Assembly (NCBI GenBank): GCA_003693705.1
Contig: RBZT01000705.1
Location: 62,001-126,000 of the forward strand
Source of the DNA: Polymyxa betae A26-41
Lineage: Eukaryota > Protista > Endomyxa: Phytomyxea
Direction: 5' to 3'
Length of the DNA stretch: 64,000 nt
Shown one piece after another: positions 1-64,000 of this stretch. How positions within the stretch are numbered: position 1 is the stretch's first letter; every line of letters begins with the position of its first letter. The position numbers and the translations under genes are program-made. The notes beneath the pieces were generated by a model, which saw only the letters and a list, made by a program, of their open reading frames with translations, ran no database searches and was not told the origin of the DNA.

Positions 1-1
1 A

Positions 2-85
2 CTCGGGCGACGTCTTAAACGCCAAAAGCAAGAAAACGATCACATCCTTCAGCTTTATCTCGATCATGTTTGGAAACCGCTATGA
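2..85 (+). CDS. possible 3' end of a gene entering from the left edge
   Basis: Open frame LGRRLKRQKQENDHILQLYLDHVWKPL* ending TGA 83-85, convergent on the MscS-like gene; no motif recognised. Confidence 0.25.
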   Translation, partial: LGRRLKRQKQENDHILQLYLDHVWKPL

Positions 86-151
86 GCGCTCGAGCATTAA
101 AACCCGGCATTGGACAAAGAGTGTCACATAGCTTTATTTGAAAGTACTTTC

Positions 152-2346
152 TCAAAGGACTCGGCCGGTAGCATCGACATTAACCCAGGCGGTAGGTTCG
201 CTATCAGAGATGTTCAGCGTTCTCATGGTCAGGCGCAGCTGCTGAATGATGTCCGTCTTCGCCTGCGGCAGAATGGACTCATGCCAGGTCAACCGATGGA
301 AAAATTTGAACGTGATCACGAGAGAAGCGCCGTCGTCGAGTCCGTCCATCAGCATGACGACCTCGGGCTTCCACGAATCCGAATGCTGGCGTACGTAATC
401 CAGCATCAGCTCGCGAAGCTGCTGAAGCTTGTCGGGCTCCGTCGTATAGGCGATGTTCGCCTTGAAAACGATCACGGCTGGCCCGGCACGTCGATGGTTG
501 AAGATGGGCATCTTTGACAAAGCCGAGTTCGAAATCATTACCAGCTTGTGATCGAGGCCGACGAAATCGGTCGTCATCAGCGAGATGCGAACCACGACGT
601 AACAATCGCCATCGATCTGCACGACGTCGCCGATACCGTATGGGCGTCGAACCGTGACGAACACGACCGATTCGACCAGATCGGTGACCGACTGCGAGAT
701 CGCGAAGGCGATCGTCGGCAAGATCGCGGGCAGGGTCAGCATGAGTGTGTTCATGGGGAACCCGAACGCCCAGAACAGCAGCAGCAGGCAGGCGACCAGG
801 AAGATGGCGTTCATGGCTGTCTCAGCGATGTCGGCCGCATTCAGGAAGCTTTCGACTTTGTGATGGAGATCGGCTCGATCCGTGTATAACGTCTGCACGC
901 AGACGAAGAACTCGTCAGCTGTGATCGGAGAGTAATCGCCTAATAGGCCATATTCAGTGATCTTGTGTTGAACGCATCATTGAGACGGTACCATCGGTTC
1001 GTTTGAAAAGCGTCTCGAAACAGCGCTCGATGTCGGCGTCCTGGACGCCAAGGATGGTGCGGATTCGTGGAAAGCTCAGTTTCTCGCTGGATGTGAAAAC
1101 GGTATCGCGAAGGCCGGCAGCGACAAGGCGCATCTACACAGCGCATTTAACAAATCTAATGACATCAATTTGTGAGAGCGAACCTGATGTGACGAAGTGA
1201 TCTCGATCATGGTGTCGGGCGAGTATTCCCAGCAGCTGGCCCCGTCACGTTCGACGATCTTCAGCGGCAGCTGCAGCGCCGACGTCGCTGTCCGTTGCAG
1301 CTGCATATCGTAGTCTTGGCGTCGTTTGTTCTCAGCCCATTTCTGACGAATCGCATCTCTACAATGGCAAGGGTTCAGACTGCCATCGATCGGGACGGCG
1401 GAAACATCTCGATTTACCTTTCATCGACATCGCTCATGACACAAAGCAGGACGAGCATATCTTTGGCGAACGATATATCGGAAACGGCTTGTTCGAATAA
1501 GTGTCGGGAGATGCGATCGCGAGCCAGCTGCATCAGAATGCTTCGTACGCCGAGGGCCAAACTCAAGATCACGACAGCTTGGCAGAGGGAGTACGCCAGC
1601 CAAAGTTCCTCTTTCCGAACGCCACCGGTGACACTCAACAACAGGTTGAGAATCAGAGATTCGCAGAGCAAGGACGTGACGACCAGCTTAAATCGCATCA
1701 TGATCTCGTGAACAATGATCCGAACGATCCAGTGCGATTTCTTCACCAGTTGGCTCAGAATCTAGGCGAAGATTCAGATCTCAGAACATTAGCAGCGATA
1801 AACGCTGCTTACCTTATCGAGAAGGAAATGCAGGCCCTCGACGACGATGAAGATGAAGAGCATGAGAGTTGGTATGGAGAAGAGCGCCCAAAGCGGAATC
1901 TTAATCCACTTGAAAGCGGCAATTCTCATATCGAACTTATCCAGGACGCAGATCAGGACCAGGATCGCCAACGAGACGGCCACCAAGCAGACCCAATGTA
2001 AACGGCTCGCCCAAGTTCTCGCCAGACGGCGCCACAAGCTCCGTCGACGAATCTTGTTGTCGTCGACGTTGAAGATCGTGGAGATGTCGGAAGCGTCGCC
2101 GATCTCCTTATCATCGCCTGCGTTGCCTTCGACCGAGGAAAACACCCGCTTAATATCGCCGAGCTCTTCTTGGAGGTCATCGATGACGTCGACGATCTCG
2201 ACCCGGCTGCTGCGAACGAACGAGTCGTTGCGCTTTCTCAGCATCGACGACTGACGACGCGAAAGTCGCCGGCGCTGTTCGTTTTGGTTGACATCGTCAT
2301 TTTCATCGTAGATTGGGGCACTAATGCCTTCGTTCTGTTGCGACAT
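152..2346 (-). CDS. MscS-like (MSL) mechanosensitive ion channel, multi-exon
   Basis: MS_channel signature AFAISQSVTDLVESVVFVTVRRPYGIGDVVQIDG...VVRISLMTT...ISNSAL...IFNHRR; TM segments in upstream exons; GT-AG intron 1762-1812; start MSQQ at 2346. Confidence 0.85.
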
Positions 2347-2645
2347 TATGGAAAATGCTGCTTCGACCAACGGAACGATCAAGATCCAAATCCTGCCGGA
2401 TTTATGATCGATCAGGAGTGATTCACCATCCGCTCATAGCCATTAGCCCTTTCCAAAATCCTGTCAGTTATTTAGGGAAGATATTATCATAGAACTGATG
2501 ATTATTGACATCGGAACCATTGCTAACAATGAATCAAAAATTTATAGTGAGATGATGAGCTCAGTTGGAGAGATTATTTGACATTTAGCGCCTGATTAGA
2601 CCTTTCAGATACAAGATTATGGTGGATGGTGTTCTCAAGGCGACC

Positions 2646-2837
2646 TTAATTGCTGGTGACATTGGGATATCGGGCCTTTATGGCAGCATTCCTGGCACGC
2701 GCCTCCTCGTCGGTGTAGGATTCAGCCGGCTTCGGCTCGCTGGTCATCACAGTCCATGTACCGACGGCGGCGAAAGCGACAGCCCACGCTGCCAGATTGA
2801 ATCCACGACTGCCTCTCACCCAGATCTGCTTCAACAT
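2646..2837 (-). CDS. small single-TM protein (63 aa), possibly mitochondrial
   Basis: ATG-initiated ORF with basic N-terminus, hydrophobic NLAAWAVAFAAVGTWTV and charged tail; telo-box about 55 nt upstream. Confidence 0.55.
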   Translation of the reverse strand: MLKQIWVRGSRGFNLAAWAVAFAAVGTWTVMTSEPKPAESYTDEEARARNAAIKARYPNVTSN

Positions 2838-2890
2838 CTTTCCAACTTATCTCCGTGACAAAACCCCTTTTGACGTTCTCAAGTGCTGAG

Positions 2891-2906
2891 AAACCCTAAC
2901 CCTAGC
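2891..2906. promoter_or_regulatory. telo-box-like element AAACCCTAACCCTAGC in a divergent promoter
   Basis: Telomere-like repeat between starts at 2837(-) and 3084(+); related motifs recur at 3511, 32783, 33929, 34466 and 38449. Confidence 0.5.
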
Positions 2907-3083
2907 AGACTAACTGCTGCCTAAGACCTCTTTAATCGTCATCAATACATATTGCATCTCATTAATTATTTGAAATTATCTCGTGATGCTCAAAGTTTGA
3001 TTCTCCGAAATGATAAGTTTTTCGATTAATTACGCGGAGTATCGTCATAAGCTGGAAGCTTTGGCATTCGAATCGCTCCATCG

Positions 3084-3407
3084 ATGTTGTCCGGTCTAGT
3101 TCAGTATAGCGATGACAGCGATGATGACGTGAATGCGTCCGAGATGATGAAGCCGCTGCCGCCCAGACCCGAGCAGCAGCGCAAAGCCCTGCCATCGGCC
3201 AAAGATCTGCTGGCAGGCGCGAAACCAACCCCGGCTAAGAAGCGCTCAACGGAGCTGCCTGCTAAAGAGCACCCAGTTTCAAAGTGGCAGAAAACCGACC
3301 CGGATGAGCTGCTGATGGTGCCGCCCCAGATGAGGTCAGGCCGGCCTAATATCGTCACCGAAGAATCGTTGTCAAATTTGCGACGAAAAAAGACCTCCAA
3401 ACAATAA
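3084..3407 (+). CDS. small disordered protein (107 aa), weakly C1orf52/UPF0690-like
   Basis: ATG ORF with LVQYSDDSDDD, LPSAKDLL, VPPQMRSGRPNIVTEE and a basic tail; family assignment is tentative. Confidence 0.6.
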   Translation: MLSGLVQYSDDSDDDVNASEMMKPLPPRPEQQRKALPSAKDLLAGAKPTPAKKRSTELPAKEHPVSKWQKTDPDELLMVPPQMRSGRPNIVTEESLSNLRRKKTSKQ

Positions 3408-3603
3408 CCAATTCTTTGCAAAATGATTATTTAACTGATAAAATGATAATGCGATCTTGATACTGTTTGGCAAGGCCATGAGTTGAACATATCTTGTTGA
3501 AAATATTTGACTAGGGTATTAGGGTTTGGGGGTCTCCATCATGAATGTCTCCTTTTGAAGTGGGCGGAACCCGGCCTTTATGCCACTTTAGCTAAATGAC
3601 GAG

Positions 3604-4897
3604 ATGATGCCAAGGCGGCCACAATCGGTCCCGTTCGGGCCTGGCGGGCCTGGAGCTTCCGAATTCGCTTTCAGAAGCAGTCCGCATCCATCATACATTG
3701 AAGTATTCGGTGCTGGGCTGCAGTTACGGTTCGCCACCAGCTTGCCCCGGAAGCATTCCGATTTCGTACACGCCGTTCGATGTAATAAGCCGGTTCCGAG
3801 TTTCTGGTGCAATGTGTTTTATTTCGAGATCCTCGTTGTTGAATCCGGACAAACGGGAGCAATTTCAATCGGCCTCTCGGATGAAACTGCCGATTTGCAA
3901 CATCAGCCTGGCATTGATGAGAACTCATTCGGGTATGTCACTGATACCTTCGTCTTCTTGAAATCTCCTCTTAAGATGCGTCAGATATCGCGGTCTCGAT
4001 GGGAAGGTCTTCACAGGCTCGAAATCGGGGCGCGATTATGGCCCGGATTTCGGTATTGACGATGTTGTCGGTTGTGGCATCTCGTTCATCACGAACGAGG
4101 TCTTCTTTACACATAATGGTCGCTATCTAGGTCCAGCTGCTACTGTTTTGGCTGTCCCGAAACTGTATGCCACGATTAGTCTTAGTAGCCCGGGTGAAAT
4201 CGTTCACGTCAATTTCGGCTATAAGGATTCATTTCGCTATGATATCGCCACTCATGAAAAACGTGAATTGCACAATCAGGCAGCAATTATCAAGAAAACG
4301 CCTGTTGAAGCTTCCATCCTTCCTGATCTCGTTCGCTCGTTCCTTCGTGTTCACGGCTATTCGAACACTTTACAAGCTTTTGAGAGCGCCTTCGATTCAA
4401 AGTCTGCTGTCAATGACGATAAAAGTTTAGTGCCGCGGCAAGCCGTTATTCAGGCAGTTTGTGCCGAAGAGATTGACGATGCTGCTTCTCTTTTGCAACA
4501 GCACTTTCCAGGCGCTCTTCGTTCGAAACTCATTCAATGCGATTTGAACATTTTGAGATTTATCAAGCTCGTTCGTGACCGTGAAGTTCCTGAAGCCATC
4601 ATGTTTGCTCAGAACGACCTATCTCCGTTCGCTGATTTGGAAGAGGTGCAAGATCGGTTGCAAAATGCTTTAGCGTTGCTGGTTAATCCCGAGGGTTCGC
4701 CTCAAGCGCATCTGTTGACGAATGCCTTCAGAGAAGAAGTCGCCATGCGCGTGAATAAGATTCTATTGGAATTCATTGGCAGTGCAGCGGATTGTAAGCT
4801 GACCTTGATGTTGCGTCAATTGATAGCGGTTGAACAAGCCTATCGAAATGAGAACTCCCAGATGGGTCTACCTTATCAAATTGAAAATGATATATAG
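3604..4897 (+). CDS. RanBP9/10-like SPRY-LisH-CTLH-CRA protein (GID/CTLH E3 ligase subunit)
   Basis: SPRY YFEILVV...ISIGL...PG..ENSFGYRGLDGK..YGPDFG.DDVVGCG joined over intron 3933-3984; LisH LVRSFLRVHGYSNTLQAF; CTLH/CRA C-terminus. Confidence 0.9.
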
Positions 4898-4898
4898 G

Positions 4899-5171
4899 CT
4901 ATGTCATTCGCCACATCAACCATAATATCCCTAATATATAAAGAAGCAATGCAGTTTTCACCTGCAGCTTCTTTCCAGTAAAACATCTTCGTAAGGATAA
5001 GACCTCTTGGTATAATAGTCTGTATCGCATCAATTCATTCACCATTATTGGTAATCGGTAATCGAGTAATTTGACGTTGCTGTGGTTCAGTGGGGGATAT
5101 TCAACGATTTCTATATAAGCTAATACTAGGAATATTAATAAAATGAGAAGGATTTGTAAGAATTCTGACAT
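4899..5171 (-). CDS. hypothetical AT-rich membrane protein (90 aa)
   Basis: ATG ORF with hydrophobic N- and C-termini; no family recognised. Confidence 0.3.
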   Translation of the reverse strand: MSEFLQILLILLIFLVLAYIEIVEYPPLNHSNVKLLDYRLPIMVNELMRYRLLYQEVLSLRRCFTGKKLQVKTALLLYILGILWLMWRMT

Positions 5172-5379
5172 TTATTTTCTCTGAGAGAATGAAAAAATTT
5201 CAACAATTTGTTCAAACCGTGATTTTGGCTGAAAATGTCACGGACAAAATGACATTTTTAGTTCGAAGTGTTTTCTGTGTGCTTATGGGAAACATTCATC
5301 TAATTTCTGGGAGAGCTGACAATTCTAGTACAATTGAATTCCTTATTAAGTTGGCCAGCATCATCCACCAACTGATGTC

Positions 5380-6481
5380 GTGATGTCGTTGTCGATAGAG
5401 CATGTTAAGGGAGAGATCGCCGAGGTCAAGGCAGACCTGACGAAGGCAAAGGCATACCTGAAGTCGGCGATGGACAATGCCCACAAAGAACTGGTTCTTG
5501 CGGCGATGTCGTTGATCACATCGCTCGAACATCGCTTGGCTGGTCTGGAGGCTTGGCTTCTGAAACCCGCCCTCGCCCCAACTGGTACGTTTGCTAATAT
5601 GTTTCACAGAATTTCGCACGCGATTATCGCTTAATGCTCGTCATTTTGATCATTATTTTAAAACAATTATGATAATATTCATTTTTTTCATTGTTATTCG
5701 ATACGAATCGCGTTTTGATTATTATTTAATACAAATCCTGCGGTTTAAAACTCATTTACAAGAAGACATTAACATGTTATGCGACGTTATCTCCAAATTG
5801 TGTTGGAATATTGGTCAGATTCCAGACGTAAAGAAAGCGAACGATGCCAAGTTCCATCCCAAGACTCGCCCGGCGTCATCTTCATCTTGGACTTCCGCTG
5901 ATCAGAGCAACTTCGTCCGCGCTGTATGCGATTATTACGGCGCTGAACACAACTTTTGCTTTGTCGCCGGTCACGTCGATCCTACCAGAATCACGGGACG
6001 GAATTCCATCGTGGCAGCTCACATCTGGGATTTCCGATGCCGAAGTGCTCTGCCAGTTTTCGGCTTGGCAAAAGATGATGTTTGGAATCCTAAAAACGGG
6101 TTACGTGTTTGCAAGCCGATTAAGAAAGCGTTTGACGCTGGACGGGTCGTTCTAATCTACAATCCCTTTAACAGAAAAATCAACATGCACGTGTTGGACC
6201 CCCAGCTGAAAAATCAGTTGGCCTTACCGTCAGACAAAACGTTCGACGATCTCGACGGCGCGGTCGTAACTTTTCCCAACGGCAATAAGCCATATGTTCG
6301 CCTGATTGCTTATTTGGCTGCCGACGGGATCCGAATGGCATTGGAGAAGAATTGGGTGAAGGCGGGAGATTATGAAGCGTACAGGCAATGGTACGACCTC
6401 GAATTATCCAGTATCGGGAAGGACGAACTGGCCAAGATTGAAAGCAACATTTTTTCTGACATTGATGCCTTTGATGTCTAA
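5380..6481 (+). CDS. helical header plus HNH_2-type endonuclease, Crinkler/CR-effector-like
   Basis: Exon 1 coiled-coil 5380-5584; AT-rich intron 5585 to about 5762; exon 2 with CFVAG...VAAHIW...VWNPKNGLRVCKPIKKAFDAG. Confidence 0.7.
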
Positions 6482-7533
6482 TCAACCTTTCCAGCCACTC
6501 ATTACAATAATTGTTCCACAGTGATTTTGAAAACCCTCGATTTTCGTCAAATAAAAGGCGTCTCAGTATTATCTACGAGCAGGGAGAAGGACTTCCTACA
6601 ACAAGGAATATCAGTAATGAGCGCTGGGAAAATAAAGTTGAAATAATCTATGGAATTTGGGGTATCCACTGACGCATCTCGAACGTACGAATCCCCCGTT
6701 TTCCTAAACACCTGATTGTTGATTATGATTGAAATTGAATCGTATATGGGTTTAGGGAACAGTTATAGATGTCCAGAACCACCGAAAATTTAACAAGGAT
6801 GATTATATGAGACTCTGGAAAGAACGAACATAATTTAGGAGTGAATTTCAATAATTATTTCGATGACTTGGTGTGACAATTTGATATTGGATAGTTCTAT
6901 GGTTACGATTACGAAATCGACGATGATTGCAACGATCCATTCAGCGAGTAGTATGAATACGACAATGAACCAGATAGAATTCGAGTATCTATTTACGGAC
7001 TGAAACAATAACGAAACTGGAATTTCTGGCTCATGGAAGTCCTTATCAGTTTTAGCCTTACTTGCATTACAATTGCGGTTCTTTGTTTATTGGCAGCTAT
7101 ATTTGGTATTCTGACATCGTTTTGCCTATCTGGAAGCATGCATAAAGCAGCTGGAGAAATGACGCTTAGGTAGCCCCCGGCTATTGACCGGAGTTCGCGA
7201 CTTTCGCCTTCATCGGAGCCGAATGTTATCGCAGGAATCCGATCGCTCTCCAAATACAAGGCCCGATGGCAAGGTCCAAAGGCAATCTTCTGGTCAGCGA
7301 TCTGTTCAGCTGTTGCATTAGGTCCCTATCTGCAATCTGCATCGCCTCCCGATGCGGCAATTTACAGTTCGAAAGGTGGTTTAGAATCGCCCATTCTCGT
7401 TTTATAAGGCTTATAATGATCATAGGAGGGACCAAATAAGGGCAAATTATTCTGGAACTGTTCGCAAACGGGCGATTTCTGTAAATCGTTTCTATGGGAT
7501 CGCGATATCGATTCGAAACCGAACTCCTGGAAG

Positions 7534-9949
7534 ATGGAATTCTTAATCGATCCTGATAACGATAATCAACCGAAACGCATTTCAGCGTCTTATAAGCTGG
7601 CATTAGAACTTGTCACGCGAACACATTTCGAGGCAATCAACGAGCGCTTTCCAGGCGTCATCTTCTGATTCGTTGCAACAGGCGAAATTTTTACCATCTC
7701 TTTTAGATAAAGAAATAGCTGTTGCTGTATCTGAATTTGCACCAGCTCATCCTACGAATCCTTCTTGCTGGAAGATACCGGTTGGTCGCTACCAGGATTT
7801 GGTCGAGGCCATCACGCCAAAACTGTCCAACTATAACGTTGAGATTCAGTATCTCCCTGAATGGATACAGAAACGATATGTGAAAGGAACCGTGACTTCC
7901 AAGAGTAAGCTTCATTGTATTTCGAATTCCATTCTTCATCTGAAAGCAGCCTATTCGTTCGACCAGAATCGGATCGCGAAATCATTATGGAAGAAGCTGT
8001 TGCCGTTCCAGCGCGAGGGAATCGAACAGGTTTTGCTGCTGGTTCTGGTCGGAAAGGTTTCTGAATCGGTTGCTGCACAGATTGTAATGAAATTCAATGG
8101 GCGATGCATTGTAGCGGATGAGATGGGTCTCGGGAAAACGGTTCAAGCGATTGGCCTCATCTCGTACTACCATGATGATCTTCCTGTCCTAATCGTGGTC
8201 CCTTCCAGGTTTGTCCCTGCGTGCGATTCGCTTTTCACATCGATAGCATTTGGTGTAGTCTTCGATTTCACTGGAAAGATACGCTTCTTAACTGGCTCCC
8301 CGAGATTGATGAGAATCGAATTCATGTGATTAGCTCCGGTAGTTGTCACGTCACAAATACGAGATTTGGATCGAATCTGGTTGCAGGTTCGGATTGGCCG
8401 CGAAATGAGAATTCTGTGGATTTTATGATCATCTCGTATGCGTTGCTCTCGAAATTTCAATCCGATATCCTGCAGTGGAATCCGAGATTTACCATCTTGG
8501 ACGAAAGTCATTTTATTAAGACGCTAACGACTCAAAGGTCACGTGCTGCAGCACCAATTATCAAAGGTTTCAAGCCTTTTCGTTTTCTCTTTTCATGTTG
8601 TTAATGCAATGATTAGAGTCCAATCGGGCTATTCTTCTTAGTGGCACTCCAGCTACATCGCGCCCTAGCGAGCTCTATTCTCAGGTTCGTTCAACGTTTA
8701 TCTAATGGAAGCTGTAATGGTTGTCGCAACAGGTTGATGTGCTCCATCATGGCATGCTTGGAACATACAAGCTCTATGGTGTTCGTTATTGTAATGGTCA
8801 AGAAGGGAAATTCGGCTGGGAGTGTCGTGGAGCGCAGTGCCTTCGTGAGCTGAACATCATATTAACTGATACGGTTATGATAAGAAGGCTGAAGAAGGAT
8901 GTCATCAGCGGTGATGTAACTGATATCATTGCTTGAAAACGACCTGAGTCTCGCTGCTAGATTTGCCACCGAAATTTCGTTCTGGAATTACGATTTCCTC
9001 CTTGTCGGCGGCTGCCGCTGCTGAATTTAAGCTGAAGATGAGCTCTATAAAAGACCTTGAGAGCGGGAGCAACCAGAATAATGGTGCAATGGCTACTTTG
9101 TATCACGATACGGGCGTTGTGAAAATCAAGGATGCTGCAAATTTTGTCGCCACGAAACTTGATTCCAGCGAATCAGAAAAATTCCTCGTTTTCGCTCATC
9201 ACCAGGTTGTGAAGTCAGGCAGAGATTCTGTGTGTTTCTGACGTTTATTGTTCAGGATGTTATCAATGGTGTTGAAGCCGAACTTCACAAAGAAGCGAAG
9301 TCGACCGCCATCATTTCTCGTATTGATGGAAATACAAGTCAAGTATGTTTGTTAACGCTTGTGACGAAATATGTTCCATATCAATCAACTTAGGCTGCCA
9401 GAGTGGATATCGTTGAGAAATTCCAAACTGATCCGAAGCATCGTGTGTTGATATTGAGCATCAAAGCTGCATCGTATGGATTGACATTAACGGCTGCCAG
9501 CAATGTTCTTTTCGCTGAGCTTGCATGGAGCCCTCAGGATCTATTGCAAGCCGAGGACCGGGCCCATCGGATTGGTACATCTTCGGAACAGCTCCCAATC
9601 TGTGCTTGAGTTGTGTGTAGGTCAGGAAAGGTCGCATGTCAATATCTCCTATCTTCTGGCAAAAGGAACGTTGGATGATATGATGTGGCCGATGATACAG
9701 CGGAAGCTATCTGTCTGCAATGCTACCATTGATGCTGGGCGTGGAAACAGCATCAATGTGGATTTCAGTCATGATAGGCCGGAGCCCAATGAACGTTCAA
9801 GTTTCAAACGGCAGCGGACACAGCCTAATAAGGTCACTCGAGGTCCCATGGACCAGTTTGTTACTTCTACAACTCGCACGAAACCGAATGCATCGAGAAA
9901 CCAGCCGAGCTCTCAATTCTCTGCTCGAGACGTTATTGATTTAACCTGA
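7534..9949 (+). CDS. SMARCAL1: SMARCAL1/ZRANB3-like SNF2 annealing helicase, multi-exon
   Basis: [81 protein letters not shown]; HARP-like N-terminus; start uncertain. Confidence 0.88.
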
Positions 9950-10018
9950 TTAAATATATATCTATGGATTATCAGCAATTCCTGCTGATGATGATTTCAT
10001 GGGGCAGTTGCAGATTTA

Positions 10019-11444
10019 TCACATCAATGAATCACATTGAGATTCGTGCTCGAGTAGATTGGCAGTTAGGCCTCCAGTATCGTATTCGCTACGTCTGCAC
10101 TGAATTCGTCCATAGGATACGATCGGAATACTGATTACGCATGCCAGAAAAGGGACCCAGTTCATCCATTGAGCTCCATACTTTCCAATCGGTACACATA
10201 AAAAGACGACCGCTCCCAAACCGTTTACAGCGGTCAACACATTTCCTATAGCAGCATTCGGAACTGGAAATGCAGTCTCCAGAGCTAGCTCGAACAAGAT
10301 GGGGATGGTGCCGTTAATTCCTGCTCCGATAATGGTGGCAATGACGATTAGCTCTATCAATGACCATTTGAGGTAACAGCCAAGGATGAATAAGCCACAT
10401 GCAGCCGAAGAAATGTAAAACAGCACAAGGGCCATGGTCTGCAATGAAACCTGGCGACGGTCGACTAAAACAGATCCGACGGTGCCCCCAACGAAGCCTC
10501 CCAGCAACGAAGCCATTCCAATCCATCCCGAATTGGCTTGGTTCAGGCCATAAGATGCTAAATTCTGTGCATATCACATTAAAGGGTATCTGGTTATGAA
10601 GAGATTAAAGAACCTCATTGAGCGACCCACACCAGCCAGCATATAATCCAGATCCAAGCCCATAGCAGATACAAATTCGTAGGAAATCTGTGCTTCTGAA
10701 CAACGATGTATATTGAGATACGACATCGGGCTTCTCGATCTGCTGCCGAAAGTTTTGTGAGCAACTTACAGGCTTTTCCGGCGCTGAAGGAAACCTGATC
10801 AACGTACAAAGCAACACTGTTGTGGTGATCGTTGCAATTGAGATCGTTAAATTAACAAATTTGTCAATTCCATCCGTTTCTTGGACAACCGAGGCACCAA
10901 CAAAAAAGGCAAATCCAACCCCAATGTAGTTGGCTAAACAAAGCAGCGATGTCGCCTGTGTTCTTTGATGCGGCGGAAACCATAAATCACTAAGAGCGGC
11001 TCCGCCGAACATAGCCATCGGCCCAGCTAACCCGTTCAATGCCAGTCCAATAAACATAACCCATTCGTCAGCTCTTATAACACCAATCACGATAATCCAA
11101 GATCCCAAACATAAGCAGATGGAGGAGAATATCATGGCCTGGCGGAACCTGCCTGTATCGATTATATGTGCAACGAATGGCGCCGCTACAACTAAAGCGG
11201 CACTTCCAATCATGACATCATACTCGATTGATTGCTCGCTGATGCCGAGAACCCTCTCCGATACTGTAGAGAGAGCATTAAACTGTGGAAAGACGTGAGT
11301 TGCCATCTGGATTCGAAAACAACATACCAAGTTCCAGAGGAATCCCATAACGAAGCTGAGTGCAAATACCAGGGCAGCCAAATACCATCGTAGAGGTTCA
11401 AAATGAAATCTGGTATGGCTTCGACAAGGATCTGAAGTCGTCAT
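10019..11444 (-). CDS. MFS transporter, SLC49/FLVCR/DIRC2-like
   Basis: About 12 TM segments; LSDLWFPPHQRTQATSL and LFELALETAFPV motifs; introns near 11.3 kb and 10.6 kb. Confidence 0.85.
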
Positions 11445-12134
11445 GATGGGTCTGTGACGGAGCCAATATCGCTTGTGGGTTATGTTACATTATAGGGAGC
11501 CCATGATAGAATGAGATGAGACACCATCAGCCCATTACCGTTCTAGAACGATCTTCTAGGTCCATCGTCTCTCAGTCCATCCAGCGATTAAGAACGCAAT
11601 TGGATTGGATTGGATTCGACTAGCTCGCTGATTTATGGTCAACAGGCGGCGCTCTTTCCAAAACGCATGGCTGGTATTAAGAACGCAATTCGACGTTCAG
11701 TCCTGCGATGAGTTGTACAATTGCATACAATCATATCCACCCAGCATAATTAGATATGCAAATGAAGCTCTTGGCACCATAGTACAGCTCCTCGAACAAG
11801 GTCTCGCAAAGGGAAACGCAACAAACGATCATTCGATAAAATAAAACAAGATTGCAAGTCTGTAAACTATGAATTGTCGAAACTTTCTATGCCTGAAATG
11901 GGAAGCTGCTGGAGCTATGTGCAGAAACATTTGTATCGGACCGAAGACATCTCTTACCAATTTAACGGCTCATCGAAGTTGCTCTTTGCCTATCAGTGTA
12001 CATACAATGGAAGATTTGAAATTTTTTGAAAACAGTTTATGTAAGATTGGCTTTCTGTTACAGGAGGCGCAGCCTGAAAAAGTGGGAACCGGAAAATTTG
12101 GTTTCCCTCTGGGTTCGCCAATTGCATTTTCAGA

Positions 12135-15100
12135 GTGGCTTATGGCAATTCGAATGGCTGGTTAATATCTAAATCACTGGAGAGCATGGATGAGGTTCAT
12201 GTCCGTTCAGATACTGTGAAACCACCAACTATCACGGTTGAGAATTCCCGAAACCTTCAGCGCAAGATGTCGTCTACAGATTCTCCGCCTATGCAGGCTG
12301 ATGATGAAGAGAATGGAGCTACAATTGTAAATCCTCGTTCGTTGAAACGACGACTCCAAGGAGAAAAAGCTTCCGAATCTCCAGATCTGGATGCTGAGAG
12401 TGTAAAACATCCACGATCAGCTGACACCGATATTTCAAAGACTCTGATCAAAAGACGGTTTTTCGAGGCGTCAAAGAAATTACGCTCTGAGCAGCTAGTA
12501 CACGCTCGCAAAGTGGAAGATGCAGAAAAGCGAAAACAAAATTTGGAACAACTGTCAAAAGCGATTAGGCAAAATAATAACCGGCGAGCTTCGCTTGGCC
12601 GTAAAGGAACGCCTTCAACCACAGCACGAGCTGCACAGCCTTCCAAAAAATCGCTTTTGAGAGTTAATAGAGATTTCAAGTCTGAGGCTAAACCAAAACA
12701 GAATTCCATTGCAATATCCGAAATTTTCCGAAAACCAGCAGCCTCAGAGAAAAAACCCAAACCAGTTGTTTCTGCACCGAAACCTGAAGATTTACCTATA
12801 CAAACTGCTGACAATAAGGTACCTCGTTATTCCCTCGTTTATAAAGGATATCAATTGGCCTTGCAGAAATATACACCAGAAGAGCTCAAAGCCTACATGG
12901 AGCTGAAGAAGGTGAAATTTGCAAAGCAAAAACGGCAAGAAAGGAAACAAAATGAGGAAGTAATATTATTGAATGTCTGTGAGGGCGGACGAGCTAACAT
13001 GGTTTTGATTAGATGAGACGCCACAGAAACGACCAGATCAAGCAGGCGGAAGAATTTCACAAAAAAGGCGCGGTTGCTTTTCGAAGAATGGTAGAACGAA
13101 AGAAGAAACGTTCAAGAGCGTCTTCGATATCTGAGACGGTGGAGCCAAAGACGGAGATTGACGATATCCGACTGAAGCTGAATCTACAAGAAATGTCAGA
13201 CTTTCTCCCTCAAAAAGTGCTTGTAACCGATGAAGAATCAGAAAGTGGCTCTGGCCTAGCTCCAGATGATGATACGGTATCGATACTTACGTAATTGCTT
13301 TTGTTTTGCTGAGGATTCTTAGGAACTGTCTAGTCACTCGACGCATGAAGAAAATCGACGAAGCGGGGAGCAGGCGAAATTTGCTGAAAGGATTCGTAGA
13401 ATGAAAGAGTCAGCTGGGCGTCTGGTTCTTCGTGTCACAAAGTATGCTCAGGAGAAAAAAACTGAATTGCACGCACGACCCGATTTGCAACCAAACCTCG
13501 TCGTTGCCAAAGAAAACATTCACAATCCAGAAACTCTCGAGAATTCAGCTACAAACAAAATCACTACTACTGTTCAACCTGCAACGCCTGATACAGAAGC
13601 CGTCGTTCCTGTTGCTATCAATACTCTCTCTAGAACTGTGGATGCTGATATCGGTGCCACCGAAGCTTTCGATCGTAAGCTGATCAAATTCCCTGAGTTA
13701 TCACGCCTTGACGATAACCCATTTCTTAAATTTGAATGCTGCTCGGTTCAGTCGGAAGGCCAGTCAGAACCGGGTTCGATAAATTCGACGGCGACCAAGC
13801 TGGAAAATCAAGAAACTGAAAAGGAGCGGTCGATGAAGATGGATTGGAACATTTTCGGCAGACCGGCACCGCAATATCGGCCAAACCCACTGTCAATTGT
13901 CAACATATTCGCTGCTCGTTATCTAGAGAAGAAAGAGGAAATAATTCTCGATGGCGAACATGACAACGCTTTCCTAATCCCCAAACCTCCTGTTGAGAGT
14001 AGATTGACGATTGGAGTATTTGCTCGATCTCCAAAACTACGAAGTTTATCGGCACCGACTCACCCAGGATCTCCGGCAGCTCTGGACACGAGAGAGCCAA
14101 CTGTTGCTGATCATCAGAATGAGATGCCTGCCGGTCCAATTACTGGAGAGCACATTGAGAGTCCTAAACCAGATGACAGGTCGACTGATGCGAGCCTGCA
14201 GGACGATCGTTTCTCTGAGCCTGATTCTACCCCAACTGAAGACGGTCCTCACGACAATGGTTCTGCCGATGAACAAGGGCCATCAGAAATGTCATTTTCT
14301 GTATCTTACAGCTCTGATCATTCTGAGGGATTAGAGGAAGAGGGAATTCAAAAACCTCGTCTGTCGCCAAGATCGCTTGCATTGGAAGCGAGGGCGGAGC
14401 TCTGTCACTTCGAAGAGATGAATAAGGCGTCTGTTGAGCTGTGTGAGTTGGAGTATTCCTACGGCGCTCAGTCATTACGCGAAGCTACAACTCAGGCTCA
14501 GCAAGAACTGATCAGGTTCACGAATGATGCTTCTGCTGTCAAAGCCCAGCTGGCATTACGTGAAGCATGTAGTCAGGAGATCCAAAAAGTCGGGCACACT
14601 CATATACAGCACCTGGAAGCTTTAACATCAACTGTTCTCAAATCTGTTTCTCGTTTCAATACGGCTCTTCCAGACCCAGAACAATCTGAGATTCCTAAAA
14701 CTGAAAATAATGCTGTCATTGAGACTGTCCGCCTGGATGGTGACGCTGCAGAGTTGTTAGATCGGATTCATTCCATTAACAGTGACATTACGTCTAAGGA
14801 CATTCCGCTTGTGGATGGCAAGGAAGCACTAGGCGAAGGCGCTGCACCAATTCATAAAGCAAGAGAATTTGCTTTCAAACAAGAGGGTAAGACATTTCCT
14901 AAGGGCGGCTTATAGACACTAATGTCTCAATTTCAGAAACACCGGTTGCTAAGGCCGATGAATCGAGCAAAGATTGCTTCGTTGGCATGGATGTCAGAAA
15001 CGGCAACGAAAGCGATTCGACAGACTTGGATTCACCGCGAGCTGAAAATCTCCATAGAGATCATTCAACTGTTAACCACAGATTTGATGACGCAATATCT

Positions 15101-18100
15101 GCAAGCAGTTTCAAATCTTCACTGCACGGCCAAGAAGAATTTTCCTCTGAAAAAGACGTCCGAGATTTCAGCGAAGACGAATTTGTTGACTCGAAATTCG
15201 CGGTTCCCTCCCGATTGCAGAAATCCCAAGCAGATGCATTCTCTATTGTCGCGGAATCTTCCGACTTCGCTTCTGCTGATGATTCTGATCAATATTCTGC
15301 TTCGGGCGACAAACGGTCATTATTGGCTCCAAGCTCCACTGATGTCGAGTATGGTCATTCAGATTGTCTCGTATCGGTTGCTGAGTCTGCCGCGATTGCT
15401 GAATCAGCCGAAGTCCTATCCGATTGCGTTTCCGGCGCAACAGGTCGCAGCGAGCTTTCAGAATTTGTATCATCAAACCCAGAGCTTCAAAGTGCTACTG
15501 AAGTGGAGAACTCAGATGATGCTGTCATTTCAAGAACAGTTACCGCAAAGGATCAAGTCGATAGCAACAATTTTCTGCAACTGGAGATGAAGCATGACAA
15601 AATAAGCGAACGCTCATCAATATTATCAGAAATTGAGGGCTTTTCCGAAGACAATTTACCTTCAGGTAGTATTGCTGAGTCGCAACAAGCAGAGATTCAG
15701 CAAGCAGAAATTTCTGATACTAATTTATCGAGCGCGTCGCTCAAGGGTTCGACTGATGTCGCTGACAATCAGCTTGAATATATTCCACGTGATGCTGAAT
15801 CCGACCACATGTTATCGAGTTACATCTCCCGTGGAACAAGCTATGCTTCATCTGAGCATGAGAATGACAATATCGATTTCGATGCACAAAGCTATGAGGG
15901 CAGGAATGGTCCTGGTGTTCCCAGCTCGATCAACTCTGGAAGCTATGCTGAAAGTTCCAAAGAGGATTCTGCATTAAAAGTGGCAGGTTCGATTGATAGC
16001 GATTCTGGGAACCGCCTCAGCTTATCAATACCCGACGGAACAGCTGGCTCGAGAGCGACAGAAATTCACTCTTTAATTAACGACTCTGAGCCCAATGGTA
16101 ATTTCGAGGCCGACTCTCCGGCAACTGCTCCCTCATCAACCGAGTCGGATAAAGAGGCGTCATTACACTTCGATCAAGCCGACGCTAAAGAAAACGATTC
16201 TGAAATTGCCGACTATTCTTCGTTTGCTGAGAATGATTCACTTAATTATGGAGATTCTGTGCAGGATATTATCAATAATGACCAATTGACTAATCGCTAC
16301 AACAATAGAGTATGCCAATTTTTCGCTCTTTTCGATTATTAAACGCTTTTTAGACCGATCCCGGATGCTCTCTTGACTCTGAATCGCGAACCAACAAAGA
16401 ACACAAAGACTGTGAGGTCCCCCTTGCACAAGTTTGCTCTGACGACATTCGCAGCTTTAAATCGGATTACAGCGAGTCTGGGAATGCATCTGAGGGCTAC
16501 GAGCTTGATACAAAATATGAAATTAGGAATGACTCTGAGATTCCGAAGTCAGATGCCGCTCTAACGATTGATGAATGTTCCAAGGAGGATTCTGAGCTCC
16601 AGTTGCTGAGTGCAAGCGGTCCCAAATCTGGAAGTGATATCGTCCTATCAATATCTGACAGAGCAGTTCACTCAGATGTTGAACTCGCTCATTGTATAAG
16701 CAGCAATCCGGAGTTCTGCTGTTCTGAGAATAGCTTATCCCAAGAGCCCATTACTGCCTGTTCTGTAGCTGCTTCCCCATTGGTATCACCAAAGACTTCA
16801 TCGACTCTTAATCAAGCTAACGCTGAAGACAACGATTCTGAAACTGGCTATGGCTCTTCATTCTCAGAGAACGAGTCACTTGATTATAAAGATTCTGCTT
16901 TGCATATCGCCAATGTCGACAAAGCGTCTCCTTGCCATAACAGCGAGGTCTAATCGTCTGTTTCATTTCCACTCCAACTGTCTAACGCTTTGTTTAGAGT
17001 GAGCCCGCGCTCTTTCTTCAGTCGGAGTCTCATGGCGATGCACAGCTCAGTTTTGAGGATCTTCCTGCCTCTCATTCTGATGATTACGAGAAAACTGAAA
17101 ATAATCGGGAGGGTTACGGCCTGTATACGAGGCAAGAGATAAGCTATGTTTCTGAAGCCCCGAATCCAGTTATCTCTACAACCATTGCTGAATATTCCAG
17201 AGATGTTTCTGAACACCAGTTGTCGTGTGCAGGCGACTTCAGTTCCATAGATTCTGTCATCTTACCCATACCCGATGTAACAGTTCACTCAGAAACGCCC
17301 CTCACTCATTGTTCAAGTAACAAATCGGAGTTCATGTGCTCTGGGAAAGGTTTATCCCAAGAGCCTACCGTGGGCGCTGCTGTTCCCCCATTAGCACCGC
17401 TCTCTGCGCAAACATCATTGCAGCTGGATCAAGCTGAAACTAAATATAATCATTTTGAACTCCAGCATCAAACGTCTTTTACAAAGAACGATTCACTTTC
17501 GACCCGAGATTCTCACCTGAGTATCATCAGTGGTGAGGAGGTCGGTAATGTTGATAATATTAAGGTCTGTTGATCGTTGTTGTCTTCCTCTTGGTAGATT
17601 CATAATACCTTTTAGTCTGAGTCCCAATGGCAATCTTCACATGAATCCAAATCGGAGATTACAACAGAAATAGAAGATAGTGAGAAGGTCGAGCCAATAT
17701 CGAGATCCGATGTCGCTGACTACATTACGCAAGCTATTTTTTGCGATCTTGTTGCAGAATTGAAGTATCGCGAACCGAAGGCGTCAGAGCACAGCACTGA
17801 TGCTCCTTCGAGCTATCTCGTTGCAAATCCCCAGAATTGTAAACTGCAAGCTTCGCCACCAGATTCGGGACCAGTAGAGCAGATCACAGATGCTATTTTG
17901 AGTGATCTCGTTTCAGAGTTACACTTCTGCGAACAGTATGCTCCGGAATCAGAGCAAAACCAAGCAAAGGAGAGCACTTGCGCTATTTCAAGCTATCTCG
18001 TTGCAGACGTTGAAGATTGTGAAATGAAACCTCCGCCGGATTCGGATCCAGTTGAGGAGGTCACAGAAGCAATTCTAAGTGATCTCATTTTAGAACTGCA

Positions 18101-19347
18101 GTATCGCGAACCGAAGGGTGCTCAAACAGAGCGGAAACAAACAAACGACAATACTAATGCTATCTCAAACTATCTTGCGGGAGAACCCGAGGATTGCAAA
18201 TTGCAAATTACACGACCAGTTGAAGAGGCGACCGAACCTATTACAAGGCACCTCGATAGCTATCATCAGCCAAAGGCTCCACAAGCAATGTTGAATCAAG
18301 CTAACGACAGCGATATTGTCAGTTATCTGATCGCAGAACCTCAGCATAGTCAACTAGATTCCTCGTCTCTGGAATCGGATCCAGTAGAAGAGGTCACGGA
18401 CGCTATATTATGTGATCTCGTTGCAGAATTAAAGTTTCGCGATCCGAACGTTTCGCAATCAGAGCTGGAGCAAGCAAGTAGCGACACTATGGCTAATTCA
18501 AGCTATCTCGTTGCAGAACCCGAGGATCGTACACTGAGAGCTTCACGACAAGGATCGGATGCAACAGAGGCGGCCAAGGATGCTATATCAAGTAGTCTCA
18601 TTGCCGAACTGAGAGACGCTGAATCTGATACAACACAACCGCACTCAAATCGAGCAGAGGAAATAACCAATGCGATTTTGAATGATCTTGTAGGAGAGCT
18701 GCAAGATTCAGGTGAGAAATAATGTGACAGTTGATGGCTGCATTCATCTCATTAATCTGCACATCTCAGTTGGTAAGAGCCTGGTTCATGAACCTGAATT
18801 TACGGTTTTTGAACCTCATGACCCTGAATGTGCTAAACTCTATATTGCACAAGTGCTACGTAATCAGCGCTTTATTGATTGGGCGAATCCCATGCTAAGC
18901 GAAGATACTCTTAACGCCGTTGAGAGACAGCTGGAACAGCAGTCCTCTGAATCTTCATCATTCCGGCGGTTTATTTTCGATATGTTGCAATCCGTGATTC
19001 TGTCGCTGCGCCGATTCGGTGGTGAAAGACCTCCCGAAGCCTGGCATCGGATGAAACCAAGGTATGGATTATGATCTTTTCTAAGGATTTCATGTGACGA
19101 CTGTCTTTGCAGGAAATTAAGGGACCACTTTTGGAGGCAGCCGTCAGATGATGAAATCATCAAGGAAGTTCTTTTAAGAATATATCCCGATCCATCAACA
19201 ACATATGACAATGTTGACGAAATCGTCAATGCTCAAGTCCAAAAAGAAGAATGGTATTACGATGACCATATCGCAGAAGTCCAGTTCGAAATAGCAGACT
19301 TAATATTTACCGAGATTTTACAGGATAGCATTCAGGCGATGGTTTGA
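12135..19347 (+). CDS. CEP350: CEP350-like centrosomal protein with DUF4378-type C-terminus; 5' end uncertain
   Basis: KYTPEELKAYMELKK..KRQERKQNEE, RLSPRSLALEARAEL..E and EEWYYDDHIAEVQFEIADLIFTEILQDSI* resemble conserved CEP350 blocks; long acidic Ser-rich linker. Confidence 0.7.
15900..17650 (+). repeat. three diverged tandem exon+intron duplications (period about 620-640 bp) inside the CEP350-like gene
   Basis: ADAKENDSE..SSFAENDSL / ANAEDNDSE..SSFSENESL / AETKYNHFE..SFTKNDSL, each followed by an intron (16310-16353, 16948-16997, 17565-17615). Confidence 0.75.
17700..18710 (+). repeat. coding tandem repeat of about 55-62 aa, 5-6 copies
   Basis: Recurrent SDPVEEVTDAILSDLVAEL..REPK...SSYLVAEPEDCKL; DNA agctatctcgttgcag recurs. 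Confidence 0.8.
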
Positions 19348-19639
19348 TAGTCATTTCGGCTTGGTCTTTCATATTTATATAAATTATATCTCTATGCATT
19401 GTTGTCTAAATACATCCTGTTCATATTTGCCTGCACTTGAATCGGCACAGAATTCTTCCGAGGTGTTTGAGTAGGTCTAACCAGACTAACCTCAATGAAA
19501 TGGCATCCACAATTGCAGCTGTCGAGGTGAACTGTGTAGTCAGAGTCCGTCTATGAATATAGACTATTGACATCATGTGGGTTCGAGATCGAGTACAGAG
19601 GCATTCAGGCCAACTGCTGAGTTTTTACAGAGAAACTAA

Positions 19640-21627
19640 ATGGAAAATCTATCAGAAACTGAACCAGTAATAGTGACGGCGAAACTTGAGAGGCAGCATA
19701 CAGAGGATACCGTTTCAGAGCAGACGCTTCAGAAAATCGAGTCGCTTGAAGTGCTGGAAGAAGCCCTGACTATTGTTAAAGGCGTTAGTTATCCTTACAA
19801 AGCTTTATAAACATTCATAGTGATTAAGGTTTAGATTTCAGAACCGCGAATCATTTGGAAAGATTCGACACTCTATAATGAAAGACTATTGAAGAAAATC
19901 TTCAACGATGATATGGATGGCAACGCGAGAACAAAAACATTATATGCAGAGCATGAAGTAGAGCACAATTGTACCCCAATCTGACAATTCATTTGGCATC
20001 ATAGCTTCGTCAAGGCCTTCTACGAGAGCACAAATATTCGGAAATCAAGAAAAAGATCAACGAGGCATTCGATCAGAGAACACAATTACTACAGAGTATG
20101 TTCGCATCATAGAATCATGAGTGCAGCCATTGACCAGATGAACAGATTCCCCTAAATACCAGTCGACCATTTTCTGTCCATTTGGCAGAGTTCTCGTCTT
20201 CCAGATGATCAACGATACAATTTTCACAGTCTTCAGTGATGGCTTAATAGGTTGGTAACATTACAGCCCAGCAGGGTCTGTCATTACTATACTCACAACA
20301 TCATAGTCATTTATGAACGTTCGAAAGCATCCAGCATAGAGCCGAAAGAGATCCTGGCCATCTCTGAAGCATCGCTCGCCTGCGTCTGTACCCTTTCACT
20401 TCCTCAGAAGGCGCCACCCGAACAGGCTCCAGAAACTGACGACAGGACGATCGACTTGTTTTTGGTCACTGAGGACAGCAAGTCAGAAAGGGAATGCTCG
20501 ATTATTCGATGTTATTTAAAGGCAACTACCGATTCTGTCAGCAGAAATATTCGAGTAAGTAGCTGACTTAAAAGTCGCTTTACACAATAACATTTGTGGT
20601 CGCTAGCTGGAACGATTACAAAGCAGTAATGTATTCAAAAATGAGACATGCTCTCGCCCGAATCTCGCTGTTTACTGTCCAGCCCATCAATGCATTATGA
20701 CAACACATGATAGGTCTGGACGTCCCTAATCTATTTTCGACATCTTCTAATCCTATCTCAGCGTCGTATATTTGATTGCAATAATGCAGTCGTCATTCGA
20801 GATTCGAATACGTCTGGATTTGACAGCGTCATTGCGGCTTCCAGCGACGCCACCAAACCAAAGGGATATTCATCGAATTACGAGCATAGTCAGTCGCGGT
20901 AGCTTTTTCTATGCTAGCACATACAGTGGCACACTCACACAGATTCAAATCGGAATTGGAGCTACAAGTCTACGTCCATCAATTCTGCAGCAATACGGGG
21001 CGTTAGAAACCCGGGCTATCAATTCAGACCGATTCCGAGGTGTCGAAGATGACAAAGCGGAAATCGAACTGGAGGTGACGAGGATCGTTGAAGAGAAGCA
21101 ACCGATCAAGTTTTCATATGCTCCAACAACGATCTCATGTATGGTTCTATCAGGATCGGAATCGATATACAGCGCTTGTGGCGATGGAACGATACGTCGG
21201 CAGAGTTTTAGCTCGTCCAATTCAGGTAAGAACTAGATAAACCTCGATGATAATATAGCTGAGGATGGTTGTAGAGGATGAGCAATGCTTCCTAAAAAAA
21301 GACGAGTATAGCGACGCCGGATACCTTCCATCGTGTTTACAGATAGCGGTTTCTAAATCAGCTAATCTGGTAATCAGTTGCGATGCTAATAGTCGTCTCT
21401 GTATGTGGAATCTATCGACACAAGAGATAATCGGGATCTGCTCCATGGAAGGCATAAAGAACCCATATAGTCTGCATCTGGATGCAGAAAACGATTCCAT
21501 CGTTGTGTTTGCCTCGGAGATGATGATGTTTTGGAGGTATAATCACGATATCATTCCAGAAGCGGTAAGACAGGCTACGTCGCTTGACAGAGAACCGAGT
21601 TTAAGCCGATCCCGAACGCGACTATGA
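19640..21627 (+). CDS. uncharacterised multi-exon protein with WD40-like C-terminus
   Basis: ATG 19640 (MENLSETEP); several GT-AG introns; IYSACGDGTIRR and VISCDANSRLCMWNL are WD-like. Confidence 0.5.
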
Positions 21628-21725
21628 TGGCAGGAAACAATCGATTTGTTCATTATAAAATTGCATAATCGCATATGAATGATACCTCTTACGCTATCGC
21701 CTTATCAAGCTTTGAGTGGGTAAAT

Positions 21726-22642
<917 letters not shown>

Positions 22643-22736
22643 CTACCCTCTCACATTTTTCATATTGCTTCTACAAATGATATAATAATCTGTACTGAGA
22701 TGAATGTACCTCACACACCGAATGCCATGCCGTTTA

Positions 22737-23168
22737 TTACTTGTTCTTTTTGGAACCATGAGCACGATTCTTGGAGTGGAATCTGGGCCACAGCAGTGCG
22801 ATTAACGTGAGGACTCCCAAAACTGCATGCACCATTGCGACTTGATGGTAGATTTTTGGAAATTCTGCACGGCGACGAAGCATCCAAGCAAGCGTGGCCC
22901 CATGGTACCCAAGGAAGCCTATCAGGCTTGGCGTTGCTGCTGATTGCGGGGCGTTTTTGCATCCGGCAAAGATGGCGAAGAGTCCAGAAAGCGAAAGGGA
23001 TGCTGTTGGCAGAGCCCAAAGTTGCAAACTTGTATTCGAATGCGATGCTAGCGCTGACAAGATCTCCATGCTCTTGTGACTAGGGTTGAATAGTCCGCAA
23101 TAGGACAGAAACCCTTCGAATGCGACATTGACACATAAAATAGCAAGCGAGATCAGCGAGAACTGCAT
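22737..23168 (-). CDS. small multi-TM membrane protein
   Basis: ORF with about 4 hydrophobic segments; likely start MQFSLIS at 23168; basic tail SKKNK. Confidence 0.5.
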   Translation of the reverse strand: MQFSLISLAILCVNVAFEGFLSYCGLFNPSHKSMEILSALASHSNTSLQLWALPTASLSLSGLFAIFAGCKNAPQSAATPSLIGFLGYHGATLAWMLRRRAEFPKIYHQVAMVHAVLGVLTLIALLWPRFHSKNRAHGSKKNK

Positions 23169-23418
23169 GAAGAACGTTGCAAGATCTCGACTTCGAACGA
23201 ATTCAAACAATTGATAGTGCCGAAAAGCACGCGGGCTTTTTTAGTCTTTTTAGATTTTTAAGTGGTTGGTGGTTGGCTGCGCTGCAAGCGATAACACAAA
23301 TGATACAAAGCACCCTCAATAAAACTGCAACTTTATCCTAGAATTTCCTATCGTTTACAATCAAATGACGATCTGGTTTTATTAATGCGCTGGCGAGATC
23401 ATTCGCTTATGGTTGCAG

Positions 23419-24002
23419 GCTGGTAGTGTTCCAGATCGCATCAATTCGAGAGTTCAGAATGAATGCGCATTGTTTTGTAAATTGATTTCCCGAGACGAGC
23501 TAGAATGGCATTCGCTTTCGGTTTATATATGCTGACGTAGTTTAGTAATGTGAATGCGAATTGCAGGAAAGAACTGTAAGCCTAAAGTTGGTACAGACAC
23601 GTGTACATTTCATGGTCATAGCCTTTTACCAGCTTTTTGCTCAGATTGTATATCTTTGGTCATTGGCATTGGCAGCAAGACATCGCCGCTGATGTGCTTT
23701 TAGAGATCGCTCAGACTTCAGGACATGACAAAGGAATGTGCATATTCGAATGTACCTCCTCAATTGGGGATAACCAGAGCAAAACTCAAGGTCGTACAGC
23801 TGTGTAGCAGCTTAACCCCAACTGTTGATTAACTCAAATAGAAAGTAGCGATTCGACAACGTTGGTCACAAGAACGACCGGGTTCAACAAAGACCGAATC
23901 GAGGAAATAGGCGAGAGAAAACAAGTGCGTGAGTCGGACGTTAAGCAGGACTCGGACTCGCGCACTTTGTTTAGCACACGCAGCGCTGTTGTCTGCGTTT
24001 AA
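23419..24002 (+). CDS. putative multi-exon gene with a 9-nt microexon; start not found
   Basis: GT-AG introns 23521-23566, 23576-23621 and about 23791-23841 join one open frame ending SAVVCV*. Confidence 0.4.
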
Positions 24003-24214
24003 CTTACTCCTTAAGTAACATCATCATTGGGCCTGGCTTACTGCTGTGATCATTGCCCGATCAGCCAAGCGTCGTCTTCATTCTCTATCCTCCTTGGTAT
24101 GCACGAGTCACGTCTCCATTGCTGTCTACCCTAACCTGCACACAGCGATCGCAGGCCGGCGACGGCTCGCGCCACAAAGTGCTCTATCTGAAAGCCTTTG
24201 CCGCTATCGATGAC

Positions 24215-27200
24215 ATGTTCGGCGTGATCAAAAACCGCCTATGTAAATATTTGCTGAAAAGGCTGTTTGGACGCTACCTGGATGAGGATCTGGACACTGT
24301 CAAGGTCATCGTTGAAGGCGATAATCTCGCTGTTCAAAACCTTCGTCTACGATCGGGCCCGGGCTCCCATCTGACCTATTTGGATTCTGCATGTGCCGAT
24401 CTAGTTACAGTTCACATACCCTGGCGTAACCTACTTCGAGATGGCTGCAAGATTACAATTTCTGGATTTGCTATTGAGATCACCAATGAGAAAAGCGATG
24501 TTAGCAGCAATCTAGCAGCCCTCGTTTCAAATCCGCGTTCTTCCTCACACGATCCTTACCTACATCGAGCCCTTCTTGCGATTTTCAAAAACGATTCTCA
24601 GGACGATGATTTGGACGAAACAGGAATTGACGAGTTGCCGATAGGCAGCAACAAAAAATCTCTAGATTGTGTGAGCGGTTACATTCGTCAAGTACTTTCC
24701 AAGACACATGTCACGATTACAGATATTCGCCTGAAAGTCCGACCAGCTCAAGACGTCAATTTCATTGTTGCAATTCCCAGGTTATGGTTTCAAGATGGTG
24801 TATTGGAATTTGATAAGGGCGCAACAGTGTACGAAGAGCGAGTCGCTGAGCCGCTTTTGGTTATTGGTGACATGGTTCGCGCTGAATTCGACGATTATAC
24901 TTTAACGTGTGATATTGACGTTATTCAAGGCCGAATTCCAGTATCGTTGTTGCGTTTTTTTGCCATCCCTGCGGGCTCTATGCCTCAATCAGAAACTCGC
25001 TTTGAACAGCCTTCTTCGGAATCGAAAGCAATTGGAGATTATGCTAGTATCAGCCAGCTTAAGCTCAACGTACAAAAGGCTGTTGTTGTTCTCGATTCAA
25101 ACGAAGCACAGTTTGGCTTTAATCTCGACAATGTGGACATCGATCTCGCTATAGCACCAAAAATCGCTTTGCGCTCGTTTTCTATTGGTGTTGGCGAGAT
25201 TATCGACGAAATTTGCTCCATTCCTGTCTTACAGTTTACGCCTCGCGATCAGCATCGTAAACCCAATTTTCTGTTAAGATCGAATGGATTGGATTTGCAG
25301 CCCTTCTTGGTCTCAGCTGACATGGACACACTGTATCGGTTAAAAGCTCTTCTTAGGGAATCTCTTAAACAGATCCCGACTAGAAAGGCATTGTCTTACA
25401 CGGATCAGAAATGCGGCGACTTTGTTGTATCAGTGATGGGACCGATCGTGCTACATTATATTGGCTACCTTGAAGTTCTGATTGATTCGCCAATTGCTGC
25501 TGTGATTGGTGCAGACACGACTGTTCTCTCGATAGAACATTCTCTCATTGAGATTCGCGAAATTCAGCAAGGCCGCATCATGTTTTCTTCTACATTAAGC
25601 TGCTCTATACGGTTTCGCTATTTGAACGACTTGGCTTCGACGATCCCTGCCATCTTCCCGAATAAAAGACGAACGTCATCCCGTATCTATCAGACCGACG
25701 ATTTTGTCTCCGATCGCGACGGCTTATTACTGCCTGTGTCATATAAACTTGCCTACATGGACGCCGCCCAAATAACTGCATCTTGTCAGCTAGCGAACAT
25801 CGAAGTCCATCTTAACGAGCACGTTCTGACAGGGCTCTACTCCGTCTTCCAGAACCACTCCAGGAATCTTGCCGCAAGTACTGTCGATCTTAGCAATTTT
25901 TCATGCTCATGGGCGGTTTCCGCTAGCTGCGACGAAATGCGGGTGTTCTACACCGCGCCTAATTGTAAGTTTCTGCTGCTTGCTGAAAGCGGGCTCTCTG
26001 TTTTCGCTTCACCAGCAGCAGTGAGTGCATCTGTAAGCTCTTTGTCTTTAAAAAAGGATTCCGTTGCTATCGTTTCGCACTTTGCTACACCAACGAATTT
26101 GGTAAACTTCGCTGCATTCGAGGCATGGGCCCTTTGGAGAGAAGACCACGCTGATGTTTCTGTTGCGATTCGAAATATTGTTGTCTCTTTGAATCAAGAT
26201 GCATTCGACTTTGCTGAATGTGCATTATCTATTCATTCAATGACAACGAAATTGAGCAACAGGGACGACCCTGCCAATAGCTGCAGCAGCAGCAACAGGT
26301 ACAACTGATTTCACAACGTTTTGTTATGCCAATCTGTCTTCGGTTTAATGGGGATGATTGGGCTAAGAATGAACCAGGTGTTTTTCATTCCAAAGCAATG
26401 TCGAGGACTGCGCCATTCTGTTCTCGTCAGCAGATCCATCAGGCCCGCGGTTGACGTTGGTCTTCGAGAAACTCTACAAAACTGTCAGCAGAGATCGTTT
26501 GAACATTCTGCTATGCGGCTTATCTCTGCATTTGATCGATCGGCTGCCCTCTCCGATCACATTCTCCTCACATTGTGGTGACTCTCTGCTGGAATATCTG
26601 ATCGATTCTGGCCATGTCGTCATTCTGTCACTAGACGTTGCCGAAGCTGATCAACATTTGTCAGCACTATCAGTAAACGTCGGTCATGTTGCTTTAATGA
26701 CCTGCGCCGACACGCTAACGTTGACGTACCGAGCGGGCGTCGCCATCTGGGAAGACGTTTCGCCCCGCTTACTCGCCATCACGTCGAACGGTAAACCTTT
26801 GGATGACAGGTTTTCCGTTTCTCAGAAGCATGCCGATGTTGTCTCACTGGCAGCATCCCAAGTGTTGACGCGGAATAATGCTTCTGGAGGCCTTCCAGCT
26901 GTCCTAGACGCATTCGAAGGTAGCATCAGCGAGGCCCTAAATGTGGAATTAGACGACTCTTATCTTTCTGATGAGCGCTCCACCGGACTAGGCCACGGTG
27001 CTCAGCAGATTTTGTCTGTCATCGAGGATTCATACGATGCCGCCCCTTCAGCAACTCTACCAAATCGAAATGAGATGAAAGCTCTGTACCATAATACTGA
27101 CTTCCGCATAATCGAATCCCATTTCGCTTCGATCGATTTCGAAGCGGGCAACGAGGCACCTTTCGTTGATCAAAAGATCGTCAGCTCTGATGGTAGCTTT

Positions 27201-29056
27201 CCAGCTCTAAAGCTGTCACTCAACCTACGAATCGAGGGCATCACGTTGAGGTTATTCGGAGGGTGCGATTTTCGGGAACGAAGGAGCTTCAATCCTGCGT
27301 TCAGAAGCGACGGCCCTAGAACTGGGTGTACTGAGGATTATATGCAAGGCATTTGCAGGCCTCTTGAATCGAATTCGCCCGCTCCACCAGCTTCATATTC
27401 CTGCGTTAACGGTATTACCTCAAGATCAATTGAAGTGAATGTTGCATATGACTTGAAATTTCAGGCAGCGGTCGACATCGTGAAAGCGCAGATATCATTG
27501 AGATTGTCCTATCTGATTTGCAGGTTTCTCGCCGGTCGTATACTTTTTCAACGACTGTTTCCGAATCACAAAAGTTTTATGGGACCCTTGCCAGTATCAT
27601 TATCAATGACCATGTCAAGGACTCCCATTTCACAAAACTTCTCGGCCCGTTGGTGGCAAATCGTCGCAATGATCGTGTATTGCTTTGTCTTAACGTACTT
27701 AATGTCGAATCTGAATTTTTCCTCCTTAGATCAAAGCTCTGACCATCACCATCGAATCTGTTAATGCAGCGTCCTACTGCGCTGAACATCGTGTCGAGAT
27801 CCAGTTAGCTCCACTGGATTTGACATTAGATGGTGTAACGCTTGCATTCGCAATCCAGTTCGCTACCGGCATCGAATCAGTTTTGGAACCAGTTGTAGCG
27901 ACACCCCTGGAGGATGAATTGGATACAGTTCAGGTTGTAATTTTGAGTAGTTTTCGATTATCTCGATTTCGATGTCGGTTTGAGCACATTTTGATCAATC
28001 TGCAGCCTTTCTGAAACTCATGTCAATATTCAGGTTCTAGCGAACTTGGACCCGACAGTATATGTTCATTTCTTCGACTGTGCTACGACTGCTCTTAATG
28101 TCACCTATCGTCCTTCCAACGCAGATCTGGGCTGTATCAGTGGGCCTGCTGATTACATCAAGCTGCTCCAATTGTATGACTGTTTTGGTTCATTACTATT
28201 GCATACTGTTCTATGTTGCAAAGCGACTCAATGGTAGAACCAGTACTTATTTTAGTTAGGCTCCCTGTCCAAGATGCAACATTCGTGTTAAAGCACGTGT
28301 CGTTACGGGGTCTTTCTGGCTATACCAGAGCAGTTTGCGATACAATCCAAATATGGGCTCGCGATATTGCTCGGAATCAATACCATAAGTAAGAACGCGT
28401 ACAATGCTTCGCTCTGAATCCCTGTATATATGATGACTTAGATACCTTGGAAGCATTGTTCCATTCCGCTCTATGGTGCGGTTAGGCAGTAGCGTCAGAG
28501 ATTTGGTCTTCACTCCGATCTGTCATCGAATTCATCATATGGTTCCATCAAGCAATTATCATCATCGCCCCAGGTTCGATACAAGGAGCGGGAATTCAAT
28601 TCATGTTGCTCGCCAGTTTGGAACCGAAGCGGTTTCGTTGGCTGTTGTGATGTTATCGGGAACTGAAGGTAGATTTTTTTCGTACGATTCATTGATTCTT
28701 GACTGCTAATTTCTGTAGTGATGTTGGATGCCGTTGAAGGAAGAGGTCCAAATCAGGTGTACGATCGTGAGCCTTCCGGGTTCTACGATGGTCTTCGGTG
28801 TGCGTTAACATCAGTGTCAGAAGGTGCTCGTTTAGCCAGCCATAGCATCGTTGGGGTGCCATTAAAAGAATGGCGCAAGCACAACGGTGGTATTGAAGCA
28901 ATCCGGTCGTTCATTCGAGGTGTTCCTCGGGCTGTATTACAGCCGGCTCGTGCTGCTACCCATGCTCTTAAAGTCACCCTGCAAGGGCTCAAAAACACGA
29001 TCGATGCGGACTCGGCCGAGCGCAGGCGGCGGGCACGTAGACGGCATAGACGGTGA
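24215..29056 (+). CDS. ATG2: autophagy protein ATG2 (lipid transfer), multi-exon
   Basis: Chorein_N MFGVIKNRLCKYLLKRLFGRYL; ATG_C REPSGFYDGL...IRGVPRAVLQPARAATHAL..TLQGLKNTID. Confidence 0.9.
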
Positions 29057-30016
29057 TGCTGAATGTCTTGAAACTCCATTTCTCCATCTGATCTTGTCTT
29101 TATCCGTCACTAAATGCCATGTTAATATTATTTATCAAACAGTGGAGAACACGACCAGTGCCGACTACTGCAACTCCAGAGCCTATTTCGCTCGAAATGT
29201 GCAGTTTAGTATCAATTCTGTCCTATAGTTGTACCATGTCGATATGAAATCCATTCTCTCTCATGTCGTGCTGCCCTTTGCCTCGCAACTTTTCCCAGCG
29301 AGATTCAGCCTGCATTGTCATACCAGTATGATGATACCAATCACGTTGGTTAGAGAAGCCGGCGCTATCGTCCTGGTCGGTGTCTTATGGGGCTGTGAGA
29401 AACGCTAAGATAGGGTCTACCAACGGCAGCTGACGCCATCCTGATTGGCAGGCACAAATCCGTTTCTGAATCAAAAGACAGGCGCGTCCGATTCAGGGAA
29501 GAAGACTGGATCGCGACTGTATCATCTGTTTGGAATCTTCCTGAACTGGAAAGTGAGTGGGAGTTCAATATAATTAATGAATAACTGACGGATTCTGTCT
29601 GAGTTTATTCTGCCATATCTCGTGAATCAGTTAGGCTCGGCTGCTTATGTCTACACGTTGTCGAAATCTGGTTTGCAATTGGACTTTCGAATCTGCAAGA
29701 TATCTCTGATATACGATCCACTCAGATATATCGATGTCATTGCCAATTTGCAATGCCCTCGCTGTCATATTTACAGTGATAACAAGCAGGCTAATAGGAG
29801 AACATCCATTATCGAATGGTAATTTGGTGCCTGATGTCACGGTCGCTTCTTGAGATTTTTATTCAGAGGGGTTGCTTGGCGTTCTGCTTGCGATGTTGGG
29901 CATTACAATTTGCTTTTACGCCAAGCTTCAATAAACGTGTACATTTCGCAGAAAAAAGCAAAAGTCGGTAAATTTCGCCAATGGAGATTGTATTGAAAAA
30001 TTCAAGCTGGTAGTTA

Positions 30017-32467
30017 TCACAGAACAGCAGCTTGGAGAGCATTGTATTTACGTAGTAAAGCTTGATGCTCTGCCGAATCCGATGGTACTTGACATCGTGC
30101 CCCGATTAGCTCCAGGATTCGACCATCTGCAGGATGCTGCTCGAAGAATCGTTTGCTGTTGGCCGCCGGCATCGATGCAATCTGCCGGGACCAGCAATCC
30201 AGAATTTGACACAAAGCTGCATCTGATTCGTCGATCCTTCCTAAACACAGAATTCAGCTCAAATATCAAAATGGCAATAAAACAACGAGCCAATAAATGG
30301 TTTCAATTGAATATTAAATCTGATAGAGAGTATTACAATAAACGAGACCGTATTATTTGTACCTAATTTCTCGAGAGCTCTGGCGACCTGATAATAGCCA
30401 TCAGGTTGATCTGGGCGTAAGCGGACCAGATTGCGGAAACAATCGAGAGCCTTGGCCCATTGTCCATCGCTGACGAATAATTTGCCCCGAAGCAGATGCG
30501 CATTTGGCATGGAGCTGCCATCGGCACAGAGCTCGAGAGCTTTATCGCATTCTTTAGTTGCTTCGACCTACAAATAATATCTGAGAGCCTGATGCTGTCT
30601 GATCGTATGTCAAAAGGTACGAAATTGTTGGCCCGATAATGGCAAAGAGCGAGCTGGTAATGAATCTGTGAATCATGAGGCTGTAATAGAGCCGCCGTAG
30701 ATAGCGATTTCAGTGCTCGCCGTGTATCATCGAGTTTCAGATAAACCCGTCCTAATGCTAAATGGGCCTTCCAAAGACCCGGATTTGATTGAATGATCTC
30801 TTCATATACACGACATGCCTCTATAATTCATCAGATATCAGATACTCGTACAAGAGCCACTCTCTCAATAGCTACCAGGGATCCTATCAAGGCTATCCAA
30901 CGTCTTCGCTAATAGAAACAGAAGATCGTAACGATTCGGATGGGTTGGATCCGCATAAGGCAATGCTTCACGCATCCTGAATCAGAAACCATCACCGAAA
31001 CGATCAACCGACGGCGGTCGTGCTGACCTCTTCACGGCCTCCATCCGATCAGTACGGCTGCCATGCGTGACCAGATTCACGGCCAGATTGTAATGCGCTT
31101 CCAACAATCCTGGAGCGAACTTGATCGCACGACGAAAGTGTTCGTTCGCCTAATCGAGACGAGCGTTCGTCAGCAACAGCGTACTGGCCCCCCAGCAGAG
31201 GACGCGACCACGAACCTCTTTGATCTGTCCGCTCATCTGTAAGAGCTGGCCCAGGACATTATGTATGTTGGGATTGGTCGGATCCAGCACGAGACAGGTT
31301 CGGAAGGCGTCGATGGCGGGTGCTCGAAGGCCTTGCTGGACGTAGCTTTGCCCGAGCCTGCGAGAGCGTTAGAGTGAGCAACTATTGAGCGAGAGAGAGA
31401 GGAGAGCCCGACTGGGAGATGGCGGCGACGACCGCGACCCGATCCTTCTTAGAGAGAGACGATGTGAGACGATCTGGTTGTGGGAATCCTTTCACAATAG
31501 AGCCAATAGCAGTACATGATACATGAGCGATATCCATATCCGGATTACGAACAGATCCGATCAATGACGGAAGCGCGCCGACCTCGAATCTACGATGCAA
31601 TTGAGCGCTGAGGCGAACGATGGAGACACAACTGCAGCTGACGCTCGAAGTTTGTGATCGGGACCGCTGCCACAGATGATGGTTAATGTCAGCAGGCTGT
31701 TCATGGCGATCTCTTTATTCGAATCCGAGACATTACTGGTGATCTGACGTAGTAGACCGGGACATCCAGCAATGGCGCCCGTTAACGACGCTAAACAAAA
31801 AGTTAGCAAACTTTGTCGAGTTTTGAGAAACGATAAAATCTCAAGAGCACATCAAATACTTTTTTATAAAAAAAATAAAAAAATAAAAAACCTGGCTAGA
31901 TCAATGTTATCAACGGGTTCAGCTTACAGTTCTGAGCAACGTCCATGACGATGGCGGCGGCCAGACGACGAAGTTCGACGTTCTGATCGGCGAGGAGCGT
32001 TTTCAGGTTCGTGAGACCGCCCGAATAGACGATGCCTTCGCGAACAGCATCGGATGCGGCCGCCCCCATCTGCATGGTGTTCAAGATGCGAATTCGGGTC
32101 TCCAGCGAATCCGCCTCCTGAAGATGCTGGAACAGGAGCGAGGCCGTCTTCTCGGGCGTCCCGAGATTATCGTTGATCAGATAGGCGCCAGCACCAGCGA
32201 TGGCGGCCGCCACCGACCACTTGATCCGACGTCCCCAAACATCTATCATCGACGTTAAACACGAATCGCGATTCGAACGGAAACGAGACCTCGCGATTTT
32301 CGATGGACGGCGCCGGACGCGATCTTGCCGGCCTCGGCCGCCGTCTCAAGGTCGGCGGCAGATTTGTTCAGGGCGCCGGTAGCCGAGCTCGCCAGAAATC
32401 GGATCGGGTGGCGACCTTGTAGGGCGACCTGATGAATGAGTCGGGATCTGACCCATCTGGTCATCAT
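30017..32467 (-). CDS. ARM-repeat plus TPR protein with presequence-like N-terminus and one TM
   Basis: Arg-rich N-terminus MMTRWVRSRL; TM WSVAAAIAGAGAYLI; ARM GGLTNLKTLL..VELRRLAA; TPR AHLLRGKL..GQWAKAL..F..LRPDQPDGYYQVARAL; 3' end uncertain. Confidence 0.65.
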
Positions 32468-32830
32468 GGAAGACATTGATCAAATGATTGCGCGAATACC
32501 GCCGATCTGTCTCTCTCCAGAACTTGACGTCTGGGCTCAGACAGCGGCCGATACAGACCCCAAATCGGCCCCAAGACCCCACCAGCAACCATATCCAACT
32601 GAAGGGATCCCTCAGATCCCGTTCAGATGCGGTTGGCTTCAGCGATCGGGGGCCGGTATGACTCGGCCGATCCTTTTCGCAACTCTCTGGAATGATGTTG
32701 GGCATTGCTGGGCTCGATACGTTAACTGAACACCTCATTGCAATGTGGATGTCGAATGGTTGATCGGGCATGGAAGGGAATAGAAACCCTAATCACTGCC
32801 TGCCGGTCTTTCACCAAATTGATTGATGAT

Positions 32831-33425
32831 TGTAATGTTACTTTCTCAATTAAACTCTTCCCTCCTTATGATGTAATGTTACCTTCCTAATAATCCCTTC
32901 CATCGTAAATAATGTAATGCTAATCCGGCCATAGAGTGCATTCTGTTATTATGGTAGACGAGCTACCGGTAAGATCGCCGAAATCGTCATGTTTCGCCTG
33001 CTGGAGTGCAAACAGGACCAGAACCAGCTAAGAGTTGTACCGCTGTTCTTGCAGATTATCAAAGCAAACGATGGCAGAAAGAAGGCAGATCCCGCGGCTA
33101 CGAATCCGACGAATGGGTTGGTTAGGGTTTCAAATTTGAAACATACGCTATTTGAACGTGTATCGCCTGGACCTTGTCTACAGAAATGATTATCCTCAAG
33201 CGCTTCTATTATGAGGGTAGAGTGTATTAAAAAAGTAACATTACAGCATTAGGAAAGAAGGGTTTACAGTATTAAGAAAGTAACATTGTCCTATGGAGGG
33301 AAGCGTCTATTAAGAACGTAACATTACATCATAAGGAGGGAAGAATTTAAGAACGTAACATTATATCATAAGGAGGGAAGAATTTGTTAAGAACGTAACA
33401 TTATATCATAAGAAGGGAAGGGTTT
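32831..33425. repeat. bipartite inverted array of about 37-45 bp units (foldback/MITE-like or regulatory array)
   Basis: Unit TTAAGAACGTAACATTACATCATAAGGAGGGAAG: 5 direct copies at 33226-33425 and about 3 reverse copies at 32831-32921. Confidence 0.8.
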
Positions 33426-33507
33426 ACATACATGAGAGGTGCATATTGCGTATGTTATAGAGAGATGTGGTATCCCTCTGACCATTGATTATCATTCAGG
33501 TTCAGGA

Positions 33508-33858
33508 ATGCATCCGATCAGCTTCGCTGACCCAGACCGACATCCGCAATGGTTGTTGCCACTATGTCCTGTGTATTGAGATACTGACCATGTCCTGCAC
33601 AGCGCTGATCTGATTCGTGGTCTGGCGCGATGCCATGATGAACGCTCGGTGGCCAAGTTCTTCGGCGCCTGTAATGGTATCAAATCATTACTAGATCAAT
33701 GTGTTAAGAAAGAGGTCTTGTTACTATCTGCGGATCCATTTACCGGTCTCAGATTTATTCATTAGAAATTACCAAAACGGCAGAAGAATCTCGAGGAAGC
33801 ACGACGCTTGCGGGCGAAATGGGCTGAAACCAGAAAAACCCATGACGAGATAAGATAG
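33508..33858 (+). CDS. CMC2: COX assembly protein CMC2 (twin CX9C), 3 exons, absent from the ORF track
   Basis: Exons 33508-33551, 33603-33713 and 33766-33858 give MHPISFADPDRHPQCADLIRGLARCHDERSVAKFFGACNGIKSLLDQCVKKEKLPKRQKNLEEARR..*. Confidence 0.9.
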
Positions 33859-34005
33859 TCGATATTGAATCCAGATCTGTCTCTACTAAAGTATTCGTCC
33901 TTTGACTCTTCTTGGACACCAGCTTCGTAAACCCTAATACCCTAGCCAATCTTTGCCTACCTCGTCCAATACAAAGGTACGATGAATTCGTTTTTTTTGT
34001 ATGTT

Positions 34006-34557
34006 TTAGGATCCCAGGCTCACATGAATGAGCTGTTGAGCGCGCAAACCTCTGCGGATGGTAGTCCGCGAGCGCCCCCGGAACTGTGACTGATCCATGG
34101 CTTCGTGATGAATTGCAATGCCGACTGGGCCGGTATTTCTGCCCGCAATCCACAAAAGCCCTGGAATAAACATTCCAGGGCTAACCCCGCGACCCTCTCT
34201 TCGATATAGGCGTCGCGTGTTGGATTGTAGCCGGGCAGAAACTCCCGCAGACGCTGGCGTAGGGTCGCCAGTTCTTGGGCTTTTTTCTTTCGACAATGCC
34301 GGAAGAAGAGGCTCCAGGCTGTCGTTGTGTTCCTTGGCCGATTTGAGCTGTTTCGACAGCCTGGCGACTTTTTTAGAAGCCTTCCAGACGAGACCTGCCT
34401 CGTGAATAGCCCATAACTTGCTCGTCGCCACTGCGCTTTTGGATAACAAAACCTATAAAAATTCGTTTTTAGGGCTAGGGTTTATAACTCGGGATGCCTT
34501 CTTGTGTTGCGCTGTCCGTGGGTGCGTCAGGAGCCAGCGTCGTAGTGTGGGCGCCAT
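34006..34557 (-). CDS. putative partner ORF divergent from rep (spliced, possibly frameshifted)
   Basis: ATG 34557 (MAPTLRRWLLTHPRTAQHKKASR) joins in frame over a 36-nt GT-AG intron (34453-34488) to the 147-aa ORF; a second minus frame is also open to 34020. Confidence 0.4.
34466..34487 (+). promoter_or_regulatory. telo-box plus TATAA upstream of rep
   Basis: TTTTTAGGGCTAGGGTTTATAA ending 80 nt before ATG 34567. Confidence 0.4.
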
Positions 34558-34712
34558 TTTTAAACAATGGTTTCAATGTTTATTGACGATGAGGCGGATG
34601 CTGTCGACGTTGGCGAAGGTGTTGACGGTGAAGAAGAAGTTGTTGACGGTGAAGAAGAAGTCGATTTGGCAAAGAGGACTCGTTCGATGGTTTTCACGCT
34701 CCATGTGAACCA
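34515..34712 (+). repeat. left arm of 198-bp inverted repeat (rep leader plus first 146 nt of CDS)
   Basis: Reverse complement of 35714-35911 with one mismatch and no indel. Confidence 0.97.
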
Positions 34713-35866
34713 GGAACTGTTTTTTGCTGGAGGTTTCGCTCGGCTGCGCTCCGGTTGCCGGTGTTCCGGATCCTGAGCTGTTGGTCCAGGCGTTGCCTCA
34801 CAAATACCTGGTGTATGGTCGTGAAGTATGTCCGACGACGGGTTCGTTCCATCTACAGGGTTACGTGCAATTTCGTAACTCGATGTCGTTCCGCTCTATC
34901 CACGCCAAGCTCGCTCCGTACAAAGCATGGTTGCGCTGTGCGTACGGCACCGCTGCTTCCAATCGTCTTTACTGTTCGAAGGGTGGCGATTTCTTCGAGA
35001 GCGGACACTTTCCCAAAAACGAGAACGGATGCCGGTGGGAGAATGCTCTTGAACTCGCTCGCATGGGCAAGATCGACGACGTGGACGCTCAGACTCTGGT
35101 TCCATATGTGCGGTCCTTGGAGCGTCTTGAGGAACGACACATGTTTAATCAGGGCCTTCCGATTCTTGCTGAGTGTCGTAACGTCTGGGTGTGCGGTCCC
35201 ACACGTTGTGGGAAATCGTCTATTCTCACGCGGCTGTTCCGTTCGTGCGATGTTTACAGCAAGATTCAGAACAAAAACTGGTGCAACTACCGTCGTCAAC
35301 CGGTCGTATTAATCGACGATGTCGATTCGGATGGTTTCGGTCGTTGGGCGCTGTCGCATCTCAAGATCTGGACGGATTATAAACCATTTCCCGCTGAGCG
35401 TAAGTATGGTAATGTAAACATTCGGCCATATCATTTTATCATAACGTCGAACGAGACGCCGGAATCCGTCTTCGGTAATTCCGCTCCCGCCCATCGTGAC
35501 GCGGTCCTCAGTCGTTTCAAAGTCATTAACCTGTTCGACTGCTGTGGGAATGCGGCATTTTGCCGTTGTGCGACTCATCATCCCGCATTGTATCCCGAGG
35601 AGTCGTTGGTGCGTTTTATCAAAGAAACTGTCGCATGGTTTGCGTACGACGAGAAGAATCGAATTAATGTCCACTATCCCCCGGATGATCCGTTCTTTCG
35701 TGTCGAAGAGGATTGGTTCACATGGAGCGTGAAAACCATCGAACGAGTCCTCTTTGCCAAATCGACTTCTCCTTCACCGTCAACAACTTCTTCTTCACCG
35801 TCAACACCTTCGCCAACGTCGACAGCATCCGCCTCATCGTCAATAAACATTGAAACCATTGTTTAA
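34567..35866 (+). CDS. rep: CRESS-DNA virus-type Rep (HUH endonuclease plus SF3 helicase); motif I is +1 out of frame with the rest
   Basis: Motif I VFTLH (frame of 34567), motif II FHLQG, motif III YCSK, Walker A GPTRCGKS, Walker B VLIDDV, motif C IITSN, Arg finger AVLSRF. Confidence 0.93.
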
Positions 35867-35911
35867 AAATGGCGCCCACACTACGACGCTGGCTCCTGAC
35901 GCACCCACGGA
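35714..35911 (-). repeat. right arm of 198-bp inverted repeat (second copy of the rep 5' end)
   Basis: Minus strand re-encodes MVSMFIDDEA...VFTLHVNQ from 35859. Confidence 0.97.
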
Positions 35912-35942
35912 AAGCGCCAAAAGTGGGTTGCGCGGGGGTCGC

Positions 35943-35964
35943 GCACCCACTAATACTAGGGCGC
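35943..35964 (-). other. putative rolling-circle origin stem-loop with nonanucleotide TAGTATTAG
   Basis: Minus strand GCGCCC-TAGTATTAGT-GGGTGC (6-bp stem with one G.T pair); nonamer 35950-35958 matches TAGTATTAC at 8 of 9 positions. Confidence 0.75.
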
Positions 35965-36609
35965 TGTCATATAAAATAGGGTTGCAGGAGTCCAGGCTAT
36001 GATGGACTCCGGTTGCGTGCGCCTTTCGGCCATCGCCTGAGAGCATGTGGTTGTGCAGCTTCGCACATTCCCGGCCTTCACGATCGGGAGAGAAAGCGAA
36101 GAGAGAGTGAGAAGGTTACGTCTACGGGACCGTGGTCGAATTGTCGCTCAATTTCCTCTTTTGTTTATTTTTGTAAATCAATATTAATAACATTTACTGA
36201 TGGCTATGCTCTTAGAAAGAAAGCAGTGGGTCTAGTCATAACGCTTTACCGAAATGTTCTCGATTCGCTATCTTGTCCTGTCCCTGAAATCTTAGATCAG
36301 ATGTCACATGCTGTGGTTGCGTACTGTACGGTATGTAGAATCAATGATCTGTGATAATAGTTGCCGTTTTATTGCGATTTTCTGATGCTACGCTGTGCCT
36401 AAACTCATCAAATGCGCTCTCGTGATCAATATCAGCCATCCTGGTGACCGAGATTTCACTTTATCCACCCGTCAACGTTTTGACAAAAAAAAACATTTCA
36501 TAAATTATTCGCAGCTACAGCATGGCGGAATTTTTCTTTCGCCCAGAATCTGAACAGATTTCTGCATAGTAATAACCTATTTACACAATATCATGGAGAT
36601 AATCGTTAA

Positions 36610-39385
36610 CTATATTAATGTTGGTAGATTATTAGTTGATCTTGATCTAATAATGATCTTCTGTAATGCATTTGTTAATCTCTGTCCAGCCTTCACAACC
36701 GACATCGATTTCATGACGAACGGCAACATTCCAGATGAACAGCGCCGATATCTTCCGGGGTCTTTCAGGACCTGGGCCTGGGCCAGCTCGAACTCCAGCA
36801 CGCGGCTCGGACGGCGTGCTGGCCCGGCCGCGACAGCGGGCGGCTTCGCAAACAGCGACCTCGTCGTTGGTTTCGGCGCCGTGCGCTCGCCACTGGGCGG
36901 TAGTTCGGTCATGAACACGGAGCAGCGGTGCAGGACGTCGTCGGCGATCCGATCCAGGTCGTTCTCGACGGCGACTGCGTCGATCTGCAGATTCCATTCC
37001 GTGGCGGACGCCGACCGACGACGACGCTGTAGTCGCTGCCGCCCTGATAGACCATCATCGAATGGGGCCAGCATGGGATCCCCCAACACCCCCACGGTCG
37101 TACCATCCGTTACCGATACGAGCGTGATACTGGTGCTGTGGTACTGGCCCACGGCCAGGCACCGGATCGGTGCCAGATACCGCAGGACCCGGACGGCGTC
37201 GTTGGCGACGCGGAACTCGGCGATTCTGTTGATGTTGGAGGCGGCGGCGACGTCCAGCCCGATAACGATACCGTCGACTGTGGCCAGGTACACGTGACCG
37301 TGCGCATCATCGGCTGCGATCGCGGTCAGGGCGTGCTCGCCCACCACCTGCGATGTGGCGCGCAGACGGCATGTGCGCCGCCGCTGGGCCGGCATGACCC
37401 AGGTCTTGACGACGTTGTTCTGATCGATGGAGACCATCAGAGACGTGGTCGTCGTGATCATGGTCACGAACATGACCGCGGCGTCATGGGCGCGCTGGTT
37501 CAGTACGACGCAGGTCGAGGGCCAGATCTGCTGTACGACCAGGCGACCGTCGCTGCGTCCGGCCGCCACCCACGACCCGCAGTCCGAGACGAACACGGTG
37601 ACGGCGTCCTCGAGTCCGTCCACGAACACGGCCTGGTTCAGTACGGCATCGCCGGCCGACGTACTGGTCCGATATCGGCCCGATTTCTCCACCAACACGA
37701 CCTGATCACGGCACGAACTCGCTCGAATCCATGTGGGCGGACATGCTGGCCCCGACGGTATGCTGTACACGTGAGCGTTATGATGGAGACTGTAGGCGGC
37801 CACGTTTCCGTCGGTCTGTACGATGAAGAGGGTTGCGCCCCTGCGATCGAGATCGATAGAGATGACGGATACAGATAGTGGGATACGAGATTGTAACAGA
37901 CCTGTTAGAGATGACCAGATAGTGATCAGATCGGGGTCGTGGTGCCATACAATCACACGTAATAGAGCGCTGCTGTACAGAACGTCGCAGACCGCGCCCA
38001 TCATCATCTCGTCGTCCGCGGCCGAATACTGGACCAGGTCGTCGCCATCGCCGGCCAGCACGAGACGATCGCGAAACGCGACCATGGCCGTCAGCGACCG
38101 GTTCGTTCGGATTCGCTGGACGACGAGTCAGTGGCGGACCCCTGTCACCGACTCGGGGACCAGTATTACCTGAGAACAGACGAGCTGGGTCAGATTCCAT
38201 GTCATGATACATCCGCCTATATCAGCAGTAATCATTGTATCATGTACGAATATGATAGAATGAATCTCTGTATGATGTTCTCTTGTTTGAAATAGACGAA
38301 TATTGGAGTATGGATTATATATACTGATACGTCTATCATATGTACATACTGCCAACATACAATGATTAGGAGTAAATGATATCAATGATACACCATGAGA
38401 GACATCGAACAGGATTGTGGGTGATTCTGTCACCTATAGGGGGGCTCTGAAACCCTAAAACCCTAGCCGACCATCAACCACCGACCTGTATACAATCGCG
38501 CCCATCGCGCCGATATTCCCTCATAATCCATCCACGAATAGTTCGATCAAGAGATCCAGATACGAACAGGTTCGTTGATATACTACAGATCGATGTAACC
38601 TCATCCGTATGCAGAGCGGGAATACTGGCCGACGACCACGTCAACTGCGCCTGGGCATCGTACTCGGCCATGGCCATCGACCCGTCATTGAACCCGGCCA
38701 CGATCGATCCGTTCCTCAGCGCCGCCAGCGCCGTACACGGCGTCGTGATACGGAGCGCCGACGCCGTCGTCGTCGTCGTCTGCAGCGGGATCGCCTCGAT
38801 CGTCGAGCTCGTCGCCGTCACCAACACCGCGATCGATGCGCGCGGCACCGTCATCGTGATCACGTCGTTGACGTCGCCGCGCGCCAGTACGACGTCCGCG
38901 AACTGGCGCATGGTGACGGCATCGTACAGATGCGCCCGATGACGTCCGTCGACGACGGCGATGATGGCGCCGAGGTCGGCGCTGTACAGCAGGCGTTTGG
39001 CGAGACGGCGTCCGGGGACCAGAGCCGCGCCGGGCATGCGGCGATACCGCCGCTCCGTCGGTAGACGGCGTCGCTCCTGATGCTGGTGGCCGTACAGGAC
39101 CAGGGCGTCGAGGAACTCGGCGAAATCGACGACACCGTTGTCGTTGAGGTCCATGGCCCGGAACATGGCCGCCAACGCCACGGCGCCCGGCCGCTCCTGG
39201 AACCAGGCCAGGCCGTGCAGGCGGGCCAGCAGGGCCTGGACGAATTCGGCCTGGGTCACGCCCGGGCCGAGCCGCCCGGCCAGCTGGTCCAATACGTCGC
39301 GGTCGATGGTCAGGACGATCTGCTGGATCAGGTCGTCGACGCCCTGCAGACGCCTGTACAGGCGCGTCCGGGGCGTCGCTGGCAT
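36610..39385 (-). CDS. EF-hand plus WD40-repeat protein (WDR49/EFCAB8-like), multi-exon
   Basis: EF-hand FRAMDLNDNGVVDFAEFL; WD repeats LHTDEVTSI..FVSGSLDRTIRGW and EHHTEIHSI..ITADIGGCIMTWNL. Confidence 0.8.
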
Positions 39386-39551
39386 CGCTAGCCAGGGGGC
39401 GGGTACGCCTTCTTCGCCGCGAATCTCACTGCCGCATTGCAACGATCACAGTCGGGATTTCTGGGGTCAAGGGGCCAGTTCGACGTGTTGTTGGACCGGC
39501 TGACCCTGAACGGTGTTCGGGTACGATCGGCAGTGACGATCGGGACGGTGA

Positions 39552-40225
39552 ATGTCGGACCTGGCTCGGGAGCTTCGACGTCTCTATGCGGATGTGAAAT
39601 CGTGGGCGCCATCGGATCACGAAGGCAGACCGCAGACACCATTTCAGGAACATGTTGGAGATGCGCCGGCTGGGTTGAAGATGGCGCTGACCTGTGGATA
39701 GGAGTCGAGACCGAGGTCGCCGCCAGGGGAGAATGTCTCGCAGCTGACGACATCGGTCTTGCAGATGTTCGAAACACGATGTCGATCTATGGAGGAGCGT
39801 ATTGCGACTCTGGAAAAGAGAGAGTTGGATCTATTCGAGGCATTTGACCCTGATTTGTGACATTTTATTCATACGATGAATATCGCTATCTAGGAACTAG
39901 AACGCCGAATATCATCCAGATTTCAATCTATGGCTGATCATCAGAATAATATCAAGGATGTATTATGTGGTGAATTCAACAGATTAGATGGACTTATTCG
40001 ACGAAGGTGGCGATGGATTTCTAGAATGATTTGTTTGCTGAGAATGTGATTAGTGAACATGATCATAGCCGAATGCATCATGATCTTTATGATGGGCAAC
40101 AGATTCGTATTCAGCAACAGATACGGCATAATACTGATATGATCAATGTTGTCGATGAAGAGGTTCGACAGGTTAAGAGGCGTCTCACGGAGGCTCTTGA
40201 ATTATTCAATAGAAAATGGAATTGA
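39552..40225 (+). CDS. putative multi-exon coiled-coil protein
   Basis: Short exons can be joined to MEERIATLEKR|ELERRISSRF..|EHDHSR..VDEEVRQVKRRLTEALELFNRKWN*; first junction unresolved. Confidence 0.45.
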
Positions 40226-40254
40226 TTGTTTGATAATATAATAACCGCTTTCAC

Positions 40255-40640
40255 GTGTGTTTGGATGGTATTGGTATGGATGACGTTTGTATTGATGACA
40301 TTTGTATTGATGAGATCTGTATGGATGAGATATTTGAGATGACTGGATGAGATGTTGTTTTGTATGGATGAGATTTGTATGGATGAGATGTTGTTTTGTA
40401 TGGATGAGATTTGTATGGATGAGATTTGTATGGATGAAAAATGTTTGTTTTGTAATGATGGCATTTGTTTGTATTGGAAGGATGAGCTATTATTGATGAC
40501 ATTTGTATTGACGAGATTTGTACATATGGATGAGATTTTTCTGTTGTATTGATGGCATTTGTATAGATGAGATTTGTATGGATGAGATGTTTGTAATTTG
40601 AAGGGATGAGCCATCATTTGTATGGAGGACATTTGTATGG
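40255..40640. repeat. degenerate 15-bp minisatellite (ATTTGTATGGATGAG)n
   Basis: Many direct copies, with longer variants such as GATGAGATGTTGTTTTGTATG. Confidence 0.9.
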
Positions 40641-40747
40641 CCGTGCTCATATCAGAGTAAAGATTTACAGCTTTGTTCGGAGATTCGATAAGTGCGCCGC
40701 TCACGCAATATCTCATTGATTTTTGTATTCGTCGTTCTGCTGTGCTC

Positions 40748-42064
40748 ATGTCTTCGGCCGATTCAGCTGAGGCGACGTCATCGCTGCCGCCCTGTCGGCG
40801 ACTCTTCATCGGCGGCCTGTCGTGGGACACGTCCGACGAAAAATTCCACCAATACTTCGAGCAGTTCGGCGCCATCGAAGAAGCCATTATCATGCGTGAT
40901 AAAGGGACCGGGCAATCACGAGGATTCGGATTCGTGACGTTCGTCAACCTCGAGCCTGTACAGACGGTTCTATCGCAAAGTCTCGAACTCGATGGGCGCC
41001 AGATCGACCCGAAAATTGCCGTCCGAAAGGAAGAGATGGACAAGCGCAATCAGGCGTCGTTGCCGCCTCGCGAAACCACCGACCGAAAGATTTTCGTCGG
41101 TTCGATTTCTCCCGAGGTCACGCAGGAGTCGTTTAAAGCGTATTGGGAGACATTTGGTGCCATCCAGGAGGCGGTCGTTATGAAAGGCTACGGATTCGTT
41201 AGATTTACAGAGCAAGAGACGGTCGAGAAGGTGTTGAAGCACCCGGAGCACATTATTAACGGGCACAAAGTCGAGCCGCAGCGAGCCGTTCATAGACGCA
41301 GCGTGCACGAGCGTCGCACATCCGAACGTCATCGCCCTGAATCAGATCATGGCTATGGGCCGACTAGGGATAGGTATCCGCCGCCGACATCGCGTTGGTC
41401 GCCGCCCGATTATCATCGCGAGTACCCCCGGGCGCCGCGCGACCTGCCGCCCCGCGACTATCGTGAACGTCCCAGGGACCCGCGAGATGTGCCTCGTGAT
41501 CCTCGGGAGTCGTATGATTACGGCCGTGATCGTTATGGGCCCTATGATGATAGCCGTTACGATAGTCGTCGTTTATACGAGTCGCGTTATGCACCGCCGC
41601 CGTCGTCGACAACATCGACGGCCGCCGATCCTTACGACCTGTATCATTTCGATCAGTATCCGGATTTCGAGCCCGCTGCATCGTACCCGCCGCCGTCGTC
41701 GTCGTCCGCCAATGGTTAGTGAGAAATAGCGACGCTCGACATTTTGAGTTGCTAGGTGTGTAGTTCGGGTTTTTAGAGTTGACTCGCCGCTATAGGTCGT
41801 TCGTACTACCCCGACGGTTCCGGGCCGTATTCGGACAGTTTAAGTCGAGGGCCGCCGCCAGCATCGTCGTATAGTGATGCGTATGGTTATGGCGATCGTT
41901 ATGCTAGCAGTGATCATGGGTACGCGCCAGAAAGCGTGCAAGGTAGCTACGGGCGAGAATCGTATAGTTCCGTCACCGAGCATGGACGACCATCATCGTA
42001 TTCGTCGAGACCAGGGCCAGTGCCGTCTCGAGGTTCAAGATACGATCCATATGGGCGACCTTAG
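40748..42064 (+). CDS. Musashi/hnRNP A1/DAZAP1-like 2xRRM protein
   Basis: RNP2 LFIGGLSW and RNP1 RGFGFVTF; second RRM IFVGSI/KGYGFVRF; R/Y/D/P-rich tail ending RYDPYGRP* after an intron at about 41715-41796. Confidence 0.9.
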
Positions 42065-42198
42065 AGCATTCGTTTCAGGGAGATTTGCAGTTAAACAATT
42101 TTTTAATCGACTACAGCTGCTCGTAGAGCAACCGTCAATACATAATGGTTATATATACAATGGGATGATGAATTCAGCAGAAAGTATCATCAGTGTGT

Positions 42199-43663
42199 TT
42201 ATTGTATTGGTTGTGATCCCAAGACTTTATTGTAGGTACCGACCACTTTGGAACTTCGTATATCATCCCACGCTCTGCAACAGTTTCGGAACCTGCAAGG
42301 GAGTGAATCCCCATTCACAAAAATCAAGAGAATGAACTTACCAGGTAATCTGAGAATAATGGGCGGTGGAGCTGCCGGGTGCTAAGCCAGATATCTTCGA
42401 ACAAAGCTCTTGGATACAAATCGTATGCGCTTGCTTGGATGATTGTTGCGGGATGAAGAACACATCCAAGGCATGGCGCTGATCATGGACAAGAAGCTCG
42501 TTGTAGATGGGCTGCGAACTTAACGGGAACGCAGACAGATCCAGCGAGTTTCGAAGATACGTTTGCGTCTTCACCCAACAATCTTTAGTAAAGTTGTCCT
42601 CGCTTACTTTATTGTAGATGAAGACAATCCTAGCTCGAGATTGGTTTTCACCGCTGCCTAATTGGTTGATTCTCAGAAACGCAATCGACCAAGTAAGCAA
42701 TGGAAGCATTGTACCGGCTCGTATCAGCATAGCAGCTGAAGCAAGGGTTTGCAGCGTCGCATCAGATGCGAATGTGTCCTGTACGACGAGAACCACATCG
42801 CAGACAGTCATCATCAGCATAGAGATCTCAATGGATTGAATTACGACAGCATGGGCAGGCGATTTGTAAACCGATGATAGCGAAGCCGACGAGCTCATCA
42901 GCTTCGTTATGGAAGAAATCGAATTCAATGGCTGAAACGTCATTTTCAGCAAATTACGACAACCACAATGCGCAATAAGCCCAAATATTCAAAAACGAAA
43001 TCGGCAGTCTTACTGCCGTTAAGGCGAAAATCACAAACAATCCAAGAAAATGACATGGGCTGAACAATAAAGAAATTCTCACTTGTGAATCGATAAAGAT
43101 GGAATTTCGTGTGAAGATGGCATCGACTCCAGGAGTTGCAGAGATACAATTGGCTATCGAATGCTCGGTTTGCGTGGTGAACAATGCCGGTAATTGCGAT
43201 GATAACGATGACGCTAGGGCCGACATCAATATCGACTTTCCGGTACCTTCGCCTCCAATGACACCAAAGCTTCGACTGCATGTCTGATCATTGCTCAAGA
43301 CCTAGAACACAGTTTAATCCAAATCCCTTAGAAGGGGAATAGCAAAATAGCTGCTACCGTTTCGACGTTTCGATCCAGTCGTAAAAGATGATCGATTATA
43401 GACAACGGTCCTCCCTGGTATTGTGGCTTCGGTTGCAATACACGGCGTGGTGCTAAGACCGTCGGATGTGTTGGCGGCTTAGGCTCTTTCGAAGGCGGAG
43501 GCAATATCGGGGCTTTCGAAAGAATGCGCTTGACAGCCACGACAGGGACTGGGCTGGACGATGAAGCCGGTGTTGGTAATGGTGATGTTGGCGACGGCGC
43601 TAGAGGTCCTGATCGACGAGGTCGGCCTGGACGACGAGCACCGCCATATCCAGGCGCGCTCAT
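42199..43663 (-). CDS. SMG9: SMG9 nonsense-mediated decay factor, multi-exon
   Basis: FGVIGGEGTGKSILMSAL, TPGVD..FIDSQP, MMTVCDVVLVVQD; Pro-rich N-terminus. Confidence 0.85.
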
Positions 43664-43809
43664 AACATTCCGCGAATTGTTCCTGTTTGATTATCAGCGT
43701 ATCAACCCCAGTGCAACTCAGTATTACTGCACCACGTTCGTTAGATAAGCTTGATTGGAAAAAGCGAAGAATAATGATGCTTTATAAACAATTGATAAAC
43801 TGTGATAAT

Positions 43810-46800
43810 TTAACAAGATGTGCTCATATACATTGATAGACAGCGAATCCATTGCTGTAAGTCTTCTTCACAACTGGCTTGCATACTATACGTCTTTGAT
43901 TTACATTGCAATTTGAAAGTAAACGGATTTTGGGAATTCTCATCAAGGTAAACGGATCCTCCAGTTAAATCGATGCAGTCAGCCTCAATCTTTTGTGATA
44001 CATTCTTAAAAAGCTGTAAGAACGGATACCGAAGGATGCAAAATAGCCTCCTATGATTCTGATGCAAAAACCCACTCCTTTCCGGTTGACTAACATAAAC
44101 CATCAGACTGTTATTGCACAGGCAAGCCTAGCTGCAAACCTTTCCGTTTCTGAGCATTTGCTAACAGATACTTTCGACAGCGCTGGCGATGGAATGCTAC
44201 CGCCCTGACAGTTGCTATGATGATGCAAAATATCCAGAGCAGTCTGAAAGAATTTATCAGATGGACTGCATTCGCCAGAGCTACGCTGGACACGAGACTG
44301 CACCCATTTGTAAGCAGTTAAACCTCACTAATGAAGTAAATCATTACCTTCTCCACAGCGACTTTGGAGCATAGTTTCCGGCGAATCAATTTCCCCGATT
44401 TCCTGAAATCGCTGAGAAACTTCGGCTCCGCTACTGGCCTCAGCCAGCAAAAAAATCCTAATATAACATCATTGAGAGAAAGCACGTTGGAAAGCTTTGA
44501 GTTTTACCAGAATGTCTCTTGGTATGGGATATATTGTTTACGAAACTCTTGAAGAATCCCACTCGGGAAAATGCCTGGCGTTAATTCACCAAACTAGCTT
44601 TATCATGTTGACATGGTTACCTTGCAGTAAACAGTGTGGCAAAAAGAAATAGGCTCAGGTTGCCAGTCAGCATACAAATTCATTTCAATATCAAGCTCGA
44701 AATTCGAATTACGCTGAGCATATGAATGGTTTGACAGTTCGGAAGGCCATGGGCAACGGAAGATCAAATATCGATCAAGTACATGCATTTGTTCTTGGGT
44801 TATATCACAGTCGAAAACACTGACATCTTTTAATCCTCCACTTCGAATGGCTTTAACCTAATGGGCGCTTCATAAGAAACTGTAAGGATCTCAACATCAC
44901 ATTGAAAGACGACACCTTCAGGCTCAAGCAGCTTTCTAAAGCGAAATGATTCATATCAGTCTGGAGTATTCGGACTTGGAATCGTTTAGGTTTGCTCAAA
45001 GAAACCTTAAACACAGTGTTATCGTCCTCTGTTCGTCTTGTCCAGCAATTACTGTAAACTCCCGAAGAAGGCGACAGCTCCTGTGAACACACATTTTGAA
45101 TATATGAAAGAATACGGCACTGAGCGAATACTTGAATCTCAATGGCCACATGTATCCTGGTCCCTGAGGCATGATAATCGCCAGGAGCTGTATATATTGA
45201 TGGGACGACATCGGATTGAGAGCAGATTGCAATTCCGCTGATGCTGGGATCCTGGGAACTGCTATCAACTGAAATTGCAGCTATTGCCGAAACAAGACGA
45301 GGAGAAGGCCCTGGGAGCCTAAAACATTTTGCTTAAATTCTGTTCGAAATGCACTTGGTTTCACAAACCGTATAGAACCGTCAGGGCCTATTAAAGGTGT
45401 CTTCAGAGTTGAAACTCTCTTCAGAGATTGGTATCTTTGGCGAGCATTGCTCAAAATGTCATCGTCGCCGTTTAGATTCTCAGGATACAGGGTGCCCATT
45501 TTGACTACGACTTGAAGAGGTTTTTCGAGCACAGTTGAATCGTTTATCACCCAGTTTCTAAGGATTCTTTCCTCATTACACTCTCCTTAATCAGAATTAA
45601 GAGCAGGTGCAATCTGCCAGAACCATACTGACCTGTCGTGCTTTGGACAACAGGAACATCATTGAACTCCAAGATGTGTCGCTTGCCATGTTCCGATGCT
45701 GGGCATGTGACTGACACAGAAATCGGATGCGATATTGCAAGATCGTTTTGGATAAAGTTAATGCCAATCAACTGAGATCGTTTTCAGACATTAGACAGTA
45801 GAGCGTAACAGATGAAAAGACCTCAAAAACCAGTTCAAAAGGATCGTTGATGTCTTTCTCGGTCTCCATTTTGTATCTGAGATATCTTGTTAGTCAACTA
45901 TGCATGGTATAATGATAGCTTCTTTTACACTTTCAATAGCAAGCGCCCGATGCGACGTCCAAGCCCGTTGAACAACGAGACAGAGACCATCTCATTGAGA
46001 CCGCGGGAATCCATTGACGAAAGGTCAAATACGATGCCCCAAACAACATCAGATATCTGCAAAGGATTTGCCTTCAAGTATTCAATTGGATCCAGCTGAA
46101 GATTTTCCTATCACATCGTCAACGTAAATGCTGAATGTCATGTGGCAAGTGACGCACCTTGCGATTGTCTTGCCGCTCTAGGCTGTGACAATAAAACACT
46201 CTCAGTTTGTGGTAGAAGTTGTAAAATTCGTCAACTGTAAAGCAAATGGCTGGTACCGTGATGCTTGTCATGCGAACAATAGGAGAGGCCTAAAAAAATT
46301 ACTAAGCAGCGCGACCAAACATATTTCTACCCAACCTCAAGTAAAGGGATGGGCGAGTTGCTAGCTAATTTAACATTTGGAACTAGCTGGAATAGTATTT
46401 CGTGACCAAGAGCATACGCCATGGAATTGCAGCAATCAATACGGGTCAGTAGAGTTTTCAAAGTTTCAGAACTGGTACTAAGAGCAGAAACCCTCCAAGT
46501 TTTCGCAATAGCCTCTACTAGAGCTCGAAAAGACATTGATGCGCCAACATCGAATGAAGAGTCCGATGCCTACTTTAAACATAAGGCGTCGTGCAATCGA
46601 AGTTCAGAATTGCAATGTAACCTCCTGTATGTTGCCGTCATTTCGAATTTGATCAACGATCTTTGCAAGATTTCCCCTTAGAGATTTCTCTCGCTTTAAT
46701 TCTTCTTTCATTTTCGATAGTTGGCGACGATGGGTCTTGGAGATGGTATCGAAGCCATTCTCGGTGACCTCCAATAATTGCCTTGCTTTCACAGTCTCCT

Positions 46801-49297
46801 CAATCTGAAAAAAGCAGGAGTTAATCCAAGACTGTTTGCAGGAATAGGAAGCCACCGAACTGCCAGTTTGAGCCTTTCGGATAATTCAGCCTTATTGGCT
46901 CTCTCAACTTCAAGCTCCTTAATTAAATTGTGGAATTTGGCGTCAGTTTGGGCAGCGCCTATTTCAAGGATTTTGACCTGGTCGCGTTCCTTTTCGAGGT
47001 CATACATAACGGAATCTAATCTGTACGCCAGTATAAGCCATGCTGCCTGATACGCCATAACTATTACCTTGCTTTCAACTCTTTATGTGCAAAATCCCAA
47101 TTTATTTCAGTCCGGTTTTCTGGAGGGTTCTTCTGCAAATAGTTCATTGAAGCACTATAGCGGAATGCCAGTTTGCCCCCAAAAATAACGCGATCTCCAT
47201 GTGATAAAACAACGTCTTGAGACACCTAATGCAATGTTGGCGATGTTCATCAAATTCACAACCTGTTACCTGTTGCCCGTTAACAAAAATCTGATTCGCC
47301 CCGTCATGAGGAATTAAAATGCTAGTACAATCATTCATTGTTTTGACGATACAAAAAAGCTCGGGGCCACCCTCCAGATGAAGTACAACACAGGGCTGCG
47401 ATAATGAAGCCGAACGGCCTACATTTGTATCTCCCTTTTTAAGATAGTACACCAGACATTCGCCAGCTCCAGGATCTTCCCGCAAGCTGCAAAGGAAAGG
47501 AGAATACGGATCCAATTTGATAGCAATTCCTTCGCGCTCTAAAGCCTTCGGAAGACACTAGTCATATCTCTCACGGTAGGTGATGCAGGAACCTTACTTT
47601 TTCTCGTTCAATACGGATCTGTTCAGCTTTGTTGAGCTTATCCTCCCAGCTCATATTCATAACCTGGATGAGTTTTTGGGCATTCTGGAGCTGCTCCGAC
47701 AGCTGCTGTATCTCTTGAGAGCTTGATTTCTCTGCAGACCCCAGTTTCGCAGTGAGTTCTATAACATCTTAGGAGGCAGTCAGAGCAGCATTTCACTTCG
47801 GACCTTTGATTTCATTCTTTAAACCATCAACAAGTCTGTTGTTCGAGTTCTCATTACAGACAGCAGAAGTTACAATCTGTTTGGCTCTAGCAGCATATCG
47901 CAGAGAGCCTAGTGATTCCTCGTAGTCAGACTCCTTGGAGCTAACGGTGCATAAAAGCATAGTTCGGGAGTTTCCGTCAAGACCAAAACTCCTTTTCAAC
48001 AGCCAGGTTAGTGTCGAATCTCGGAATGGAATATGACTTGTGCTGCGAGATGGGCTGCCGATCTTCTTTCCAGAGTTGGATTCGGCTAAAGAAGATATTA
48101 CCCTGCCGAGAGTAACCAAAGACTTATTGATTTCTACGAAACAATTTAGGACCAGTGGAAATCCTTGCAAGTATCTAGATACCGGCGGCTTCTTTCAAAT
48201 TGATTCCTTGAGCTTTGGTTTTTGCATGCCGTTCGCTTCCTGCTAAATCAACGAGATGTATATGAGCGACTTTCTCGCAAATAACCCCCTCAGAGGGATT
48301 CTTCACGGTTTGCTTTAATTTCAAAGTAACTGTGTTAAGATTAATGCCACACATCAAGCAAAAACGGGTTCTACTGACATATTGCATGCGAACGTGACGA
48401 TTCCGCGTTCATACGAGTGGCAGCGACAGTTCTGCCAGAGTTTCCCTGACTCAATAAACTGGCAACATCCTCGTAGGATTGTACCTGAGCGAAATTTCTT
48501 GAGCAATCCTGGAACAAATTTGAAAATTAACATACAGGAATATTACTCAGATCCTCAACGTAAGGCCCGTGCTTAGGATGCTCCCGAACTGTTAGGCCTG
48601 CTGGGCTTATACTTTCCATTTTTTTCGGATCGAGACTAAAACCCAATTATTCCGAATTCTTAGCATCATGCTATTCATTTACAGATCCCGAACTTTCTCA
48701 TTATATATTTCGAAATATGATGCCTCGCATGTATATCTAAGTCCTTCTACATTAGAGGATTGTTCGTTTATCCTGTTGAACAGCTCCTTGGATATTCTTG
48801 GGATAAGACCAGGGTCGGAAGCAGGGCCCATCATGCAATATGATTTCCCCGATCCAGTCTATTTCCTTTTGTAAGCAAGTAGAGTATTCGTTTGAGTTGA
48901 TTTACCTGCCCATAAGCCAGGATAGTCACATTAAATCCCTAAACGAAGTGAGTAGTGACTGCAACATCAACATAAATATCGTACAGAGAAGACATTCTGC
49001 AGAGCAATCTGTCCCAAATCATTGAACACATCTTCTTGAGTACCGCTGTTGCCATCGAAGTTGACATAACATCTATCGAATCCAAACCGATGCGATTTAG
49101 CTCCAGTGAATCTTGGTCACACTTCAGTGTGGAAAAGCCAAAAAAGAACACTGAGAACGATACCCTGATCTAGGCGGATGAAGAGCCAGATTCGTTCCAG
49201 AAATGTCAATAATTGATTCATGAGTTTGATGGGATCGTACCCGGACCGCAACCAGCACATTATCTCTTTGGACCTTAGAATCCCTTTGAAGCGTCAT
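43810..49297 (-). CDS. kinesin-3 (KIF1/KIF13-like) motor with FHA and C-terminal PH domain
   Basis: VLVAVRVR, AYGQTGSGKSY, HLVDLAGSER, INKSLVTLGRVISSL, HIPFRDSTLTWLLK; FHA LVYYLKKGDTNVGR; PH ...EEDLQQWIRCL. Confidence 0.9.
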
Positions 49298-49711
49298 GAT
49301 GAGTTCCGGACAGAGCAGGATTTAAATCAATAGTCGTTTTTTTTCAAAAATTGGATTTGTTGTGAAACCGCCCATGCAAATGGAAGAAGGAACCGGCAAG
49401 ACTGACAAAGGGGACTGACGTGGCAACCATCCAGGCGGTCACAGCCTCCGGTTAGAGAACGTAGGAAACGTTACATGTGCACATCTTGCCAAGCTTGGCC
49501 TCTATCTATTAAGTCTCTACAGCAGAAATCGATACAGATCGAATAATCGAAGAATTTGCCATTCTAATGCAATTGTTAATTAGCTGTAATTTAATTTATG
49601 TATGTTTACACAGTAGGGTCAGATTGTCTGTGGTCCCTGATAGCGAGAGACGATTCATAAATGGACCTATCAAACTGAAGGTCACTGAGGAGAACCTATT
49701 GATGTGATGCC

Positions 49712-53126
<3,415 letters not shown>

Positions 53127-53413
53127 TAAGCAATGAATGGCCAGACAGTCACTTTAGTGAGCAGATTAATGCAATTAGACAAGTGAATGTACTGTATAAG
53201 ACTGTCGAGAAGAGTATTGTTTGGGCGGCATTTGAGACAGTGGCATTGATAAATTTTAACCAATGCGACATGTCGCTTCTGCAAATTTTGCGACACCGTT
53301 CAAGGCGCGCGATAACATGATTTTCCCACATTTTCACGCTGCGAGTGGCAATATATAAGCAGTTCATGAAAGGAAAGTTTATTGATGAATATAAAAGAGA
53401 TTGAATGCAAACA

Positions 53414-53987
53414 TCAGAAAGACGATCGTATCGAAAAGTAGATGATGAAGAAGATAAATACAATAAAGAGAGCGAGATAGCAGAGATGACTGCTGCTGCT
53501 TCTGCTGACAAGCTCACTCAGCTTCTTCCTTGTAGCTGCTAGCATGCTTGAGGCATCCAGCATACTAGAGTTCTATTATGGATAATCAGTATCCAGGATA
53601 AGCAGGCAATAGAAGGAAATAGCTCATCAATAATGGGAATTTCATGCAACTATGACAACAAACAGGCAACTTTAAATACCATTGAATCTAACATTGCATT
53701 TTGGTCCCGAGTTTCGCGTCCCAGTTCGACCGTAATATGCTTCAGCTGATCGACTTTCGCATTCAGATTAGATACAAGCTCATCACTCTGGTTCTCCATC
53801 GTTTGCATTTTCTGTTCTTCCTGTCGTCGATACGCCTGCGTCCGCTGACTTCGCTGACCCATCAGAGCCGTCCTATCAGCAATATAATTAATGATGGTTT
53901 CCCATTTGAACGACAGAATTTGTACAACAGAAACTGGATGAGCAAATAGAGAAATATTTCAGTAAAACAATACCTTTCATCGCTCAT
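53414..53987 (-). CDS. BET1: BET1-like Qc-SNARE, 3 exons
   Basis: MENQSDELVSNLNAKVDQLKHITVELGRETRDQNAMLDSM SNARE motif; C-terminal TM HLCYLALFIVFIFFIIYF. Confidence 0.88.
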
Positions 53988-54267
53988 GGTGCTCCTTGGC
54001 CGCATGCAGCGGCAAACAGCTTAGTAAATGGAAGGCAGGTTGCCAGGTCCAGATGAAAGCCCGTCTGAAATCAAGGTAAGTAGGAAAATTTACAGTGAAT
54101 TTGATAGCTCATAGCAGGTCTCAAATAGCGCAGCCCGCGAACAAGACTGACGAAGAACAGATGATCAAATTTGATGATAAAGGACAAGGGACATTAGTTG
54201 AGATAATATTATATCTTTATAATTTATATACAGGATCAAGTTCCTCTTTACAGTAGAACTTCAATCC

Positions 54268-61544
<7,277 letters not shown>

Positions 61545-61964
61545 CTGCCTCTATCTGGCAGATCGCATATGGCCCAGAAACTCGAGAAGAACCAAAGTAG
61601 ATGCAATAGGCACAGCCACGTAGCGTTAGTAGATAGTGATTAGTATGTGCTTACTTGTATGGTAAAGCGCACATTTCTCAGTCTTCACCGATTTACTGAA
61701 TTTCGGTTGGGATTCTTTCGTCAGCGCGTCCATCCGAATTCCCAACCGAACCTGGAAATCGCTCGATCGGCAGGAGCGCGTCGGCAAGGATTACATGCTT
61801 GTCTGAGGTGTCATTATCGTCAGGTCATTCCAGGATGTCAGTTCAAATTGTAAGCGATATTTCCTCCAACTGCGCGATCTGGTTTCCGAAGTTTTTCCCA
61901 GGACGAAGACACTGAAATTCGCCAGGCTGAGGGACACAATGTCCAATTGAATTCAGGCACTACT

Positions 61965-63600
61965 ATGGTAGGATTATGGTTTTCGCTTGAGCAGCACTCA
62001 TGCAAATTACACCATTAGCTCCAGAAAAAAGTGGCGGATTTACTTGAACGAGATTATACTTCAGAAGCTGTTTTGATATCTTTAACTCAATTATCAACAT
62101 TTTTCGATGAAAGCTCTATGCAAAACCGACATAACCTGGCAAGAATTATCGAGAAAAGAGGTATGTCCTACCTATTCATATTATACAGCAGTTGTTTGAA
62201 GAATAATCAGGAATGGAACAGAATTTACGCTTTATTGATTCGTTATCTGACGTCATCGAAGTAAGATTGCAGAGCTCTGCATTCAAATTTGGTCTTAGTT
62301 CTTCAGCGATTTGAAAAAATGAAATCTTGCATCGACGACCTGCATGATTCTTGCAAAACGCTGTACACTGATTCCCAAGCAGTAGCGTCAAAAGGCCAGA
62401 AATTCAGTGAGAGAATAAGTTCGCTGCAAGAGATGAAGGAGCGTTCCAGGAAAATGGAATTTGCTGCAAGAGATTTTCTTTCTCAATATCAGCTTACTGC
62501 TGAACAAGAGCAAGCGTTGGAGCAGCAGGAAGTTTGCCAGGAATTCTTTACCGCTCTGGATCATCTCTATGTTGGTTATAGTGGGCTCTGCGTATTTCAG
62601 GTGTTTACTTAATTCAGGTGATTCAAGATCGCATCAAAGTGTTACTCTCGCAGGACAGCCATAGAGCTGGTGTTGAGTTAATGGATTCAGTGGCAGTGAA
62701 ACTTGAGACTGCTCTTGATTTTCTGTGTCGATCTACTAGCTTAAATTGTCGTCAAGTTCTGGGACTAAATCCCGATATCCCTAATCTTCTCAAGGAATCC
62801 TTCCATGTCTTGCGTCAGCGCCCAGCTTATTTTTCCTATTGTACGCAGGAGTTGATTGCCATTCGTATGCTTTTTCTGCTCTCAACGAAGCTTGGAAAAT
62901 GACCTAGTCTATAGGAAAGCAGTCTCTGCTTCAGGCTTTCATTGATGCGCTGACTAAAGGTGGGCGTAACGGTATGCCCAGGCCAATTGAAATTCATGCC
63001 CATAATCGGCTAAGATTTAGCAGGTAAAGCAATGTGAGTTTAAAAAGCATACCCTCAGTTGAATTCCTTTAGCGATATGTTGGCTTGGGTTCATCAAGCG
63101 ATAGCGTCCGAGCGAGAACTAGCTTTTAATTTATTCTCTAAGAGCGAGCAACCAGATTTGTATAGGTTAGGGTCTGTGAAGTTATTTCCGAAAACTAATC
63201 AATGTTGCAGACGTCCGTTGCAGGAACAGGAATTGGATCCAAATGGGGAAATATCGAGGCATGTTAAAGATGTTTTTGAGAGTCTGGTAGAACCTCTTTC
63301 TAGTCGCATCATGCAGGTCTGTATTTACAAGATGATCTTGTAGTAAATCCGCTGACATTTTTTAACAAGGCCGTTGAGTCTGCGAACGATGCGAAAGTGG
63401 TCTTTCAGATATCGTCTTTGATCACATTCTATAGAGACACATTTCAAAACCTCGCTCCAGGGATTGGCATCATTTCTGCTCTCAACAATATCGAAACCAC
63501 ATCGAAACTCACCGGTGCGAACATTTTACCGACAAATTTCGTATTCTAAATCTTAGTTGCAGACATCCTTGGCGATAGCGCCTTATCCGAATCGCGATAG
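61965..63600 (+). CDS. COG6: COG6 (conserved oligomeric Golgi subunit 6); 3' end uncertain
   Basis: LSTFF..NRHNLARIIEKR; FIDALTKGGRNGMPRPIEIHAH...DMLAWVHQAIASERE. Confidence 0.88.
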
Positions 63601-63772
63601 CACCACGCCAGCGTTTTATCGAAGAGGACAATAAAAATGTCAAATGTAAGGTCCCATAATGGATGTAAGAGTTTTCTCTTGCGCAGTATATATACCGATG
63701 ACTACTTGAATCAAATCGGTTCTCAAGGCCTGAGAAGCTTGTGTTATGCGCAGTCATACGGGGACCATTTGG

Positions 63773-63960
63773 TCAGTCCATCAAATTAGCGCGTGGGAAG
63801 GTCGGAGGTGCCGCGCGCCCTCGAGGGAAATCCGCCACATGGCGGTGCGGTTGGGGACCAGAAACCGGTACTGGGCTTGGCTGTTTCCGATGAACGTTCT
63901 GCGTGATCTGGATATAACTGCCTTGTCTGGATGAAATCTCAATGGGCACGTAAACAACTC
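63773..63960 (-). CDS. possible last exon of a gene entering from the right edge
   Basis: Acceptor-like tcttag near 63960 followed by a Pro-rich open frame; correct frame unclear. Confidence 0.25.
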
Positions 63961-64000
63961 TAAGATCAATATGCAAGGAGGAAGTTTGCTTTCTCTACTC

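Follow-up and report, generated by a model that had tools for sequence, protein, structure and literature searches.

A Frame-Broken Endogenous CRESS Rep Fragment of Polymyxa betae, Bracketed by Inverted Copies of Its Own 5′ End, Is Probably a Fold-Back Fossil

The window analysed here, a stretch of 64,000 nt from the genome of Polymyxa betae, contains a fold-back Rep fossil that is real, recent and transcribed. Visible at the locus are an inverted repeat, a candidate origin beside one of its arms, a break in the reading frame and the loss of the Rep tail, and the paralogous copies have a plain layout. The most probable explanation is a frame-broken endogenous fragment of a CRESS Rep gene, the 5′ end of which is present twice in inverted orientation, likely by a strand switch of a polymerase; the element is probably a weakly transcribed fossil and not a working switch.

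Geometry and Content of the Inverted Repeat

A search of the whole window for inverted repeats yielded two arms of 204 nt each (34509-34712 and 35714-35917), which are 99% complementary and enclose 1001 nt; the next-longest inverted pair within the 64,000 nt measures 56 nt. Two mismatches separate the arms, at 34514/35912 and 34655/35771, the latter being an E/G codon, and the perfectly matching stretches are 140 and 57 nt long. The original prediction of 198-bp arms with one mismatch around a 1001-bp core corresponds to the part from 34515 to 34712, with 34655/35771 as its single mismatch, and is borne out within the slightly longer repeat.

The left arm (34509-34712, + strand) contains an iteron-like word, a leader of 52 nt, the ATG (34567), an acidic tract and the Rep motif I, FTLH (34693-34704). 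Leader, ATG, acidic tract and motif I had been predicted for both arms, and all four were found in each. The core (34713-35713, + strand) carries motifs II and III, the SF3 helicase and a Cys-rich C-terminal extension; the native tail is absent. The right arm (35714-35917, - strand) is the inverted copy of the 5′ end. Read on the + strand, it provides 50 non-Rep codons and a stop (35864-35866), and the main frame indeed ends there, as expected from the claim that the gene takes its stop from the antisense of its own leader. No target-site duplication was found beside the arms, which, together with paralogous contigs that do not have the arm layout, rules against a TIR transposon or a MITE.

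Sequencing Evidence for the Second Arm

Contigs of 8 of the 24 listed sequencing runs were compared with the window. Three runs (X3, X7 and X9, from three studies) are taken as RNA from their spliced GT..AG joints. The contigs were assembled at k = 31, and as the perfect 140-nt repeat is longer than k, they cannot orient the core. For DNA run X1, all four junction contigs (4/4) break off where a true repeat would be expected to end them at this k (34544, 34683, 35743 and 35882), and the 140-nt arm contig has a depth of 26.6, against 11.5-18.2. The contigs of X2, a separate DNA study, end at 34544, 34683, 35743 and 35894; an arm-only contig is missing from X2, and the doubled arm depth thus comes from X1 alone. 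The DNA contigs extend no more than 30 letters into the arms (fewer for the right flank of X2), below the 31-letter bridging rule, and hence represent junction words rather than a spanning molecule; no read or contig across the whole element was found in the runs compared. X1 is likely a second isolate, because it differs from the window by a SNP at 32638 and an 8-nt insertion at 36011. X12, with a small share, contributed three short pieces that match exactly and a fourth that has diverged, none of which serves as evidence on habitat or strain.

The inverted repeat is real and its second arm genuine. An artefact of assembly or fold-back, the objection foreseen in the original prediction, fails for the existence of this arm, though it still bears on the core orientation. 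That the arm was produced by assembly or amplification is extremely improbable: although depth is uneven in X2 (202 on one flank vs. 374 on the other), a run that agrees with the window and might be the source of it, the same junctions recur in X1, from a different study and haplotype, and the non-native junction between core end and arm is bridged by a contig in 3/3 RNA-type runs.

Rep Protein, Frame Break and Lost Tail

By its sequence, the core is the Rep of a CRESS-DNA virus (Cressdnaviricota) with an HUH part and an SF3 helicase. Both Viral_Rep (PF02407, 36.8 bits) and RNA_helicase (PF00910, 32.8 bits) score over the Pfam cut-off, the best PDB match is a Rep helicase chain (E 1.4e-13) and the top Atlas clusters are Cressdnaviricota (0.97). 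With motif definitions taken from the available part of PMC6668415, the core contains HLQG (34850), YCSK (34970), Walker A and B, motif C and the arginine finger. A homologue search returned 8077 matches with E values no higher than 0.001; the closest three, full-length relatives with 42-45% identity, have the Cys-rich C-terminal extension in common with the core.

HUH motifs I, II and III are all present, with motif I in a different frame from II and III. The single Rep frame of the original prediction did not hold: the ATG frame (34567-34776, + strand, 69 aa) follows the true Rep N-terminus as far as a break and then runs on to a stop at 34774, while motifs II and III and the helicase are read in a separate frame, 34709-35866. 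The break separates motif I from motif II and falls at a T-run just within the core (34717-34731, + strand), where the third-position bias of the substitutions in the paralogue comparison shifts from the ATG frame (through 34716) to the main frame (from 34732). The contigs of X1 and X2 both carry 34683-34849 with 0 differences and 0 gaps; the break is therefore genomic. As it lies inside the core and travels with it, neither core orientation encodes a whole Rep.

Beyond the last aligned motif, the three closest Reps continue for 55-97 aa, against 4 residues of the core up to the arm border; the right arm has therefore taken the place of the native Rep tail. No further convincing Rep piece was found in the window with 154 Reps (1/155 alignments outside the element, E 0.008). 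Nor did the window ORFs scanned include a capsid family, although a divergent capsid could escape such a scan. A complete CRESS virus genome would have an intact Rep and a capsid gene, and the locus does not appear to be one.

Paralogous Rep Copies

Other Rep copies are known from contigs of the runs compared, not from a whole-genome search. X1 and X2 both contain an origin-plus-leader contig that diverges from the window at 35975, and a paralogous core contig, which shows 61 differences over 524 nt and ends at 35348. Past this point, the core paralogue continues as a telomere-like word; at the same place, the window has a 10-mer common to the origin stem and the core (35346), which is not significant alone (36/500 shuffles). 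X2 adds a leader-to-core contig that crosses the arm border unbroken, with 25 substitutions and 13 gap letters in 322, and loose contig ends indicate a third, more distant Rep copy. The origin-leader, leader-to-core and core contigs would be pieces of one copy. In the contigs of X1 and X2 the layout is plain (origin, leader, Rep), without arms; rep copies with the same arms, proposed as a check, were thus not found among the paralogous contigs.

The substitutions separating these copies fall mostly at third codon positions: 8/8 in the ATG frame to 34716 (p 1.5e-4), a count that leaves out 9 more in the gapped tract 34610-34647, and 9/11 in the main frame from 34724 to 35275 (p 1.4e-3). Both counts come from the listed substitutions, with 59 rows unlisted, and those for the core are drawn from at least two contigs. 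The bias suggests that a virus under selection was captured on separate occasions. Across the arm, the paralogue differs by ~8% plus gaps. The two arms are 1% apart, against about 8-12% for the paralogue, and the duplication is therefore younger than the paralogue split.

Searched against viral contigs, the Rep core, P0128, P0129, P0132, alignment A2 and the orphan ORF described below led to no related virus genome. Among metagenome contigs, a single distant one with a Rep (25%) was found.

Origin Region and Neighbouring Genes

A viral origin had been predicted beside the right arm, and a candidate indeed adjoins it. The region 35918-35975 (- strand) contains the nonanucleotide-like TAGTATTAG (35950-35958), the iteron-like GTGGGTGCG and hairpins, and is common with the paralogous contig up to 35975. 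TAGTATTAG agrees at 8/9 positions with the CRESS nonanucleotide TAGTATTAC. It lies in a hairpin-forming region (z -4.07), the predicted fold of which gives no clean terminal loop around it. The left arm starts at 34509 with GCGCTGTC, an 8-mer equal to the origin stem at 35961; the right arm reads GCGCTTTC in its place. This shared 8-mer is suggestive of a second switch at the stem, a hint that depends on one base. Matches of an origin 16-mer in 28 viral stretches are treated as chance, as none comes with a Rep or longer similarity.

On the left side of the element, the predicted telo-box and TATA words are present at 34454-34486, within a promoter-like, putative region (34454-34490, no strand assigned). 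Overlapping it is an orphan reading frame without start codon (34020-34481, - strand) that points away from the Rep element and could be viral or host. No homologue was found in sequence and domain searches, and the frame may be a second viral gene. It has a diverged paralogue in the same genome: a 1486-nt contig of the DNA runs matches 34136-34240 with 9 differences (2/3 of those listed at third positions), and the same piece is seen in all three RNA-type runs. A displaced Rep tail finds no support for this frame by tblastn with 154 Reps, and an intron as the explanation of its break is not supported either, the RNA contigs being unspliced there.

The element is flanked by host genes: a spliced Cmc1-like (CX9C) gene on the left and WD40/EF-hand genes on the right. 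The former (33508-33860, + strand; PF08583, 32.7 bits) has two introns confirmed by spliced joints and is a possible source of read-through RNA. Further left, an AT-rich unit of ~37-40 nt occurs in at least four tandem copies (32850-32904 and 33206-33426), with one inverted copy 400 nt off; these repeats at 32850-33426 bracket a small transcribed frame, with a spliced joint at 32872-32935 in X3. On the right, the WD40/EF-hand region (36610-39450) has a GC content near 58%, against about 44% over most of the window. A nearby RRM protein has its best named match in Plasmodiophora brassicae (62% identity), far over the next named one, which makes a plasmodiophorid other than P. brassicae the likely host; an array of 15-nt repeats resembling TTGTATGGATGAGAT lies upstream of the RRM gene (40252-40608). 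A short stretch at 36334-36373 is also found on another diverged contig in X7, X9 and X12, which suggests a small dispersed repeat. Elsewhere in the window, the ORF 5669-6481 (+ strand) contains an HNH endonuclease domain (PF13391, 23.6 bits).

Transcription and Core Orientation

The Rep element is transcribed in three studies, probably weakly. In X3 and X7, one contig each (1436 and 565 nt, respectively) leads from the left flank through the arm and on into the core end on the opposite strand, as far as 35430 and 35516. X9 contributes a 152-nt piece, 31 letters of which lie in the core, ending at 35683, and a separate flank piece that ends at 34454; the depth of 34 on the 152-nt piece could stem from a single duplicated fragment and is not used as a level. 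Flank and arm are thereby joined in 2/3 RNA-type runs, and depth over the arm/core start or the arm/origin border is seen in 0/3. In X3, the stretch 34838-35171 has a low depth (about 3) and roughly 29 substitutions that the paralogue of the orphan frame does not explain; it is likely RNA of a paralogous Rep copy. X3 has the window's allele at 32638.

The RNA contigs of two studies thus read the core opposite to the window, and the conflict is the most interesting result of the locus. The simplest reading is a core flipped relative to the window, which would give Rep the position behind its origin that it has in the paralogue. At the flipped join of X3 and X7, however, the 140 letters fit either side. 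The same contig would also arise from two separate transcripts if a weak branch had been pruned, since the perfect 140-nt stretch exceeds k. The sense transcript could end inside the right arm, where an AATAAA is found at 35842. An assembler normally needs linking reads to pass such a repeat without leaving a gap, and so the orientation of the window stays credible. Three solutions are weighed: a mis-oriented window is a serious possibility, a merger of two transcripts in the assembly graph is almost as likely, and the existence of both orientations through passive recombination between the arms is somewhat less so.

The original prediction also included a flip switch, in which inverting the core would rebuild the same gene behind either the left telo-box/TATA or the right viral origin. 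The geometry permits flipping and the flipped join appears in the RNA contigs of two studies, but the same whole gene is not rebuilt: the break within the core leaves a truncated product in both states. Moreover, no recombinase is present among the 27 window ORFs scanned, the paralogous contigs have no such arms, and the RNA contigs fit a true inversion, a mis-oriented assembly or merged transcripts alike. A programmed cassette that serves as a functional switch, with Rep set behind a host promoter or the viral origin in turn, is therefore very unlikely.

A hairpin locus deserves a separate look. Read-through from the flank would cross both arms, fold and be cut to siRNAs against the cognate virus and the Rep paralogues, like Mu killer, a maize locus that silences MuDR and consists of an inverted duplication of the element's 5′ end by a host gene (PMC3440606, as far as the available part of that paper describes it). 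The anatomy agrees, RNA contigs of two studies pass from the left flank into the arm, and the panhandle is very stable in silico (-755 kcal/mol). For P. brassicae, 21-nt siRNAs made with AGOs and a Drosha-like protein, without Dicer or RdRP, are described in the accessible part of PMC13547706, and the source of the siRNA precursors is said there to be unclear. These RNAi data come from another genus, however. The RNA contigs end inside the core and none covers the arm/core start: the hairpin RNA of the original prediction folds in silico but has no contig over both inner junctions (0/3). The paralogue has diverged by ~8% plus gaps in the arm. A killer locus of this kind is unlikely. Its most elaborate form is slightly more doubtful still: a virus-derived killer locus in a reportedly RdRP-less lineage, with dsRNA driven from the flank against a circulating CRESS virus and core flipping between isolates that decides between sense and antisense Rep RNA. 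Near-identical arms in two isolates and transcription in three studies could, nevertheless, also reflect a selected function.

Formation of the Duplication

The layout is best fitted by a fold-back event, as the template-switch origin in the original prediction had it; a viral stage and a stage after integration both fit. Near the end of Rep, a polymerase at work on the viral DNA would have switched to the opposite strand and copied the initial 200 nt in reverse, either in rolling-circle replication or at integration; a second switch may have followed at the origin stem. Either core orientation would take an equal number of switches, and flipping, if any, would proceed by host recombination between the arms. 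No microhomology is visible at the inner junction.

Alternatively, a plain Rep fossil would have integrated first, and a later repair event of the host, a template switch at a replication fork, would have made the inverted duplication and removed the tail. The arms, much younger than the paralogue split, would suit this order of events, as would the paralogue that was independently truncated at 35348, beside the telomere-like word. The left arm, however, ends in the iteron/origin-stem region and starts with the origin-stem 8-mer, which points weakly to the viral origin, and neither of the 2 DNA runs with good coverage of the site showed an allele lacking the duplication. Such a late repair event is an improbable, though not far-fetched, course.

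Comparison with Known Systems

Plasmodiophorids are crop parasites with few known viruses. The number of Rep-like copies (at least three) and the mark of purifying selection on their substitutions speak for the repeated capture of an undescribed CRESS lineage in a plasmodiophorid. Of 17 relatives of the Rep that were looked up, none bore the name of a virus family. Draupnirvirus-like rep EVEs have already been reported in Polymyxa betae (PMC10193959). By their description they resemble the present locus in the integration of an HUH and SF3 Rep in several copies with a degraded frame; the available part of that report gives no inverted duplication. An endogenous CRESS Rep with the inverted-arm layout was not found in the literature searched, which was mostly without subscription papers, in line with the earlier statement that no described element of this layout was known.

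Closest to the proposed fold-back event are the subgenomic or defective DNAs of geminiviruses, in which, according to the accessible part of PMC3187698, the origin is kept together with part of Rep, and inversions and duplications are put down to replication errors. Those are free, trans-replicated circles, whereas the locus here is chromosomal and known from contigs.

The invertible phase-variation cassettes hin and fim likewise have a segment between inverted repeats that meets different promoters when flipped. Their sites are short, in contrast to the long homologous arms of this locus, where no recombinase was found in the 27 ORFs and neither state holds an unbroken gene.

Mu killer shares with the locus an inverted duplicate of an element's own 5′ end beside a host gene, and in both RNA comes in from the flank. 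The source here is a virus and not a DNA transposon, the stem measures 200 nt with a loop of 1 kb, and the locus is known from contigs, not from a hairpin transcript. If no small RNAs are made from it, it is a well-preserved fossil of a defective genome and a warning that this core may be wrongly oriented in the assembly. If they are made, it would be an RdRP-independent source of dsRNA, the source named as unclear for this group in the available part of PMC13547706, and a natural antiviral Mu killer.

Follow-up and report, generated by a model that had tools for sequence, protein, structure and literature searches.

The stretch analysed here (the window, 64 kb) carries, among host genes, a gene for a Rep protein of the kind found in CRESS-DNA viruses. 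The locus raises the question of whether such a gene is the relic of a virus, a mobile element, a working gene of the host or a product of assembly. We conclude that the window rep is probably a recently endogenised, frameshifted and 3'-truncated fragment of an unclassified CRESS-DNA virus infecting the host lineage. The host stretch is gene-dense and eukaryotic, with short introns and telo-boxes. Host RNA appears in runs labelled as other organisms, which suits an intracellular parasite, perhaps a plasmodiophorid. Ten host frames were absent from the protein collection, one host protein had a single unnamed match (29%), and the Atlas matches were generic BEACH clusters. Of 24 runs listed, eight were examined by their contigs; X1 is a possible source of the DNA, which leaves at least one independent study. 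X3, X7, X11 and X12 are termed RNA-like because they contain spliced host introns, not by their records.

The rep gene

The motifs named in the preliminary description are all located on the + strand of the window. They are FTLH (motif I, 34693-34704), HLQG (HUQ motif II, 34850-34861), YCSK (motif III, 34970-34981), Walker A GPTRCGKS (35195-35218), Walker B VLIDD (35306-35320, described before as IDD), motif C TSN (35444-35452) and the arginine finger SRF (35510-35518). The extra Cys/His cluster CCGNAAFCRCATHH (35540-35581), located behind SRF, is real too and characterises a small group, 8 of the 249 Reps compared. The gene had also been described as intact and without internal stops, which is not the case. 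ATG 34567 and FTLH are in one ORF (34564-34776) and HLQG to SRF in another (34709-35866); the frame of motif I stops at 34774-34776, and the 3' end is truncated at 35713.

34567..34776, + strand: first rep frame, 69 codons, with motif I; stop TGA at 34774-34776
34713..34732, + strand: frame break, at or adjoining the six-T run 34720-34725, between motifs I and II
34709..35713, + strand: second rep frame, stop-free, with HUQ motif II, motif III, oligomerisation helices and SF3 helicase (Walker A, B, C, Arg finger)
35540..35706, + strand: clade-specific C-terminal domain, with a C-x-CxC-x2-(H/C) cluster at 35540-35581, then YP, a helix and W

Against Pfam, the main rep frame matches Viral_Rep (E=6e-9) and RNA_helicase (SF3; E=1e-7), each exceeding the cut-off. 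The AlphaFold model of 34781-35713 has a mean pLDDT of 93.6, and the PDB structures it matches are the Reps of PCV2 and vientovirus. The fusion of an HUH/HUQ endonuclease to an SF3 helicase, a feature of Cressdnaviricota Reps (Arfiviricetes type), is present, with motif I out of frame in the window copy. The Cys/His cluster of the C-terminal domain is a predicted zinc site. An acidic N-terminal motif, FIDDEA / FVDDVA, is common to the window Rep (34567-34600) and the N-terminus of the protein P0145.

The DNA contigs of X1 and X2 both match the break region (34683-34849) with 0 differences and 0 gaps, and the frame break is therefore not an assembly error. In the relative L001, motifs I and II are in one frame, with spacing equal to that of the window and 79% identity just behind the break, and an X2 paralog contig over 34515-34849 has a 1-base gap at the T run; both observations point to a slip private to the window copy.

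Inverted repeat and origin-like stem-loop

Rep is accompanied by an inverted repeat (34509-34712 / 35714-35917; 204 nt, 99% alike) that the preliminary description did not report. The two arms differ at two sites, 34514 and 34655.

34476..34482, + strand: TAGGGTT, the left copy of a 7-nt direct repeat around the element, either a candidate target duplication or a host telo-box
34509..34712, + strand: left arm, with rep 5' UTR, ATG 34567, acidic N-terminus and motif I
35714..35917, - strand: right arm, a backward copy of the rep 5' end, which cuts the rep frame at 35713 and provides AATAAA at 35842 on the + strand
35922..35951, - strand: predicted G+C-rich hairpin separating the origin from the 5' UTR (-14.1 kcal/mol, DNA parameters)
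35943..35964, - strand: origin-like stem-loop, 6-bp stem, nonanucleotide TAGTATTAG at 35958-35950
35965..35975, no strand: stretch where the similarity to the second genomic copy stops, at TATAAA (35970-35975); the 8.4-kb X1 and X2 contigs diverge behind 35975
35977..35983, + strand: TAGGGTT, right member of the direct repeat, candidate target duplication or host telo-box

An X12 contig of 486 nt is 92% alike over 35582-35706 and then continues with a different coding sequence, which shows that the window copy is cut there. A second feature of Cressdnaviricota Rep genes, a nonanucleotide stem-loop origin, is predicted to adjoin the rep 5' end; the stem is short. The nonanucleotide fits the NANTANTAN pattern given in PMC7468197. 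The 64 kb contain 23 NANTATTA[CG] sites, of which one other has a stem of this kind. The TAGTATTAG stem-loop is located outside the right arm; on the minus strand, its reading direction leads to the ATG of that arm. The origin is thus oriented like the right arm and opposite to the rep body.

Because origin and rep body face opposite ways here and are in line in the second copy, a flip or a mis-orientation is proposed: the inner 1 kb would be reversed in the real chromosome, or would flip between the arms. We hold this as a tentative possibility, which concerns orientation only and is compatible with a viral fragment. In an X7 contig, position 34514 of the left flank is followed by 35911 on the opposite strand, from where the contig continues to 35516, and reversal would give origin and rep the common orientation that they have in the second copy. 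However, this is one RNA-like contig of depth 4, its joint contains 140 identical letters, and two transcripts fused as a chimera in the assembly graph would yield such a piece as well; the 204-nt repeat is beyond phasing by DNA contigs.

TAGGGTT occurs at 12 sites in the 64-kb window. Three element junctions are at or within 30 nt of this host telo-box (34476-34482, 35977-35983 and, in the second copy, behind 35348), an observation made post hoc. The telo-box at the junctions may be a target duplication or may merely reflect insertion in promoters.

Further copies of rep

At least two more rep copies, diverged and with different flanks, appear to be present in the same DNA runs, when pieces are joined into copies by overlap; the copy number refers to contigs matching this stretch, not to the whole genome. 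No second rep copy is located within the 64-kb window. The second copy consists of 8.4-kb contigs of X1 and X2 that end in origin and arm, with pieces over 34515-34849 and 34825-35348, the latter with 61 differences in 524 (88% alike). Its origin and rep are in line, its rep frame is kept without splicing, and the likeness ends at 35348, at a telo-box-like loose end. The third copy is alike only in a 37-nt core (35249-35285), with rep-coding loose ends in X1, X2, X3 and X16. Overall, the copies are 88-92% alike and truncated at different places (35348 vs 35713). With the window copy, there are at least three differently flanked copies, and the number is low.

Substitutions among the copies are mostly synonymous (22 of the 24 scored), and 22 are at third positions (p=4e-9 vs 1/3), in line with selection. 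The scored set was drawn from 40 of 101 listed differences, 16 of which are in aligned coding sequence, together with the 8 rep rows among 17 in a second set; differences in the gapped acidic tract (10), the right arm or UTR (10) and the flanks (4) were dropped. As nearly all scored differences are synonymous, we infer that the copies diverged while coding and broke only afterwards.

Relatives and the question of a capsid

Among 1.84 billion representatives, 7,992 proteins match. For three of them, P0008-P0010 (42-45%), the match reaches the frame's end; for most of the rest it breaks off near residue 250. P0008 and P0009 come from contigs of 5.3-5.4 kb and P0145 from one of 4.1 kb. A FastTree of 249 Reps places the window Rep with P0008-P0010 and L001/P0159 (6 rows, support 0.994; L001 and P0159 are one protein), and adding P0012 and P0145 gives 8 rows with support 0.816. 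A loose Cys motif behind the Arg finger is found in exactly those eight, and three Cys are invariant in 6/6 aligned rows. IQ-TREE on 39 hand-picked rows (262 core columns) gives a 7-row group an SH-aLRT of 92, the tool's mark being 95. No member of the clade has an informative name, and neither the IMG/VR scans nor GTDB gave a relative of the window Rep. The best BFVD matches of the Rep model are 25-36% alike; of four named ones looked up, three are Adamaviridae (25-28%) and one is unclassified, with no Draupnirviridae assignment among the four. The C-terminal domain alone had 0 BFVD matches at E<=0.001, with a weak query model (pLDDT 69.8). The host link for an unassigned CRESS clade that had been suggested is supported by the chromosomal joints described below and by the position of the Rep in a small clade that has no named member.

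The L001 protein is 47% identical to the window Rep over 302 aa. Behind HLQG, its rep is interrupted by an AT-rich GT-AG intron of 53 nt. Both L001 and L002 have two overlapping frames and an intron behind rep, the frames being 60-64% and 47% alike. These two overlapping spliced small genes (L001 1480-1950 / L002 764-1279) are conserved in both frames across the metagenomic contigs, and another, Arg-rich frame begins at the end of L002. Over the 0.5-1 kb examined behind rep in L001 and L002, no frame has a Pfam match or a capsid-like look.

In the window, about 600 nt are free on each side of rep, where the longest frames (153 and 124 aa) have no Pfam or PHROG match. The statement that no capsid ORF lies between CMC2 and the WD40 gene stands insofar as Pfam and PHROG found none, and it is weakened as a library test by a control, the capsid-like frame of L003, which matched neither.

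Viral fragment or self-copying element

The relatives are compact, with overlapping frames and introns behind rep, which favours the viral reading. Other observations count against it. No capsid is tied to the clade in the sequences read, the downstream genes of L001 and L002 not being capsid-like. In addition, the likeness of two copies ends at a common point near 35975, which is 24 nt beyond the predicted nick and would not be expected from random capture.

Alternatively, the clade may be a capsid-less self-copying element with an SF3 helicase (a rolling-circle transposon, plasmid or satellite), of which the window would hold a dead and rearranged copy; we consider this reading rather unlikely. 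It would agree with the presence of three or more copies at separate sites that diverged under selection, with the common origin-side end and the 7-nt direct repeat on both sides, and with relatives that have host-sized introns, show no capsid in the 0.5-1 kb behind rep and have no counterpart in IMG/VR. However, the copies are few, their other ends differ (35348 vs 35713), and the shared end is off the nick site. The direct repeat is the common telo-box of the host, found post hoc, and the inverted repeat is coding sequence with no dedicated terminus. The overlapping reading frames of the relatives suit a virus, and the nearest named Reps come from viruses, the cruciviruses and Adamaviridae. 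Where an active DNA transposon (TIR or rolling-circle) would have an intact mobilising enzyme, the window has a frame break and a 3' truncation. As to near-identical copies with shared ends, the contigs give 88-92% likeness, one end common to two copies and others that differ. The earlier proposal of an SF3-bearing rolling-circle transposon or satellite thus finds little in its favour in the few, variously truncated copies, and neither an empty-site joint (skipping the element) nor a circular joint is listed in the eight runs, most of which are RNA-like or shallow.

A bolder form of this proposal would make the Cys-domain clade a capsid-less, intron-bearing rolling-circle family with an SF3 helicase, a new zinc-binding Rep domain and small overlapping accessory genes, which inserts at telo-box promoters of protist hosts; the window would hold a dead, possibly invertible copy. 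This is quite unlikely. If true, the family would form an extant link from CRESS viruses to the HUH transposons of eukaryotes.

Transcription and coding capacity

RNA-like pieces cover only the rep 3' end and the right arm, at 35492-35849 (X3), 35516-35911 (X7) and 35683-35834 (X11), in three studies. The lack of RNA cover on other parts of rep is no evidence of their silence. As contigs are strandless, the 3'-end RNA fits either a sense RNA ending at AATAAA 35842 or an antisense RNA from a promoter beside the origin.

The window copy might be functional or co-opted, either by splicing of a 28-nt intron (34705-34732) to give a near-complete Rep or through the short RNA of the right arm acting as an antisense antiviral RNA. 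We regard this as very unlikely. The 28-nt stretch is GT..AG and 3n+1 long, such that splicing would restore the rep frame, 311 codons are stop-free, and crucivirus Reps are reported to be spliced in 36 cases (PMC7468197). The 3'-end RNA contigs come from three studies, and the inner sequence is identical in X1 and X2 although the flanks differ in X1. However, host introns in the region are 51, 51, 54 and 62 nt, longer than 28 nt. In L001 the stretch is conserved at the protein level (VNQ, with changes at third positions), and the frame of the second copy is continuous without splicing. In the eight runs examined no RNA contig crosses 34705-34732. In X3 the WD40 transcript (1.6 kb, similar depth) is fully covered, whereas rep pieces of the window's own copy are listed only from 35492. 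The absence of stops is expected in a young insert, and the contigs give no strand. A spliced intron in place of a slip at the break has low odds, and the window locus would make no full Rep.

Several further features were noted around the element. The stretch 35999-36493 is covered by RNA-like contigs of X3, X7 and X11 and by a piece of X13, and begins about 25 nt behind TATAAA 35970; it has no long frame and no Rfam match. Its part 36334-36373 has a look-alike elsewhere, and X1 and X13 have a small insertion at 36011. A transcribed frame (34020-34483) with a paralog elsewhere (34136-34240, 9 differences) is located on the minus strand between CMC2 and the left arm. This neighbour (34023-34481) matches nothing in Pfam or PHROG and nothing convincingly in the Atlas (best 0.84), does not resemble the second gene of the relatives and is not counted in the element. 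Rfam on 32500-37000 gave 2 chance matches only, and a bacterial promoter scan gave nothing exceeding shuffles. Upstream of CMC2 (32826-32922 and 33206-33426), direct and inverted repeats of about 40 nt (AACGTAACATTA core) flank a frame of 84-99 codons. A frame at 5564-6481 has an HNH_2 match and is reminiscent of Crinkler-type proteins.

Joints to the host chromosome

Both outer joints of the element are found in DNA contigs of X1 and X2, and rep is thereby tied to host flanks. At the left joint, contigs of 22,901 nt (X1) and 14,856 nt (X2) contain host genes and extend 36 nt into the left arm. At the right joint, 4.5-kb contigs of both runs connect the right arm, by way of the origin, with the WD40 gene. 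In X1 the depth is 13.9 on the left, 11.5-18.2 inside, 12.5 on the right and 26.6 on the collapsed arm; in X2 it is 202-272 on the left flank and rep and 374 on the right flank. No single contig spanning the whole element is listed, as expected with a 204-nt repeat. Rep is chromosomal, joined to host DNA at about single-copy host depth in two studies. An assembly artefact, in which a contaminating virus was joined to host sequence, could be argued from the lack of a listed contig over the whole stretch, but is largely refuted by the host-depth joints in both studies and by the broken gene, unlike that of an exogenous virus, and can be practically dismissed.

The right-flank contig of X2 (35894-40373) has about 1.8x the depth of the left flank, which is not seen in X1; a duplication in the X2 sample is possible.

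Formation of the locus and its meaning

Inverted viral DNA can arise by template switching. For the viral fragment, we envisage that viral DNA (origin, 5' UTR, rep) in rolling-circle replication would have switched template near the rep 3' end and been copied back over the viral 5' end, giving the inverted repeat; the copy-back is suggested by the geometry alone. The viral piece would then have been captured where a host promoter region was broken. Recombination between the arms may subsequently have flipped the inner 1 kb, or this part may be mis-oriented in the assembly, and a one-base homopolymer slip would have inactivated rep after capture.

Most CRESS-DNA lineages are without a known host. 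Several young, independently placed copies link an unclassified clade with a single eukaryotic host and point to recent infection; if the host is a root-parasitic protist, the viruses of such hosts are almost unstudied. As the window element is broken, a claim of transposition would have to rely on further copies. The clade brings to the CRESS repertoire a C-terminal Cys/His domain without a fold match and spliced overlapping genes. The element type itself is ordinary, and the interest is in the host pointer and the Rep variant.

Comparison with known systems

CRESS Reps in protist genomes have already been published, and PMC11945456 gives a table of families. Draupnirvirus-like Rep and Cap elements are described in Polymyxa betae and Chromera velia (PMC10193959, Kinsella 2023), and Table S4 of that paper may already list the window locus or a sister locus. 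In our literature search, with most subscription journals outside its scope, this was the only relevant paper on plasmodiophorid CRESS elements, and nothing was found on the Cys-domain Rep clade. Most endogenous Reps are degraded (PMC3198968, Liu 2011). The window locus resembles the endogenous cressdnavirus Reps of protists (PMC3198968, PMC10193959) as an HUH and SF3 fragment in a non-coding stretch, frameshifted and truncated. It differs from the published Polymyxa betae and Chromera velia elements in that its best classified fold matches are Adamaviridae and unclassified rather than Draupnirviridae, and from published protist elements in its extra Cys/His domain and the 204-nt inverted copy of its own 5' end.

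With Reps of Adamaviridae (Rohanvirales) and cruciviruses, which are the top BFVD and named sequence matches, the window Rep shares HUQ motif II, YCxK, GxxxxGKS, W-x-x-Y and ITSN. The identity is only 25-36%, however, and no named protein in the compared set joins the clade or has the Cys motif. For cruciviruses, PMC7468197 reports spliced Reps in 36 members and NANTANTAN origins, and proposes SAR hosts.

The geminivirus-like TIR transposon of Tuber melanosporum (PMC3198968; 42 copies >95% alike, 37-bp TIRs, separate transposase frames) also has a Rep-like frame between inverted repeats, but in the window the repeat is rep coding sequence, present in one copy and without a transposase. Replitrons and Helitrons likewise place an HUH endonuclease in a eukaryotic chromosome. 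Replitrons (PMC10288648) have HUQ and one Tyr, as the window Rep does, with short direct terminal repeats and no helicase, whereas the window Rep has a fused SF3 helicase. Helitrons combine a Y2 Rep with an SF1B helicase (PMC10288648), in place of which the window has a single YCSK and an SF3 helicase. The nonanucleotide stem-loop, too, sets the window element apart from both Replitrons and Helitrons as described there.

Follow-up and report, generated by a model that had tools for sequence, protein, structure and literature searches.

We found that the stretch of hairpins and short repeats beside a broken Rep gene in this window (the whole stretch of 64,000 nucleotides that we analysed) is likely the fossil leading-strand origin of a CRESS virus, a circular single-stranded DNA virus of the Cressdnaviricota. 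Support for an origin comes from the Rep motifs, from a nonamer on the same strand as rep and at a fitting spacing, from short repeats and from the retention of the stretch in a second copy, and on this point the original prediction, which had proposed an origin region, is supported for a CRESS-type Rep. The layout of this likely fossil is odd and stem-poor and was seen in no relative that we fetched, and the conformational switch that had been proposed for it is unproven. The locus as a whole comprises a broken CRESS-virus Rep gene and adjoining origin-like hairpins in the genome of a plasmodiophorid-like protist. The DNA of the window is eukaryotic, the best named match of a neighbouring RRM protein is to Plasmodiophora brassicae (62% identity), and the locus is contained in the DNA runs X1 and X2, which come from two studies, alongside a diverged second copy; the copies were seen through the contigs of public runs. 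Draupnirvirus-like endogenous CRESS rep elements are already in print for Polymyxa betae (PMC10193959), and our locus is alike in having a CRESS rep in a plasmodiophorid genome, at that level only. Passages of that paper describe no origins, and "nonanucleotide" has no match in its main text. A literature search for plasmodiophorid CRESS elements returned this paper only, and the main text of PMC9615429 holds no plasmodiophorid terms.

The broken rep (34567..35866, plus strand) possesses HUH motifs I to III (FTLHVN, HLQG and YCSK), with motif I in a first frame and the remaining motifs in another. The frame shift lies near 34715-34730, between motifs I and II, and behind it the order is HLQG, YCSK, Walker A/B, motif C, Arg finger and a Cys-rich tail. 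The letters at the frame shift are identical in X1 and X2, and inspection by eye found no GT-AG intron near the shift that would restore the frame. Both Pfam matches are above the cut-off, namely Viral_Rep (E 6e-9) and the SF3-type helicase PF00910 (E 1e-7), whose motifs read GPTRCGKS (Walker A), LIDD (Walker B), ITSN (motif C) and LSRF (Arg finger), and the best match of the window Rep in the PDB is 7lar (E 1.5e-13). The tail behind the helicase (35540-35701) is rich in Cys and His, is common to the Rep proteins P0008, P0009, P0010 and P0012, and is a possible zinc-binding domain. When peptides of the flanks were searched for a capsid against 238 loci, a single borderline match appeared (E 0.010), and a phage collection gave no match.

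Among 8077 library matches at E 0.001, three (P0008, P0009 and P0010) reached E 1e-50 or better. These three are 39-45% identical to the window Rep and share its Cys-rich tail, to about residue 311, while P0012 is 30% identical. A quick tree of 49 rows took in 48 of the 157 Rep matches (mostly the top ones, with the fragment P0017 excluded) besides the window Rep and placed the latter with P0008-P0010 and P0012 on one branch (SH-aLRT 95). The locus L086, which is nearly identical to P0009, carries an intact tail, then a small interrupted frame and then an Arg-rich capsid-like frame, the capsid-like call resting on the Arg-rich start; the fetched DNA of L086 includes no origin, and we read L086, from its gene order, as a free virus. 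Throughout this clade (P0008, P0009, P0010, P0012 and L086) the tail is unbroken, whereas in the window it is broken. Scans of viral contigs with the window Rep, P0008 and P0009 as single proteins returned no close relative, and scans with alignments returned CRESS loci that are only distantly related, plus a single fragment from the clade that lacks an origin. If its layout is native, the locus ties this unnamed Rep clade, otherwise metagenomic only, to plasmodiophorid hosts, which include crop parasites.

The variant nonamer TAGTATTAG lies at 35950..35958 on the minus strand and matches, at 8/9 positions, the commonest nonamer among related origins (found in 39 of 114). To the pattern NANTATTAC, expected near a CRESS rep, the window nonamer likewise matches at 8/9 positions, on the right strand and at the right distance, and its ninth base is G, compared to C in 114/114 related origins when only C or G was allowed. 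The nonamer stands on the rep strand, 91 nt ahead of the ATG, and the chance of meeting such an 8-mer in a span of this kind is about 0.004; the pattern TAGTATTAS occurs twice in the window versus 0.29 times expected. From the nonamer to a reference point in rep we counted 301 nt, compared to a median of 251 nt in 47 related origins. By analogy with known origins, the nick is predicted between 35952 and 35951 on the minus strand. A nonamer on the plus strand was dropped, being a worse match and opposite to rep. Among the matches listed by a literature text search for TAGTATTAG, none concerned CRESS origins by title.

Three iteron-like repeats of GTGGGTGCG occupy 35900..35950 on the minus strand, two of them direct (35942-35950 and 35900-35908) and one inverted with one extra T (35923-35932). 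All three exact occurrences of the 9-mer GTGGGTGCG in the window lie within this element. The term iteron is used by analogy, and binding of Rep to these repeats is putative. Read along the minus strand, the order is a half repeat, the nonamer, a repeat, the inverted repeat, a repeat and the ATG. At its ninth base (G, at +2) the nonamer overlaps the first base of the first repeat. Since G opens all three repeats, the variant G is probably native and no stray mutation. Circovirus and nanovirus origins are alike in that the nonamer stands on the rep strand upstream of rep, with short repeats between nick and ATG, and in that they serve a HUQ-type Rep with an SF3 helicase; the PCV2 origin, for example, has an AxTAxTAC loop and the hexamers H1-H4 (PMC2690592). 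Unlike them, the window origin lacks a 9-11 bp stem, carries G at +2, has a first repeat that overlaps the nonamer, and has an inverted repeat that gives a dominant hairpin starting at the nick.

The sequence around the origin is duplicated in part, which bears on where the nonamer stands with respect to rep. A 204-nt inverted repeat doubles the rep leader and 5' end: its right arm (35714..35917, minus strand) holds the leader and the rep 5' end (ATG 35859) up to motif I and displaces the natural end of rep, and its left arm (34509..34712, plus strand), with differences at 34514 and 34655, is without the origin. On its outer side the duplicated arm stops 5-11 nt past the far foot of the strongest hairpin described below, hairpin A (34509-34514, 35912-35917), and the left arm starts 5 nt outside the far end of its equivalent of A; a 5-nt match beyond a mismatch at the arm end may be microhomology, and hairpin A may have set the breakpoint of the duplicated arm. 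Because of the inverted repeat, orientation is ambiguous: DNA contigs break at the arms and leave the direction of the 1001-nt middle unfixed. Contigs of X3 and X4 (two studies) lead from the left flank through the arm and then from 35713 downwards, which is the flipped order, with just 29 letters on the flank side in the X4 contig. We treated X3 and X4 as RNA since their contigs skip GT-AG introns, a status that comes from the intron skipping, as no listed run is recorded as RNA. A contig of this kind could also arise by the merging of two transcripts that each end within an arm, and because of this we consider it only somewhat more likely than not that the middle of about 1 kb is flipped in this assembly. 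Since one X2 contig of the second copy crosses the arm boundary from the leader into the rep body, and only one arm is evident there, an origin followed by a full rep would be the original order. The nonamer may really precede the full rep. That it lies upstream of the truncated copy, and not of the full rep, had been stated originally, and this is true of the locus as assembled but is probably unsafe given the flipped X3 and X4 contigs; until orientation is fixed, an origin facing nothing but a truncated rep should not be assumed.

Three hairpins, the minus-strand nonamer, a TATA-like motif TATAAAA (35970..35976, plus strand), which marks the outer end of the stretch common to the second copy, and a CTAG (35956-35959) all lie where they had been noted. 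Hairpin A (35922..35951) has 12 bp with one bulge and is the first GTGGGTGCG repeat paired with the inverted one, and on the minus strand it begins at the predicted nick. Its predicted energy is -13.9 kcal on the plus strand and -13.8 kcal on the minus strand (z -5.3 and -6.8, with 0/200 shuffles as good). In a scan of the 64 kb by 30-nt plus-strand windows with 50% GC or more, three sites reached -12 kcal or lower, hairpin A being the most stable. Hairpin B (35943..35964, minus strand) is a weak 6-bp stem around the nonamer with one G-T pair, predicted at -5.1 kcal (z -1.8, 11/200 shuffles as good). Folding of the single strand, which had been suggested as a check, yields a strong hairpin A beyond chance and a marginal hairpin B. 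The minimum free energy fold of the minus strand further predicts an outer 6-bp stem (35913..35965, pairing 35960-35965 with 35913-35918), which is absent from the earlier description; it would close hairpin A and leave most of the nonamer in an internal loop. At equilibrium, pair probabilities are 0.93-1.0 for hairpin A and 0.92-0.99 for the outer stem, while that for hairpin B rounds to 0, its predicted share being about 1e-5 to 1e-6. The bases T-7, T-4, T-2 and T-1 would be unpaired (pairing 0.01-0.05) and A-6, G-5 and A-3 partly paired (0.31-0.52), and A+1 and G+2 would be paired within hairpin A (0.95 and 0.99).

To place this layout, we compared it with origins of other Rep loci. In the first 80 loci, 54 hold a nonamer in a stem of at least six pairs (median 10), all C-ending, and across 224 loci there are 114 distinct stem-held origins, C-ending in 114/114 when C or G was allowed. 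In 287 Rep loci, 138/299 C-ending, 13/233 T-ending, 7/221 A-ending and 1/115 G-ending nonamer sites lie within a stem of at least seven pairs. These 287 loci are 301 less 14 pattern matches and mostly have 22-45% Rep identity, which makes them a background and no test of the clade. The window layout was found in none of these 287 loci, all of them distant, and neither was a long hairpin starting at +1: three sites passed a +1 to +3 filter, and none stood on inspection. A blastn search of the origin against the 224 loci gave chance matches of 12-13 nt only, and a search for a G-ending nonamer in a CCC/GGG stem pattern gave 14 viral stretches, none with a Rep match. The canonical nonamer loop sits on a stem of 9-11 bp (bioRxiv 2020.09.01.278671); such a stem is absent at the window origin, which has 6 bp with a G-T pair instead. 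A hairpin beside the nick is ordinary, since an exact 6-bp inverted repeat lies just 3' of the nick in 40/114 origins, which exceeds the shuffled maximum of 24 (mean 13.3). Two loci, L128 and L155, carry TAGTATTAT in stems of 7 and 14 bp, and because of them we take it that free CRESS-like contigs may differ at the ninth base. Four others (L014, L016, L022 and L032) show another non-canonical origin layout: the nonamer occupies a large loop, an inner hairpin stands on its 5' side, and +1 lies at the foot of the closing stem. The loci L230-L232 and L238 are contigs of about 3.2 kb from the viral collection with small frames and no Rep match, one with a match at both ends, and are unrelated.

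The reading that we favour, with reasonable but far from full confidence, is that of a native but stem-poor origin, nicked by a Rep that has bound the repeats and frayed hairpin A at its foot, with hairpin B incidental. Rep would bind the GTGGGTGCG repeats, and hairpin A would extrude, leaving most of TAGTATT unpaired beside it. By fraying the lowest pairs of A, Rep would then free +1 and +2 and nick at TAGTATT/AG. Hairpin B would be a by-product of the half repeat upstream and no needed state. Since the usual inner stem of 8-12 bp would be missing on both sides, the first repeat would overlap the ninth base, turning the usual C into G. The locus would consist of two parts of a single viral genome in a tail-to-tail join, with the origin formerly leading into the full rep. 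The predicted costs are compatible with this sequence of steps: freeing all nine nonamer bases takes 3.4-4.8 kcal versus 6.8-8.4 kcal for enforcing the core of B (three window sizes), and fraying the base of A is 2.5-3.6 kcal cheaper than forming B. Initiation in PCV requires the loop motif and the hexamers, and the stem is dispensable (PMC2690592). In the Reps of PCV2 and WDV a pocket takes up the +2 cytosine, and position -4 pairs with +1 (bioRxiv 2020.09.01.278671); because of this a G+2 within the stem of A may serve poorly as a substrate. Both the nick and the binding of Rep at the window origin are predictions. If the layout is native, this is a CRESS origin missed by origin-finding rules that expect a C-ending nonamer and a 9-11 bp stem, and its Rep would have a different preference at +2.

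A decayed or rearranged origin, which lost its stem or gained hairpin A by template switching during or after integration and whose layout never functioned in a virus, is a possible account to which we give a distinctly smaller chance. The locus is plainly rearranged (the 204-nt inverted duplication, the frame shift and the lost tail), the layout matches 0/287 Rep loci, and template switching at CRESS origins has been described (PMC2690592). Against this, the origin stretch is common to two copies that are 12% apart in rep, all three repeats start with G, and the loss of both inner arms with the repeats intact would be unlike random decay. The second copy, seen in X1 and X2, has 61 differences in 524 nt of rep (463/524 kept) and ends at 35348, behind which we observed a telomere-like word and an A/T-rich stretch. 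Over 35895-35975 it keeps 79/81 letters (2 differences), and conservation is higher in the origin stretch than in rep (p 0.005); behind 35975, the second copy diverges in X1 and X2. One difference, at 35924, lies in the far arm of hairpin A and breaks a pair unless the other difference compensates, which favours decay; that other difference, within 35946-35975, may lie in A, in the nonamer or in the spacer. There are also signs of conversion between the copies: the second copy in X2 equals the window over 35822-35923, where that in X1 has 9 differences, a contrast that suggests gene conversion or a chimeric contig. Since X2 equals the window where X1 differs, the argument from conservation of the origin stretch is weakened, and the excess identity between the copies may be due to gene conversion. 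If the layout is a product of decay, the locus adds a further endogenous viral fossil to those already reported from this host group.

Since hairpins A and B overlap, it had been proposed that they cannot form together and that the origin is a conformational switch. The first part is true of full A and full B, but a constrained fold has the three C-G pairs of B coexisting with the inner six pairs of A. The second part is not upheld, given the minute predicted share of B, the cheaper fraying of A and the absence of this layout from the distant related origins that we compared. A working two-state switch, in which the displaced strand would first fold into B and offer the nonamer for termination, after which A would hide +1 and +2 on the released circle, is in our view unlikely. 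In stepwise folding of the minus strand, B-type pairs do prevail (0.56-0.96) up to about 25 nt beyond the nick, with none left by 29 nt, the pairing of A+1 and G+2 within A is as the switch would have it, and the stem-loop of PCV matters for termination and not for initiation (PMC2690592). However, any weak hairpin 5' of a strong one would fold likewise, B with its six pairs, one of them G-T, compares poorly with the median 10-bp stem of the 54 related origins, no covariation was seen, and related origins show no clear excess of motifs that can pair both upstream and downstream (20/114 versus a shuffled mean of 10.1 and maximum of 22 for 5-mers; 3 versus 2.0 for 6-mers).

Competing overlapping hairpins are known at one HUH origin, the oriT of pMV158, where a hairpin with the nick in its loop went undetected and a larger one, with the nick at its base, is extruded and melted by the relaxase (PMC5863519). 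This oriT, served by the relaxase MobM, is like the window origin in its overlapping inverted repeats and in a strongest hairpin with the nick at its base, which for the window is a folding prediction. It differs in being bacterial and conjugative and in having the nick at the 3' foot, compared to the 5' foot here; the pMV158 layout has been footprinted and is conserved in 42 plasmids (PMC5863519), whereas that of the window is predicted only, is retained in a second copy possibly affected by conversion, and is absent from the 287 distant loci. The pMV158 oriT may serve as a model for how the window origin could work. A doubtful extension of this idea is that an unnamed, plasmodiophorid-infecting CRESS clade with a Cys-rich Rep tail has an origin that lacks the canonical stem and is nicked at the foot of a hairpin of Rep-binding repeats, which would gate the nick, and at which B would open a short termination window on the displaced strand and A would close the finished circle. 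If true, a eukaryotic virus origin would work by a hairpin switch of the kind demonstrated until now at a bacterial oriT.

Helitron RepHel joins a Y2 Rep to an SF1 helicase, and the Replitron Rep is a sole domain with no helicase (bioRxiv 2022.12.15.520654); the Helitron 3' end has CTRR after a hairpin, with insertion in AT (PMC4344730). That our hairpin is the end of such a rolling-circle transposon (Helitron- or Replitron-like) moving with a captured viral Rep is highly improbable: an HUH enzyme encoded close to a hairpin in eukaryotic DNA, the CTAG behind that hairpin and a common end near 35975 in two of at least two, probably three, Rep copies do recall these elements, but the letter after CTAG is G and not T, the sequence common to the second copy continues 16 nt past CTAG, the Rep combines Viral_Rep with an SF3 helicase and is neither RepHel nor helicase-free, the copies are at least 12% apart and cut at differing places (35348 in the second copy), and no empty site appeared in the contigs of 7 runs (X13 gave no contig, and the X9 contig merely starts at 36051). 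Helitron or Replitron identity, including the Helitron 3' end suggested originally, was rejected, as enzyme type, end-motif context and copy pattern all misfit. The probable third copy is a contig in X1 and X2 that matches 35249-35285 only, is more distant, and has loose ends that look Rep-like by eye.

Hairpin C (35987..36010, 8 bp) had been counted as part of the origin region and probably lies outside the element, judging from the copies. It falls outside the stretch common to the second copy, the end of an X12 contig breaks one of its pairs, and 8 extra letters stand behind 36011 in X1 and X12. Its z of -4.2 is taken against its own shuffles, and perfect 8-bp hairpins with loops of 3-12 nt occur at 10 distinct places in the window, which makes its class common. 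Just beyond, at 36043-36518, contigs of X3, X4 and X9 start at 36043-36051, the pieces 36083-36118 and 36334-36373 have look-alikes elsewhere, and box C/D-like words can be seen by eye, with no Rfam match; this stretch may be the 3' end of a WD40 gene or a small-RNA cluster. An Rfam search across 32500-36700 found nothing credible. Elsewhere in the window, A/T-rich repeats of about 37-61 nt lie at 32850-33426, with an inverted copy 400 nt off, and 15-nt tandem-like repeats stand at 40252-40608, upstream of the RRM gene. A 105-nt unit (34136-34240) is predicted to fold as RNA into a Y-shaped hairpin (-57 kcal, z -8.5); it has no Rfam match and may be a host non-coding RNA or a viral remnant, and a second copy of it with 9 differences is present elsewhere, in DNA and RNA-like runs.
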